A stretch of 64,000 bases of DNA from contig OZ242318.1 in NCBI GenBank assembly GCA_965208105.1, positions 3,104,001 to 3,168,000 of the forward strand, written 5' to 3'. Below the pieces are notes generated by a model. It ran no database searches, was not told the DNA's origin, and saw nothing but the letters and a program-made list of their open reading frames with translations. Shown piece after piece: positions 1 to 64,000 of this stretch. Position numbers and translations under genes: made by a program. The DNA is from Candidatus Latescibacterota bacterium (GTDB lineage Bacteria > Latescibacterota > UBA2968 > UBA8231). How positions within the stretch are numbered: position 1 is the first letter of the stretch; the number at the start of each line of letters is the position of its first letter.

Positions 1-194
1 TTCCGGGGACCCCTCAGCATATGGCGCTGACGTGGATGAGATTCCTTTGAATGTGGCTGCGAACCAGGGAGGATTGGAGAATCATCCCGCAGTTCTGGAG
101 GGGTTGGCGGTTTCCTGCTCCAGGGCGGAGGAAGGGGAATGGCCGCCAATTTCTCCAGCCCTTTCTGCAGGCAGTGCCGGACCTGCTGACAGGA

Positions 195-506
195 TCAGGA
201 TTTCTTTCTCTGGCCTCTAATGGCCTCGATCTTCCCGTCGCGCTCGGCGAAGATCTGCTCTCGCATCCGCCTGATTTCGTCCTGGGACTGGCTTCGGCGC
301 TCGGCAAATGTCTGGGGATCGACCCCGCGGGCCAGCTCTTCGAGTTTGCCTTTCAGCCCGATTTCCTGTTCCGCCCACTTGGCTTCGTATTGTTTCTTGA
401 CTTCGTCGATGGCCTGTATCTGCTCTGGGGTCAGCTTGACATAATCTTCGTCTTCCCCGACCATATCGTCAGCCTTTTCCATAGCCAGTTCGAGCGCGGA
501 TTTCAT
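195..506 (-). CDS. conserved hypothetical protein (helical, 103 aa)
   Basis: ATG preceded by AGGAGG RBS; natural-looking charged helical sequence MKSALELAMEK. Confidence 0.75.
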   Translation of the reverse strand: MKSALELAMEKADDMVGEDEDYVKLTPEQIQAIDEVKKQYEAKWAEQEIGLKGKLEELARGVDPQTFAERRSQSQDEIRRMREQIFAERDGKIEAIRGQRKKS

Positions 507-763
507 GCGACCTCCTGATTATTTGCAGTAGCTTGCCACAACATGTCTCGATCTTGGAGGAATCGGGGCCCAGGTCGGCTTATGGTTGCCCGGGGATGTT
601 CGCCTGAATTTCCTCTGGATGAAAAAGATATGGAACAGGGCGAGTTCGAGCAAAGACTGGCTTGTTGGATCGGGAGAATCTACAACCGCCGGTAAAGCGA
701 GACGCAATAATAAATTTCTTCCATGTCGACGATTGGCTGAGTTTTCGAGAAGGAGTGATCCAA

Positions 764-1210
764 ATGGCGAAGCAGTGGAGGATCTACCTGGGAGGAGAGA
801 TACACAGCGACTGGCGCCAGAAAATCATCGCGGGAGCGAGGAAGGGGCGGTTGCCCATCAGTTTCTCATCCCCGGTCACCGACCACGGGGCCAGCGATGG
901 CTGCGGAGTCGAAATCCTGGGACCCGAGGACCAGTCCTTCTGGAGAGATCACAAGGGCGCCAAGATCAACGCCATCCGTACCCGCACCATGATTGGCGAT
1001 GCCGATATTGTCATCGTGCGCTTCGGCGAGGAGTTCAAGCAGTGGAACGCTGCCTTCGATGCTGGTTTTGCCGCTGCTCTGGGCAAGCCGCTCATAATTC
1101 TCCACCCCCCAAACCTCACCCATCCCCTGAAAGAAGTGGACAGTGCCGCCATGGCCGTAGCCCAAGAGCCCGAGCAGGTCGTGGAAGTTTTGCGCTACGT
1201 CACAACCTGA
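764..1210 (+). CDS. ytoQ: YtoQ family protein (nucleoside 2-deoxyribosyltransferase-like)
   Basis: IYLGGEIHSDWR, PVTDH..SD, RTRTMI..ADIVIVRFGEEFKQWNAAFDAG motifs; AAGGAG RBS before ATG 764. Confidence 0.9.
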   Translation: MAKQWRIYLGGEIHSDWRQKIIAGARKGRLPISFSSPVTDHGASDGCGVEILGPEDQSFWRDHKGAKINAIRTRTMIGDADIVIVRFGEEFKQWNAAFDAGFAAALGKPLIILHPPNLTHPLKEVDSAAMAVAQEPEQVVEVLRYVTT

Positions 1211-1228
1211 GGGCTTGTCACCCACCGG

Positions 1229-1396
1229 CTAGTGTCGCGTCGCAGAGATAGGTTGACGAAATTGGGCCCCCGAGGCGGCAGGCTCACAAGGCGCCTGAGC
1301 GAGTCGTACCAGTAGTGTACGGCGAGTGAAGGCAACGCCGTGAGCCGGAATGGATCGGCGGAATAATGGCGACATATTTCCGGGACGCGACACTAG
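1229..1396. mobile_element. MITE-like element, 168 bp
   Basis: Perfect 13-bp terminal inverted repeats CTAGTGTCGCGTC (1229-1241) / GACGCGACACTAG (1384-1396); nested internal inverted repeats; lies between convergent genes. Confidence 0.7.
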
Positions 1397-1425
1397 CAGC
1401 CCGGATGGACTATTTCAACGGGCTG

Positions 1426-3951
1426 CTACTCCCCGGTCGTCTGACCGAATACATCGGCAAAGCGAAAGAAGTCCCCCAGGTCCACTACCCCGTTGTCATC
1501 CAGGTCAAAAGGCTCAAGCCGCCCTTCGGCGCTTTGCCCGAAGGCATCGGCGAAGCGAAAGAAATCTTCGAAGTCCACCACCCCGCTGCCGTCGAAATCG
1601 GCGCGTTGAATCAGAATCCGCAAGTCGGACCCGACACCGGAGGTGACGACCGTGGGTCTGCCAGGGCGCGAATCTCCCTCCTGAACTACCTGCAGGCTGA
1701 GGATGCCCTCGCCGGCAAGATCCAGGGTCAAGGCTCCAAACTCGGAGCTCGAATCGAGCAGTGATCCCTCGAAGCTGAGGGTCTCTACCCTCCCATTTAG
1801 CGGAATGGAAAGCTGGTACCCAGCGTCGGGGCCCCGTACAAATCCTTCGACTCCCCCGGAGAGGGTTTCCAGACTGACGTCCACTGGGTCTGATGCAGCG
1901 AAGACTATGTCCGTCCCATCCAGAAGAAAGCTGCCGTTCTGTACGTTGAACGACCTCAAATCTTCCTCGTCGAATCGAACGAAGCAAAAGTTCCCGTCGC
2001 TGCTCAAGGCGCCGAACGGTCCCGCCAATTCTACGGTGTCCACCGAGGTTGCCGACACCCAGGCAAGATCCGACGTCCCCCCCCGATCTATCTGCACAGT
2101 CTGTCCGCCTTTGCCTCCAGGGCTTGTGAAGACCGGTTCGATTTCGTCCAGGGCACGGGGATAGAGGACCGCCAGGAACTCTGCATCTTCACCGGTCTGC
2201 TGAACTCGCAGCAGGGTATGGGTCGATTCTTCAAGATAATCGAAGGAGTGGAGGGTATCCCTCTCGCTGAAGGTGTAGTCCTTGGTCGCGGACAGGTAGG
2301 CCAGGAGTTCGGCCCGGGGCCGGGTCCATCGCGCCAAATTGCCGGATCGCGTGTAAGAGCCACCGCTGGATCCTCCTCCGTTTCCGTGCAGGCGCCATTC
2401 GTAGAGGTGGCCGGAGGCGTCCCTCAGCTCGTCGGCGATGATAAAGTAGTCCTTGTAGGCAAACATGACGTGCCGCCGCACGTCGACGTTCTGATATTCA
2501 GCCCTGACTTCCGCGTAGTCCATGAAGGAGCTGTTGAAGTACTCCTCTATGTAGGCGTTGTTGCCCCCGCCAATAGCCTGGCCAAGGAGAGGTTCGACAT
2601 GGAGAGGAGGACCTCTGCCATCCACCAGCACTACGTTGTGGTTGCGGCCCTGGTTTACTTTGTGGTGGTTCTCGAAGTTGATGTAACCTGCATCCAGGGC
2701 CAGCATCTCACCGCCGGAGTGGATGATGAAGCTGGTTTCGTCCGGGTGCTCGTGGCTGAATCCCCGGTTGCGGGACTTTCCGTGTTCGCCGCGCAGCAGC
2801 ATGTAGGTGGCAGTGGCCGACCAGTCGCTGCGAAAGGCCGCGTCACCGGCTCCGGGCATGAAAATCGTGGGACCGCGCCGGGGTTCCCGGGGTGAGATGC
2901 CGTCGTCGTAGAAGGCAATGGCGTCGGCTTCCGAGAACTCGCGAACGTAAAGTCCATTTGAATTGTTTTCCCAGTCCCAAAGATGCACGGGGCCGTCATC
3001 GTCCACTGCTGCCAGGTAATGGCCGTAAAAATCGTCGATATGCCCATCGTCGATGTTGGGCCTGCGGCCGTTGGGGAGACGGATGTTCACCGACCAGTCA
3101 TGCATCTTTCGAACCCTGGTGTCGTTGAAGAAATCGATACCTTGGAGATTCTTCAAAGCGAACATGTAGGGCAGGTACACGTCTGCGGCGTAGCGGGCGT
3201 AGAATGGCCCTTCGGCATATCCGCCGTCAGTCTCCTCAATCTGGAATGTCAGGGTGCTGTCTACCCATGTGAATGCCTGGTCGGCCCAGTCCTGAGGTGA
3301 TTTGCCGCCGATGCCCGGGTGGTCCGCCAGAACCAGGGCGGCCATGCCCAGGCCGCTGTAGGCGCGCAGGTGCCAGTTGTTGTAGAGGCCGGTCTCGTGC
3401 AGTCTGAGCTTGAGGGTGGTAAATCCCAGGTTGACTTCCTGGATTACGATTCCCTTGCGCAGGCGCTCGGCCTCTTCGGCCAGGATTGTGCGAATCTCCT
3501 CGAGGGAGTTGGGATCATTCTGCACGAAGTTGTGGATCATGTCATAGGCCTGGGCATAGAACCCCACGATCTCACCCTCGTTGTGGGGCTGACCCAAATC
3601 TCCACCCCGCGGGGGGAACTTCACGTCCTTCAAAAGTTCGACCGCCCGGTCGGCAAAGGCCCTGTCGTCCGTCATCAGGTAGGCAAAGGCCAGGCTCTTG
3701 GCGTAGCGAGCCTTGGAACGCTCCACGGCAAGAGTCGCGGGGGTGGACTGTGCTCGTTGCAGCACTATCTGCCACCAGTCGGAGTAAGGCGAGCGCTGTA
3801 TACGTTCCCTGAGTAGTGGTACCTGCTCGGCGGTGAAAAGCAGGCCTGGATGCCGCTCCGGCGGCAATGTCTGTGCCGTTGCTTGCCGCGAAATTCCAGC
3901 AAGGGCCAGGAGGACGACAATTCCCGTTCTGACGACCGTCGCGATCTTCAC
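1426..3951 (-). CDS. secreted heparinase II/III-like polysaccharide lyase with C-terminal EF-hand/dockerin-like tail
   Basis: Signal peptide; HPGLLF start, NNW, DGGYAEGPFY, H-E-H-P-D-x-T-S-F, HNVVLVDG motifs; tail DFDGSGVVDFEDFFRFADAFG/DLDDNGVVDLGDFFRFADVFG; probable GTG start at 3951 after GAGGAG. Confidence 0.8.
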   Translation of the reverse strand: MKIATVVRTGIVVLLALAGISRQATAQTLPPERHPGLLFTAEQVPLLRERIQRSPYSDWWQIVLQRAQSTPATLAVERSKARYAKSLAFAYLMTDDRAFADRAVELLKDVKFPPRGGDLGQPHNEGEIVGFYAQAYDMIHNFVQNDPNSLEEIRTILAEEAERLRKGIVIQEVNLGFTTLKLRLHETGLYNNWHLRAYSGLGMAALVLADHPGIGGKSPQDWADQAFTWVDSTLTFQIEETDGGYAEGPFYARYAADVYLPYMFALKNLQGIDFFNDTRVRKMHDWSVNIRLPNGRRPNIDDGHIDDFYGHYLAAVDDDGPVHLWDWENNSNGLYVREFSEADAIAFYDDGISPREPRRGPTIFMPGAGDAAFRSDWSATATYMLLRGEHGKSRNRGFSHEHPDETSFIIHSGGEMLALDAGYINFENHHKVNQGRNHNVVLVDGRGPPLHVEPLLGQAIGGGNNAYIEEYFNSSFMDYAEVRAEYQNVDVRRHVMFAYKDYFIIADELRDASGHLYEWRLHGNGGGSSGGSYTRSGNLARWTRPRAELLAYLSATKDYTFSERDTLHSFDYLEESTHTLLRVQQTGEDAEFLAVLYPRALDEIEPVFTSPGGKGGQTVQIDRGGTSDLAWVSATSVDTVELAGPFGALSSDGNFCFVRFDEEDLRSFNVQNGSFLLDGTDIVFAASDPVDVSLETLSGGVEGFVRGPDAGYQLSIPLNGRVETLSFEGSLLDSSSEFGALTLDLAGEGILSLQVVQEGDSRPGRPTVVTSGVGSDLRILIQRADFDGSGVVDFEDFFRFADAFGQSAEGRLEPFDLDDNGVVDLGDFFRFADVFGQTTGE

Positions 3952-3987
3952 AGGATCACTCCTCAAATTAGTAAAGGGAGGGTTCTC

Positions 3988-4656
3988 TTACTTGAACCAT
4001 CTGCGCAGGTTGAATCCCCAGTGGAGGCCGGCAAACATGTATTCATTTCCAGCGGAGATCTTTATGCCGATCGCACGTCCGGCGCGGGAGTCGAAGTATA
4101 TGCCGAAGGTGCCGTAGGGAGTCCGAGGATTGAAAAGGCGATATCCGAGACCAGCGAAGAGTTTTCCCGGGTGATCCCCTATCCAAAGGCTCTCGATCAG
4201 AATGTAGCTCAGGTCCGCGTTGGCGGATCCCCGCACATCAGTACCGCCGGCACAGCGGAAATCCGCTACGAAAAATCCACTCTGAGAGTCCACGCATACG
4301 CGCCGTCCCCCTCCGATGTAAATACTCTCGAAGCGCGAGTCCTTGTTCTTTCCCTGGGTCAGGCCGATGTCCAGCAAGCTCGCGGTTGCGATCAACCGGT
4401 AGGGAGCCAGAATCGCGGTCAGACCCATGGGGATTCCGGCTCCGGAACCCTTCTCCAAACCGACGACTCCCAAACCCACGGAGCCGTAGATTGCGTGGGA
4501 GCTTCCTCGCGTGGCTTCTCCTCCTATCTCCTGCCCTCGAACATCATCTGCCCGGGCGAGCCCGATGCAGGAGATCAAAAACAGGCTCATGCCAATCCGC
4601 CATGAGCTGCCGAATCCAGCCGTGTGCCGCCGCCGCGCAGGCGAGGTCAACCGCAT
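3988..4656 (-). CDS. hypothetical exported/outer-membrane beta-barrel-like protein
   Basis: Signal-like N-terminus, Gly/aromatic-rich beta strands; start uncertain. Confidence 0.6.
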   Translation of the reverse strand: MRLTSPARRRHTAGFGSSWRIGMSLFLISCIGLARADDVRGQEIGGEATRGSSHAIYGSVGLGVVGLEKGSGAGIPMGLTAILAPYRLIATASLLDIGLTQGKNKDSRFESIYIGGGRRVCVDSQSGFFVADFRCAGGTDVRGSANADLSYILIESLWIGDHPGKLFAGLGYRLFNPRTPYGTFGIYFDSRAGRAIGIKISAGNEYMFAGLHWGFNLRRWFK

Positions 4657-4961
4657 CACTCGACATTCCCGCCGGAAACCTGAATGGGGTCGGCTCGCAT
4701 GGCGAGATCTGCTTGTCGGAGAACAGGCTCTTCTGATTTCCTTTTCAACCTCCGGTCTTCTCCCGTTCGCTTCAAAGTCAAAGAGAGGGTCTGCCATTCT
4801 ATGCTGTTTGGGGAAATTCCCTGGCGCAATCCGGGAAAATTTAGACATTGCCGTCCCGTGCTACAAGAAAGCCATCCCTCCAGCCATGCCGGAAAATCCG
4901 CGGTCGCCAGTTCAGAATCCTGCGGTATCCAGTTTCCGGGCCCAGGGAAGGCAGTGCTGCC

Positions 4962-4990
4962 TTGACAAAATTTGACCGCAAAAGTAGATT
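4962..4990 (+). promoter_or_regulatory. sigma-70 promoter of folE2
   Basis: TTGACA-N17-TAGATT about 40 bp upstream of ATG 5033. Confidence 0.65.
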
Positions 4991-5032
4991 GAATTTCAAC
5001 CGACCCCCCCAGTTATTCTTCAAAAGAACTCC

Positions 5033-5875
5033 ATGCTACCGGATATTCAGAGCAGCTCCGACCCACGCGGAATCGACCTAGACCAGGTCGGCGTTTCAAA
5101 TGTGCGCTACCCCCTGCTCCTGCCCTTGCGCAGCGGCGGCGAATTCAGCACCGTGGCAGATCTGTCGATGGCGGTGCACCTTACCCATGATCGCAAGGGT
5201 GTGCACATGTCTCGTTTCATGATAGCGCTCAACGAGCAGAATCAGCACTTCAGACCTGACAGCGTGCACCTGGTGTTGCAGGAACTTCTCGATCTTCTCA
5301 ATGCCGAAGAGGCCTTTCTAGACATGGCCTTTCCCATTTTTCTCAGGCGAGAGGCGCCCGTCACTTCCAATGCCGGATTGCTCGACTATGATTGTTTCTT
5401 CCGCGCCATGATGTCGAAAGACGGGGTCCACGACAAAATTGTGGGGGTGCGGGTCAATGCCGCCAGTTGCTGTCCCTGCAGCAAGGAAATCAGCGCCTAC
5501 GGCGCACATAACCAGCGCTCCGAGATCACACTCAGCGCGAGGCCCGGACCCGACGAATTCGTCTGGTTCGAGGATCTCATCGACATCGCCGAAAGCAGTG
5601 CTTCCTGCCAGCTCTACCCCATTCTCAAGCGCCCGGACGAGAAGATCGTCACCGAGCGCGCCTACGAAAATCCGAAGTTCGTCGAGGACATCGTAAGGGA
5701 CATTTCGGCTGAGCTCATCGGATCGCTCGACCGGGGAAAAATTGCCTGGTTCAGCGTTTCAAGCGTCAATCACGAAAGTATTCATACCCACAACGCCTTT
5801 GCCAAGGTTGAGCGCGGCGTGCGCGGTCCGCTGATCAGTGCCCGGGACTCCGCCGCCGAAGAAGCGCTCATCTGA
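5033..5875 (+). CDS. folE2: GTP cyclohydrolase FolE2
   Basis: PDIQ, QVGV, KGVHMSRF, CPCSKEIS-YGAHNQRS, LKRPDEK, AYENPKFVEDIVR, ESIHTHNAFA motifs. Confidence 0.95.
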   Translation: MLPDIQSSSDPRGIDLDQVGVSNVRYPLLLPLRSGGEFSTVADLSMAVHLTHDRKGVHMSRFMIALNEQNQHFRPDSVHLVLQELLDLLNAEEAFLDMAFPIFLRREAPVTSNAGLLDYDCFFRAMMSKDGVHDKIVGVRVNAASCCPCSKEISAYGAHNQRSEITLSARPGPDEFVWFEDLIDIAESSASCQLYPILKRPDEKIVTERAYENPKFVEDIVRDISAELIGSLDRGKIAWFSVSSVNHESIHTHNAFAKVERGVRGPLISARDSAAEEALI

Positions 5876-5889
5876 CCTGTCCGGCTGCT

Positions 5890-6429
5890 TCACCTTTCCT
5901 GCAGGCGCGGCAGCAAATCCACCAGGTTGCACGGCTGATTGCGGCTGTCCAGCTGATCGCGAATCAGGCGGTCCCACGCCGTGGCGCATGCCCCCGATGA
6001 ACCAGGAAGACAGAATACAAAGGTGGCGTTGCACACTCCCGCCAGGGCGCGGGACTGGATAGTCGCGCCGCCGATCTCTTCGTAGGAAAGCACCCGGAAC
6101 ACCTCGCCGAATCCCTCTATCTCCTTGTCCAGCAGAGGCAGCACGGCCTCGGGCGTGCCGTCGCGGCCCGTCAGTCCGGTACCGCCCGTGGAGATGACCA
6201 CCTGCACCTCCTCCGAAGCACACCAGGCGGCCACAATTGCGCGGATCTGGTAGATATTGTCGGCTACGATGCGCTTTTCGCTGAGTTTGTGGCCTGCTTC
6301 CCGCAGGCGGTCGACCAGAAGTTTGCCCGAAGTATCGGTCTCTTCGGTGCGCGAATCGGAGATGGTAAGGATGGATACAGCCAGGGGAACAACGGACTTT
6401 TTCTGTCCAGAAGATGCGGATGCGGACAT
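5890..6429 (-). CDS. moaB: molybdenum cofactor biosynthesis protein B
   Basis: LTISDSR, DTSG, TGGTGLTGRDGTPEA, GFGE, QSRA, LPGSSGAC, LD..PCN motifs; AGGAG RBS before ATG 6429. Confidence 0.93.
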   Translation of the reverse strand: MSASASSGQKKSVVPLAVSILTISDSRTEETDTSGKLLVDRLREAGHKLSEKRIVADNIYQIRAIVAAWCASEEVQVVISTGGTGLTGRDGTPEAVLPLLDKEIEGFGEVFRVLSYEEIGGATIQSRALAGVCNATFVFCLPGSSGACATAWDRLIRDQLDSRNQPCNLVDLLPRLQER

Positions 6430-6535
6430 GGGAGACTCCTGCATGGAAAGGGTTGAAGATGGGTGCGACCCTGATGGTCCTGAAGAAAAAGTTCTCACCG
6501 GAGGGCCGGCTGGGGAGAGGGTTTTAGTGCAGCTC

Positions 6536-7354
6536 TCACCGCAATTCGATCTCGAAGAGCTTGGGCCACCGCTTGCCGGTGACAAATAGTCGTTCGTTCC
6601 GAAGGTCGTAGGCGATTCCGTTGAGAACATCGGCCGGACCGCCCCCTTCTTCCGCGGTCAGCAGTCCCTGCAGGTCTATCCAGCCCAGCACCCTGCCGCT
6701 GGCCGGATCGATGCGGGCGATGCGGTCGGTCCTCCAGATGTTGGCGTAGATTTCACCTTCGACATATTCCAGCTCGTTGAGCCGGACCACCGGTCCTTCG
6801 TCGTCGCGCACGGAAACCCGGCCGGTCTCGGCAAAGCTCTCGGGGTCCAGAAAGTAAAGGGTGGAGGTGCCGTCACTCATGATCAGACGACGGCCGTCGT
6901 GGGTCAGGCCCCAGCCTTCGGTCGAGTAGCTGAATTCTTCCACAAGTTCAAAGCTTCTCCTGTCGTACACAAAGCCAACCTTCGATCTCCAGGTCAACTG
7001 TAATATCCTGTCCTGCCATACTGTCACGCCCTCTCCAAAGAATTGCCGGGGGAGTTCCCTGCGCTTCAGGACCACTCCACTTTCCAGTTCCACGCAACGC
7101 AGGGAAGACTGGCCGTGCAAACCGGTTCCTTCGTACAAAACTCCATCCGCGTAGACCAGTCCCTGGGTAAATGCGCCAGTATCATGGGGAAAGGTATTTA
7201 CGATCCGGTAAGTCTGCACGGGGATGAGCTGCGAACCGGGGAGTGGGGCTTCGTCGGCCATGGTGGACCGGCCGGCTTCCGGGGAAGAGGCGCAGGCAAG
7301 CCCGCCGGCAGCCGGGGCGAGACAGAGAAGGAGCAGAGTGCAACGGCAGGTCAT
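6536..7354 (-). CDS. glutaminyl-peptide cyclotransferase (type I QC), exported
   Basis: FPHD..AFTQGL, YEGTG, FGEG, EGWGL, SDGT, LNELE, DVLNGIA, TGKRWP motifs. Confidence 0.93.
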   Translation of the reverse strand: MTCRCTLLLLCLAPAAGGLACASSPEAGRSTMADEAPLPGSQLIPVQTYRIVNTFPHDTGAFTQGLVYADGVLYEGTGLHGQSSLRCVELESGVVLKRRELPRQFFGEGVTVWQDRILQLTWRSKVGFVYDRRSFELVEEFSYSTEGWGLTHDGRRLIMSDGTSTLYFLDPESFAETGRVSVRDDEGPVVRLNELEYVEGEIYANIWRTDRIARIDPASGRVLGWIDLQGLLTAEEGGGPADVLNGIAYDLRNERLFVTGKRWPKLFEIELR

Positions 7355-7639
7355 TGCACCAACTTCCGGGTCTGGTGAATTCTACCAGAAGCAAAGAATG
7401 TCCACATGCGAACCATAACCTGAATCTAACCCTCGCCGTCAGTATAGGCTACCAAATCGATACGGTCAAAAGGCATCTTGCTGCTTTCGCCGGGGGGACG
7501 ATGTGCGCCAAAAGGCCTGCAGCCTATGCTGCACCTGGAGAAATTACCGGTGCCCCAAGGCGGCCAGGTGCAATTCGCAGGTCCTTACCAGAGCATGCTG
7601 GACTACCACAAAGATGGCTGCCTGGCTACATTCTAGGAC

Positions 7640-9388
7640 GTGAAGCGGTCCGCTGCCATATGCTTTTTCCTCTGTGTTTTGACGGCCTTGCCGGCGCGGG
7701 CAAAGACCCTCATCGAACAGGACTGGGAGGCTGGAGTCCTGGACTTCGAGACGGCTCTGCTCTACCAGTTTTACTCGGTCCGCGATCCAGGGTCTCTGCC
7801 CGAGGAGTACCGCGAAACGGCACCTCACGCATTCTGCGGCACACCGGCCATCGTCGCGGTGCAGCAGGCGCGGCGCCACATGAGCCGGGAGGCCCGGGCC
7901 AAGCTGGCCAAGGCGACGCAGCGCCCGGTCCTGGAGCATTCATACGTAGCTCCATCCGGACATTTCCGCATCCACTACGAAATCGGCGACCAGCCCGGGT
8001 CGGTGGATTCCACCGACCGGGACGGCAACGGAATCCCGGACTATGTCGACACCGTGGCCGCCACCCTCGACAGTGTGTGGCGGCTCCAGGTCGAGGTCCT
8101 GGGATACGCGGCGCCGCCGTCGGATGGCGGCATGGACGGAGAGGAGTACGACGTCTATATCAGAGATTTGCCACCAAACTATGGCCTTGCATATCCAGAG
8201 CAAGATGGTCCTACCTCTCATAGCTATATTGAAATTGACAACAACTTCACCGACCCTATCTACACCCATAGTCGCGGCCTCGAGGCGCTTCAGGTTGCCG
8301 TCGCCCACGAGTTCTTCCACGCGATCCAATTCGGCTACTACCAGGGATGGGAGGGGATCTGGTGGCAGGAGGTCTCGGCCACCTGGATGGAAGACGTGGC
8401 CTATCCGGAGGTGGACGACTACCTGCAGTACCTGTCCTACTTCATGCAGCGGCCGTGGCAATCGATGGAGATTAACAGTAGGTTAGACACCCGCGTCTAC
8501 GGAGCAGCGATCTTCGCGCATTACCTCGACCAGCGCTTCAAGCGCGGTCTGATCCGCTCGATCTGGGAGGAGTTGGGCAGCGCCCGCAATGCCCGCCTGC
8601 ATAACTTCGACCGGGTTATCCGCGGGCACAATCCTGGAGGACTGAGGGCGGCGGTCAGCGAGTTTGCGGCCTGGAACTACTTTACCGGGGAACGCCACCA
8701 GGAAGGACGCTTCTACGCGGAGGGCTACAAGTATCCCGAGGTTTCATCTTTCCCCCTGCACGCCGAAGCGGGGGCGGCGGTGCAGGACAGTGGCAAGGTC
8801 GATCACCTGGGCAGCGCCTATATCCGCCTGGAACCGCAGTTGCGCCCTGGAGGACTGTCCCTGGAGATGCAGGCGGAGAAGGGGCTGTGGAGCCGGCAGC
8901 TCATCCTGATTTCTCCGGACGGGGCCCAGATACTTCCTCTGAATGGGGATGCGATCCAGGTCGCCGACTGGGACCAGTACGAGGAGATTGCCCTGGTCCT
9001 GACGGTCACCGGGCCCGAGGGGAGGGGTTACGAGTACTCGGTTTCCGCCGAGTACGATCCGAATCTCACCGAGGATGGAGTCATTCCTCTGGCCATGCGC
9101 CTGGGTCAGAATTTCCCCAATCCCTTCAGGCCGGGCATCCATGCCAGGACGATCATTCCCTTCGACCTGAGCCGGGCGAGCACCGCGACCCGGCTGTCCA
9201 TCTTTTCTGTGGACGGCCGCCTGATCAGAAGCTATGATCTCGGGGGCCGGGCGCCCCGTTCCTTTGCCGATGCCGGCTGGGATGGACGCAACGAGGCTGG
9301 CAAGCTGGTTGCCTCAGGCACTTACTACTACGTCCTGGAAGCGGACGGGAATCGGATCGCCAGGATTCTGGCTCTCATCGCGGACTAG
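7640..9388 (+). CDS. secreted zinc metalloprotease (MXAN_6640-like) with C-terminal FlgD-Ig/T9SS-like domain
   Basis: Signal peptide; HFRIHY, DRDGNGIPDY, PPSDGG, AHEFFHAIQ, WW.E..ATWMED; C-terminal QNFPNPF...WDGRNEAG..VASGTYYY. Confidence 0.85.
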   Translation: MKRSAAICFFLCVLTALPARAKTLIEQDWEAGVLDFETALLYQFYSVRDPGSLPEEYRETAPHAFCGTPAIVAVQQARRHMSREARAKLAKATQRPVLEHSYVAPSGHFRIHYEIGDQPGSVDSTDRDGNGIPDYVDTVAATLDSVWRLQVEVLGYAAPPSDGGMDGEEYDVYIRDLPPNYGLAYPEQDGPTSHSYIEIDNNFTDPIYTHSRGLEALQVAVAHEFFHAIQFGYYQGWEGIWWQEVSATWMEDVAYPEVDDYLQYLSYFMQRPWQSMEINSRLDTRVYGAAIFAHYLDQRFKRGLIRSIWEELGSARNARLHNFDRVIRGHNPGGLRAAVSEFAAWNYFTGERHQEGRFYAEGYKYPEVSSFPLHAEAGAAVQDSGKVDHLGSAYIRLEPQLRPGGLSLEMQAEKGLWSRQLILISPDGAQILPLNGDAIQVADWDQYEEIALVLTVTGPEGRGYEYSVSAEYDPNLTEDGVIPLAMRLGQNFPNPFRPGIHARTIIPFDLSRASTATRLSIFSVDGRLIRSYDLGGRAPRSFADAGWDGRNEAGKLVASGTYYYVLEADGNRIARILALIAD

Positions 9389-9449
9389 TGCCTGTTGACG
9401 ATTTTCACGGGATAAACTCGTACTATCCCCCTTGTCAGCCAGGCAAAAT

Positions 9450-9498
9450 GATATCCCTTCGCGTGGGGAGCCCTCGGGTCCACACGCGAAGGGATATC
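9450..9498. terminator. long hairpin, probable bidirectional terminator
   Basis: Perfect 16-bp inverted repeat GATATCCCTTCGCGTG / CACGCGAAGGGATATC between convergent genes. Confidence 0.7.
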
Positions 9499-9515
9499 TT
9501 CTGCTTGGTGCGTTT

Positions 9516-10421
9516 CTATGCGGGGGCCTGGATGCCGAGGTTGCCGGTGCGAAAGGCCTCGGCAAGTGCCCGCGGCACCTCGGCCTCGGCCTCTTTGACC
9601 CGGGCGCTCATCTCCTCCACCAGGGCCGTCATCTCCTGCTCCCGCGCCTGGGCCATCGCCCGGCGCTCCTCCGCCTTGGCCTGGGCGATCTTCAGGTCCG
9701 CCTCCGCCTGGTCGGTCTGCAGCTTGGCCCCGATATTCTCCCCCACGTCCACGTCCGCTATGTCGATCGACAAAATCTCGAAGGCCGTGCCCGCGTCCAG
9801 GCCCTTCTCCAGCACCGTCCTCGAGATGCTGTCGGGGTTCTCCAGGACGGCCTTGTGGGTGTTGGCCGAGCCGATGGTGGTCACGATGCCTTCCCCGACG
9901 CGGGCGATGATGGTCTCCTCGCCGGCGCCTCCCACCAGGCGGTCGATGTTGGCGCGCACCGTCACCCGGCTGGTGGCCTTGACCTGGATGCCGTCCTTGG
10001 CCACGGCGGCGATCAGGGGGGTGTTGATCACCTTGGGGTTGACGCTGACCTTGACGGCTTCGAGTACGTCGCGGCCGGCCAGGTCGATGCTGGCGGCGCG
10101 CTCGAAGCTCAAATCGATGTTGGCCTTGTCGGCGGAGATGAGGGCGAGGATGACGCCCTCGACGCTGCCGCCGGCGAGGAAGTGGGCCTCCATGCGGTCG
10201 AGGTCGACTGCAAGGCCGGCCTTGGTGGCGCTGATCTTGGGCCGGACGATGGCCGCCGGGGGCACTTTGCGCAGGCGCATGCCGACCAGGTCCTTAAAGA
10301 TGTTCACGCGCACGCCGGCGAAGAAGGCGGTGATCCACAGGCCGATGGGGACGAAGTAGGTGAACAGGGCCAGAAAAAGGATGATCCCCAATAGGATCAG
10401 AAGGGGGAGGAAAGCTTGCAT
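9516..10421 (-). CDS. floA: flotillin-like protein FloA (YqfA family)
   Basis: [77 protein letters not shown] motifs. Confidence 0.93.
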
Positions 10422-10432
10422 AGGAGTTCCCC

Positions 10433-11284
10433 TCAGACGTCTTCGGCCAGGGTTTTAAGGGAATGATGCCGCGAAGGGTGGCGCAGTCTGCTCAGGGCGC
10501 GCTCCTTGAGCTGGCGCACGCGCTCCCGGGTCACGCCGATCAGGCTGCCGATCTGCTCCAGGGTGAGAGCTTCGTGGCCATCGAGCCCGAAGTAGAGACG
10601 GATGATGCGCAGCTCGCGCTCGTCCAGATTGACCAGCACGCTCTCCAGCTGAGCCCGGGCCGAGGCGCTGAGCACCTCCGTGTCCGGCGAAGCCTGATGG
10701 GGGTCGGCCAGGATGTTGAGCAGGCTGCGCTCGTCGTCTTCGGTGAAGGCCTCGTCCAGCGATCGCACCGCGCGCGCGCTCAGCAGGGTCTCCCGCACCT
10801 CCTCGGCCGACACGTCCAACTCCTGGGCGATCTCCTCCACGTCGGGCTCGCCTTCGCGTCCCTGGCCCAGCCGCCGCGCGGTCTTGGAGATGTCCTTGAG
10901 CAGGCTCACCTTGTTCATGGGCAGGCGCACGGTGCGGGCGTGCTCGGCGATGCTCTGGAGGATGGATTGCTTGATCCACCATACGGCGTAGGAGATGAAC
11001 TTGTAGCCCTTGGTGCCGTCGAAGCGCTCGGCGGCGGTGAGCAGGCCCACGTTGCCGGCGCTGATCAGGTCGGCCAGCGAGAGGCCGCGGTTCTGGTAGT
11101 TTTTGGCCACGTCGATGACGAATCGCAGGTTGGCCTGGACGAGTTCGTCGCGGGCGTCCCTGTGGCCCTCCTGGATGCGGGCAGCCAGTTCGACTTCGCG
11201 CTCGCGCGACAGCGGCCTCGACTCGGCGATGTCGTCGAAATAGAGACGCAGGATATTCTCTTTGTCACTCAGAGTTTCGTGCAT
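10433..11284 (-). CDS. RNA polymerase sigma-70 factor, RpoD/SigA type lacking region 1.1
   Basis: [40 protein letters not shown], region 4 [11 protein letters not shown]. Confidence 0.92.
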
Positions 11285-11545
11285 ATAAATCCTGTCTTTA
11301 GAGGCAAGTCAGCGAGAAATTCAATTCAGGTCAAGGGCTCTTTGCTTGGAAGATGCGGATCTGGGCAATCCCTCCATGTTTATGATACGTTACCGCAGGT
11401 CAGATATCAACAAAAACTTGATCTTTCACCCCGGTCCGATCTGCGGATAAGGATATAACCTTTTACATTTATTGATGTTAGACCAATTAGGTCCAGATTC
11501 ATCACAGAGCGGCGAAGTATTCCTATCGAAAACGGATTCCGAGGT

Positions 11546-13798
11546 CTATTCGGTCCAAAAGGCGTAGAGATCCGCATTGCGGAGGTAGAAACGCAAACGG
11601 ACGAGTTGTCCCTTCAGGTCGTTTAGATTCCCTGATCCATTCCAGTTCACCTCCAGGCGCACGCCGTCCTCGCTCAAAGGCAATGCCTGTGCCCGTGACC
11701 AGTCTTCCAGCACTGCGCCGTCCTCGTCCAGGATCTCCACCTCTACTTCACCTTCAGCAGCGTCCGCGTTGATCCACAGGGTGGAGCCGCGCCAAGCCAG
11801 GGGCCTGGTCAGCAGGACCCCTTCGTCTTCATCGGCGTCGAGGGAGACGAAGCCGTCCCGGCGCAGCACCGCCAGGCAGATCGCTCCCCTGTCTTCATCG
11901 TACCCGGGCAGGAGAACGATCTCTCCGTGGGGGAAGGTGCCCTCGTAGCGCCAGCCGCCGCGATACTTGATGCCGGTGTAGTAGAACCACAGCTCGTCGT
12001 CGCGCACCAGGGCATTGGAAGGGCCGATGAGCTGGGTGAGATCGTAGGCCCCCGAATCGCGCCGCGAGGGGCCGATGAAGGGCTGGCGGTCGCCGACGCG
12101 CTCCCACTCTTTCAGGTCGCGGCTGACGGCCAGCTGGACCAGGTGGAAGCCCACGGTGTTGGGGTAGTTGGGCACCGGCCCGACGGCGTGGTAGAGGGAG
12201 GGGGTGCCGATGTAGACCGATTCGTAGCGGAAGACCCCCATGTTGTAGGTGTCGACATTGTAGACGCTGGGATCGTTCCAGGGGGGGTGGTGCAGGCTTT
12301 CGTCGGCTAATCGGGCGGCGATATTGCGGCGCCCGAGCTCCTGGTCGAGGTCGTCGGCGTGGAAGATAATCCTGCCCTCCGTCCAATTTTCAAAATCCCT
12401 GCTGAGGACAAGGTAGACCGAGCGGCCGTATGGTCCGCTTCGCTTGACGGTGGCGATGTAGAGACGGTCCTCGGCGTCGAGGGAGAAATTCCACTCGTCG
12501 GAACTGCGAATGGTGACCAGGACTTCCCTGGTCTGGCCTTCAATCCGGAGCTCCCGCTTTTGAACGCTCCAACTCATGCCGTCCGGAGAATGGGCCGATT
12601 TTTTCGGACTGAAAGATTTGTACCGGCGTGCCGGGTCGGGATCGAAAGGATCGAAGACAACCTCGCCGGTCGACTCGATGGGTGGATCCCACAGGGTCCA
12701 GTGCAGGCCATCGGTGCTGAAGCGGCAGAGGCGGTCGATGAGCCAAATCTTGAACACACCGTCCAGGGGGTCCCAGAACACCGTGCTCCGCGTCTGCAGC
12801 CCGGTTTCCCCTGCCGGCCAGTTGGGCCGGATCACGGCACCCTTCTTCACCGGCTGATGCATTACCCGACGCAGGCGCCTCGCTTCCTCCATGACGAAGT
12901 CGTCGAGGAAGAGCTGGCGCTGACCTTCTTTGAGAAAAACGACATTTTCGCGAACATCTTCTTCGACGGTAAAGGTAATTGCGGTGTCAGCGTTCACCGC
13001 CACCCCGGCTCGTTCAAAAGGGATGAGCTTGAAGCCGTCGATCATCACGCGGTAACTGCGGCCCTGAACAATTTTGCCTGCCCTTGAAAGTGGCTGCGGC
13101 TCGCCTTCCACCAGGTCGAGGCCGGAAAGTCCTCCTGGCAGACTTTTGGCCGATTTTCTGCCGCCCTGGGACCTGGAGAGGCCTGACAGGCCGGAGAGCG
13201 TCCCCGGCGCTGGCCTGCTGGAGATACCGTCCACCAGCACCATCTTGCGCGACTCGGTGAAGGAGCCAGCCACCAGGCGGTAGAAGTAGACGCCCGACGC
13301 CAGCCCGCGACCGCTGTCGTCGCGCCCATCCCACACCAGACCGTGAGGTCCCGCCTCCTGCAGTTCATCCACCAGAGTCCGGACGCGCTGCCCCAGGCTG
13401 TTGTAGATTTCCAGCCGCACCGGCACAGCCTCGGGCAGCTGGTAGGAGATCACAGTGCCGGGGTTGAAGGGGTTGGGGTAGTTCTGATTCAGCTTGAAGG
13501 AGATGGGTTTGGCGCGGTCGTCGCCCCCCACGTTGGTAGAGGCGTCAAGATCGATCTCGTAGTTCCCCTGGCCATCGGTGACGGCGGCGAAGAATTCACG
13601 AGGGTCGCTCTCGTTGGCGAAAACGATCTCGGCGCCGGCGACGCCGATCATCTTCCTCCACTCTTTTCCCACGATCGGGTCCAGCATTTGCACGCTACCC
13701 TTCACCTTGAGACCGGAGACAGGGCCGGCGATCGCCACCAGGAGCAAGCTGGCCACGAAGAGGAAAGCCCGAGCAGGATTAAATTTTTGGGCCATCAC
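11546..13798 (-). CDS. secreted protein with internal FlgD-Ig/T9SS-like domain and glycoside hydrolase-like beta-propeller
   Basis: Signal peptide; LNQNYPNPFNP...WDGRDDSG..LASGVYFY; RQLFLDD, SPDG..W and SRD...W boxes, ELWFYY, LRRDGFVSL. Confidence 0.75.
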   Translation of the reverse strand: MMAQKFNPARAFLFVASLLLVAIAGPVSGLKVKGSVQMLDPIVGKEWRKMIGVAGAEIVFANESDPREFFAAVTDGQGNYEIDLDASTNVGGDDRAKPISFKLNQNYPNPFNPGTVISYQLPEAVPVRLEIYNSLGQRVRTLVDELQEAGPHGLVWDGRDDSGRGLASGVYFYRLVAGSFTESRKMVLVDGISSRPAPGTLSGLSGLSRSQGGRKSAKSLPGGLSGLDLVEGEPQPLSRAGKIVQGRSYRVMIDGFKLIPFERAGVAVNADTAITFTVEEDVRENVVFLKEGQRQLFLDDFVMEEARRLRRVMHQPVKKGAVIRPNWPAGETGLQTRSTVFWDPLDGVFKIWLIDRLCRFSTDGLHWTLWDPPIESTGEVVFDPFDPDPARRYKSFSPKKSAHSPDGMSWSVQKRELRIEGQTREVLVTIRSSDEWNFSLDAEDRLYIATVKRSGPYGRSVYLVLSRDFENWTEGRIIFHADDLDQELGRRNIAARLADESLHHPPWNDPSVYNVDTYNMGVFRYESVYIGTPSLYHAVGPVPNYPNTVGFHLVQLAVSRDLKEWERVGDRQPFIGPSRRDSGAYDLTQLIGPSNALVRDDELWFYYTGIKYRGGWRYEGTFPHGEIVLLPGYDEDRGAICLAVLRRDGFVSLDADEDEGVLLTRPLAWRGSTLWINADAAEGEVEVEILDEDGAVLEDWSRAQALPLSEDGVRLEVNWNGSGNLNDLKGQLVRLRFYLRNADLYAFWTE

Positions 13799-13913
13799 GC
13801 CTGCTTTATTTATTGGTCAAAGGCGGCCGGACAGGGGCATTCCGGTCGAAGGAGAAGGCCAGGTGCTGCAGCGAGGGTACGCCATGGCGCCGGAAGAAGG
13901 TCGCTTCCATTGG

Positions 13914-13937
13914 TGGTGCCGAAGGTGGGACTCGAAC
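13914..13937 (-). mobile_element. att site: displaced 3' end of a tRNA-Leu gene marking the island boundary
   Basis: Minus strand reads GTTCGAGTCCCACCTTCGGCACCA (T-loop, acceptor strand, CCA); no tRNA 5' part adjacent; abrupt switch to AT-rich DNA. Confidence 0.85.
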
Positions 13938-13992
13938 AAAATACGTAACCCATTGATATTTAAAATTTTATAAACTCAAACATTTTTCTTTC

Positions 13993-14011
13993 CCCACGAA
14001 TAAACCCACGA
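13993..14011. repeat. tandem CCCACGA direct repeats, candidate integrase arm sites
   Basis: CCCACGA at 13993 and 14005, about 55 bp inside the att core. Confidence 0.45.
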
Positions 14012-14772
14012 TATTCGGGCCATCTAATTTGTTTGACTCCTTATAACCCCGACAAATCAGGCTGAAACTCATCGCATGTGGCCGTCATTTTCGCCAATTG
14101 AAACTCCGAATCTGACCTGTGCCCACTAGTAATGCCACACTCCAAGGTAGATCCGGAATCATCTGGAGTCCATCCTTCTGGAATGAATTCTTTCCCTGAC
14201 CACAGAGCATGACGGTCTTGTCCATCAATCTATAAGGACCAGGACCTTAGGAACCAAAATGAATAATCATTAACTTTATGTTTATTTTGGTCTTTTCGGT
14301 AATTTCTAATTTTGATTGTCACTATTGATTCTACCATATTGTGCTGTCCCCACTTATGTAGGTTTGCCCGGTTACTTCAAAATGATCCTTATTTCACTAC
14401 ATTCTGCCCAATCGACGTAGCAAATCAACTTGCGCCTTGCCCACCATGAAGTATTTTATTGTGTGTGAGGAGGGACGGTTTTGGATTTATTATGGTCCAG
14501 AAGAAGTTTCTTATCAAATCCATCTCTAGTAGTTCCTCGCTCGCCTGTTGCCTCCGATTTTTTGGTCGGAGGCTTCTCTCCCCTCCCAAGTTCCACTGGA
14601 ATTTGACCTTCCATTAGAATTGGCAAGTTATGTCCAAATTAAGGGGATTGGACTGCTTGAAACCTAGTGGTCTTGGCACCGCAATTGTCTTTTCAATTTG
14701 GCATCTGACCTGCTGGCTATCGTATAGTTCCGGCTACCGACTCACACCTCCGCAACTCCTAAGAGCCAGAGC

Positions 14773-15710
14773 ATGGAGCCATCCGAGGTATATCTCGACA
14801 ACAATGCCACGACTCAGCCGCTTCCGGAGGTTCGTGCTGCGGTTTCGGAGGCATTGGGAGAGGCTTTCGGTAATCCATCTAGTATCCACGCAGCGGGTGA
14901 ACGAACCCGCCAGCAGTTAAACAAAGCTAGGTCTCTTCTAGCCTCTTTGCTTGGCTGTGAGCCTTCTAAGGTCATCTTCACAAGCGGGGCTACTGAGGCC
15001 AACAATACGATCCTTGGTAGTTTTTCTGGTCCTGGCCGAAGGATCGTGACCACTGTGGTGGAACATTCCTCTATTGTGCAAGCTCTGGCAAGGACGGCTC
15101 TTGAGGGGACGGATGTCGTCTTCCTACCAGTTGACAGGAATGGGATGGTGGATTTGGACCATCTTCGCAAGGAGATCGCCAAAAAGACCGACTTGGTATC
15201 GATCCAGTGGGTAAATAGTGAAACGGGCGTTATTCAGGCCGTCGAGGAAGTTGGTCGCTTGTGCTTCGAGGCGGGGGTCCCCTTCCACACAGATGCCGCG
15301 CAGGCGGTTGGAAAATTGCCCGTGAAATTGGAGGCTCTACCGATCGACTACGCATCGGTTGCGGGACACAAGTTTCACAGCCCGCAGGGGGTAGGTGCTA
15401 TCTACCTGCGGGACAGGACCCATCTTAGCGGACTCATGGCCGGCGGAGATCAAGAATCTGGCCTACGCGCAGGAACCGAGAACGTGCCGGGAATTGTTGG
15501 GATGGGATGTGCGGCGGGAATTCGCAAGACTTCCCTGAATGAAACGATTACCCAACTCAGGCACCTCCGCAATTTGTTTGAGAGGGAGGTCATAGCCGTA
15601 TGTGACGGCGTCTCGGTAAACGGCGGATGCCATGACCGAGTATGTAACACAAGTAGTTTGCTTTTTGAAGAGGTGGATGGAGAGGCGCTGGTAGTGAGGT
15701 TGGACCAGCG
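14773..15710 (+). pseudogene. cysteine desulfurase (IscS/DndA/SspA-like), 3'-truncated
   Basis: YLDNNATT, GNPSS.H, FTSGATEANN, HTDAAQAVGK, HKF..PQG, RAGTENV motifs; homology stops at EALVVRLDQ before the catalytic Cys loop, where IS630 sequence begins. Confidence 0.85.
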
Positions 15711-16054
15711 GTGCTCACTTTCCTCAAGGCCATCCGGCACCGCTACCGCAAGGCCCAACGCATCTACCTCGTTCTGGACAATTTGTCGACGCACGCGACC
15801 CAAAAGATTCGGCAATGGTGTCGGCAGCATCGAGTCTCCCTCGTCTTCACCGCTACCAACGCCTCCTGGATGAACCGTCTCGAATGCCATCTGACGGCCG
15901 CCCACTACTTCGTCATCAAGAACAGCGACCCAAGGGACCATCGAGACATCGGCCAGCGCATGCAGGAATACCTCGTATGGAGAAATCGAAACCAGGACGA
16001 TGCCAAGCTCGCCAAAATACAAAATTCAATGCCGACTCTTTAACAGCGCACTAG
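15711..16054 (+). mobile_element. IS630 family 3' remnant
   Basis: IYLVLDNLSTH, ASWMNRLE motifs; terminus TTAACAGCGCACTAG. Confidence 0.85.
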
Positions 16055-17302
16055 TGCTCGTTCAATGTAGTGTTGCCGAATAAAGGGCCTAGACAAATCG
16101 GTGAGCATGCGGTACCTTTCGAAATCCCCTTTGCTGAGAAAGGAGCACCGCGTTGCCCAAGAAGAAATACATCGTCACACTCACCGCTGAAGAGCGTGGT
16201 TTTCTGCGCGATCTCATCTCTAAGGGAAAGGCGGCAGCCTTCAAGCAACGGCATGCGAGAATTCTCCTGAAAACCGATCAAGGGCCACAGGGTGACGGCT
16301 GGACGGACGAAAAGATCGAGCAAGCACTCGAGGTGAACGCCAGCACCGTCGAGCGTCTCCGGAGACGCTTTGTAGAAGAAGGTTTGGAGGCGGCGCTGCA
16401 GCGAAAAGAGCAGAAGAATCGCCGGGCTAAGAAGATCGACGGAGAAGCGGAAGCCCAGCTCGTGGCCATAGCCTGCAGTAAGCCGCCGGAGGGCCGTAAG
16501 TCCTGGACCTTGAAATTGCTAACAGACCAATTGGTGTCATTGGACATTGTCGACAGCGTCAGTCTCGAAACCGTTCGTAAGACGCTAAAAAAAACGAGCT
16601 GAAGCCGTGGCGGCAGGAAATGTGGTGTTTGCCGGGTGCGCCCAGCAGCGAGTTTGTCTGCGCCATGGAGGACGTCTTGGATGTCTACACCCGACCCTAC
16701 GATCCCCAACACCCTACGGTATGTGTGGACGAAACCAGCAAGCAACTGGTGGGGGAAGTGGAGACGCCGTTGCCGGCAGCGCCTGGGTATCCGGCGCGCT
16801 ATGATCATCACTGCGTCCGCAACGGCGTGGCCAATCTTTTCATGATGCTGGAACCGCTTACGGGCCATTGCCAGGTTAAGGTTACCGAGCGTCGTACCAA
16901 GAAAGACTGGGCGTTGCTGATGAAAGATCTGGTGGATCGGCACTACCCCCACGCTGATACCATCACGTTGGTCATGGACAATCTGAGTTCGCATCAAAAA
17001 GCGGCTCTGTACGACGTCTTCCCACCGACGGAGGCCAAACGCATCGCCGACAAAATTGATATCCATTTCACACCGAAACGAGGCAGCTGGCTCAATATGG
17101 CCGAGATTGGCTTGAACGTGCTCTCCCGCCAGTGCCTCGATCGGCGCATCGCCACGATTCAACAGCTGGGTAAACAAGCGAAAGCATGGCTAAAGCAGCG
17201 TCAGACAAACCCACCTATTGTCAACGGGCAATTCACCACCGACGATGCGCGTATAAAGTTGCACCGTCTCTATCCGGCATTACTGCCTAGTTGAACCACT
17301 AG
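16051..17302 (+). mobile_element. IS630 family element; split transposase 16153-16602 + 16620-17294, probable -1 frameshift
   Basis: HTH ORF MPKKKYIVTLT; poly-A slippery run near 16590; DDE ORF with CVDETSKQL, VMDNL, GSWLNMAE; CTAG at both ends. Confidence 0.9.
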
Positions 17303-17354
17303 TAGATCTGGGCCGGCGTGGTATAGCCCAATGCTTGATAGACCTTGTTGTAGA

Positions 17355-17596
17355 AGTCAATACACCTCCATCGCCTTGGGCCAGCGCTGTAAAGCCGCGG
17401 GGGTACGGCCGTCGATGGGCTCGGTGGACGATTGCTTCGACAATGCCCTGTGCGAAAGTTTCTTTGCTACCCTAGAATGCGAACTCATAGATCGCTATAC
17501 CTTTCGCTCTCAAGCCCAGGCTCGCATCGCCCTTTTCCGGTTTATCGAGGGTTGGTACAACCCCTATCGCAGCTACTCGACCATAGACTATATTCA
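17355..17596 (+). pseudogene. IS3 family transposase C-terminal fragment
   Basis: QYTS, RPSMGSV.DCFDNALCESFFATLECE, FIEGWYN motifs. Confidence 0.8.
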
Positions 17597-17597
17597 G

Positions 17598-20546
17598 CTA
17601 CGAAAAGAGATGGAAGGAAGGTCCAGAAATCTCAAGTCCAAAATGGGTCAAATTCTTATCCATCCCGAGGTCATATCTGCGCTCCCGCCTGCGAAACGCG
17701 TCCGATCCGCCTTCCAAAATTCGGCACACATGCTGCCTGATGCTGCTATGAGAAGGGCGATCATTTTCAAGAGCACCGGCTTGGTAAGTGATATGGGGAA
17801 GTCCGTTTTCTCGTCGTTCGCAGCGTGCCACGATAACCTGCTCAGAATCGGCATTCACAACTAAATTAGGGTTGTGGGTAATCAAAATTATCTGGCGCCT
17901 CGACTTAGCGGATTTGAAGCAGGTAGTCAGTAGTTGGTAGATTGATTCGTTGTCGAGGTTTTCGTCTGGCTGGTCGACGATTAGGGGTCGCGTGTCGGAA
18001 ACATCCATATTCAGGTACAGGATTAGGAGAACAATTCCCTTCGTTCCTGGTGAGAGCTTTTCAAGTTCGACTCCGTTGTACTTCAAACCGTATGTTAGAC
18101 TGACGTGGTTGAGTTCGTACACCCATTGGAGAAGGTCTTGACCTGTAACCTCAGTGCGAAGGTAACTACGAGGTAAACGGTCCTGCCGTCTGAATTCGGA
18201 AAGAAACTTCACCATCGCAGGACGAATTCTATCTGGGGTGCCAGAGGTCCATGCCGGAACCAGTATCCTGGCGGCGGAGGCGGCCAGCTCACTCATTGAC
18301 CCGTACGGTAGCGTCCGTCGCTGATCAAAGAGGGCGATTCCTCGTTCAAGCCAAATATCGAGATCGGCCTCCCAACGAATGGAGAATTCAAGCTCTTGCT
18401 CTGGAGGCGACACCTTAGCCGAAGCCAGATGTGCCTTGACCGGCGCGTATAGCTGCTCAAGGGTTTCTTGTTCTTTTTTTAGGTTCTTGAAGTAAGAAAC
18501 ATAAGCTTCTAACCGTTCCTCATAGGCGGAATCCATGCGCTGCCTGTCAGGCCCTTCGATCTGAGAAATCTCAGTTTTGACCCGCTGAAGCTCAATCCCA
18601 ATTTTTGCTATCCGGGTCTGGATGACCCGAGTACGCTCCTGCCGGGCCTTGTCGGCCGTTTCCATTTGAGCCAAGATCTTGATCTGCCTTTCCAACCAAC
18701 GAAGCGAATTCCTCTCCGGGTTATCGGCTGCTCCTTCTTTACGATCAATCGCCTGCTGGATGGCCACCAAACGCCTTTCCAGCGGTGGCTCGGTATCAGC
18801 AGGGAAGCAAGGCCGAAACGGACCGCGGTCCTTTTCAGGCACTCCGATTTCATCGAGGAGTCCATCAAGTTCCTTCACAAACCGCTTAATTTGGCCCTGA
18901 AAGGTGTTCACTCTCGAACGGATGTCTACAACCTTCTGAAGGCTATGTTTTTCACCAGCAATATTCTGCTGGAGGGTTGCGAGCCTTTCGCGTAAATTCT
19001 GTAGGTCCTCCTGTCGCCGCTCCTCTTCCTGGGTAGACGGTCTTGGAATTTGATTAATTAGGCTGTCTCGCTCCTTGGTTAGAGCGGTTATCCGGTTTTT
19101 CTTTTCCGGGAGTTTACGAGCGTTTTCCCGAAGGGCACACTCTTCCCGGATCAGCCTGACAACTTCATCGCGTAATTCGTCACCTTGATCCCGGATACCT
19201 TTCGTACGAAGGGCTCTCAGCTCCTCGAAGTTGGAAGCGTTCAGGGTTTCGGTCGGATCTAGATTAGAAAAGACAACTGCTTCGATCTCTCCGACCAGTT
19301 CTGTGCCGATGTGGTCTTCAGAACAAAGCCGCTCGACGAATTTCTGCGAGAGATAGCGAACTCTGGGACTTCCCAATTGATCGTCCCTGAGTCTTGCCAC
19401 CGTTTGTCCGCCTTCAGCCCAGGTAAGGGTGACCGATAGTTCCTGAAGGTGATTGCCAGCACGTCTGATGAAGCTAGCGGATTCTTCCGTAATCCAGCTA
19501 CCAGCCGCATATGCCGCGACTTCCGCTAAGGCTGACTTCCCAGATCCCTTTTGGCCGATGACCGACACAAGACCAGCGTTTAGTGGAATATTCACATCTT
19601 CAAACCAGCCATCCGAGCCAGCAAGGGAAATGGATTTGATTATTCGCGCTTTATCATGATACAATGGCGGGGTAGGCCCGATATAAACCCGATCCGCTGG
19701 CTCATATAAGATCTGCCTAAGTCCCTCGAAGGTTGGGTCTGCCTTGATCCAGCAGAATCGATCCTGGTCGGGATGAAAAAGCGTGGCAATATCGTGCGCG
19801 TCCGAACCATGAAGACATGGGCGCGGCCCCCCAAGACGCTCGACAGTTTCGTGTTCCTCTTGAGACCGCTGTCCCAGCCAGAACTCGCGCTCTCCAGGGC
19901 GCCCCGAGAATAGGATCTGGCTGAAGCGGGTAATCTCGTCGCGTAGAGCTGCCCACGCACCATCCCGTCTAAAGCCAGAAAGGCCGTCTGTCCCTGCAGC
20001 TACCGCGATTAGGGCGTTCTGCTGAAGCCAATGCTCACGGTTGAACCAATCCCGAAAGGCAGTGAAGTCGATCTTATACTGTAGTGCACCGGCTGAAAGG
20101 GCAGCTGCCTCATCCTTGATCTCCGGATCGAATGCCCTTCCAAGGGCCATTAGCTGATCGGGAAGACAGGAATATCGCTGTTGGTTAAACTCCCAATTCA
20201 GTCTACCCAGAGCGTTCTTGATCTGGTGCTCGTGCTGAGGGTCATCTGGGGAGATCAGCAGATGAATGTTGACGGCTGTCGCCTTGTCTGTAGGTGGGGC
20301 TAGCCTGAACTCGATATTTGGAATCAATAGGTCGATTTCTGGTATCCGACCTCGCTCCTTGTGATCCTTTAGAATCGAGTAGGTCTCAATCGAAAGGTAA
20401 TCTGTGACTCCAAGGACGCGTACTTCATCCTGAGACTCGATAGCCTGGAGATACCCATCCCAATCGCCAAACCTATCATTGAGTAAGGTTCCTGGAGCAT
20501 GAACATGTAGATCCCAGCGTCGCCACTCTGATCCTCTTGGATACAT
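17598..20546 (-). CDS. PHP-domain + ABC/AAA ATPase fusion (TrlF/Ppl-type anti-phage protein)
   Basis: GSEWRRWDLHVHAP, GVTDY, GSDAH, WIKADPTFEGL, Walker A GQKGSGKS, coiled coil, LSPGTKG, PLIVDQPDENLD, THNPNLVV, ILEGG motifs. Confidence 0.88.
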   Translation of the reverse strand: MYPRGSEWRRWDLHVHAPGTLLNDRFGDWDGYLQAIESQDEVRVLGVTDYLSIETYSILKDHKERGRIPEIDLLIPNIEFRLAPPTDKATAVNIHLLISPDDPQHEHQIKNALGRLNWEFNQQRYSCLPDQLMALGRAFDPEIKDEAAALSAGALQYKIDFTAFRDWFNREHWLQQNALIAVAAGTDGLSGFRRDGAWAALRDEITRFSQILFSGRPGEREFWLGQRSQEEHETVERLGGPRPCLHGSDAHDIATLFHPDQDRFCWIKADPTFEGLRQILYEPADRVYIGPTPPLYHDKARIIKSISLAGSDGWFEDVNIPLNAGLVSVIGQKGSGKSALAEVAAYAAGSWITEESASFIRRAGNHLQELSVTLTWAEGGQTVARLRDDQLGSPRVRYLSQKFVERLCSEDHIGTELVGEIEAVVFSNLDPTETLNASNFEELRALRTKGIRDQGDELRDEVVRLIREECALRENARKLPEKKNRITALTKERDSLINQIPRPSTQEEERRQEDLQNLRERLATLQQNIAGEKHSLQKVVDIRSRVNTFQGQIKRFVKELDGLLDEIGVPEKDRGPFRPCFPADTEPPLERRLVAIQQAIDRKEGAADNPERNSLRWLERQIKILAQMETADKARQERTRVIQTRIAKIGIELQRVKTEISQIEGPDRQRMDSAYEERLEAYVSYFKNLKKEQETLEQLYAPVKAHLASAKVSPPEQELEFSIRWEADLDIWLERGIALFDQRRTLPYGSMSELAASAARILVPAWTSGTPDRIRPAMVKFLSEFRRQDRLPRSYLRTEVTGQDLLQWVYELNHVSLTYGLKYNGVELEKLSPGTKGIVLLILYLNMDVSDTRPLIVDQPDENLDNESIYQLLTTCFKSAKSRRQIILITHNPNLVVNADSEQVIVARCERRENGLPHITYQAGALENDRPSHSSIRQHVCRILEGGSDAFRRRERRYDLGMDKNLTHFGLEISGPSFHLFS

Positions 20547-20875
20547 TTACAACCTCCTCTCCTCCAACTTACGAGGCCATTCGACCGAGCGGGCCCAACC
20601 GTCGATTGTAGATCGAATTTAATCACGGGATTCCACAAGTATTGTAGGTCCCCATCCTTACTCATAGGCCTCTTGATCATCCGTGAAGGTTGCCCCTACG
20701 GAAGGAGTACAGGTAAGTAAAATAGGCACATTGGGTGTGATCTCAACTAAAACAGCTATCATCACTCGGAGTGGTGAAGGTCCTTGACCCTGAACTCCTG
20801 TGATTAAAACCTATTATCCCAGCGCGTTACTTGGAGGGTCCACCCATCTCTTTCATGGTCGATGGGCAATAAATA

Positions 20876-21053
20876 TGGAGTTACCCCGGTTTAGTGGACA
20901 GTTTGGACTTGAAAAGGTGACCTGCCCCCAAGAGTGGTGCCAGTTTTTAAGTTAGTCCCGGAACCATAATGGGTCCATTCCGCAGGGGAGAATTCCCAGC
21001 CTGCCTCCTGGGCAGAAAGGCCTCCGGCGCTGGAGGCCGGTAGGCCAATGCGT
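20876..21053. mobile_element. nested IS3-family end remnants
   Basis: TGGAGTTACCCCGGTTTAGTGGACA end, followed from 20918 by a near-identical copy of the end of the 55199-56465 element. Confidence 0.8.
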
Positions 21054-21115
21054 CAGCGTGGTCGCTGTCGACTGGATCGCCGACCGCCAGCGTTTCTTCT
21101 GCATTGCCAATGCTC

Positions 21116-22516
21116 TCAATCTGTGTCCCCCTCCCTCCTCAATCTGGACCCGCGTAGCATCTCCTCAAGTAGGCCATGGTGGGCCATTGCAGTGAAGAAC
21201 CGTCGCATCGATTCATACAGCTGATCATCCGTCATTGACATCAACTGTTTGAGCTCAGCTTCCCATCTCCCCGATCTCTCTAGATTCCCTCGGTAGAAGT
21301 CTCTAGCACTTCTCTTCCTTACAATTCGCTGAACGTACTCGGCGGGGAACCAATCCTCTGAGATATCTGGAATAGGGGGCTTGGACAGGTACTTCACCTT
21401 ATATGACCGGTAGCCAAACTCACTTTCAGCAACATCGACGACCTCAGCGAGGTCACCATATGCCAGCACCAGGTCACCGATCTCGTGATCGCGAACATGG
21501 CGAGCAGTCAAGAGCTGATCAGCATCGGTAAGATCTCCACCTAGTACCTTGACAAGTGACTCAGATACGTCTGTCGGCTCCTCCCCAGTGAGCTCGTATG
21601 CTCTGACGACCAGCTGCGCCGCAATAAGGCACACATGCTCGGAGTTCCTGCGCAGGTCGCCTCGAGTTAGGTCGTACCTGACGCCGCCGACATTCGCATG
21701 AAGGGATCTACTGTTGCGTGAATATGAGCGGTCATAGCTTACCCCCAACTGAACCCGCTCGGCCTGATTGGCAAGCGGAAGAGCTTGTTTGTATCGAGGT
21801 CTGAAAGGCGCGAACACTTGGGAACTAAGCCTCAACTCGCTCTCCAGGTCGAGACGCTCATGCAGATACCACGGTCGCGTCTTTGCGGCGATCGGCCGAA
21901 GCACGTCGATGCAGAGCCCAATCGTCTTGTCGACATTGGCGCTCTTTGACGCGTGGAAGTCACGGAAGTCTTGCTGCAGCCGTAGGTAGGCGGATAGTTG
22001 AGCCGCGGCCAAGTAACCTCGGTATTGCTCCTCGTCGTTCGTTTGGGTGAAGCAGATCAGGTCCACGAGGTGCTCGGATAGCTTCCTCTGCCACAGTGCT
22101 TGCTCGTCGGCTACGCTTTCAGTAACAAGACGCTCGAGTCGGATCATCTCATCGCTATCTTCGCCTGCGATGTCTTCCGTCTCATCCTCGTCGGAAAGTA
22201 TCTCCTCCCATCGAATTGCGGCGGTAGCGGCCTTCACAACTTCGTCGAGCACACCGTACAGGTAGTAATCGCGAGGATTACCGACGCCGAATCCAGAAGT
22301 GAACCGGTAGAAAGTCTCGTCGATCGCCAGTTTGGAGCGAAGGTCAGTGGCCGCTCTCAATGGCAACCGCGAGCCGAAGACGTCTGAGTCAGCGGAAGCT
22401 TGCCGGCGGCCTAATCCTGGGGTAGGGTCCACGTCACGCAGCTGTGATTCACCGTACTTTGAACCACGTCGGCTCAGCGCAGAGACCACTTCAGAGATGA
22501 ACGTCCGTCCACTCAC
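21116..22516 (-). CDS. hypothetical protein, possible HEPN-like domain plus SH3-like C-terminal domain
   Basis: Long uninterrupted ORF; YDRSYSRNSRSLH motif; IGDLVLAYGDLAEVVDV...YKVKY...WF pattern. Confidence 0.7.
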   Translation of the reverse strand: MSGRTFISEVVSALSRRGSKYGESQLRDVDPTPGLGRRQASADSDVFGSRLPLRAATDLRSKLAIDETFYRFTSGFGVGNPRDYYLYGVLDEVVKAATAAIRWEEILSDEDETEDIAGEDSDEMIRLERLVTESVADEQALWQRKLSEHLVDLICFTQTNDEEQYRGYLAAAQLSAYLRLQQDFRDFHASKSANVDKTIGLCIDVLRPIAAKTRPWYLHERLDLESELRLSSQVFAPFRPRYKQALPLANQAERVQLGVSYDRSYSRNSRSLHANVGGVRYDLTRGDLRRNSEHVCLIAAQLVVRAYELTGEEPTDVSESLVKVLGGDLTDADQLLTARHVRDHEIGDLVLAYGDLAEVVDVAESEFGYRSYKVKYLSKPPIPDISEDWFPAEYVQRIVRKRSARDFYRGNLERSGRWEAELKQLMSMTDDQLYESMRRFFTAMAHHGLLEEMLRGSRLRREGDTD

Positions 22517-22700
22517 CGCATTCCTCCCGATGCTTGATCGGCCTCCAAATGGAGGTGGCCGGAGAGCTTCTCGACAATCAAGGGTGCGGCAACTCCGATG
22601 GCTGCAGCACCGACAGGGCCGGCCACCTGACCAGAGGTGCCGAATGCTATTGCCAAGCCAGAACCTACCGAGAGTCTGATGAGCTCGGCCACCAGGAAGG

Positions 22701-22800
22701 CTAGTGCGCTGTTAATGAGTCGGCATTGAGTTTTAGACCTTGGCCAGTGATACCACGAAGAAAGAAAAATTACAAGTCTGAATACTTAACAGCGCACTAG
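22701..22800. mobile_element. 100-bp IS630-derived MITE, copy 1
   Basis: Perfect 15-bp TIRs CTAGTGCGCTGTTAA / TTAACAGCGCACTAG; left ~34 bp match the IS630 end at 16021-16054 in reverse complement. Confidence 0.85.
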
Positions 22801-23244
22801 TGTAAACTGTCGGGGCCACCTGCCAGCGTTTGCCCGGATGAGTCGCCAGATCTCGACACCATCCACCGCAAAGCCGCCAAAAAGTCCCCAGATACCATAC
22901 TCATACCATGCCATAGGGTCTCCCTGCGAAGACTTGCAGCCGGAACCGGCTCAGTGTCATTATTTTGCTCCCAACGTGCGGGCACCCCTGCCCGATCCAT
23001 GAGGTGCATGATGTGCGTATCACGGCCGAACCCGCGGAAAGGTACATGAGAGTGATTCGATAACAAACGGCCGCGACTTCCGCGTATTCTCTTGCTTATC
23101 ATCGGCTTCTCTCGTCGTATACGCACGGATGACCAGCTCCGGAAACGCTTGATCCTATACGGCATAGTGTTGAGGCCGCAATGACCCTAATTTGCTGGCA
23201 ATAAAATTCGTCATTCACATGTCAGGTCTATGAGCGTTCCAACC

Positions 23245-24186
23245 CTACTCGGCTTTTCTGTACTCCTGCAGTTCGCGCACAATCGATGTCGCGCACTCCG
23301 CAGCAGCGCCATCAAGGGATCCTCTCTCTAGGAGTGTTTCGATGGCACCGATCACACTGTCTGTATTAGTCAGCCCTACTCCCCGGAGCGACAAAACCGC
23401 AGTTTCTGGATCGATTCCACTCGACAGATTCTGATCGAAGAGATGAAGGACCTGCTCGATGGACACGGGATCAGTATTCTCAGGCTCCGTGAGTCGGAAT
23501 GCCCGCACGCCATCTCCAAGACGCGTGAGGTCGCATCTCTTTTCTATGAACGGCAGGCTCTCCGAACTGGCCAGATCGAATACGAATTCAGTGATGACCA
23601 ACTCTGTGTCGTCAATCGAGAACTGGACGTCGCACTCAGCCTCGGAGTAACTCCCAATCTCGACGACCCCCGTGTTGGGAGATGATGCCCTAAATATCAA
23701 ACCTGCCCCGATCCAAGTGTTCTCCGAAACCCTTGTTGGCTCGTCACCCATGAGGCTCACAGCAAGTATTGCGTCTCCTGCGTACCAGCTATCGAAGCCT
23801 CTCCTCCCACTATACAGCACTGCATCGGCCTGTCCCTTCAGCTCTATTTGTCCAAGCTCCCGACTCTCTCTCATCTTCCACTCATGCAGATCCTTGATCG
23901 CTATCAGCGTTTCTACTGGGTATACGTCAGGTTGCTCGTCCACCAGCCGATGGTGGGTCGGGCACAGAAGCAGGAGGTTCGGCAGACCGTCAGTATCTCC
24001 ACCCGGCGGCTCACAGTTACCACGAGGCCCATTTGGCCGCTGGGACACAATGTGGCATTCAGTACCGATCACCACTGCCTCGCTGGTGCTTGACCCAAGG
24101 GTCAGTTGCTGGGTGCAACCGGGGAATGCACAGATGTCCCCTGAACGTGCCCACAAGAGCTTTCTGGTTTTCTGCGATATCGCCAT
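23245..24186 (-). CDS. HNH endonuclease domain protein with unknown C-terminal domain
   Basis: LWARSG..CAFPGC, ECHIV...GPRG, NLLLLCPTHHRLVD motifs. Confidence 0.85.
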   Translation of the reverse strand: MAISQKTRKLLWARSGDICAFPGCTQQLTLGSSTSEAVVIGTECHIVSQRPNGPRGNCEPPGGDTDGLPNLLLLCPTHHRLVDEQPDVYPVETLIAIKDLHEWKMRESRELGQIELKGQADAVLYSGRRGFDSWYAGDAILAVSLMGDEPTRVSENTWIGAGLIFRASSPNTGVVEIGSYSEAECDVQFSIDDTELVITEFVFDLASSESLPFIEKRCDLTRLGDGVRAFRLTEPENTDPVSIEQVLHLFDQNLSSGIDPETAVLSLRGVGLTNTDSVIGAIETLLERGSLDGAAAECATSIVRELQEYRKAE

Positions 24187-24345
24187 GGAGCTTGCTGGTC
24201 AACCTACCTTTGATCCCGTGGCGAGCCGAGGAAAGGTTGAATGCCCATTGGGACGTATGGAGCTGCAACCTGGATTTCGAGGGACAGAAATTTTACAAAA
24301 TAAGCACATAAGGCCCTTGGATTTATGAAAGTATGTTCCACTTAA

Positions 24346-25829
24346 CCCCAATGTTGCATAAATCAGCCCAAGATGTGCTGATCAAGCGGCTTGCTTGAGC
24401 GCTTCGAGATCATGCAACAGGTTCTTTTTCACTTTTGGATTCGCACTCAGCGTCAGGGTCAGTTCTCCCTTGGGCTCGGTGAGACGACCGGCGCGTTGGA
24501 TGAAACGATGGCGTAGCGTCCCCAAGCTTTGAAAGGTCCATGCCGCCGGACGTTGGGCTCTGGAATAGCGGGTGCGCGGATGGGTGAGTATCTGCACTTG
24601 GCGTCCGAGGTTGTGGGCCATCATCGCGGCCAAGGTAACCATCAGGTTGGCGACCAGACGCCGGGTCGGGATCAGGTCCAGCCCGGCCTGCTGCTTGGCC
24701 TCGGCAAACATCCCTTCCTGAGCCCCGCGGCCGTAGTGAAAGCGGAGCACCCCGCGGGCCGAGCCCGTCTTGTTGGTGACCAACACGCGGTAGTCGTGAT
24801 CAAAACTCCGGGGTTCGAACAGATCCAGTTGCAGCGGGCTCTTGATCTGGCGTCGCACCTTGCGGCGCACGAAGAGAAAACGATAGGAGGCCGGCCAGTT
24901 GTCCGGTTTCCAGTCGCTCTCGAAATAGGAACGTTCACCGTCCAGACAACGCCAGCGTCGCCGCGCCTCGATCATGTGTTTGAGCCGCGGAAACCGTTCG
25001 AACGGAACACTGAGGGTGCACTCGACGCCATACAGGTCCATGAGGGTGAGCGTGTGGCGACTGAAGAAGGCGCTGTCCAGTCGAGACTCGAGCTGTGTGT
25101 GGGGCAAAGCCTGTCGCACGCGATCGAAGGTGTCCATCATGAAATCATGGGCGCCCTTGCTGTCATGGACGTTGCCCGGGCGGTGCAGGACATCGAGAAA
25201 CTGTCCGCTCTGAGCCACCGTGCAGAACAGGTTGTAGTAACTGCGGGCGCCCTTCTTCTTCACATTGTAGCCCACCGCGGTCCCTTCGGCATGACCGCGG
25301 GTGGAACAGACCGAGCCATCGAAGTCCAGAGTCAAACGCCTGAACCGCTCCCGCCGCAGGGCGTCGATGACCAACGTCGTGCTCACCTGCCGAACCTTCT
25401 CGATACTGGCTTGACTCATGTGGCCCACCGGGTCGTCCCGATAGTAGTCCGCCTCGCGCAAGCGCCGGAAACCCAAAAGCAAATGCACGATGAGGAGCAA
25501 CACGATGCGATGCGGACCATAGCAGGGGCCCTGGGTCAACGGGAAACACGCCTTCAGTCGGGCTTTGAGTTGCAGGCGCTGAAAGAGCGCCTGAAAAACA
25601 ATCGCTCCACCAAAGGACGTAAGCTGTTGATCTTCGAAGCGAAGGCGTGGGATCTTGTGAAAACGGGCCAAAATGGCTTGTTTGCTATATCTCACTTGCG
25701 GTGTCCTCCTGAAAAGGGCTCGATGTTGTTTTCGTCCAACATTATCGATACCCCATTTTCAGAGGCGCCGCAAGTGTGCAGCGGGTTGCCTATAGACTCA
25801 GAATAGGCAAATCTTATGCAACAATAGGG
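24346..25829 (-). mobile_element. IS1380 family element (transposase 24382-25695)
   Basis: LTSFGG, TLDFDGSV, LHRPGN.HD, RLDSAF, Y.GRG.QE...EAK motifs; TIRs CCCCAATGTTGCATAA / CCCTATTGTTGCATAA (14/16). Confidence 0.88.
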
Positions 25830-26441
25830 TCAAGTATCGTGGTTTCGAAAGCAAGCCTGGATCGTGGTTGTCCGCTTGGCGAAGTTGTAAATAGATTTCT
25901 TCCCCGATGACACGGGGGCAACGGTTTCCACGGAGAAGGAGATCGGTCTGTATATCGAAGGGACCCGGAGTATCCAGATCCAACTGACAGAAGAGGAGTA
26001 AATTCCCATTTGAAAAGGTGGGATAATCGAGTGGGACTGCCCCGTAATCCGCAAGGCCATAGCCGAGGCCCTGAAACAGGCCGGCTATGGATCCCAGTTG
26101 CATCCTGGACCTGGCCGCGAAGCACACCCCTACCCATACAAATTACTTGCACCTCCGATCCTGGTCGCCTATATTGGGTACAAAGCAAAGCCGGGAGCGT
26201 GTTCAAGGCGCCCCCGGCTGAATACTCAACCCTTTCACAGGAGGGTTTAGTATGAATTCCTTCCAATTTACCGCAATTCGGGACAGAAGTCAAGTCCCTC
26301 CCCTCTCCTTCTTTCTTTCACAGTCTACCTATCTGACGCTCAGCGAATTGGACAAACTTCGCCGACCAGGGGGATAGTGGTCCTTGGCCGGTTCGACGTG
26401 TGGCACGGGCACCCCGAACCACAACGCAGGAGAAGTGTGCC

Positions 26442-26561
26442 ATGCAGAGTGCCAGAATGCAAAAAATAAAGAGCAATTCGACCGTAGTATGGGCTACGGT
26501 AGCGACCGTCGCCTACTATGTGGTCATTGGCTTCATGTTGATGAGTTTTGCCTTCGGCTAG
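26442..26561 (+). CDS. 39-aa single-pass membrane peptide
   Basis: AGGAG RBS; MQSARMQKIKSNSTVVWATVATVAYYVVIGFMLMSFAFG, basic N-terminus then one hydrophobic helix; not in the ORF track. Confidence 0.5.
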   Translation: MQSARMQKIKSNSTVVWATVATVAYYVVIGFMLMSFAFG

Positions 26562-26725
26562 CAGCGGCGGAGATCCCAAACCCACGGTTGTCTCGTGATC
26601 TCCATTGGGGCGCTCTGGCTCTATCCCCTTGGGCCGAGTGCCCCAAACACCTCCATTGCAAAATCACCCACTACCAGCCCTTGAATTTAGTCGGGCGGCC
26701 TGCGCTTTCCCTGGTAGCTTCTACG

Positions 26726-27602
26726 GTAGGGTCGAGAGCTGGCGCGCCAACGGTAGGGTCCGGTGGCGATTCCACCGCTTTGGCGATGGGCCTCAGTCCG
26801 GCTCCCGTGATCACGTCTCCAACTCCCGCCACGTCAAACCCGGCATGTCGTTTGCCGACACCGGGCTTTCCTGTTGATTTCTTCTCAAGGGTTATGGGAC
26901 CTATTGCGCCGGATCGACTTTCGGCACGTGGCAGGCAAATGGCCACGGCCTACTCCACCTCTTCCAGCCAAAACCCTGACCTTGCGCCCACGCATCCGTC
27001 GGCGCCTGAAAATGCCAGGCCTTGTCAGCCTTCGCCTTGAGGTATATTCTCCTCCTCAGGTCCTGCGCCGCAATGGGCGTCTTTGTCATTCCGCCCGTGC
27101 CTCCCTTTGTTGTCGGAGAACGATCAACAGCAGGGCGTCTTCGCTCCACGGGCATTACCCCGCTTCAGCGCTACTACACACCCATCCGCCACCCTCTCGC
27201 CTTCGGCCTCCTTCCCGGTGTCTCCGGTTATAAGGCCTACCCTGCTCCGGCGATTTCGCGCCGGGGCGAGGAGGGCTTCTCCAGTTGCTCGGCAGGTCCT
27301 TGTCATCGTGCCGTCGCTATCACCCCGCCGAAGTGGAACAGCCGTCTCATTCAGCCTTCGGCTGCCCATGCTGCCTTCGCCGCCGGGATGTCGGCTCGGC
27401 CTTCGGGACTCCGCACTTTCGGGGCCACCTCTGCGTTCACTTTCGTTACGGCCCGATGACTCGCAGTCTCCCCACAGAGACTCTGTCGATAGGCTTCAGG
27501 ATGTTGGTTTCCCGCTACCCTGCTATCCAAGCTACGGGGCGGCTGACTCTTACCCCGGCAGGACTGTCTCCTGCTGAACATGCCAGCCTTCGCTGGACAC
27601 AC
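26726..27602 (-). ncRNA. group II intron, 877 nt, with RT ORF almost entirely deleted
   Basis: 5' end GTGTGTCCAGCG at 27602; domain V AAGCCCGGTGTCGGCAAACGACATGCCGGGTTT (~26836-26869); long domain VI ending CTCGACCCTAC at 26726; 62-aa ORF remnant 26901-27089. Confidence 0.9.
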
Positions 27603-27624
27603 AGCCGGAGTTTGCAAAAGTTCA

Positions 27625-28105
27625 GTATTGAACACAACGCAGCTGAAGAAACCATAGACGGCGCCCTACCGAAAATGGCGGCCGTCAAACAGCACTTCCG
27701 GGCGCTACCCTACCGGGAAGTCGCATGAAGACCGGGATCGAGCACTGCGTGCCCTTGAGTGATGCTGCGATGACCCTGCTCGAACGGGCCCAGCTTCTTG
27801 AAGACGGCAGCGGGCTGATCTTTCCTTCCCCATCAAGGCGAGGCAAGGAGTTGAGCGATATGGCACTGACCAAGGTTCTGAAGGACAATGGTCTCGCCGA
27901 GAGGACCACGGTCCACGGTCTCCGGAGCACGTTCAGAGTTTGGGCGAGCGAGCAGACGGACGCTGACCACGCTGTCATGGAATTATCCCTCGCGCACCCG
28001 GTCGGCTCTGCCGTCGAGAAAGCCTATGCGAGGTCAGACCTGCTCGCTAAGCGACGCCACCTAATGGCAAAATGGGGCACCTACCTGACTGCCTCCTCAA
28101 ATTGA
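27625..28105 (+). pseudogene. P4-like tyrosine integrase remnant
   Basis: HNAA..IDGALP..KQHFRALPY, then MKTG.EH.VPLS, HGLRSTFR.W, LAH, AYARSDL; 5' part and middle missing. Confidence 0.85.
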
Positions 28106-29385
28106 TACCTTCAAAAGCGTGCGGCGTTGGAAAATGAGAGCAAAAAGCGCTTACGTCACCTCCTCCACTGACCTTGCCACCATATTCGAGTCAAGGTAGT
28201 GTGTTGGTGTAGGAGGTGTCCAGAATCTGGGGGTCAGTACACTCCTCTGAGGACAGCCAGATGTAGGTGATGATGTCGTCTCCCCAAATCTGATGGGGTG
28301 GTTGGGGGTGAGCCATTTGGAAGGTTGGGATAGGGTGCTAGGCCCCAGGCTGAAGAGGTTGTACCAATATATCGTTTGACCTGGATCTGGGGATTTACTA
28401 CTGCACGATGCATTGGATGCCCTTCGGGTTGACGGCCACACCCCTACAGCCCAATTCCAGGGTCATGCCACGGTAGCCACAGGTGGGACAATCCAGGGCG
28501 ATGTGCTCGACGAGGCGACGCCTTGGACCCATTTTTCGAGGCCAAAGAGACACGACCCAGCCGCTGGGATGATGGGTCCGAGGAATTGCCAGCTCGGTTG
28601 CCCCTTCTTATTGAGCGAACTGTCTTTGAATAGGGGATTGTAGGATGAGCGGCTATGGCTGATGTGGTGACCTCCTTCCGGATGGACTTCCATAAATCGA
28701 ACCTCAGGAAGGAAGAAGTCCATGAATGGGGCCCACCTCTCACAGATGCCTTCGAAAACTTCAAAAACCAGGATAAAATTCAAAAGAAAATCAGAAATTT
28801 TCCAAACTAAAACCGAATCGAATCCGGGGGTAAAATGGCTTGAAATTTAGGATAAGTGGCACGAAAAACTCCACAAATTCGATCTGGGAAACAGGGACAT
28901 ACTCCGGAAGTTTCCCTGGATAATTTAAATGATCTGATCCACCCTGTTCCCCCCTTCATCCATCCCCCGGAATCTACCACCTCCCCTGATTACCCAGATT
29001 GAGAACAATACAAACAGCCCGTTGCCGAGACGCCCGGACCCTTGACTGCCCGAGTGGGTCGCTTGAGCATCAGAACAACCTTGAATTTATTACTCATGAG
29101 GGGATGCCCCAGAATGATCTATAGTTGGTAATCAAAAAAAATTTAATCTGCCTCTATCCTCCGGCTACCCGACTGCTGGCCTGGGTCATTTATCGCCCGC
29201 CGAATCCCTATTCCCGACCCTTTTAAGGTGCAGTCCTCATAAATGGGAACCCCCATGGGGCTGCTTGAAAACCTCCCCTTTGAAGTGCTCCATGGCAGAT
29301 GAAAGGGGAACCCTTTCCCGCAATCTCCAACCAGTGATGTACCTCCCCCTCGATTAAATCCACCCCAGGATACAAGGAGATTGCC

Positions 29386-29595
29386 ATGTCCGAAGCAGTA
29401 GAACTGCCCCGCTGGGTCATCCGTCGATATGCCGTAGTCAAGGACCACAAGGTTGACAAGTTTGAAACACTGCCGGGAGCCACCGCCCACCGCCAGAAGC
29501 ATGGAGGAGAAGTGCGAGAACTCGTGTTCCGTCTCTCGGAGGTAACCCCCGTCCCACCCGGGGTTGAAGGATGGGTGCGGGCAGACGGGGAATAG
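29386..29595 (+). CDS. small hypothetical protein (69 aa)
   Basis: AAGGAG RBS, ATG start, plausible composition. Confidence 0.5.
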   Translation: MSEAVELPRWVIRRYAVVKDHKVDKFETLPGATAHRQKHGGEVRELVFRLSEVTPVPPGVEGWVRADGE

Positions 29596-30013
29596 GCCGA
29601 TCATTGCGCTTTCGTACTCACCTCGTATAGGCCTGGAGTCCTCGGAAACGTTTCCAAGGACCCTTTATCCCCTCCAGTTGGAACGCACCCCTTGAATTCG
29701 GATGGCGAGGCTGACCTCGTTGCCGGGATTTTTTGGGTCAGCGCCTCGGCGAATCATTCCGGAGAGCATCCCGGGGTTAAGAAATATCCCACCCGAGCTT
29801 GTTCCTCGAACCAACCCCCTCCATAGTTCCTGTTCTGTTACTGATTTTCCTTCAGAGCAAAAGACCAGGCGATCATTAAACCGGCGGGCCACCTCCAACC
29901 GGGTCGCCTGATCCTTCGCTCTTCTTCGTTCCCTTCGAACTCATTGGCATGATGCTGCACGTCCCATCGGGAAAAGATGTTGGGTGGGGTTAGAGAAAAA
30001 TGCGGTCACGCCA

Positions 30014-30496
30014 ATGAACCGGAAACTCAAACCATTTCTTCATCAGAAAGGATTCTTCATTAAAATCGAAGTGGTCGAGCGCAAGGTCAAACAGGTATGG
30101 AAGAACGTTGTGTCCGAACCGGTTGAGAATCCCCGCGACGTCAGCGCCTATCTCGATACCCTGGATATCAGAATGGCCGACCGGGAGATGTTCGTCGTCC
30201 TCCACCTGGATGTCCGCAACCGGGTCGTCGCCCACGAAATCACCTCCATAGGCAGCCAGACCGCCTCGCTGGTGCATCCCCGGGAAGTGTTCAAGTCCGC
30301 CATCCTCAAAGGCGCCTGTTCGCTCATACTGTCCCACAATCACCCCAGTGGAGACCCCTCGCCCTCCAAAGACGATATCGATCTCACCAATCGACTTGTG
30401 GAAGCAGGCCGGCTCATGGGCATTGACGTGCTTGATCATATCATCGTCGCCCCTCCCGACCGAAACCTGTCCATGAAGGAAACGGGAATGATCTAG
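30014..30496 (+). CDS. radC: RadC-like JAB/MPN domain protein
   Basis: DREMFVVLHLD, VHPREVFK.AI, HNHPSGDPSPS..D, G.LMGIDVLDHIIV; short island-type form. Confidence 0.9.
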   Translation: MNRKLKPFLHQKGFFIKIEVVERKVKQVWKNVVSEPVENPRDVSAYLDTLDIRMADREMFVVLHLDVRNRVVAHEITSIGSQTASLVHPREVFKSAILKGACSLILSHNHPSGDPSPSKDDIDLTNRLVEAGRLMGIDVLDHIIVAPPDRNLSMKETGMI

Positions 30497-31744
30497 GGGG
30501 AAGGGAGACCCCCGCTACAGCCGTGGTCCACCCGCCACGGCATGGAAGGGCCGGAATGGAAGGACACGATGCCCGGTCCTGACAGGATCCAAGCCGTTGA
30601 TCTGCTTCGCGCGATGGCTGCGGGAAAGTGCAGGGTTCTGCGGGAGACCCGTCTCATGCACCCCCGCAGGGTTGCGTAGTGGCGCTCTGCAGTGCCGGTG
30701 GAGAGACCTTCTCCGGATCGAATGGGCTCATGATCCGGACAGGCTCCGTAGACCGGCACCGCAGGGCCCACGTCTCGATCCAAAGAGGTGTCCCCCCAGG
30801 GGGGGCGTACCCGGGGTGGAGGCCCAAAGTTCACCGGAGGCGATCACTGTCGGCCTCAAGTTCCAAGGGGTATGCCCGGGCGAGGATCGGCGCTGAGGTC
30901 TACCCCTTCCAGGACGCACCCAGATCCCGGCTCGAGGTCTATCGCTCCCAGGTTGGGAGATCCCTGGCGGTCCTTTGCGCCGGGGCTTGTGCCCATTCTT
31001 CACCTTTAGCCTGATGCGCTCATCGTCCAGGGCACCAAGGGGGCTCCTTTGGTACCGGTCCCAGACAGATCCTTGCTTGCCGGGGAGTTTCAGACCTGAA
31101 TTTCAGGACCTCTCGCACAGGCTGGCCGTGGTCCGGTTGGAAAGGCCCACACCCAGGCAATGGAGTATCAGATGGAGGACAGACCGAAGGTTCATCCAGA
31201 AACAGGGAGGGGGTGATACCTGATGATGCCACGAGGGTTGGCCGCACTGCTGGAGATCGCGCTGGAAGGGATTCGGATCATTCTGAATCGCTGGAAGTCG
31301 AAGTGATTCCGGCAGGATGCCAGACCGGAAGGATGGACGTAAATATTTGCGTCTATCCTTTTTTTAGCCGCGAAACTGTATCTGCCAGCCCTCTGGCAGT
31401 TGTTTCTTGGGGTGTGCATCGGATTTCCCTCCTTTGTACATACGCACCTTCCGTCCCCAGGCAAGAGGGGAAGCCTGTTTCGTTTCATTAGAGATCGGCT
31501 TTGGACCTTTCTGCACGTAACCTGATCTGGGAGTGGTGACTGACCATTGCAGCCATTCCTTGTTTCAAGGAGGATCCAAGAGGAAGTGAGCGCCTTTCTA
31601 TGCTCTGTTTTACCAGATTCCTGGTGAAATCGCGCCTGAACTTTGACTTCCGAACATACCTCCTCGGGAAATTCGGGTCCGATGAGAATGCAGATGGGGG
31701 TACACGTGGAAAAATGAACGTCAGACGATTTCTGGATTGTTACA

Positions 31745-33058
31745 CTAAACGCCTCCTAAAACAACTTTCCTCCAATCTGGGGATCCGCCCTCTTTAATTC
31801 TTTTTAGTATCCCTTTGCGACATATGTTTTGAGCCTCAAGGAGAAGATTTTGATTTTCTGGAGTGGCGCCTATGTTACCCGTATGAATAGACTTTGAGGC
31901 CTTTGAGTATGCTTTTCTGAGTGTATTAAAAATTCTAACGCGGTCATTATAATTTTTCCCTAAAAACCATGACCCGTTGGTTGCAATTCGAAAACCGTAC
32001 TCGCTTGGATTGCCGGTATCGATATAAAACAGTGATTCCATTACGATCCTGAGCTCGATAAACTGATCCGAGATGGTTTGGGTTGTAAATTTTGAATTAA
32101 TCCACCTGAATATTACTGAGGATATATTGTCTTTGTTTTTTAAAGCGATCAGATCAATATAAATTTCTAGGGCCATTTCAAATTCTTTTTTGGTCAAGTT
32201 CCGGGATTTAGGCTTTTCAGAGATTGCGTATGCTTTTTTGTATCGATAAGATTCAGATCCTTTAAGTAGAAACTCTCTTAAATACCCCAGGTCTGACCAA
32301 TCCATTTTAAATCTGACGCAATGATTGTAGGATAGGGCCAAGGCGTCACCAAACACCTCAGCATCTATTTCTGGCACTACTTTCTCGCCAACCCATCGCT
32401 TTTTAAAATCAACATTATTTGACAATGGACTGAAAAACACCGGCGCAGCAGTGCAATTAAATGACAACTTGGCATATCCTACTGATAAATTTTCATGTCT
32501 AAACATTCTCACAGATTTGTCGTATTCAATGTTTGCCTCTAATCCTTCAATTTCTATCCCTGTTTTTAACTCTAAAATTTGTCCCGGCTCAAGGCCAATG
32601 CCGGTCAACAATGCACAGTATTGGTAGTGGAATGGTTCTCCGGCAATCCAACCTTGAAAAATTCCTACTGCACGGTCAGTTCCAAGTGTTGATGCAGCCC
32701 TAAGTAAACCTAAAGAAAGATTATCTATAGCATACTCGGGCATAGGTTCCATGTTTGCAAAGTAAGACAACCCAGTCTTGATTTCTCCGGTTGCAGGATC
32801 AATATATGGGCTGAGAAATGTCTTTAGTTCGCTGGAAATTAAATTGAGATTTTCCTTTGTGGGAAGGGGAGCTGCTTGTCGTATTATAGAATGAGAGTCT
32901 TCAGAATTTCTGTGGTAATGATCTTTTATGTCCTGCGCAGACATGGATTTACACAATGGACTTATTGAAAATTCGGTTTGGGGCAAAATTTCATTTATAA
33001 GCTTCACTAGCTTTTCCATGTTTCGCTCCAGTGTGTTGTCATTGAATTTCCGGGACAT
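31745..33058 (-). CDS. ApeA-like HEPN domain protein
   Basis: AT-rich gene; C-terminal DQFIELRIVMESLF...FRIA...WFLG...AYSKASKSIHTG; start 33058 or 33019 (the longer ORF runs into an IS end). Confidence 0.7.
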   Translation of the reverse strand: MSRKFNDNTLERNMEKLVKLINEILPQTEFSISPLCKSMSAQDIKDHYHRNSEDSHSIIRQAAPLPTKENLNLISSELKTFLSPYIDPATGEIKTGLSYFANMEPMPEYAIDNLSLGLLRAASTLGTDRAVGIFQGWIAGEPFHYQYCALLTGIGLEPGQILELKTGIEIEGLEANIEYDKSVRMFRHENLSVGYAKLSFNCTAAPVFFSPLSNNVDFKKRWVGEKVVPEIDAEVFGDALALSYNHCVRFKMDWSDLGYLREFLLKGSESYRYKKAYAISEKPKSRNLTKKEFEMALEIYIDLIALKNKDNISSVIFRWINSKFTTQTISDQFIELRIVMESLFYIDTGNPSEYGFRIATNGSWFLGKNYNDRVRIFNTLRKAYSKASKSIHTGNIGATPENQNLLLEAQNICRKGILKRIKEGGSPDWRKVVLGGV

Positions 33059-33110
33059 TTCCGAAAGTTGTGGATCGTGAGTTTTCGTTACTCGGGGTAG
33101 CGGCCTAAAG

Positions 33111-33250
33111 TGGAGTTGACCCGGTTTGGTGGGTACCTTATCACTTGATGAAAAGAAGCCCTCCATGCCTAAATCACGTATTCCCTATCCCCCCGAATTT
33201 CGCCAGCAGATGGTCGAGTTGGTCCACTCCAGACGCTCGCCTGGCTCCTT
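33111..33250 (+). mobile_element. IS3 family 5' remnant
   Basis: TGGAGTTGACCCGGTTTGGTGG end plus MPKSRIPYPPEFRQQMVELV; related copies at ~36207-36300, 46657-46755 (-) and 63475-63590. Confidence 0.8.
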
Positions 33251-33279
33251 GGCATGCTGGGTCAGGGAGTATAGGAGTC

Positions 33280-34191
33280 CTATCCTCGATCCTTCTCTTC
33301 CAAACTTTGGGGCGGTGATCGTGTCAGCTCACCCACCATGAGGAGCAACGCTTCGCACATTCTCACCAGAGCCAGCGCCTCAGCACTTGTGAACACGCTG
33401 CTTCGGCCATAATCGTGGTGGTTCATACTGGCCAGTTGCATGATGGAGGATACAATTCGTCCGTACTGCTCGCCGCGTCTTTTGTCGGTACATGCCGTCA
33501 GATGGTCGGTGATCCTTCCGTACTCTTGATCCTGCAGGTTCCTATCCAAGGCCTCTACTAACAGACGGCAGATGCCGACTGCCTTAGACGGGTCGCTCGA
33601 AACAAGTGCATGGGCAGCATTGAGGTAATCTACTGCACCCTGCAGACTCCCTCCTTCCTTCAGGATCCTGCGTATCTCAATTACGTCGAAGTCCTTGTAG
33701 CCGGATGCCGACAAAAACGCGAGCCACATGTCGGTAGGCACTTCGAACCGCCACGGGCGTTGGATAATGGGTTCGAGGACTCCATTTATTAACCACGATC
33801 CGGTCAAATCCATCCAGAAGGTAGGGGGTGCGGCGCCCCGCTCGACCTCTAAGCGACTCAGGATATGGTGAGGAACATCGCAGCACATCGTGAACGTGTG
33901 CTCCAAAGGGTACGCTGCCGAACGGAGGGTCTGAAGACCCTTCGGAATGGATAGATCGCCAATCACGGGGCCGGTTTCGGATTGCCAGCGTAGTTGGCCG
34001 CCAAGGGCTGCGATACTGAACCCAACAAGACCATTCAAGGATTCCCCGGACGCGGGTATTTCCTGAATTTGACACCCTGCCGAAAGCTCAATGCGTGGCT
34101 GAAAAGCGACATCGGCTGCGATCCGGCTCACCCAGACTGTCCCCAGCCGGTAATTGAGTAGGAGCAAGTCACCCTGGCCCAGTCTGGACAT
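33280..34191 (-). CDS. hypothetical protein, paralogue of 54214-55095, HEPN-like C-terminus
   Basis: Aligns full length with 54214-55095; AVG.CR..VEAL...QLAS.NHH motif. Confidence 0.85.
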   Translation of the reverse strand: MSRLGQGDLLLLNYRLGTVWVSRIAADVAFQPRIELSAGCQIQEIPASGESLNGLVGFSIAALGGQLRWQSETGPVIGDLSIPKGLQTLRSAAYPLEHTFTMCCDVPHHILSRLEVERGAAPPTFWMDLTGSWLINGVLEPIIQRPWRFEVPTDMWLAFLSASGYKDFDVIEIRRILKEGGSLQGAVDYLNAAHALVSSDPSKAVGICRLLVEALDRNLQDQEYGRITDHLTACTDKRRGEQYGRIVSSIMQLASMNHHDYGRSSVFTSAEALALVRMCEALLLMVGELTRSPPQSLEEKDRG

Positions 34192-34535
34192 TACTTCGCC
34201 TTTGCCGGGAAGATGGTTTCGAACCAACTAGCATTTGCTACGATTTTGGAACCCATCCTCTGAAATCCTTCTATTTTTGATATATAAAGGATCAAGATAA
34301 AGGATCAAGGGGTTTCAGCCATGTCAAGCTCTGGAGGATGTGATGAATCGGTGGTGTGATTATCTGGCAAGACGCGAGAGCTAAAAGAAGGGCCGAGAAA
34401 ACAAGGCGAAATGGGTCCCCCACCTCACAAAAATGTCCAACGAAGGAATAATGATGTGGTTGTTGACCAGCAGCAATATAACCAATTGCTATCGTTACCA
34501 ATTGGAGGTTGAGCTGGAAATTCGAAGGAACAGAA

Positions 34536-35960
34536 GGGTAATGTCCTAGGTTTTCTGCAAAAAGCGACAGCGTGAAGTACCTTCCAAAGGAGTTTCCACA
34601 AAAACCTTTGACGCCCTCGATGGGCAGGAAGGAGATCACGCTGTCATGCGCAAAATACAACCCAGCGACCGACTTCGCAAAGAAATTCAGACCTTTTTTC
34701 AGGACATGGGATCGGCCGAGGACGGAGCGCAAGCCCTCAGCGAGCTCGTGCGTCTGGCCTCCACCCTGATGGTGCAGGAAGGCCTGGAAGCCGAGCAGGC
34801 GGATTTTGTCGGCCGCCCGCACTACCAGCGCGGTGAGGGCAACGGCTACCGCAGCGGGTATAAACCGGGGCATCTGGACACCGCCGAGGGACGGCTCCGG
34901 ATAGATCTGCCCCAGGTCCGCCAAGCCCACAAGCCCTTTCACTCGAAGCTGTTCGAGCTGCTCCAGGGCGATTCCGAAATGCTCGAGCACCTGGCCACCG
35001 AGATGTATGCCCGGGGCTTGTCGACCCGTGACATCGAGGCGGCCTTCACCGACGAGCAGGGCGTCTACCTGCTGTCACGCACCGGCGTCAGCGAGGTCAC
35101 CGAAGCGCTGTGGGAGGAATACGAGGCCTTCCAACAACGGGATCTGCGGAATATCCCCGTGTTGTATGTGTTCCTCGACGGCCTCTATGAGCCCTTGCGC
35201 CTGCATGGGATCGGGCAAGAAGCGGTGTTGTGCGCCTGGGCGAACACCACCGAGGGGGACAAGGTGTTGTTGTCGTTGGCCCTGGGCAAGAAGGAGAGCT
35301 TCGATGCCTGGCTTTCCTTCCTGCGCGACCTGGTGAGCCGAGGCCTGCCGGTGCCGTTGACTATCACCAGCGACGGCGCCCCCGGGCTATTGCGGGCCAT
35401 CGACCAGGTGTGGCCCGACAGCTGGCGCATACGCTGCTGGGTACATCGCATGCGCAACTTCCAGTCGAAGGTGCCCGATCATCTCTGGCCTGAGATCAAG
35501 GCGCATCTGACCGCCATTCGAGATGCGCCCACGCGCGAAGCGGGAGAGGCGGCCGCCGGCGATGTGTTGACCCGCTTCGGCCAGGATTGTCCGAGCCTGT
35601 GCGCCGTGCTCAGCGAGGATCTGGAGGCCCTGCTCAACCACCTGCGCGTGCCCTGGCGCCATCGAAAATACGTACGCACCACCAACCTGATTGAACGCAG
35701 TTTCGTGGAAGAGCGACGGCGTACCAAAACCATACCCCGCTTCTTCAACGAAAAGAGCTGCCTGAAGCTCGTCCACGCACCCTTGATCCGGGCGGCCGGC
35801 ACCTGGCAACGCATCGGGATCACGGCGACGGAGAGGGCCCAGCTGGATCTCTTATACCAGGAGTTGAAGATCGAACCGGCTACCGAAAGGAGGGCGGTAG
35901 CCGGATAGGAAGGGGACTTCGTGCTGCCATCACTTTTGCAGAAATCTCAGGACTTGACCC
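34536..35960 (+). mobile_element. IS256 family element (transposase 34646-35908)
   Basis: GYRSGY, PQVR, MYARGLSTRDI, VFLDG, SDGAPGL, RCWVH, RTTNLIER.F.E.RRR motifs; TIRs GGGTAATGTCCTAGG / GGGTCAAGTCCTGAG; no target duplication seen. Confidence 0.92.
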
Positions 35961-36506
35961 AATGATGGCCGCCAGCATGTAGAGCAGGGTAGCAATGTAG
36001 TCCCACAAATCCAGCATGGATACCAGACCTCCCTGTCTCCTGCCTTCCATGGTTTGCCCCCGGCTTCACTTGAGCCGGACCGTTTTGCCAACTTCGCGCC
36101 ATCCTGCTGGAAATCCTTGCCTATTTGCCCTCGGATGTAGCTGGCTCCCGTCTTTGCGGACTATCGAATCCCGGATTTTCCTGCTACAAGGTGACCCTTA
36201 GGAATCTGGAGTTGTCCCGGTTGGCGGGAACCTGACCGCTTGATGAAAGGAGCTCTCCTTGCCTGAGTCACGTATGGCCTATCCCGCCAAATTTCGCTCG
36301 CCATGGATTCTCGGTGATTATGATCGGGAAATCCAAGACGGAACGAGTGCCGCCGGACCGCTTGGTGGATAATGAGGTTGAACCAAATCTCCACCTGGTT
36401 GGCCTGCCCCATATGTGATGTCCGTCTCTGAGTTGGTTCCGGAAGTTTTGCGCCCCGGCCGCCCACCACGGCGTTAGGGTGGCTTGAAAGGTCGAAACGG
36501 ACCACC

Positions 36507-36689
36507 TTACCGGGGCGCTGCTTGCTTTTGAACTACTGGATGTATCTGAGCATCCTGAATGGTTCGTATTTCTTCCAGGCACTGCTTTTTTGTCGACAAC
36601 GGGTCAGACTCGAGGAAGACCTCCCCGGTCGGAGTCCTCAGCTGCCAATACCACAATATCCCGTTATTCGTGGAGATGTAGAAACGCAT
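36507..36689 (-). CDS. DUF1508/YegP-like small protein
   Basis: F.I....G.WYWQL....GEV..ES.....K..C...I pattern. Confidence 0.65.
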   Translation of the reverse strand: MRFYISTNNGILWYWQLRTPTGEVFLESDPLSTKKQCLEEIRTIQDAQIHPVVQKQAAPR

Positions 36690-37447
36690 CAATCCCTGTC
36701 CTTCTTCTCGGCCTTCCGCTTTTCGTAGGACCTCCGGGCGTAAAGAAAGATGCATTGATTCTTCCTCGGAGAAGCTGTCTGGAAGTATAATAGCCGGGAC
36801 ATCGACAACAGCTTGGATGCGTTCCTATACGCTTGCTTCAAGTAAGAAGTCTCGACAGGCCCGTAGCTGTTCGAGTTGCCGTTGGTGCCTCTTTTTTGCC
36901 CGACGCCGAGAGTAGGGCTTGGCCAGCCATTTGAAGGTCTTTGTTTGGGGGAAAAGGAATCGGACGATGAGCAGAATTTTTGCTGCGGTATCCGCATCCA
37001 TAGCGAGGCTCCTCGGTCGGAAGGTGATAAAGGGTCTTGGTTCAGGGAGGCCAGCCCTGTTTCATTGACATGTCCCCAGGATTCGAGAGAAGGCAGTAAA
37101 GGTGATGGTGTCATATCCCGACATTTCCGGGGTTTCCAGGAAGGTTCGGACTTCTGTGAAGATGCTGCTCATAGGGGCAATACCCAGGGGGAACGCCTCA
37201 CATCCGGGACAGGAGATGTACCATTCGCCCAATTTTTGCTTGAAGTACAGCTTGAACTACATGGGTCGATGATGAACTTGTCTATTTCAGCGTCAAATTT
37301 TGCATCGGCCACATACCTTTCTTCCATTCGAGGACTTTCCGTGACCTTTGGGATGGGACTTGCGACCGTTGCTTCGGGCTCATGGATCAAGGCCCAGAAG
37401 CCGGTCCCGAGCAAGAATCCGATGGTAGTGAAACCTGCGCACATCAT
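36689..37447 (-). pseudogene. probable frameshifted membrane-anchored hypothetical gene
   Basis: N-terminal TM-bearing ORF 37169-37447 and downstream ORF 36689-37114 abutting the next gene. Confidence 0.35.
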
Positions 37448-37590
37448 TCCTCATTGTGCCCTTTCCATGATCTACTCCTTGAGAAAAATTAATCGCCCCG
37501 GCCACATGTTTTCATCAGGATCTTTGTGACGAGGGACCACAGGTAAATCGCTCCACCGGGGCGATGAACAAGCCCTGACTTGGCAGTTTT

Positions 37591-38211
37591 CTACCTGCCA
37601 AGAAAATTCTCCTTTATCTCCCCCCAAGATAGATGGCTTACGGCGGTAGGAATCCGGGAAAAGACTACGGGTTTGCCCGCTGGAGCGGTATCCTTGCCGA
37701 GCAGGAAACCATCCATTTCAAGTTGGTTTCCGCTCACCTTGTAGGCAACGGGAGTATTGTCTATCTCCACCTCGAAGAAGTCTACATATATTTCCGTGAA
37801 TATTTGAATGAAATCTTCCCCATATCCCAGTTGATGGGCAACATCGGCAATAAATTCCCCCGCGTTTATCCCATTTAACAACACTTGATAGTCGGTAAAC
37901 TGGGTGGATATCATGCCGTTTTCAGTGGTGTAGGGGCTGGAAGAATATAATGACAGGGAGGAAATGGGCTCTACTTCGCTGACATCCACCGTGTCTCCTA
38001 TCCCCTCTACATAATTCTTCCAAACATGGGGATCGTTTACCTCAAAGACTATTTCCAGCTCCAGGCTATCGGGAGCAAAGCTGAGAGTAGCCGTAAGGCC
38101 TTCTACGTCGTGGCTCCAGTTCCAGGATCCCAACAGATTCTGGTCATTTTCCTGGGCCATGGCAGGGGAAGAGACGAGAAGAAACGGCAGAAGAGAAAAA
38201 ACCTTGAACAT
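37591..38211 (-). CDS. secreted lipocalin-like protein with C-terminal PTAVSHLSWGEIK motif
   Basis: AAGGAGG RBS, signal peptide ending AMA, LLGSW motif, C-terminal tag. Confidence 0.8.
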   Translation of the reverse strand: MFKVFSLLPFLLVSSPAMAQENDQNLLGSWNWSHDVEGLTATLSFAPDSLELEIVFEVNDPHVWKNYVEGIGDTVDVSEVEPISSLSLYSSSPYTTENGMISTQFTDYQVLLNGINAGEFIADVAHQLGYGEDFIQIFTEIYVDFFEVEIDNTPVAYKVSGNQLEMDGFLLGKDTAPAGKPVVFSRIPTAVSHLSWGEIKENFLGR

Positions 38212-38346
38212 GATACACCTCCTTAGAGGAATGGAGACATGGGAACACGAGGTAGCTTCTCCGCCCAATCCAAAGCCAAAGTCGCCTTGGAGGCCTACGC
38301 CCGGCGCGGGGCGGTATGAACGGGGTTGGCCAAGCTTCCTTTCGGG

Positions 38347-39249
38347 TCAGGGAAGGGTAAACGGATCGGCTTGGGTCGGGTCCACTCTATACCCCATATC
38401 GGCCAGGGACTGAATGGTAATCGCACTCAGGAAATAGGGATAATCGGCATCTACGTTGGAAGCCATCAACTCGTTCCCGAAGACGCTGCCGCGCCAATGG
38501 CCGTCATCTCCTCCATTAGCGACAGGAACCTTGTTCCCCTTGTAGGACTCTCCCCCTGCAGCATTGAAAGCCCCCACAGCCAGGGGACCGGAGAAATGGG
38601 TATCGGCGTCCGGGTTGCTCCTGGAGGGCTCTTTTAAAAGGTCTTCTGTCCATGCGGTACCGAATCCCAGGGCATGCCCCAGCTCGTGAAGCAAGACCAT
38701 TTCCAGGACGTTCTTGGATTCATCCAGCAGAGATTCTGCGAGTATGACAAAGCTGAGGATGGGCAATCCGTTAGCAGCCCGCCACTCGTGTACTCCTCCC
38801 CAGGCACCTCCTGTGATGCCCGGATCTGTGGTTATCATCACGGCTACATCATCAACCACGTTGTCGATTACCACGCGGCCGGAGCGGGCGGTTCCCCATT
38901 CGAAATCCCGCTCGGTGTCAAAGGGTACGGGGGAGTAATCAACATCGGGGATACCTTCAACAACAATGCTTTCCCATCGCTGGGCTGCCTTGCGCACCAG
39001 GGCCACCTGAGAGTCGTTGAGGCGATGGTCGGGAAGGAAGATCAGCTCAAGGGTGAAGCCCTCCTCCGAGGGCGTCGCTTCCTGGGAAGTCTCTTCTGTG
39101 GGCGCAGCTTCCGAGACGGGCGATCCTGTGGCCGGCTCGGATGCTTCGGTACTTTCCGGAGACCCGTCCGGAGCTGCCGGCGGGTTGCTGGATCGGTCAC
39201 ATCCCATCAACGCAAGCAAGAGGATGATCCACATCACTTTTTCTCCCAT
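38347..39249 (-). CDS. lipoprotein, leishmanolysin-like (peptidase M8) zinc metalloprotease
   Basis: Lipobox ALMGC; AAQRWESI, LHELGHALGFG, HF.G..A, GHWR..VFGNELM, SAITIQSLADMGY motifs. Confidence 0.85.
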   Translation of the reverse strand: MGEKVMWIILLLALMGCDRSSNPPAAPDGSPESTEASEPATGSPVSEAAPTEETSQEATPSEEGFTLELIFLPDHRLNDSQVALVRKAAQRWESIVVEGIPDVDYSPVPFDTERDFEWGTARSGRVVIDNVVDDVAVMITTDPGITGGAWGGVHEWRAANGLPILSFVILAESLLDESKNVLEMVLLHELGHALGFGTAWTEDLLKEPSRSNPDADTHFSGPLAVGAFNAAGGESYKGNKVPVANGGDDGHWRGSVFGNELMASNVDADYPYFLSAITIQSLADMGYRVDPTQADPFTLP

Positions 39250-39400
39250 GGCAGTTTGAAATCGGTTTCTGGCGCTTGGACATGTGCTTCATTTTCTTGC
39301 GGCATTCCCCGTATCACGTAACCCGGCGTCCCTTCGAACGAAATCGTTTCCCGCAAAGACAGAAGAAACCTCTCTGGGGGAGTAGGATGCGAGTGGCCAT

Positions 39401-40051
39401 TTACTGGAATTTCTTCTTGACCGCTGCCCAGGTAGAGGAGGTGACGGCGGTAGCCGTCGCCCTCTGGATGAATTCCCTCAGGGCGACGGTGCCGTCTTCC
39501 AAGGTGTCGAAAACCCACAGCCTACCGTGTTCAATGCGGTAGGTGCCTACCAGCCCGGAGTGTCCCACGAAGAAGAATGTGCGCTCGAAGTTTCCAATTA
39601 ACTCTGCGACGACTCCCTCCTCGTAGGCAGCCCAGTCCTCGGGCCAGTACCCGGTCATCTTGGCCATATGATGGGCCAGCCATTGGCCTGCTAGCGTCAG
39701 GATGGCCGCCAGGGAGTCTCGGTTCAGTGTTTCGTCTACTTCGGTGACGTCGAGAAACAAACTGTCGCCCGCCGTCCGGTAGGTTCCCGAACCCAGGACA
39801 ACGAGATCCCGGTCAATCTGGACCTCGAACTCTCCGTCACCGGCCGGCAGATCCTGGTTCGGCAGGACGATGTTCTGATGCAGCTCGAAGCGGTTGTCGG
39901 TTTTGAAGGTGAACCGAATCGTGGCCTCCATGACAGGCTCGTCCGTGAACAGATCGTCCATGGAGTAGACCGCCTCCCAAACACCGATGAGCTCCTCGTC
40001 GGCAAGTGCGAAAACAGGCGACAGGACGATTAACCATGCGAGGGGTTTCAT
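39401..40051 (-). CDS. secreted lipocalin-like protein with C-terminal TAVTSSTWAAVK motif
   Basis: Signal peptide; LIGVW, GTYR..GD.L motifs; C-terminal tag. Confidence 0.8.
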   Translation of the reverse strand: MKPLAWLIVLSPVFALADEELIGVWEAVYSMDDLFTDEPVMEATIRFTFKTDNRFELHQNIVLPNQDLPAGDGEFEVQIDRDLVVLGSGTYRTAGDSLFLDVTEVDETLNRDSLAAILTLAGQWLAHHMAKMTGYWPEDWAAYEEGVVAELIGNFERTFFFVGHSGLVGTYRIEHGRLWVFDTLEDGTVALREFIQRATATAVTSSTWAAVKKKFQ

Positions 40052-40160
40052 ATTTCTGCTTTCGTTGAGTTAACGGAGAACCCGGCCAGGAGGGGGAGGG
40101 CCGCCACACGGAAGGCCGATATTATTGGGAATTATACCAAAGGTACCGATTCCTTTCCCA

Positions 40161-41948
40161 CTAATCAGCAATTGAGATAGAACCAGGCTCGACGTACATG
40201 TCCGTGAAAATGTCTTCAACGTTGGTGCCATCAAGATCAGCTCGATGCAACCCCTGGACTCTCTTTTGGCCGATGCTGGCTGGGGCGCGGCTACCCCAGT
40301 ATATCTTTTGAGTGGCCTCGTGGATGTGCAAGGCGGTGACTTCTCCGGGGACTTCAAGCAACGTCTCTGCATTTGTGCCATCTAAGTTGCAACGACGTAT
40401 CATGTCCCTCCCCGAAGATTTGTATTCGGCCCAGTATACTTTTCGACGCACGGAATCAACATCGATGTGCCAAGTCAGACCGGCCTGAGAATCATGGTCG
40501 TAATCTTGCGTGTATACGTCGCTTTTCAGCCCTGTGCCGTCGAGATTCATCGAGTGCAACAAATGGTATCTGCTTAGACTCTGGGCCTCTAAATCGTAGT
40601 CGGACCTCACGGCGAACCAATAAAGTTTCTGTCCCATCGGGTCCAAGGCAATGTCTCCGAAATGTTCATGAGTAATAGAAACATGGTTGGCATCCCCGTC
40701 CGACCCACTCGTGTCGACCTTCAGAAGGGTGTCTATTTGAGTCCCATCCAGATTTGCCTTGAGGATCAATTCTACATGTTCGTCATATATTCGGTCACTC
40801 CAATAGACCTTCCCTTCATCTACATTTAAAGCCATCCCGAAAGGCTCGGAGCAGTCGACCACCTTTTCAGAGTTGGCTCCATCCAAATCACTGCGGATGA
40901 GGGCGCTCTGACCCTCGTGATAGTCGGGGGCATCCACCCAGTAAATCTTGCCGTTCACCAAGTCCAAGTCTATCTCCCATGCGCGCGGCCATTCCAGGAT
41001 TGTAGTGACTTCTGAACCATCCAATTTGCTCCGAAAAATCCTATTCCAGCGCGTCGCAGACCAATAGATGTATCCTCCCAGGATCGAGGAACCAACGTCC
41101 TGCTGGTCGGCATGGTCCAGTTCATCATACTCATTGCCTTTTGACCCAACGGTTACGGCGTAGGTTTTGAGGACATCCCCCGAAGCATGATCCTTCAGGA
41201 TGACGGACGTGCTGCCTGTCGCACAACCGGACAGATGCAGTTTGTAGTTATTTCGACGGGCCCGGTAAGGACTATCCTCTCTCTCCGGACCGCAATACGT
41301 TCTCCCGGGTGGGATGCGGCCACCGGCAATTTCAAGGACCATATCGGTGCCTGGACCGTTGACTATGACCTTGAGCGAGTCGGCATTGGTTTGCACGGTG
41401 AATGTATGCCAGACATGGACCTCGTTGAAAATCTCAATCGTACTGGGGTCCGGCGTTAAAATCGCAGTCAACTTCATACTTATCACCGCTCCGATCCCAT
41501 AGGTGTTACTGAAATTCGGGTCGTACAAATAGGAGCCCAACAGGGTAGCATCCACAGGGTCCACCTGGCTATCCTTGTTGATGTCCAGCAGATATTCATT
41601 CAGTGCCACCGGGTATTCATCGGGCATCGTGATATACCCGTAGAGGTAGAGAAGATCTCGCACGTCAACCTGGCCATCATCGGTTATATCTCCCAGGAGA
41701 CGTTGGGGCGACAGAGTTTTGGCAGTTGGGGGAACGGGCGCAGGGCGCTCACGATCTTCCTGCTCAATATCGGGAACGAGAGACAACATCAATTCCGCCG
41801 CGGGGGGAATGGATGAAAGGTCTATGGGTACATTCGGACGCGCCGGCGCTGATGGGGCCTTGTCTCCGCAAGCTACCAGACCCAATGTGCACAGAGAAAC
41901 GAAAAGCGAAAAACGCGCAAGGGGTTGCATTCCCAAACAATACCTCAT
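40161..41948 (-). CDS. lipoprotein with dockerin domain and LDL-receptor class B (YWTD) repeats
   Basis: Lipobox LVAC; GDITDDGQVDVRD / DINKDSQVDPVD; repeated K[IVL]YW..., R.NLDG units. Confidence 0.85.
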   Translation of the reverse strand: MRYCLGMQPLARFSLFVSLCTLGLVACGDKAPSAPARPNVPIDLSSIPPAAELMLSLVPDIEQEDRERPAPVPPTAKTLSPQRLLGDITDDGQVDVRDLLYLYGYITMPDEYPVALNEYLLDINKDSQVDPVDATLLGSYLYDPNFSNTYGIGAVISMKLTAILTPDPSTIEIFNEVHVWHTFTVQTNADSLKVIVNGPGTDMVLEIAGGRIPPGRTYCGPEREDSPYRARRNNYKLHLSGCATGSTSVILKDHASGDVLKTYAVTVGSKGNEYDELDHADQQDVGSSILGGYIYWSATRWNRIFRSKLDGSEVTTILEWPRAWEIDLDLVNGKIYWVDAPDYHEGQSALIRSDLDGANSEKVVDCSEPFGMALNVDEGKVYWSDRIYDEHVELILKANLDGTQIDTLLKVDTSGSDGDANHVSITHEHFGDIALDPMGQKLYWFAVRSDYDLEAQSLSRYHLLHSMNLDGTGLKSDVYTQDYDHDSQAGLTWHIDVDSVRRKVYWAEYKSSGRDMIRRCNLDGTNAETLLEVPGEVTALHIHEATQKIYWGSRAPASIGQKRVQGLHRADLDGTNVEDIFTDMYVEPGSISIAD

Positions 41949-41960
41949 TTTAACGTGCTT

Positions 41961-42836
41961 TCACCTTTCATAAATAAATTTTGCCCCGGCCGCGCTCGGT
42001 GGGGACTCCTGAATTTTTTTTGAGGCGCTTTCTGCCGCCACAACCGGCTTGGAAGCGGACTCATTGCGCCATGGCTCGATAACACGGTCATAGACCAGGG
42101 TATCGCCGTAGCTGTCCGTCATGGTGAGCACATCGCCGACCACCGCGAAAGTGAATTCCTCCTCGTTCAATTCAATGAAGAAGGTCTCCTCCTCGAATTC
42201 GGCGGCATAGTCAGCGAGGAATTGGCCGATGAATTCCTCTTCATACTTCTCGCGTTCTTCGGGAGGAATGCCCTCCTGTTCGGCGACTAAATTGGCCAGC
42301 GCAATGGCTATCTCCAGGAAGTAGTCGAAGGGGTCCGCGCCATTGATCAAAATGCTGGTGTGCTCGACGTGGGGATAGATGACGTCGCCTTCCACGCGAT
42401 ATGCTCCAGCTCCATGTGCCTGCAGAATCTCCAACACAGGAAATTCGAACTCATCGAAATCATAGAGCTCTTCCAGAGCAAGCTCCCAGAAGTTGATTTC
42501 AGAGAAATCGAAGTAGTATTGGACGCGCAAGGCGCTGTCGGCCGCGAAGGTGAAGGTTATATTGCCCGGGAATCCCGCCTCCTCAGATATGTCGACAAAC
42601 CAAGTGCCGTAGAGGGCATCAAGGCCTGCAACAGTATCGGCGGGCGCGGGAACGGTTATTCTGTGCCCGTCCAGCAACCAGGCATAGCGCCCATCGGGGG
42701 CGCTGGCAACGCGATTAGCCGATGCCGTCAGCCCGGGATTGATCTTGGCCGCGGGCTCCCGGGGAGCCGTAGGTATTTCACGATCTGCACAGGCCACCCA
42801 GCCCAGAAGCAACGTGCTCAAAAAAAGGAGTCTCAT
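41961..42836 (-). CDS. acidic lipoprotein with lipocalin-like domain
   Basis: Lipobox VAC; LYGTW, GAYRVEGD motifs shared with 39401-40051. Confidence 0.8.
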   Translation of the reverse strand: MRLLFLSTLLLGWVACADREIPTAPREPAAKINPGLTASANRVASAPDGRYAWLLDGHRITVPAPADTVAGLDALYGTWFVDISEEAGFPGNITFTFAADSALRVQYYFDFSEINFWELALEELYDFDEFEFPVLEILQAHGAGAYRVEGDVIYPHVEHTSILINGADPFDYFLEIAIALANLVAEQEGIPPEEREKYEEEFIGQFLADYAAEFEEETFFIELNEEEFTFAVVGDVLTMTDSYGDTLVYDRVIEPWRNESASKPVVAAESASKKIQESPPSAAGAKFIYER

Positions 42837-43142
42837 GAGTTTCCGCCTTTATGGGAAGTGATGGAATTTACTGTTCACTCTGGTCACTTTGGGCCCTTGG
42901 GGCGTCGATATCCTCTCAGCTGTTCCAGCCTTATTGCAGGTCTGCACCGAGCGCAATACTTTGCGTTGCCGTGCGAGTGAGTTATATCCCTTCGGCAACG
43001 CAGACAGAAGCGAGGCTAGAACGGATTGACCATCAGAGATTTCATTGCTCCGGACCGCGACCCTCAGCGCGACGGGCAGTAAGGAGGTCCATCAAAACCG
43101 CCCTGCCGGAGCACTTCGAATGGGACATATGCATGCCTTTTT

Positions 43143-43490
43143 CTACCAATTCGCTTTGATCTGCCCCAGCTCACCATCGGCACCGCCGTTGGCGCTATTC
43201 AAGTCCAGATTGTGGGGCTCTCCTCGTCATGGAATGAGAGCGTATCGCCGGCTAGCTCGGAAGTGATTTCCATGAAGGGCATCAGGATACTACCCGTCTC
43301 CTCAATGTAATTCCGCATGTCGTCCTCGACTTGGGCCGCCATTTCCTGCAATTCATCCGGGCTGGCTTCCTCGCCGGTGAATACCCTGCCATCGAGAATC
43401 TCGACAGTGTAATGGAGCGCACTGCTGGTTTCATCTGGGGCAAATGAGACTCCACGGTTCTGGCGCTTGTGATACTGGCAGCGCTGCACA
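43143..43490 (-). pseudogene. decayed secreted-protein gene retaining the C-terminal tag
   Basis: After a premature TGA it reads IAPTAVPMVSWG; a 1-nt shift gives QIKANW-stop. Confidence 0.6.
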
Positions 43491-43800
43491 CACCCTCAGC
43501 ATCCAATTGGTTTGTTTGACCGCGGACTCCAAACTGCATTGCTTCTGGAAAGCCCGGATACTTAGGTTGTTTCCCTATTCTTCGTCTATTTCGCCGCCCT
43601 TGCCTAACGGCAACATAATCCATTAAATAGGAAAAGAGACCAATAAGTGATAATCAATAGATGTTCCGTAGTATTTTGATGACATTTTGGAATTATCGGC
43701 CCATGCAGGGAATTTTGGTGCCATCAGGGTCCGGGTCCGGCCTGCCAGGGACAGCAGCTCGTGGCCGCATCGAGCCGGATCCTGAGACTCCCCAAGAGGA

Positions 43801-46212
43801 TTGAACGCGTTCAAAGGAGATAGAGAGTTGGAGAGAGCCGACCCGCGCGATCAGGAGTTGCAGGCGTTGCGGGAGCGCCTGGGCCGCCTGAGCGAGGCCA
43901 GCCTGCGCATCAACGAAAACCTCGACTTCAACACCGTGCTGAAGGGGGTCCTGGACTCCGCCCGGTCGCTGACGGGAGCCTGCTACGGGGTGATGGTGCT
44001 CCTCGACGCTTCGGGTCGTCCACGGGAGTTCCTCTCGTCGGGGATGACGGACGAGGAGACCCGGCAGGTCTGGACCCTGCCCGGCAGGATGAGGTACTTC
44101 GAGTACCTCGGAAGCATCACAGCCCCCCTGAGGCTCCGGGACCTGCTCGGCCACTTCCGCTCGTTGGGCCTTCCGGAGTTCCGCCCGCCCATGCCGATGT
44201 CCGTCCTCGCTTTTCTCGGAGCACCGATCTTCCACCGGGACGAGCAGGTCGGGCTCATCTTCCTGGGAGCGAAGGAAGCGGGCGAGGAGTTCACCGGTGA
44301 TGACGAGGAGACCCTGGTCCTGTTCGCGTCACAGGCAGCTCTGGTCATAGCTAATTCCCGCAGATACAGGCAAGAACTACGGGCCAGAACCGACCTGGAG
44401 ACCCTGATAGATACCTCCCCGATTGGGGTGGCGGTAATCGACGCGAGGACGGGAGTCCCAAGGTTGTTCAACCAGGAGGTGAGAAGGATCATCGACCGCC
44501 TGCGGCAGCCGGACCAATCGCTGGAGCAACTCCTCCAGGTCCTGGCCATCCGGCGCGCCGACGGGCAGGAGATTTCCCTGGAAGAGATCTCCCTCAACCA
44601 CCTGCTGAGCATCGGGGAGACTGTGGTAGCCGAGCAGGTCGTCCTTCAGGTGCCCGACGGAGGTAAAGTCACCGCCCTGGTCAATGGGAGGCCCGTCCCC
44701 TCGGAGGACGGCAAAGTCAAGTCCTATGTCGTAACCCTGCAGGACATGGCCCCGCTGCAGGATCTGGAACGGCTTCAGGTCGAGTTCCTGAGCATGGTCA
44801 GCCACGATCTGCGGGTGCCGATTACCTCGATCAGAGGTTCGGCGACCGCCCTGCTGGACGCCTTCTCCGACCTGGAACCGGTCGTGATGAAGCAGTTCTT
44901 CCAGATCATCATCGAGCAGTCCGACAGCATGCTCGAATTGATTGGCGATCTGCTCGACATGGCGCGCATCAAGGCCGGCACGCTGCAGGTAACCCCCGAA
45001 CCTGCCGAGATCGCCAGCGTGGTAGAGCGGGCCCGAATCACCTTCCTGAGCGCAAGGAGGAGGAACAACCTCCACATCGACCTGGCGCCGGATCTCCCCT
45101 TGGTGATGGCGGACAGGCGGCGCATCGTTCAGGTCATCGGCAACCTGCTGTCCAACGCGGCCAGGCACTCGCCGGAGTCGTCTCCCATCCGGGTAACCGC
45201 CGTGCAGGAGGACGTCCATGTCGAGGTCGCGGTGGTAGACGAGGGCAGGGGCATATCAGCAGAGCAATTGCCGCACCTTTTCGTGGGGTTCTCCCGCACC
45301 GACGGCGAAGACGGTGCGCGGCAGATCGGTGGGTCAGGCCTTGCCATCTGCAAGGGGATAGTGGAAGCCCATGGAGGCCGCATCCGGGCCGAGAGCGAAG
45401 GTCCGGGCAGGGGAGCCCGGTTTACCTTCACGATTCCGTCGGTCGAAGAGTCCGCTAGCGGAGATCCTCCCGGTCCTCCACGCGCTCGCGGCAGGAGGCA
45501 GGAGAGGGGAAAGGGGGGCCCTCAGCCCATCCTCGTGGTTGATGATGACCCACAGACGCTCACGTACGTGCGGGAAGCGCTCTCGGAGGTGGGCTTCAAG
45601 CCAATAGTGACCGCCGACCCGGAGCAGGTGCCCGTCCTCATGCAGGAGCACAGGCCCCTGTTGGTTCTGCTCGACCTCGTCCTGCCCGGCACCGACGGCA
45701 TCGAGCTGATGAGAGACCTCCTCGGCATGGCAGATGTGCCCGTCGTCTTCCTGTCTGCCTACGGCAGCGACCAGGTGATTTCTCGGGCCCTCGAGATGGG
45801 GGCCACCGATTACATCGTCAAGCCCTTCTCGCCGACGGAACTGGTGGCCCGGGTCCGGGCGGCCCTGCGCCAGGGGGTGGCCTTGACCAGGCCGACCGAC
45901 CCGTATGTGCTGGGCGAGCTGACCGTCGACTACACGGAACGTCGCGTCACCGTGGCGGGCCGTACGATAAAGTTGACCGCAGCCGAGTACGGCCTGCTCT
46001 TCGAGCTTTCGATCAACGCCGGAAAGGTCGTCAGCCACGACCGGTTGCTGCGCAGGGTGTTGGGGCCCAAGCCTTCCACAGACGTGCGGTCGCTGCGAAC
46101 TCTGGTCAGGAGACTCCGAGGCAAGCTCTCAGACGCCGCGGACGACCCCACCTATCTCTTTGCCGAACGGGGCGTCGGCTACCGGATGCCGAAGGGACAG
46201 GAACCGGGGTGA
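43801..46212 (+). CDS. hybrid sensor kinase/response regulator: GAF-PAS-HisKA-HATPase-REC-OmpR winged helix
   Basis: SHDLRVPIT H-box, NLLSNA, DEGRGI, ILVVDDD, LLDL.LPG.DG, DYIVKPF, RRLRGKL...GVGYR motifs. Confidence 0.92.
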   Translation: MNAFKGDRELERADPRDQELQALRERLGRLSEASLRINENLDFNTVLKGVLDSARSLTGACYGVMVLLDASGRPREFLSSGMTDEETRQVWTLPGRMRYFEYLGSITAPLRLRDLLGHFRSLGLPEFRPPMPMSVLAFLGAPIFHRDEQVGLIFLGAKEAGEEFTGDDEETLVLFASQAALVIANSRRYRQELRARTDLETLIDTSPIGVAVIDARTGVPRLFNQEVRRIIDRLRQPDQSLEQLLQVLAIRRADGQEISLEEISLNHLLSIGETVVAEQVVLQVPDGGKVTALVNGRPVPSEDGKVKSYVVTLQDMAPLQDLERLQVEFLSMVSHDLRVPITSIRGSATALLDAFSDLEPVVMKQFFQIIIEQSDSMLELIGDLLDMARIKAGTLQVTPEPAEIASVVERARITFLSARRRNNLHIDLAPDLPLVMADRRRIVQVIGNLLSNAARHSPESSPIRVTAVQEDVHVEVAVVDEGRGISAEQLPHLFVGFSRTDGEDGARQIGGSGLAICKGIVEAHGGRIRAESEGPGRGARFTFTIPSVEESASGDPPGPPRARGRRQERGKGGPQPILVVDDDPQTLTYVREALSEVGFKPIVTADPEQVPVLMQEHRPLLVLLDLVLPGTDGIELMRDLLGMADVPVVFLSAYGSDQVISRALEMGATDYIVKPFSPTELVARVRAALRQGVALTRPTDPYVLGELTVDYTERRVTVAGRTIKLTAAEYGLLFELSINAGKVVSHDRLLRRVLGPKPSTDVRSLRTLVRRLRGKLSDAADDPTYLFAERGVGYRMPKGQEPG

Positions 46213-46234
46213 CCGGAGGTGCCGGTTGGACAAA

Positions 46235-46755
46235 AGGTTGATCTCCATGGACGCCAAGGGCCGATGGAGGGACAACGTCTTCATCGAGCGATTGTGGCGC
46301 TCTCTCAAATACGAGTGCGTTTATCTGCACGAAGTGGAGGATGGGCGTCAGGAGAGGTGGACCATCGCGAACTGGCTGCAGTATTATAACGAAGATCAAC
46401 CTCATTCCAGCCTGGTGGGGAACCGAACGCCGATGGAGTCCTAAACAGGGCGCAAAGCGGCATGAACACGGAAGAAACGCTGTGGACCCTTGCCCAAGGC
46501 AGGGGATGGCCTATCCCGTCAACCAGCAAAACGGCCATCCTGCCAGGTCGGAAAGGAGATCTCAGAGAATCCAGAAAAAAGAAGGACAGGGCAGCAAATC
46601 AACCACAAGGAATCCACCTTGATCAGGCTGCCAGGATGTCCAAAGAATGGGGTCCATCTGCTGGCGAAATTCGGGGGGATAGGGAATACGTGATTTAGGC
46701 ATGGGGGCTCCTTTTCATCAAGTGATAAGGTACCCACCAAACCGGGTCAACTCCA
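46235..46755. mobile_element. IS3 family 3' remnant (+) abutting an IS3 5' remnant (-)
   Basis: ISMD.KGRW.DNVFIERLWRSLKYE fragment; 46657-46755 is the reverse complement of the 33111 repeat. Confidence 0.75.
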
Positions 46756-46765
46756 CAACTCCATT

Positions 46766-47971
46766 CTATCGCAGGTTAAATTCTGCGATGAGCGCGGGAC
46801 GGGAGGATAACAGGTGCTCTAAATGGCTTTCAGGCCACATTTCGATCCGGGGAGAAGCACCCGTTGCATTGTGCCTCTCAATCCATTCAACCGCATTGAG
46901 GCTAAAACGACCACTCGTTGCAATTATTAGGACATCGACTCGTGGATTAGCCCACAGCGACATGTTCTCCTTAGCTGATCCGATGTCTCGTACACCTACA
47001 CTTTTTGATTGCCAATGCTTGCATTGAATGACTACCCTATGACGGATGGTTCCAGAGAGGGCGTCGCTCATGGTCCGCGTTACAGACAGATCACGACCAC
47101 GATCTGGAGCGCGCGTCGTCATTAGCCACTCGGGGTTTTCGTATCCGGATTCATTACTGATGAGAACGAATAGAAGACGTTCAAATTCCGCATCATCCAG
47201 CGAGGACCATTTAAGCTTTGTAGCTATAGATCCGCTGGGCTTTGTGGTCGCCACCTCGTCTAGGTCTTTGATCCCTACAGGAATAGGTTCGTCCGCGCCG
47301 AAAATCCGTTGTTCGAGTGCTGACTTGATGGATGGCCAGTCACGCCTTTCAACATCCTCAAGGTCTTGAAGTGTACCCATTTTGACTTTGTCCAACATAT
47401 CGGTCCAGCGAGGTGGCTTTGGAACGCTGCTGCCAAGCAGCACCTCTATTTCGGTGATGTGTCTCCGGATGTCAACCCAAAGTTCGGATTCCAACCGAAG
47501 GCCTGGATCTCTCTCGTTGGCTTTTTTTCTTAGGTCTCGAATGTCAAAGTCTACTTCGTCAATCAGCTTGACCAATGGACCTCGAATCAGAGCCCGGCGC
47601 TTATTATTGAATCGGAAACGATAATCTTGGATCTCCTCGCCTGGCTGAACAAAGGTATCTTCGGTCTCGAAGGTTATTGCTGGCTCGTCTAATTCCCAGG
47701 CATCCATACGGTTTTGGGCAATCTCATTCAACGTGAAAGGGGAGGATTTAGGTTTCCAGCCGTCGATCATAGGTAAGGCACCCAGTAGTAAAGAATAGGC
47801 GCGAATCTTATCGTTATAGTCTGGATCATCGCCATAGACGATGCCGACAGGAATGTGGCTTTCCAGTTCTGACCAGAGGCGTTCAAGTTTTGCAATATTG
47901 GCCTCTGTGGCCTCGAATTTCTCAAGCGCACACATTAAAGGACTTTTCGAATCATGATCTTCTGCTGGCAT
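46766..47971 (-). CDS. Mrr-type (PD-(D/E)xK) restriction endonuclease domain protein
   Basis: LDDAEFERLL, PDRGRD, IQCKHW, IIATSGRFS motifs in the C-terminal domain. Confidence 0.82.
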   Translation of the reverse strand: MPAEDHDSKSPLMCALEKFEATEANIAKLERLWSELESHIPVGIVYGDDPDYNDKIRAYSLLLGALPMIDGWKPKSSPFTLNEIAQNRMDAWELDEPAITFETEDTFVQPGEEIQDYRFRFNNKRRALIRGPLVKLIDEVDFDIRDLRKKANERDPGLRLESELWVDIRRHITEIEVLLGSSVPKPPRWTDMLDKVKMGTLQDLEDVERRDWPSIKSALEQRIFGADEPIPVGIKDLDEVATTKPSGSIATKLKWSSLDDAEFERLLFVLISNESGYENPEWLMTTRAPDRGRDLSVTRTMSDALSGTIRHRVVIQCKHWQSKSVGVRDIGSAKENMSLWANPRVDVLIIATSGRFSLNAVEWIERHNATGASPRIEMWPESHLEHLLSSRPALIAEFNLR

Positions 47972-48141
47972 ATGTGCCTTCTGGGATTAAAATTGCACTT
48001 GTATGCATGGGTGCAAAGCCCAGCCTCGTGTCTGTCTCTGATGTTTAAGTGATATTGTCGAATCAAGGTTAAGCGTAAATGTCAAACAGAAAATATCCAA
48101 GAGTTGTCAGCCTTTGCATCTTGGACGCGAGGCGCAGCTAT

Positions 48142-48978
48142 TCACCTTTCGGATTTGATCTCTCCCCAGCTTGTTCGCTCAACAGCAGTAGGGCTGTTGC
48201 CCTCGAGCACCATGCGGAATCCGAATGATCCCATGGTAAAATCTGCGCTTGCGCTCATCCGGTAGGCAGACCTGGTATACCAGGGATGAGTGGGCCACTC
48301 AACAAGAGAATGATACTTGCCATCATCTCCGCCGCGCAGCATGACTCTGCCTCCCGGCTGGGGCCGATATGGACTTGTCGGATCCGTCTCGGGCCGATCG
48401 GCATAGAATCGCACCGCGTCGCTGGTGAACTCCCATGCTCCGCCTGCCATATTGTATAATCCCCATGGATTGGGCCCGGGTCTGCGCTCTTTCCAGGCAT
48501 CGCCAAACCACCACAAGGTAGCGGTCCCTGCCCGCGCGGCGTATTCCCATTCGGCTTCCGAGGGCAGACGAAAAGTCTGGCCGGATCGAGCATTCAGGCG
48601 GCTCAAGTATTCCTGGATAGCGAAAATAGTTATATCCGTCATAAGAGCCCAGGGCGCTCTTTCTTCTCTGCCCGGGTCCATTACGGCAAACCACTGACCC
48701 CTGTTCACTTCTCTCGTGCCCAGATAGAAGCCTTTGCTGATCGTCACTGGATGCTGCGGAAATTCTCTGGAGTAGGGAATTCTGTTGGCACTGAACTCTG
48801 ACCACCTGCTGTTTTCTTCGTCCCACGCCTCTTTCCATGCTGCGGACGTTCCCATGAGAAATGCGCCGGGTTCTATCCAAGCGAATTCCATGGATTCGCC
48901 CCCGGGAAGAGCAACGGTGATTTCTTGTGCGTGAGCCCGGGAGGACCACGCCAACACAAGACACAAGAGTACAGGCAT
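48142..48978 (-). CDS. secreted FGE-sulfatase (SUMF1)-domain protein with C-terminal PTAVERTSWGEIK motif
   Basis: GAFLMG, P.HPV.I..GF, RLPSEAEWEYAARAG, PNPWGLYNM.G..WE, RGG, GFR motifs. Confidence 0.88.
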   Translation of the reverse strand: MPVLLCLVLAWSSRAHAQEITVALPGGESMEFAWIEPGAFLMGTSAAWKEAWDEENSRWSEFSANRIPYSREFPQHPVTISKGFYLGTREVNRGQWFAVMDPGREERAPWALMTDITIFAIQEYLSRLNARSGQTFRLPSEAEWEYAARAGTATLWWFGDAWKERRPGPNPWGLYNMAGGAWEFTSDAVRFYADRPETDPTSPYRPQPGGRVMLRGGDDGKYHSLVEWPTHPWYTRSAYRMSASADFTMGSFGFRMVLEGNSPTAVERTSWGEIKSER

Positions 48979-49030
48979 AAAAATAGCGGAACAGGGAACT
49001 GAATCCCCGCTCCGCTTCTTGGTCTCCTCT

Positions 49031-50128
49031 CTAGGTGAGCGCGTCCTTCACCTTGCCCAGGTAAACCAACTGTTCTGAGTTGGTGATTTCTCTGAGGGTT
49101 GGGTCGGTGTTGCCGCCCCCGGTAGGCCATTTTGTCCACAGCGAGAAGCTGTCTTGCCATGGATCCTGGCCGCGGTCCGGATCGAGGCAATTCTCGATGC
49201 TGCCCTTGATCCGGCCGCTTCTGGCGCTGATGTGGTCCTCGTGATCAGGATCGATCTTGGTGCGCCTGCCTTGCTGAATTGCAAAGAAGTACTTGCGGCT
49301 TCCCTGTTCCGCTGCCCGGGCGTTTCTCACCGAATCGGTGTATCCGTGAGTGTCCCAGGTGGCAATTTCCCGGACCGCGTTGTCGGCCGTCACCTTGTGC
49401 GTGTTGATGCAGTACTCTGCCGCGGTGTGATTGTGCCCGGCTTCCTGGGCCGGATAGATGATGAGCGCCTTGGATCCCAGCTTGCCGGCCAGAATGTTGA
49501 CCATGCGAGCCTGGGCTTCAACCTGGAAATCCACGAAGTGCTTGTAGAGCCGCTTTACGGAATCGTAGGCGGAGCTCCTGTAGGGATTCTCCTTCGCTCT
49601 GCCTTCGTTTTTGTAGGCGTCTCTGGCATGCGTCTTGGCGATGTTATCCAGCCAATACCGCCATTCGGACAGATGGTTGTCCTGCACGTCCCGGTAGTCC
49701 GTGGCGGCATTTTCTTCGGCATACTCCTCCCACTTGCTGCCCTCTTTGAAGAGGCGGGGCCGGTATTCATGGTTCCAGCGCAATCCCTTGAAGCGGGAAC
49801 CGTAGCGGTCCTCCACGTCTTCAATCAACGCATCCCAGCCGTTGTAGAAAGCATGGGAAGGATTGTCGTACCATGGATCCCGGTCTATGGAGCCTCTTGC
49901 CTTGCTGCTGCTGTTGCTTCCGCACTGGGACTCCCCGATAAGATTAAGCGAGAGAACGAAATCCATATCGGGGCTGAAGTACTCGTCTGGCGCCCTCAGA
50001 TCATCGCTGACGTCAGACAGCCTGCTGTTCGAGAACATGTTCCTGAGCTGCATCGTGTCGAATCCATACGCGCTTGCATCCTTGATGTTTAAGGTCGTCA
50101 GGATGCTACGACCATAGATCAACTTCAT
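49031..50128 (-). CDS. hypothetical protein (possible TIM-barrel/glycoside hydrolase-like)
   Basis: GGGAGG RBS, 365-aa clean ORF; fold guess is weak. Confidence 0.65.
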   Translation of the reverse strand: MKLIYGRSILTTLNIKDASAYGFDTMQLRNMFSNSRLSDVSDDLRAPDEYFSPDMDFVLSLNLIGESQCGSNSSSKARGSIDRDPWYDNPSHAFYNGWDALIEDVEDRYGSRFKGLRWNHEYRPRLFKEGSKWEEYAEENAATDYRDVQDNHLSEWRYWLDNIAKTHARDAYKNEGRAKENPYRSSAYDSVKRLYKHFVDFQVEAQARMVNILAGKLGSKALIIYPAQEAGHNHTAAEYCINTHKVTADNAVREIATWDTHGYTDSVRNARAAEQGSRKYFFAIQQGRRTKIDPDHEDHISARSGRIKGSIENCLDPDRGQDPWQDSFSLWTKWPTGGGNTDPTLREITNSEQLVYLGKVKDALT

Positions 50129-50312
50129 TACTGCCTCCCATAAATGAGGGTTTAGGTGTGAAATCTTCCTCTTGCTCTTCGTGCGCTTAACTTACCACTC
50201 ACTTCGAGTTGTTGCGCTTTTCCAGAAGTGAGAATAGCCTGCTGACATTGAAGGCGAATAATGGGAGCCAATAATGAGATGTTGGCCTGCCGCGCCGTAC
50301 TGAAGATGTGGA

Positions 50313-51446
50313 TTACTTCATGGCACCTCCTTGTTTGCAGAACAGAACATATGAGTAGCGCCACGGAACGCAAGCATCATACTGACGGGTTTTGAAATTT
50401 TCTTTAACTGCGCCCCAGCCTGCCCGCTGAATGGGCGTGGCTATGCCCACATGAGGGCCATCGCGCTCTACATCCAGAAATCTCAGGGATCTCTGGTCCC
50501 ATGATGGAGCCCACCAAACCGCGATTTTGTCTCCCCTGGGGCTCCACTTGGGCAAGGCATACCGGGTTCCCGTCTCCAGATAGGACAGGCTGATTCCCGG
50601 CTCGGCCGGGCTTTCGAGGTCCAATACGGCCAGACTGCCAAAGCACTCGAACACCAGAAAGCGGCAATCCGGCGACCAGGAAGGACGTCCGCATGGATGA
50701 TAGTCCAGGACCTGATTGAGAGTGCCCGTCTTTGCTCCTATGGTGTATATTCCCGGCGCCGGCTGTGTCACGCCCTCGCCCTCGCTCAGGGAGGTGGTGG
50801 AGAAGGCCATGAGATTGTTGGCCGGGCAATACTCGCCCACGGCCCGGTAGTTCGAAGTGCCGCTGCTGCCATCCAGGCGGAGCATGTTGTAATATGTACG
50901 GTGGGTTTGAATCAGGCCGTGGAAATAGCTGAAGATGATGCCCGGCTCGATCCACGCATAGATGCGTATATGATCGTGGTCGTAGGCATGGAATTCCTGT
51001 CGCAGAGTGGTGCCGTCGGGATGCATGGTGAAGATGGTCGATTCTGAGTATTTCGTGGTATCGGAAGACGGGTAGGACTGATTGAAGGCCAGAGCCAGGC
51101 GGTCCGCCGCGGGCGACCAGTGGGCGCAGGGCCCATGCCAGCCTTCGGCCCTGAAAATGGAACGCTCGCCGCTGCCATCGGCATTATAGATGAATAGCTC
51201 GCTGTGATCGTCCTCGTATTCCATCAGGGCGATATGGCTTCCTGCGGGGCTCCACTTGGCGCAGCCGCTGCGGTCGAATTCATGGCCGGGCCTCATGGGG
51301 TCCAGATAGAGAATCTGCGGAAACCCGTCCCTGTGCACCAGAACGGCATCTCCCGAGGGCGCCCAGGAAATAGCCCAGGCCGGAACTCCTGCCATGACTA
51401 GCAGAACAGCTGCGATATTTCTCATTATTGCTGGATGACGGCCCAT
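50313..51446 (-). CDS. secreted TolB-like (PD40/WD40) beta-propeller protein
   Basis: Signal peptide; repeated WSP.G/WSPD units; near-terminal TPIQRAGWGAVKENF. Confidence 0.8.
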   Translation of the reverse strand: MGRHPAIMRNIAAVLLVMAGVPAWAISWAPSGDAVLVHRDGFPQILYLDPMRPGHEFDRSGCAKWSPAGSHIALMEYEDDHSELFIYNADGSGERSIFRAEGWHGPCAHWSPAADRLALAFNQSYPSSDTTKYSESTIFTMHPDGTTLRQEFHAYDHDHIRIYAWIEPGIIFSYFHGLIQTHRTYYNMLRLDGSSGTSNYRAVGEYCPANNLMAFSTTSLSEGEGVTQPAPGIYTIGAKTGTLNQVLDYHPCGRPSWSPDCRFLVFECFGSLAVLDLESPAEPGISLSYLETGTRYALPKWSPRGDKIAVWWAPSWDQRSLRFLDVERDGPHVGIATPIQRAGWGAVKENFKTRQYDACVPWRYSYVLFCKQGGAMK

Positions 51447-51541
51447 GGATTTATGGATCAGTCCTTTCCTGGTGTTCGGCTGACCCTCGGCACCTATTTA
51501 ATGTAGCAGTTATCATCTAAAAAGAACAGAGCGCCCAGGTC

Positions 51542-52606
51542 TCACGTTAAGTGCGGGACATGCTCAGAAGCTTGACGAGGCCTTTCACCTGATAGATTTC
51601 CACCTCGCGAGCCATTGCTGTTTCCACTTTGTTCGAGTTGTGATTCGGGCCTGAAATTTTGGGATTGAATTGTTCCGGTGCCAAGAATAACCCCCTTATC
51701 CATGAATTTGTCCCTGAATCTCGACACATCAACCCTGATCCCTACGAGCATCTGGCCCTGAGGTAGTGTTCCTGGATTTCCCTGCGGATCGAGAGACGGA
51801 ACTTGACCCGACAAAAAGCACACCACCGTAGCTTCCGATAGAAGCTTCTGCCCCCACGGGGTTTCAGTAGCATTATTTACCAAAACCATGGCCTGCTCAA
51901 AGTCGGAGGACAGGAGTTTGCCTATGAAAGAAACGGTGAGGCCCCTGGCAATGGGGGGGTTGAGCCACACGCTGCCCTGCCACTCCTTTTCAAGTCCCCT
52001 GTCTTCCTTCGTGTAGTAATTGTTCGCCTTGATGGTTTCCTGGGCCACCTCGGAAGAAGCAGGATCCAGATCTATGTTGCCCATGACATAACGTGCGCCC
52101 TCAATGATATCTGGCGGAGTATACCATTCGTTCTCTCCGGAATTGGATGGCGCACGAGCTCTCCCTGCCTTCTTCTCCGGGTCTGATCTTCGGGCCTCCC
52201 GCAACAATCCGGCCTGCGTTATTTCATCGCCGCCCTCCTTCTTCTCCGCAATGTGGCGTTCGAATTCCTCTTTGGGGATGCTGGCAATCTTTTCGAGGCG
52301 ATGGGCCTGTGGAATGCTGATTCCGGCCTCTCTTATCTGGATGGCCTTGAAACTCTTATCATCATGAGAAGAGTTTTTTTGCGGTCTCCCTCCCCCCGAT
52401 TTCTCCATAGCCGCGGTGATTTCGCCGATGCGCCGGTCTATCCTCACCTTGGCCTCGGCAAGTTCGTTTTGGGCCTCGTGCAGGCCGGAGCGTTTAGCGT
52501 AGAGCTGCCCCGCTTCCACCTTTCTCTGGACATCCAGAAGCTCATTGAGGTCGTCGGCCTTGGCGAGGAAGCTTCTTACTGCATCCAGGGTAATTATTTT
52601 TGACAT
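51542..52606 (-). CDS. phage-type DNA N6-adenine methyltransferase-like protein, degenerate active site
   Basis: NEWYTP, IDLDPAS, W.G.VWLNPPI, LVNNATET.W motifs; AAGGAG RBS before ATG 52606. Confidence 0.8.
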   Translation of the reverse strand: MSKIITLDAVRSFLAKADDLNELLDVQRKVEAGQLYAKRSGLHEAQNELAEAKVRIDRRIGEITAAMEKSGGGRPQKNSSHDDKSFKAIQIREAGISIPQAHRLEKIASIPKEEFERHIAEKKEGGDEITQAGLLREARRSDPEKKAGRARAPSNSGENEWYTPPDIIEGARYVMGNIDLDPASSEVAQETIKANNYYTKEDRGLEKEWQGSVWLNPPIARGLTVSFIGKLLSSDFEQAMVLVNNATETPWGQKLLSEATVVCFLSGQVPSLDPQGNPGTLPQGQMLVGIRVDVSRFRDKFMDKGVILGTGTIQSQNFRPESQLEQSGNSNGSRGGNLSGERPRQASEHVPHLT

Positions 52607-53382
52607 GTTCAATTCTCCTTCCATTTCTATCGAATTTTCTGCGGGCGCCATGGCAGGTCCGGAGAGCCTCCCCGCGCGTGCTCACAGCAAATTCCATAAG
52701 CTTTGCCAGCCTCATCGATTACCACTTGCCCGCATCCTCTGGCGCCCACTTGTCCGGATACGAGCCTTCCAAGCCTTCCCTCTTGCTTTGTGTGAGGAAT
52801 GGCGGGTCGAGGCATTCCAGTTCCATGGAGGCGGAGGCCATGCCGCGGAGCGCTTCCAAGCTTCCCGGTGAAGCACTGAATTGCCGGGAGGAACAGGATC
52901 TGGAAGAAGGCTGCTATTTGCTGCTGTGGATTGAGGGACTTGCGGCGGGACTACCACATGCCGGTCCATCGTACAATTTTCCTTCAGGTCGATTATTTTG
53001 AGCGATCGATCAACGATGGTGGGTTGCTAATACAATGTATGATTCGTGCCGCCAGAACTCAAACATATCCGGGGAAGATCTGCGAGAAAATTCACGATTT
53101 GCCGACCTGATCTGCTCGATTCTCTCTCGATTTTAGGACCGTATAGTTACAGGTTGGTTCATACAGCAACGAAAAAAAATTCCTGAAATCCCCAAATATT
53201 CCGGAAATTTTCACTCCAAAAGCTACCACACTGGGGCAAGAAGATGGAGGCATTCACCCAACAAGGTTTTTTCCCGAATGCTCTTCCTTCCGATCTTCAA
53301 ATTCCACGGGGTAACCTCCGATCTGTAAGGTTGTGGAACTGCTCTTTCACTACAATCATGACATCTGGACCGCCGGCGACGG

Positions 53383-53482
53383 CCATTGCTCTGTTAAGGA
53401 TTCAGACATGTAATTTTTCTTACTTCGTGGTAGCACTGGTCAAGGTCTAAAACTCAATGCGGACTCTTTAACAGCCCACTAG
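53383..53482. mobile_element. 100-bp IS630-derived MITE, copy 2
   Basis: Ungapped match to the reverse complement of 22701-22800, 89/100 by manual count. Confidence 0.85.
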
Positions 53483-53589
53483 CTTCCGGACCTCCGTTTT
53501 CCTCAAGAATTTCATCTTGTCCAGCCACACGCGCTTCCTTTCCACTAGATCGATCTACCCATCCTGCCTCTGATTTCCTACCCCTTGTA

Positions 53590-54113
53590 CGAAGAAACGA
53601 TGGCGCCTTTCGACTGTTGGCCATCCTGGATGAATACACCCGGGAATGCCTGGCGATGGATGTGGCCCGACGGATGAGCCACCGGGATGTAATGGACCGG
53701 TTGGCCGAGTTGTTTATCGATCAGGGCGTGCCGGAATGTCTTCGCTCAGACAACGGCTCGGAATCTACGGCTCAGGCGATCCGGGACTGGCTCAAGGCCA
53801 TAGGGGTCAGGACGCTCTACATCGAGCCGGGCAGTCCTTGGGAGAATGGCTACGTGGAGAGTTTTAACGGCAAGCTCAGGGACGAGCTGCTCAACCGAGA
53901 GGTGTTTGAAACCCTGAGGGAGGCCCAGGTGCTGACCGAGAGATGGAGAAGAGAGTATAACCAGATTCGGCCTCACAGCGCATTGGCCTACCGGCTTCCG
54001 GCGCCGGAGGCCTTCCTGCCCAAGAGGCAGACAGGGAATTCGTCCTTGGGAAATGGTCCCTTAATAATTCCCGCACTAACTTAGTAGTTGGCACCATTCG
54101 TGGGGGCAGGTCA
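53590..54113 (+). mobile_element. IS3 family 3' half (copy of the 55199-56465 element)
   Basis: [10 protein letters not shown]...RSDNG...[20 protein letters not shown]; ends GGGGGCAGGTCA. Confidence 0.88.
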
Positions 54114-54217
54114 CGCGTGCTTTTCCAGTGTTCAGTCGACTGGGAGCTACGAGACTCATCCTCAAGCTCTTCCTCGGTGAACTCGTACGAGTCATGCCTG
54201 ATGGTTTCCTTGCTCAT
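54114..54217 (-). pseudogene. 5' stub of a gene coupled to 54214-55095, cut by an IS end
   Basis: ATGA start/stop overlap; MSKETIRHDSYEFTEEELEDE... runs into the IS terminus. Confidence 0.5.
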
Positions 54218-55095
54218 GCTTGACGGTCCATTTCACCCACCATGAGAAGCAACGCTTCGCACAGTCTCACGAGAGCAAGCGCCTCGGGACGAGTGAACAA
54301 GCTATCCTGACCATATTCGTGGTGGTTCAGACTGGCCAGTTGCTTGATGGCGGTAACGATGCTGCTGTACTGCTTACCGCGTAGTTCGTCGGTACAGGCC
54401 GTCAGATAGTCAGTGATCTTTCCGTGCCCTTGATCCCTCAGATCCTTTTCTAAGGCCTCTACTATCATACGGCAGACTCCTACTGCGTTAGGTGGGTCGC
54501 TCGAAACAAGTGCACGGGCGGCGTTGAGATGGTTTACCGCGTGCTGAAGACTCCCGCCTTCCTTCAGGACACGGCGTAGCTCGATTACATCGAAGTCGTT
54601 GTAGCCGGATTCCAACAAGAACACGAGCCACATGTCGGTAGGCACCACGAACGACCACGGGTGTTGGCGAATGGGTTCAAGGACTCCATTAATCCACCAC
54701 GAGCCGTTCAGATCCATGCAGAAGATAGGGGAAGCCGCCCCCCGCTCGGCCTCTAAGCGGGTCAGGACATGGTGAGGCACATCGCAGTACATCGTGAAGG
54801 TCTGTTCGGAAGAGAAGGGTGCCGAACGCAAATTCTGAAGACTCTTCGGGGTGGACAGATCACCGATCACTGGACCGGTTTCGGATCGCCAGCGCAGCTG
54901 TCCACCTAGGGTTGCGATCCTGAACCCAACAAGACCCTCCTCGGATCCCCCGGACGGGGGTACATCCTGAAGCTGACACCCTGCCAAAAGCCCGATGCGA
55001 GGCTGAAAGGCGGCTTCAGCCACGATCCGGCTCACCCAAACTGTCCCTACGCCGTAATTCCTTATGAGCAAGTCGTTCTGACCAAGTCGAGACAT
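54214..55095 (-). CDS. hypothetical protein, paralogue of 33280-34191, HEPN-like C-terminus
   Basis: GGAGGAG RBS; full-length similarity to 33280-34191. Confidence 0.85.
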   Translation of the reverse strand: MSRLGQNDLLIRNYGVGTVWVSRIVAEAAFQPRIGLLAGCQLQDVPPSGGSEEGLVGFRIATLGGQLRWRSETGPVIGDLSTPKSLQNLRSAPFSSEQTFTMYCDVPHHVLTRLEAERGAASPIFCMDLNGSWWINGVLEPIRQHPWSFVVPTDMWLVFLLESGYNDFDVIELRRVLKEGGSLQHAVNHLNAARALVSSDPPNAVGVCRMIVEALEKDLRDQGHGKITDYLTACTDELRGKQYSSIVTAIKQLASLNHHEYGQDSLFTRPEALALVRLCEALLLMVGEMDRQA

Positions 55096-55198
55096 CTCTC
55101 CTCCAAAAATGGAATTGACGGCCCCTCAGGGCGCTCTGTATATTATCTGAAGACATGAGCATGAAAGAGCCGGCCTGATCGTTGTTACCAGCAGCGAC

Positions 55199-56465
55199 TG
55201 ACCTGCCCCCACGAGTGGTGCCAGTTTTTAAGTTAGTCCCGGAACCATAATGGGTCCATTCCGCAGGGGAGAATTCCCAGCCTGCCTCCTGGGTAGAAAG
55301 GCCTCCGGCGCTGGAGGCCGGTAGGCCAATGCGCTGTGAGGCCGTATCTGGTTATACTCTCTTCTCCATCTTTCGGTCAGCACCTGAGCTTCCCTCAGGG
55401 TTTCAAATACCTCCCGGTTGAGTAACTCATCTCTGAGCTTTCCATTGAAACTCTCCACATAGCCATTCTCCCAAGGACTGCCCGGCTCGATGTAGAGCGT
55501 CCTCACTCCTATGGCCTTGAGCCAGTCCCGAATCGCTTGAGCTGTAAACTCCGAGCCGTTGTCTGATCGAAGACACTCCGGTACGCCCCGATCGATAAAC
55601 AGCTCAGCCAACCGGTCCATCACATCCCGGTGGCTCATCCGCCGGGCCACAACCATCGCCAGGCATTCCCGGGTGTATTCATCCAGGATGGCCAACATTC
55701 GAAAAGCCCGCCCGTCCTCGGTCCGATCATGAAGGAAATCATAGCTCCACACATGGTTTCTATGGGTCGGCCGGAGTCGAATACACGAGCCGTCCGTCAA
55801 CCAAAGTCTCTTTCGCTTAGGCTGACGGCCGGGGACTTTCAGCCCTTCCTGCCTCCAGAGTCTCTCCACCCGCTTGTGATTGACCTCCCATCCCTCTCCA
55901 CGCAGCATGGCCGTGATCCTGCGATAGCCGTATCGGCCATACTCGCTGGTCAGCTCCACCATCCGGACCACCAGTTTTGCGTCCTGTTCGGGGACCTCTC
56001 GGACTCTTCGCTGCGTGGATCGCGGCTGTCCCAACACTCGGCAGGCCCGACGTTCGGAGACGCGCCCAGGTCCCCATCGATCTTGGACCCAAGTCACGGC
56101 TCGCCTCCTCTTGGCCGGGCTTAGAAGTTTCCCGACGAAACTTCCTTCAGGATCTGGTTGTCCAAAGACAGGTCCGCCACCAGCTTCTTCAACCGCCCAT
56201 TCTCCTTCTCCAGAGCCTTGAGACGCTTGGCCTGGTCCATCTTCAGGCCGCCATATTCCTTTCTCCACCGGTAGTAGGTCTGCTCGGTGATCCCCATCTG
56301 CTTGCACGCTTGGACCACCGTTTCCCCCTGGGCCAAGCGCACCTCCGCCTCCCGCAGCTTGGTGATAATCTGCTCGGTCGTAAATCGCTTCCTTGCCAAT
56401 CTTGCCTCCTTCAAATGGTCCAGTTACTATCACAGTACCTGGACTCGTTTAAGGGGGCAAGGTCA
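55199..56465 (-). mobile_element. complete IS3 family (IS407-like) element, orfA 56121-56414 plus frameshifted orfB ending at 55228
   Basis: TG...CA ends TGACCTGCCCCC / TGACCTTGCCCCC; [39 protein letters not shown] motifs. Confidence 0.93.
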
Positions 56466-56632
56466 CTACCAAGGAAGGCCAGAGACGAATATTGAGCTAC
56501 TTGGCCTTCGGGTCTCCATAAGCTGGCGGCTGTCCTGCTCAGGAGCCAAGCGGAAAATTCATCTCCGTGGGATGGACTCCGCATGATGCCGGCTCAAACA
56601 TAAAGGTTGGCATCGTTCGTGGGGACAGTTCA

Positions 56633-57427
56633 AGATACGCACCGCCACCCTCGGATGGCGGCCTTGAGGGAAATGAGGAGGTGTTTACCTCAGAGAATTT
56701 CCATTTTACGATGGTCTCTCCCACCCGGAGCAGGATGGTCCTACCGCCCACTGCTATCACGCTAGCTTGCTCTGATTCGCTCAATCTGGGAGGATTTGGT
56801 CCGCAACCACAATGCACGGCTGGATAACTTCAACCAGATTATTTGCAGCCATAACCCCGGTGGACCGAGAGATGCGGTGGGGGAGTTTGCAGCGTGGAAT
56901 TACTTTTCCGGGGAGCGCCACCAGGAAGGCTACTTCTACTTGGAGAGAGCTACGAGTATCCCGAAGTTTCCTCTCTTCCCCTGCAAGAGGATGAGATCCA
57001 GGTTGCCGACTGGGACCATTACGAGGAATTGCCTCCGTTCTGACGGTCACCGAGTCCTGGGGAAGAGGTTACGATTACTCGGTTTCCGCCGAGTACGATC
57101 ACGATCCGAATCTCATCGGGGAAGGAGCCCTTCTTCTAGCCTTGCGCCTGGGCCGGACTTTTCCCACCCCCTTCAGCCTGGGGCTCCTTGCCGAAACGAT
57201 CATTCCCCTCGATCTGGACCGGGCAAGCACCGAGACCCGACTGTCCATCTTCTCCAAGAATGGACACCCGGTAAAAAATGGAGAGAAGGTCCCCCGCGTT
57301 CCTTTGCCGATTCCCACCTGGATGGGCGCAACGAGAATGGCCAGCTGGGTGCGTCGGGCACCTGCTACTCGTGCTGTAAGCGCAGGGGCACCGGATCTCC
57401 AGGATGCATGCCCTCATTGGGGACTGG
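56633..57427 (+). pseudogene. decayed homologue of the 7640-9388 metalloprotease gene
   Basis: Collinear nucleotide similarity (PPSDGG, HNARLDNF, EFAAWNYF.GERHQEG, TIIPLDL.RAST.TRLSIFS, DGRNE.G) with frameshifts and two internal deletions. Confidence 0.85.
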
Positions 57428-57798
57428 ACTGTGCCTTCAAATAGGTGTTTTGTCTCGACAGAGCTTATACTATGATCTCAGTCAACGAGCCCACAGGATG
57501 TCCCTGTCGCCCTGGGGAACCTTAGGATGCCCCCATCTCCAGGATCTAGACTTTTTTCTTGCCTTTCCCTTTTCTCATCCATAAATTCCCTTTCGTCAGT
57601 TTTCGTACTTCCTCCCTTGTGTCGGGAGTATCGCTGAATACAATAGCCTGCTACAAGATACGACTTGCTATCGTATCTGGGTAAATAAGCGATAGTTCCC
57701 GCATTTCTTCAAAAAAGTGCGAAAACTGACAGCTCCCGACGCCATTAACCATTTGGCGTCAAGGTGTCGATCTGCATGCTCAGCAGGAAGGGAATGCT

Positions 57799-57912
57799 AT
57801 GTGCGATAAGGGGATGAATTTTTCTGATTCTGATTCGGATTTTTGGGGAAAAGTAGAGCACGTAGCAAAGAAGGCAGTCCAGGACTTCTCGCAGACCTGC
57901 CTGGGGATGTAG
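57799..57912 (+). pseudogene. short stub resembling a DUF1232 N-terminus
   Basis: FSDSDSDFWGKVEHVAKKA resembles FDDGGFWRKIRKYAKKV of the next gene. Confidence 0.45.
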
Positions 57913-58084
57913 GCATGGCCCGACATTCTATGTCAGGTCGTCTTCTCATTGCCTAGGAGAGGATGCCCGTGCCGCACCCTGTCCCATTACATAATCAGAT
58001 TGAGATACGGGTCGGTTGGTATCCCTCCAGGCACTAAAAACAACCTTGTGCCAGGGCCGAAGTGCGCCTTGGGGGAGGAGTGTT

Positions 58085-58438
58085 ATGGCAAAAATTGCTT
58101 TGGGTGAGGGCGGGTTTGATGATGGTGGGTTTTGGAGAAAGATAAGAAAGTATGCAAAGAAAGTGGGCAGAGAAGGAGTCGAGCAAATTCTGCAATTGTA
58201 TTATGCAGTCCAAGCACCAACCACCCCCAAAGAAGTAAAGATTGCTATTTATGGCGCCTTGGCCTATTTCGTGTGGCCCCTTGATGCTATGACCGATCCC
58301 ATATTTGTGGACGATCTTGGCGTCATAGCCGCAGTGGCCTTAAGTGCAAAGGCTTATGTCACTCCAGAAATTGAAGAAAAAGCCAAGAGAAGGGCGGATG
58401 AGTGGTTTGGGGAAGAAAATGAGGATGAGAAGTCGTGA
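58085..58438 (+). CDS. YkvA/DUF1232 family protein
   Basis: GGAGGAG RBS; FW.KI.KYAKK.G, LYY, K..IYGALAYFVWPLDA..D, DDLGV motifs. Confidence 0.88.
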   Translation: MAKIALGEGGFDDGGFWRKIRKYAKKVGREGVEQILQLYYAVQAPTTPKEVKIAIYGALAYFVWPLDAMTDPIFVDDLGVIAAVALSAKAYVTPEIEEKAKRRADEWFGEENEDEKS

Positions 58439-58722
58439 GCGGCAGCATATGGAAATATGTGGCAGTCGCCGTATTTGGTGGACTTACGATTGTGGGAGGG
58501 CTGGCTGTTGCGGTTGTGGTGAAGGACAGAATACTGCATGGAAAACCAGAAGAAGTGAAGGGGGAAGCAAAAGAAGAAGCTGCAAGGGTCTCTCTTGACT
58601 CGCACGATATATATGTTGACTTCGATTTCAATGGAAAATGGAATAATGTTAACTACCATGGCATGTCAACAAAAGAGAAAATAGCATGGCTGAATAGCGT
58701 TTCAGAAAAACAGGAAACCTAA
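58435..58722 (+). CDS. small protein with N-terminal transmembrane helix
   Basis: GTGA overlap with upstream stop; hydrophobic N-terminus. Confidence 0.7.
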   Translation: MSGSIWKYVAVAVFGGLTIVGGLAVAVVVKDRILHGKPEEVKGEAKEEAARVSLDSHDIYVDFDFNGKWNNVNYHGMSTKEKIAWLNSVSEKQET

Positions 58723-58733
58723 TTGAAGTAAGG

Positions 58734-59012
58734 TTGGACAGTCTGAATCGAAGCACTAGTTTTTCTGTATACTTACCATACAAGGACTGCCTTCGATATG
58801 TAAGTGGATTCATTGAAACATTTGAAGATGTTGATCGTCCTCTTTATAGCAAAACAGAAACAGAATGGTATGACCAATTCAAATTTCATGGACTAAGAAA
58901 TGGGAAATCCTTGATATTTACCTGCGGCAAGAAAAACGATACATACACCGCAACTTGTTATAAGAGGGGAGTCAAGGAGACTCTTGAATATATTCTGTCA
59001 ATGGAAGAATAG
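58734..59012 (+). CDS. small hypothetical protein
   Basis: 11 bp after the previous gene, same strand, followed by a terminator. Confidence 0.6.
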   Translation: MDSLNRSTSFSVYLPYKDCLRYVSGFIETFEDVDRPLYSKTETEWYDQFKFHGLRNGKSLIFTCGKKNDTYTATCYKRGVKETLEYILSMEE

Positions 59013-59053
59013 GTTCGAACGTGGATTCCTAGCTAAAAAAACAAAAATCCAAG

Positions 59054-59091
59054 AGCGCCCAAGCAGATCACACTTGGGCGCTTTCTTATTT
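59054..59091 (+). terminator. rho-independent terminator
   Basis: AGCGCCCAAG / CTTGGGCGCT stem followed by TTCTTATTT. Confidence 0.7.
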
Positions 59092-59321
59092 GTCGACCCA
59101 CGCGACCGAAAAGATTCGGCATGGTGTCGGCAGAATCGAGTCTCCCTCGTCTTCACCGCTGCCAACGCCTCTTACTACGTCATCAAGAATAGCGACCCAA
59201 GGGACCATCGAGACATCGGCCAGCGCATGCAGGAATACCTCGTATGGAGAAATTGAAACCAGGACGATGCCTAGCTCGCCAAGGTACAAAATTCAATTCC
59301 GACTCTTTAACAGCGCACTGG
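59088..59321 (+). mobile_element. second IS630 3' remnant
   Basis: Degenerate copy of ~15781-16054 with an internal deletion and stop codons. Confidence 0.82.
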
Positions 59322-59471
59322 TTTCTAAATATAATTTTCATATGTGAGGAGTAGGCGATGAATCCCTTGGCTTATAATGATTTTTTTATGAAAATGTGGG
59401 GATGATGCGGCCCCATGCCCATTGCTTGAATGAGTGGAGAAGTGCAACTTCACCCCACATAGGATGGCGAC

Positions 59472-60581
59472 ATGCATTCAACCGGGGCCTTGGAACGAGA
59501 GATCAATGTCCTTCGGCAACGCCTGTCGCACCTGTTCCGCAAGTTTTCCCGGCAAGAGGCATCGGACTTGGCAGCCTGCGAGGAGGGGCAGGGCCTTGGC
59601 CTGGCCATTTGCAAGGGCATTGTCGATGCCCATGGGGGACGCATCTGGGCCGAGAGCGACGGCGTGGGCAAGGGCACCCTCGTCACCTTCACCCTTCCCT
59701 TGGCCGAAGAGGAGGGGAATGCCCTCGCCTTAGGTTCCGCTCGGACTGGCCGCAGACCCACGCCGAAGCAGGTCGGAATGCCCATCCTGGTGGTGGACGA
59801 CGACCCGCAGGCGCTGCGCACCATGCGGGATGTCCTTCGCAAATCAGGCTATGTTCCCATCGTGACCGGCGACCCCAAGGAGGTGCCCAACCTCATGGAG
59901 AAGCACCATCCCCAGCTGGTGTTGCTGGACCTGGTGCTGCCAGGCGTCGATGGGGTAGACCTGATGCAGGAGCTTTCCCAAACCTCGAACGCGCCAGTCA
60001 TCTTCCTGTCCGCCTATGGCCAGGAAGAGGTGATCGCCCGGGCCTTCGATGCGGGAGCCGCCGACTACGTGGTCAAGCCCTTTTCACCTACGGAACTGGC
60101 CGCCCGGATCCGTGCTGCTCTGCGCAAGCATACGACCACCTCGCTGCCTGAGCCGACCCAACCATATGTCCTGGGAGACCTGACTATCGACTACGCCGGA
60201 CGCTGTGTGACGATGGGCGGGGACCGGGTGCACTTGACCCTCCTCGAGTATCGGCTGTTGGTGGAGCTATCGATCCACCCCGGCTGGGTAGTATCCTATG
60301 AGCACCTGCTTCAAAATGTCTGGGGGCCTACCCAAGCCGACCTGCGGCCAGTGCGCGCCGCAGTGAAAAATATCCGCCGCAAGCTGGGGGACGCCGCCGC
60401 CAACCCAACCTACCTTTTCACCGAGCCTCGCGTCGGTTATCGCCTGGGTGAGAAAACAGAATCCTGGCATAATGGCGTTGGGGGGGAGCCTCATCCCCAA
60501 TTTTTCATGTTGTTCTTATTCGCAATGCCCATGCCACGTACCCATTCGAAGATATACCAGCTTCTGTTGTGTCTCGTGTAG
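59472..60581 (+). CDS. internally deleted hybrid kinase: HATPase tail + REC + OmpR winged helix
   Basis: GLGLAICKGIVDAHGG, ILVVDDD, DYVVKPFSPTEL, EPRVGYR; similar to the C-terminal part of 43801-46212. Confidence 0.8.
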   Translation: MHSTGALEREINVLRQRLSHLFRKFSRQEASDLAACEEGQGLGLAICKGIVDAHGGRIWAESDGVGKGTLVTFTLPLAEEEGNALALGSARTGRRPTPKQVGMPILVVDDDPQALRTMRDVLRKSGYVPIVTGDPKEVPNLMEKHHPQLVLLDLVLPGVDGVDLMQELSQTSNAPVIFLSAYGQEEVIARAFDAGAADYVVKPFSPTELAARIRAALRKHTTTSLPEPTQPYVLGDLTIDYAGRCVTMGGDRVHLTLLEYRLLVELSIHPGWVVSYEHLLQNVWGPTQADLRPVRAAVKNIRRKLGDAAANPTYLFTEPRVGYRLGEKTESWHNGVGGEPHPQFFMLFLFAMPMPRTHSKIYQLLLCLV

Positions 60582-60863
60582 CAGAACACGCTCTGGAGGA
60601 CGAGATCGAGCTGACTAATACGGCTTCTGTTGAGTTTGGGCGGCCATGAGTTTGAGTTCGGTGGAATTAGCCTTGATGCCGCAAAGGGGAAACAGCAGGT
60701 CTGCCGTTGCGCCGCCTTCGGCGTCTCGGTCAGCGGCAACCCTCTTCCCTGGCCTGAAACCCTGAGCCTGCTACCTGCCTTGGCAGCAATTGGTATGAGC
60801 TGGAAATCAGAGGGGGAACAAAGGCGGTTTCCCTGACTGATTACAGCAAGACTCGAGGACATC

Positions 60864-61739
60864 GTGCCTGCAAGTAATAGAGCTATAGAAACTCTGAAGG
60901 AAGTCACGGTCTTCCGTGACTCAGATGGAAAAGTAACGGGACAGAAGGGGACGACATGTACACGGTTCAGTGATGGTCAACAGGAGTGGGTTGAAAAACA
61001 ATGGGTATCTGGTGACTGGGTTTTCCCGGGTGATTATGAATACGGTGTGGAGAAGCGGGTATATGAGATTGCTAATTCTTTGGATCTTCCCGTGCCCCGT
61101 CTTCTTGGTTCCAATGACGAAGAAAGGAAGCTGCTAATTGAATACCTGGAGGGCTCATCTGTTCGTTGGCCCTGCGACGACAGCAGCCTTCTCGTTCCCG
61201 TCCTGGTTTTCTTCGATGCTTTCAAGGAGATCGAATTCACCCCCGAATTGACCCTGTATAAGATGGACGGAGAAAGGATCCGCAAATATAGGCTGGATCA
61301 GCTTCAATTCATCTTTCCTGAGGAGCCTGTCTGGAAGAAGCTGGACTCCATCTACGAGTCCTTCCTCCAGAACATCCAGTATTGCTCGATTCCTTTTGAC
61401 CGGATTCTGAAGAATACGATTCTGTTCAAGGGCACCTTATTCTTCCTTGATTTCGAGTGGACGATCGCGGGACCATACGAATTCACGCTTGCCAGGACGG
61501 CTGTCGAGTTCAACCAATATGCTCATTCTGAGATCCTATCCCGGGTGACCTCGATGAATCTGTATCATCTTTTTCTTCTTCGATTCTATATGTACGGTCA
61601 GGAGCCGGAATCGGTAAGCACGTATCTTCGCAGGAATCTTGAAGATCCCCGACTCCAAGAGATCTTCGAGATCGTAACCACGGAGGAATATGCGGACCAA
61701 CCATGGGCTCAACGGTTTGGCCGCCCCAATGTGCCCTGA
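60864..61739 (+). CDS. APH/choline-kinase-like phosphotransferase
   Basis: E..VY, LPVPRLL, IEYLEG, D....N, LDFEW motifs. Confidence 0.7.
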   Translation: MPASNRAIETLKEVTVFRDSDGKVTGQKGTTCTRFSDGQQEWVEKQWVSGDWVFPGDYEYGVEKRVYEIANSLDLPVPRLLGSNDEERKLLIEYLEGSSVRWPCDDSSLLVPVLVFFDAFKEIEFTPELTLYKMDGERIRKYRLDQLQFIFPEEPVWKKLDSIYESFLQNIQYCSIPFDRILKNTILFKGTLFFLDFEWTIAGPYEFTLARTAVEFNQYAHSEILSRVTSMNLYHLFLLRFYMYGQEPESVSTYLRRNLEDPRLQEIFEIVTTEEYADQPWAQRFGRPNVP

Positions 61740-61835
61740 TTCGAGTCCTGATGCCGTTGGCAGATAACCTCGAGGGTCCCACTTTCGATTCGCTCCGGGA
61801 TAATTAATTCCGCGGATTGGGGCACTCTTCGAGGT

Positions 61836-63417
61836 GGGTGCATTAGGTGATTGTTACGGTTCCAGTGGTTTTGTGAGGTGATCTTGGTGCTGCTGGAAGA
61901 CGCGGTCCAGCGTTCCGTTGTAGAGGGCGCAACGCAGAGCGAGGACGGCGTTGCTGTTTTCCTGATACCACCAGGCGCCCGAGCGTTTCAGTCGAACGTG
62001 GCCGATGAAGCGATGTGCCGATTCGATCGCCCCCGAGCCAATCGGGTAGCCCCCTTTGCAATGGCTGGCGAAGTCGACTTGGTGCAGCCGCTTCTGCAGG
62101 TAGGTCACGGCCGCGCCGATCGCTTCTTCGGCCTCTTCCGAGACCGGCTGCATGCGTTGCAGACCCCAGACCACGCCCGTCGCCTCCCCGCAGAACAGGC
62201 GGGCCAGCGTCGCTTCCAGCCAATGGGCGGCGCGTGCCCCATCGGCGCCGTACTGGGCCTCGGCCACCCCGTGCAGGTAGCGGCTGCAATGGTAATAGTC
62301 GAGGATCTGACGGGCCCCAGGGAACAGGTCCTCCACCCACTTCCAGATCCACGGGGCGCCATCGGCGATGGCACACAAGCGCACCTGATCCTCCGGGATC
62401 AGGCCCGCCTCCTTGACTTGGCGCAAAGCCGCTCCGAAAGCCTGTTCGTCGCCCATCTGATGCCAGGAGATCAACGGCTCGATGCGGTCGTCGTCGACCA
62501 GGTAGAAGCGGAAGCCCTTGGCCTCGTGGTATGCCCCCTGCCAGCGCCTCTTCGCCGAGCCCGGCTCTTCCGGCGCCCCGGACGGGTTCCCTTGGCGGTC
62601 TCGGGACGACTGGGCACGTCGGCCGCGTCGATGGCCAACACTACGATGGGCCGCCACTTGCGGCCGGCGGCGGCCTGGGCAATGCGATTCTGGATGTCGG
62701 CGGCGTCCGGACACACCTGCAGCACGTCCAAGGCCCCGGTCTGTTGCAGCGCTTCGTGAATCCCGCAGTCGCTCATCGACGCGTCGGTGAGCTCGTCCAG
62801 CAACTTCGAGGCGCGCTGGTGGGGCATCTCCAGCGCCAGCTGGACCCCGGCCAGCTGCACGTCCCACTGCTTGCGATGCGCCGACAGACCGAGGGCTTGA
62901 TCCAGCGGATGGAACCCGTGGTGACAGGCCGCGCAGTAGAAATAGGGCCGCTCCAGGGTCACCGGCCCCAGCAGCGTCTCCACCGTGCGCGAGCGCGACG
63001 GCCGCGCCCACAGGATGCGCTCACACCCAGGACAGGTCGCCTCTTGTTGCACCAGAAACGATCCGTAGCGGCGTTCGACCAAGGCTTCCACCAACTCTGC
63101 GGTAAGCCCGGCGCGCTCTTGGGAGACCGCCTCGGTGATCTCCATCAAGGTCGGCGCCCGAGCGCCGGAATCGGCCATGGGGGTCTCCAGTCCATCCAGC
63201 AACCTATCCAAAGCTTCATGGGCTCGGGCGCGGAAGCGCTCCCAAGCCTGCCCCTCCTGAAAGACTTCCAAAGAAAAAATCGCACTCATTGCTCCCCACC
63301 TTATTTGAACCAGGGGAGCCTGCCGTTGCCGTGGGGAATACGGCAACAGATATCAACATACTGGAAAATATACACATACAAACAGGAATCAGGCCATAAC
63401 AATCAGCTCAGGCGCCC
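61836..63417 (-). mobile_element. ISKra4 family element; transposase frameshifted near 62550
   Basis: CPGC, T.LG...L.RPYFYC..C..GF.PLD, ADGA.WIW, ILDYYH, GYPIGSGAIESA motifs; 24-bp TIRs (19/24); 8-bp TSD TTCGAGGT at 61828-61835 and 63418-63425. Confidence 0.9.
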
Positions 63418-63474
63418 TTCGAGGTTATGTGCCACGAAAAACAAGGTCCAGCAACTCTAGTTGGCTAGGTTATA

Positions 63475-63859
63475 GTGGGTACCTTATCACTTGATGAAAG
63501 GAGCCCCCCATGCCTGAATCACGTATCCTCTATCCCCCCGAATTTCGCCAGCAGATGATCGAGCTGGTCCGCTCCGGACGCTCGCCTGGCTTCTCGGTCT
63601 ACCCGCCCTCCATCGCCAGCAGCCGACAAGCCAAAGCGCTATGAGGCTGGTCTATGGCCTCCACCGATAGATAGTCTGCTCGGTTTCCCCATCTGCTTGA
63701 ACGCTTGGACCACCCTCGTCTCTTGAGCAAAGCGCACCTCTGCCTCACGCAGCTTGGTAATAATCTGCTTGGTCCTACATTGCTTTCTTGCCATCCTTGC
63801 TCCTTTCTGAAGTCCAATCTTGGACCCTGTTCCTGGACTCGTTTAGGGGGGTAAGGTCA
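63475..63859. mobile_element. two decayed IS3 5' remnants, tail to tail
   Basis: 63475-63590 matches the 33111 repeat; ~63650-63859 is a degenerate copy of the 56280-56465 end. Confidence 0.75.
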
Positions 63860-64000
63860 CCACTGGATAATCACATATTTCGATTATTTTTCTATTGCTG
63901 TCTTCGTGAATGATTTTCAAAATCTATTCCCTCTTTAATCCCACAACAGCACTATCACACCTATCAGCACCAGTAGCCAGATCCAGCGTCTATTCATCAA

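Follow-up and report, generated by a model that had tools for sequence, protein, structure and literature searches.

To our knowledge, the known type IX secretion system (T9SS) signals are folded β-domains, and have been studied almost only in Bacteroidota. The closest to the signal considered here is the type A C-terminal domain (CTD; TIGR04183/PF18962, FlgD_ig-like PF13860), a β-sandwich of 70–80 residues. The shortest T9SS CTDs described, at 40–55 aa, are still β-stranded (PMC11969387).

Within a window of 64,000 nucleotides from a Candidatus Latescibacterota genome (the host genome, G000), several genes end in a tail of ~16 residues with the consensus (P)T[AGS][VI]-x3-[ST]WGx[IVL]K. As with the type A CTD, the tail lies at the C-terminus of unrelated passengers with an N-terminal signal peptide, contains a motif resembling X/(GSA)(VLI) ahead of its distal part, and occurs in genomes with SprA, PorV and C25 (PorU-type) proteases; identical passenger domains occur with either ending. 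In contrast to the CTD, it is helical rather than a β-sandwich, lacks any TIGR04183 or Pfam match, is limited to some lineages, and is carried mostly by small proteins. Type B CTDs with their PorP/SprF shuttle pairs offer a second parallel, as a signal class that relies on accessory genes of its own in addition to the core PorV pathway. The tail, however, has no CHU_C-type domain (no Pfam/NCBIfam match, and it is too short), its candidate reader is an NTF2-fold lipoprotein and not a barrel, and the reader genes lie away from the cargo genes. LPXTG, PEP-CTERM, GlyGly-CTERM and MYXO-CTERM signals are likewise short, terminal, modular and present in many copies, and the tail, like them, is probably cut by a transpeptidase; it differs in having neither a transmembrane helix nor a basic cytoplasmic tail, and in its likely protease, an outer-membrane C25 sortase. 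The first-pass annotation had already excluded a transmembrane helix, in agreement with the short, polar or amphipathic stretch that follows the tryptophan. It had also set the tail apart from T9SS CTDs, which is right as to length, the tail being far shorter, but not as to pathway, since its front half, as a PorU-type cut motif, would link it to the T9SS.

The tail and its carriers

All five motifs reported earlier were located in the window, in four intact genes and one broken gene, all on the minus strand (Table 1). The ATAVTSSTWAAVKKKF ending is a WAxVK variant. The broken gene is 50% identical to a tagged paralogue (G000:2112712) over residues 113–245, and a paralogue of the TolB-like propeller (G000:1595181) has its stop 6 residues past the tag lysine. 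Three neighbours described as tag-free lipoproteins do have lipobox cysteines and lack the tag (3/3), and the domain of one of them (41961) recurs in a paralogue that is tagged and not lipidated (31% over 169 aa, E 2e-12).

Table 1. Tagged genes of the window and untagged lipoprotein neighbours.
Feature	Positions	Strand	C-terminus or other mark
206-aa SPI-type protein, no named family	37591..38211	-	ends in tag PTAVSHLSWGEIKENF, 37612-37647
216-aa SPI-type protein, family with lipocalin-like members	39401..40051	-	ends in ATAVTSSTWAAVKKKF, 39416-39451
Broken gene remnant	43146..43444	-	in-frame stop and frame change inside tag (43146-43189)
278-aa SPI-type FGE-sulfatase-domain protein (PF03781)	48142..48978	-	ends in PTAVERTSWGEIKSER, 48154-48189
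377-aa SPI-type TolB-like propeller	50313..51446	-	ATPIQRAGWGAVKENF, 50403-50438, then read-through extension
Lipoprotein, weak metallopeptidase (M8-like) match (contrast)	38347..39249	-	lipobox Cys, no tag
Lipoprotein, dockerin and DUF5050 matches (contrast)	40161..41948	-	lipobox Cys, no tag
Lipoprotein, domain common with tagged SPI-type paralogues (contrast)	41961..42836	-	lipobox Cys, no tag

Across the host genome, some 30 otherwise unrelated proteins with signal-peptide-like starts end in this one 16-residue tail. A regular expression for the helix half alone gave 43 matches, of which 32 have a stop no more than 13 residues away and a few are short chance ORFs; the full expression, drawn up after these matches had been inspected, gave 32, all but one within 20 residues of the stop, against 0.05 per shuffle of the called genes. 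A DNA pattern scan over GTDB genomes, with no stop condition imposed, returned at least 120 loci, and among the matches listed 111 of 113 valid in-frame ones fall within 15 residues of a stop (one further match, which spans stops, was excluded). The observation made in the window is confirmed; the tryptophan stands 8–17 residues from the stop in most carriers. Signal-peptide-like N-termini were found in 32/32 full-length host carriers and 60/66 carriers of other genomes, by a hydrophobicity heuristic that chose the start freely for carriers and scored 15% of called genes positive when their starts were fixed. The expected co-occurrence with Sec/SPI signals was thus borne out, and none of the 32 has a lipobox. 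The accompanying idea that the tag is excluded from lipoproteins holds for these full-length carriers, but not for the helix half, which is borne by the lipoproteins LpA and LpB (below).

Carriers are mostly small (median 291–305 aa); frames reaching 1376 aa in another phylum rule out a hard size limit. Passengers include HmuY, CBM9 and CBM96 domains, as well as domains common to CTD proteins, and within passenger families some members have lipidation or a type A CTD in place of the tag. An export or attachment signal used in place of lipidation, as suggested at first, agrees with this to the extent that Sec/SPI-type proteins carry the tag as a C-terminal signal; the alternation involves the CTD as well. 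No match was found for 92 tails against NCBIfam and Pfam at E≤1, and a search of openly accessible articles listed no paper on this tail, literal WGxIK-type strings matching unrelated papers only, so that the tag corresponds to no characterised module in these sources. Among the neighbours of tagged genes in 80 loci, the only recurrent one was a CBM9-like cassette, with no universal partner.

Many carriers of the host are located in islands rich in IS elements, and fragments occur among them, as would be expected if the tail were a relic without function that gene shuffling had spread through mobile islands. Such an origin is nonetheless highly improbable for a tail that is conserved under at least four phylum labels, reaches 58 or more copies per genome, is almost always terminal, and in one family of the phylum (f10) stands on conserved single-copy genes.

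A lipoprotein helix behind a PorU-type motif

The helix half of the tag is found on two unnamed lipoproteins, LpA and LpB, whose predicted models have an NTF2-like fold, a helix cone on a curved sheet (Foldseek probability 1.0, VIA Z 11–14.5; against 3rob, Z 14.5 and 14.1, rmsd 1.9–2.3 over ~120 residues). The fold is that of the NTF2-like superfamily (SnoaL/DUF4440/scytalone-dehydratase-like), from which the pair differs in being lipoproteins, in identities of just 5–18%, and in a putative role as peptide readers; no Pfam family scored above cut-off. The LpB C-terminus reads [ST]WGxLRAxF in most sequences of a 36-row alignment (A4), and hhalign pairs its terminal helix with the tag over 13 columns (E 0.0016, probability 16). 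Judged by sequence, the back half of the tag is a copy of this helix.

AlphaFold assigns a pLDDT of ~87 to the LpB helix and ~84 to the LpA tail helix, the latter preceded by a linker at 52. Eight PDB templates, including 3b8l (9-144), 8k0a (11-170) and 2chc (12-159/160), each align the same C-terminal residues of their own with that helix in both models, and the helix is predicted to sit at one common NTF2-core site on LpA and LpB. LpA has its own tail within the host's family, and usually lacks the helix outside it. Tandem repeats of domain plus helix retain their internal helices (P0001, P0014, P0082, L240), and some Lp proteins carry three to four helices consecutively (P0003, P0007). Some Lp-family lipoproteins also bear TVE or AVE ahead of the helix.

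Amphipathic helices can bind membranes directly, as in MinD and FtsA, and the tag has W, I/V and F/Y at positions 0, +3 and +7 with basic flanks, with a mean hydrophobic moment of 0.32 over 90 tails. An anchor of this kind, with no protein reader, seems a poor prospect, because a lipid anchor would not need so nearly invariant a W-G-x-I-K, packing on the NTF2 core is predicted, and the tag is lost together with one operon.

Regarding the front half, the published PorU cut consensus is X/(GSA)(VLI), illustrated in passages of PMC4560394 by RgpB (VEGT/SIADV) and HBP35 (EPT/ATEQ), and in PMC11969387 by PT/GI; a passage of PMC4804311 terms P. gingivalis PorU cleavage sequence-independent. Among 33 helix-selected host matches, T/S stands at W-7 (P1) in 30 and V/L/I at W-5 (P2') in 29, with an exact (GSA)(VLI) in 19. 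The cut motif also lies ahead of 21 of the host's 40 terminal type A CTDs, compared with 45 of 1014 control windows, and T/S-x-(VLI) is found in 0/31 LpB and 0/27 LpA tails, both proteins being already lipid-anchored. These patterns suggest that the front half is likely a PorU-type sortase cut site. Proline directly after the putative cut, which fits cleavage poorly, occurs in 2/33 of these matches and in 14% of 90 representative tag matches.

Those proline variants, together with a fixed T-x-V to W spacing and the small size of most carriers, would suit a tail that is never cleaved, and instead tethers its carrier by docking on LpA/LpB at the periplasmic face of the outer membrane, as a lipidation substitute with T-A-V as part of the binding face. 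FGE, TolB-like and Cache passengers, plausibly periplasmic, alternate with lipoprotein paralogues. We regard such a tether as rather unlikely, as T[AGS]V also stands ahead of the type A CTDs (the 21/40 above) and is absent from host-type Lp tails, which are predicted to dock without it, while HmuY, carbohydrate-binding passengers and domains common to CTD proteins point outward.

The Lp operon and its phylogenetic profile

The host genome holds 45 CTD matches, SprA, two C25 proteases and seven full-length PorV-family genes, and SprA and C25 are present in all five tag-rich genomes tested (the host and four of other phyla); the TIGR03517 (GldM) profile has no match in the host, nor in any control genome. 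LpA and LpB are encoded with two PorV-family barrels (PorV-a and PorV-b; NF033709) and, beside these, a propeller-CTD protein composed of a BNR-propeller and a FlgD_ig CTD, an adjacency that recurs across classes. In the PorZ–PorQ module, a propeller-CTD protein anchored on a PorV-like barrel brings glycan to PorU.

Profiling covered 140 genomes of the phylum, with families numbered from f1. The tag is present in 62/62 f1 genomes and throughout f5–f9, f11 and f12, and in only 2/53 genomes, as single matches, of the three related families f2–f4; LpB is found in 61/62 f1 genomes and 0/53 of f2–f4 (0/36 with a broader profile). Families f2–f4 retain CTDs and the main PorV. The propeller-CTD protein was not found in 3/3 of their genomes tested, nor a PorV-a orthologue in 32 f3/f4 genomes, and the short PorU is also missing, by ORF length among the matches listed. 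The whole operon of LpA/LpB, PorV-a/b and the propeller-CTD protein is missing along with the tag in f2–f4. The joint absence of operon and short PorU perhaps reflects a single loss event; because they are missing together, the profile cannot single out the lipoproteins, and loss of the operon as a block keeps a PorV-family reader in contention.

Type A CTDs, C25 and the main PorV were discarded as discriminating partners, being present in 140/140, 137/140 and 57/57 genomes, respectively. A long C25 protease encoded just left of the window was also rejected as a dedicated reader: with short and long types told apart by ORF length among the matches listed, f3/f4, which lack the tag, show no type but the long one, and in many tag-rich f1 genomes only the short type appears. 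Inspection by eye of gene order around PorU at 20 loci, among the output listed, revealed no evident tag-specific gene. Two apparent exceptions were corrected: f10 had been scored as lacking the tag, but a single real copy, falling under the E cut-off, is present in each of the two genomes examined (in one of the two, the tagged protein is weakly orthologous to host CTD protein 3692900, E 3e-4), and a genome (G141) thought to lack the Lp family has seven matches with the broader profile.

In a tag-rich phylum, 41/41 genomes have the Lp family. The pair is not sufficient for the tag, because another phylum, in which no tag match is real, has it in 40/41 genomes, and f13 has LpB in 4/4 genomes and the tag in 0/4.

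A reader other than the lipoproteins would keep the same T9SS route and PorU cut, with the helix recognised by a PorV-a/PorV-b barrel or the propeller-CTD protein, and LpB only its oldest carrier. These genes vanish along with the tag in f2–f4 and, across classes, are neighbours of LpA/LpB; according to a passage of PMC12618676, distinct CTD types have shuttle barrels dedicated to their recognition; and the proteins with three to four consecutive helices suggest multivalent binding to another partner. However, both AlphaFold models put the helix at one NTF2-core site, internal helices are kept in domain repeats, and none of 25 loci in the phylum that lacks the tag has a PorV-family gene within 1.5 kb of the Lp pair, while 22 have a different neighbour. 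This alternative is unlikely, albeit one to be taken seriously.

A proposed sorting route and its significance

The explanation we favour, at somewhat less than an even chance, is that the tag is a miniature T9SS-linked sorting signal, combining a likely PorU cut site with a helix that would be read by complementation on LpA/LpB, and leading to surface anchoring. Tagged proteins, judging by their N-termini, would be exported by Sec and lose their signal peptide, after which the SWGx[IVL]K helix would fill in trans the NTF2-domain site that is predicted to be held in cis by the LpB terminal helix, and to be empty on LpA in most lineages. LpA/LpB, in a module with the two PorV/PorQ-family barrels and the propeller-CTD protein, would then hand the cargo to the SprA translocon or the attachment complex; gene order links these components, and a physical link may follow. 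Finally, if the published motif is a guide, cleavage by short-type PorU at T/[AGS][VIL] would remove ~14 residues, and the new end would be joined to surface glycan. Several points count against this: the LpA tail in the host's family would fill the site itself, all T9SS signals known to us are β-sheet domains, and there are, as described above, the sequence-independent PorU cleavage of P. gingivalis, the prolines after the cut, the TVE or AVE of some Lp-family lipoproteins, the joint absences in f2–f4 and the insufficiency of the Lp pair. It is our tentative further proposal that several uncultured phyla use a 16-residue T9SS signal, a peptide and not a folded domain, grafted from the terminal helix of an ancient NTF2-fold envelope lipoprotein behind a PorU site and read by helix complementation on its tail-less paralogue, with LpA/LpB as hitherto unrecognised T9SS adaptors.

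New here are the probable PorU-type front half, the LpB-like helix of the back half, the predicted site common to LpA and LpB, and the co-absence of tag and Lp pair in f2–f4. The question of the reader becomes testable in vitro, with one peptide and one 20-kDa domain, and the tag, if transferable, would offer a handle of very small size for surface display. If the explanation is true, the T9SS signals would gain a further class, cleavable and 16 residues long, for which a candidate reader can be named; dozens of proteins per genome would be given a destination in genomes labelled Latescibacterota, Eisenbacteria and Coatesbacteria, and the unnamed lipoprotein pair, whose conservation extends far beyond these genomes, would be given a role.

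A two-part tail on probably exported proteins

The first-pass annotation had described five copies of a C-terminal motif in the window, four on intact carriers with signal peptides, and its absence from three adjacent lipoproteins. All five lie where reported, within an IS-rich island and on its minus strand: four genes are whole, with signal-peptide-like N-termini, and the fifth is a remnant (50% identity to a tagged paralogue at another host locus) whose stop and frame change fall within the tag. The tail is absent from all three lipoproteins, one of which carries a domain common to tagged, non-lipidated paralogues.

The tag, about 16 residues matching (P)T[AGS][VI]-x3-[ST]WGx[IVL]K, has two parts: a front T-x-V half and a back, W-containing helix. 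When the host genome was scanned as a single 4.85-Mb contig, a helix-only regular expression gave 43 matches, 32 of them at most 13 residues from a stop. The full motif, composed only after these matches were known, gave 32, of which 31 lay within 20 residues of a stop (0.05 expected per shuffle), and the C-terminal position proposed from the window holds genome-wide. So do the Sec/SPI-type N-termini and the lack of lipidation signals, with signal-peptide-like starts in all 32 full-length carriers, called heuristically with the start codon chosen freely, and a lipobox in none. The passenger domains are unrelated (FGE-sulfatase, PD40 propeller, Cache, lipocalin-like, CBM9, CBM96, HmuY and unnamed), and the median frame is 291 aa (maximum 435), versus 684 for host proteins with a type A C-terminal domain (CTD) of the type IX system (T9SS).

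A GTDB pattern scan, imposing no stop condition, returned at least 120 loci. Most of them bear the label Latescibacterota; Eisenbacteria, Handelsmanbacteria, Coatesbacteria and 'Gemmatimonadota' are also among the labels listed. Together with gene families held in common, these labels would place the host in Latescibacterota. The tag was terminal in 111 of 113 valid in-frame matches, again among the matches listed. When 1.84 billion representatives were searched with a profile, 93 matched, and in 84 of these the W lay at most 18 residues from the end. None of 92 tails matched a relevant Pfam or NCBIfam model, and a search of the openly accessible literature found no description of the tail. 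The tail is a real feature. As first claimed, it is unlike LPXTG, PEP-CTERM and GlyGly-CTERM in having no TM helix; for lack of this helix it likewise falls outside the tripartite sortase signals (compare PMC11980579 and bioRxiv 10.1101/2023.06.07.544157). It would work much as a T9SS CTD and cleavage linker do, but differs in fold and length and does not belong to that class.

The front half and the T9SS-like machinery

A T9SS-like set is encoded in the host genome, comprising 45 type A CTD matches, SprA, two C25 proteases and seven full-length PorV-family genes. The C25 sortase PorU cuts at the consensus X/(GSA)(VLI) (PMC4560394), and Prevotella intermedia prefers PT/GI (PMC11969387); the tail starts with X/(GSA)(VLI). 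Among 33 host matches picked by the helix alone, T/S occupies W-7, the residue before the proposed cut, in 30, V/L/I occupies W-5 in 29, and the exact (GSA)(VLI) is found in 19. The motif also precedes 21 of 40 terminal host CTDs, versus 45 of 1014 control windows. Counting against a cut are a proline after the Thr (2/33 in the host, 14% of 90 outside matches) and the description of P. gingivalis PorU cleavage as sequence-independent (PMC4804311). That the tail is an uncut periplasmic tether seems unlikely. Among the matches listed, a long C25 type is the sole C25 in the tag-less families f3 and f4, a sign that sortases in this phylum may form two separable branches.

The helix and a candidate lipoprotein reader

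The unnamed lipoproteins LpA and LpB adjoin two PorV-family genes in the order propeller-CTD protein, PorV-a, PorV-b, M50 protease, LpB, LpA and divergent polysaccharide deacetylase, which is repeated across classes of the phylum. LpB typically ends [ST]WGxLRAxF; LpA ends directly past its last strand outside family f1, and in a looser tail within it. T/S-x-(VLI) precedes the helix in 0/31 LpB and 0/27 LpA, as would be expected of lipoproteins that do not rely on a sortase for anchoring; some Lp relatives elsewhere do carry it there. The operon may resemble PorZ-PorQ (compare PMC8545088 and PMC10947112), and the dedicated shuttles of other CTD types (PMC12618676) are a precedent for an accessory reader of the tag.

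Both lipoproteins have a predicted NTF2-like fold (Z 14.5 and 14.1 to 3rob), with terminal-helix pLDDT of ~87 in LpB and, behind a linker at 52, ~84 in LpA. In both models, each of eight templates aligns the same last residues of its own to the terminal helix, the alignment ranges giving end points only, so each domain is predicted to hold a single helix site in cis, vacant in tail-less members. Multi-copy matches of the tag profile are largely Lp-family proteins, built either of [domain + helix] repeats retaining the internal helix or of one domain with three or four helices. The tag helix would bind such a lipoprotein in trans, and the cargo would then pass through SprA, be cut by PorU and become anchored at the surface; this whole chain is the favoured reading, at slightly less than an even chance. 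A lipid-binding helix appears improbable.

Features of the window and host genome, with loci from other genomes (L)
Feature	Position	Observation
LpA, unnamed lipoprotein gene	host 2692093-2692767	ends SWGAAK
LpB, unnamed lipoprotein gene	host, directly upstream of LpA	ends SWGELRAEF
C25 protease no. 2	host 3098511-3104030	1839 aa with CTD, of the long type; reaches into window 1-30
Five type A CTD matches	host 3716654, 3720348, 848204, 3117238, 3938341	N-terminal or mid-protein in long proteins, not terminal
Two propeller proteins	host 3169145, 4481436	end ITGWAEIKSLILD; helix resembles that of the tag, T-x-V half missing
CBM9-like cassettes	host 1772248-1790803, 3851990-3870248	adjoin MotA/ExbB- and ExbD-like genes
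Tagged CBM9-like family	22/80 loci (L022-L100)	~300 aa; repeated cassettes with large unnamed proteins
Untagged lipoprotein	window 41961-42836	ends in [AS]-[AG]-K-[PRL]-[VA], also before the helix of family-f1 LpA (L170-L199) and some host CTDs; possibly a second linker motif
365-aa protein	window 49031-50128 (-)	no Pfam or NCBIfam match
Genes resembling the 365-aa protein	host 2199241, 2208000, 2211256	likewise amid tagged FGE and propeller genes, IS-rich island
Mrr-family nuclease and phage-type adenine methyltransferase	window 46766-47971 and 51542-52651 (-)	flank the island's tagged genes
Single tagged gene of family f10	L221:889-1545, L222:707-1429	one adjoins a homologue of the host 2682-aa CTD protein

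Distribution of tag and lipoproteins

In the phylum, 140 genomes with a completeness of 85% or more were compared. The tag profile matched all 62 of family f1 and all of f5-f9, f11 and f12, with 1/3 in f2, 0/21 in f3, 1/29 in f4, 1/10 in f10 and 0/4 in f13. LpA was found in 61/62 of f1, all of f5-f11, and 0/53 of f2-f4, 0/1 of f12 and 0/4 of f13; LpB in 61/62 of f1, 9/10 of f10, all of f5-f9 and f11-f13, and 0/53 of f2-f4, where a broader Lp-family profile had no match in 36/36 genomes. Two f10 genomes inspected closely each carry one genuine sub-cut-off tag copy, flanked by CTD genes and possibly an ancestral carrier. Families f2-f4 retain CTD proteins and the main PorV; the propeller-CTD protein (0/3) and a PorV-a orthologue (0/32, weak matches being the main PorV) were not found there, and short PorU is apparently absent, judged by ORF length among the matches listed. 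The absence of operon and tag may be a single loss event, so the profile cannot tell operon members apart: the phylogenetic profiling first suggested for finding a partner did recover the Lp operon as co-distributed with the tag, but no single partner within it. That the helix reader is instead a barrel or the propeller protein, fellow members of this operon, is a fairly unlikely reading, if less so than the tether.

Beyond these genomes, the phylum of an Eisenbacteria-labelled genome has tags in 34/41 and the Lp family in 41/41, at two to seven copies. That of a Calditrichaceae-labelled genome has the family in 40/41, almost always as a pair with LpB ending [ST]W[ST]xLK, and a genuine tag match in 0/41. 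In a genome labelled Coatesbacteria, 30 tags occur alongside three Lp genes, all without a helix of their own. On this distribution, the lipoproteins look to predate the tag, and to be needed for it but insufficient alone.
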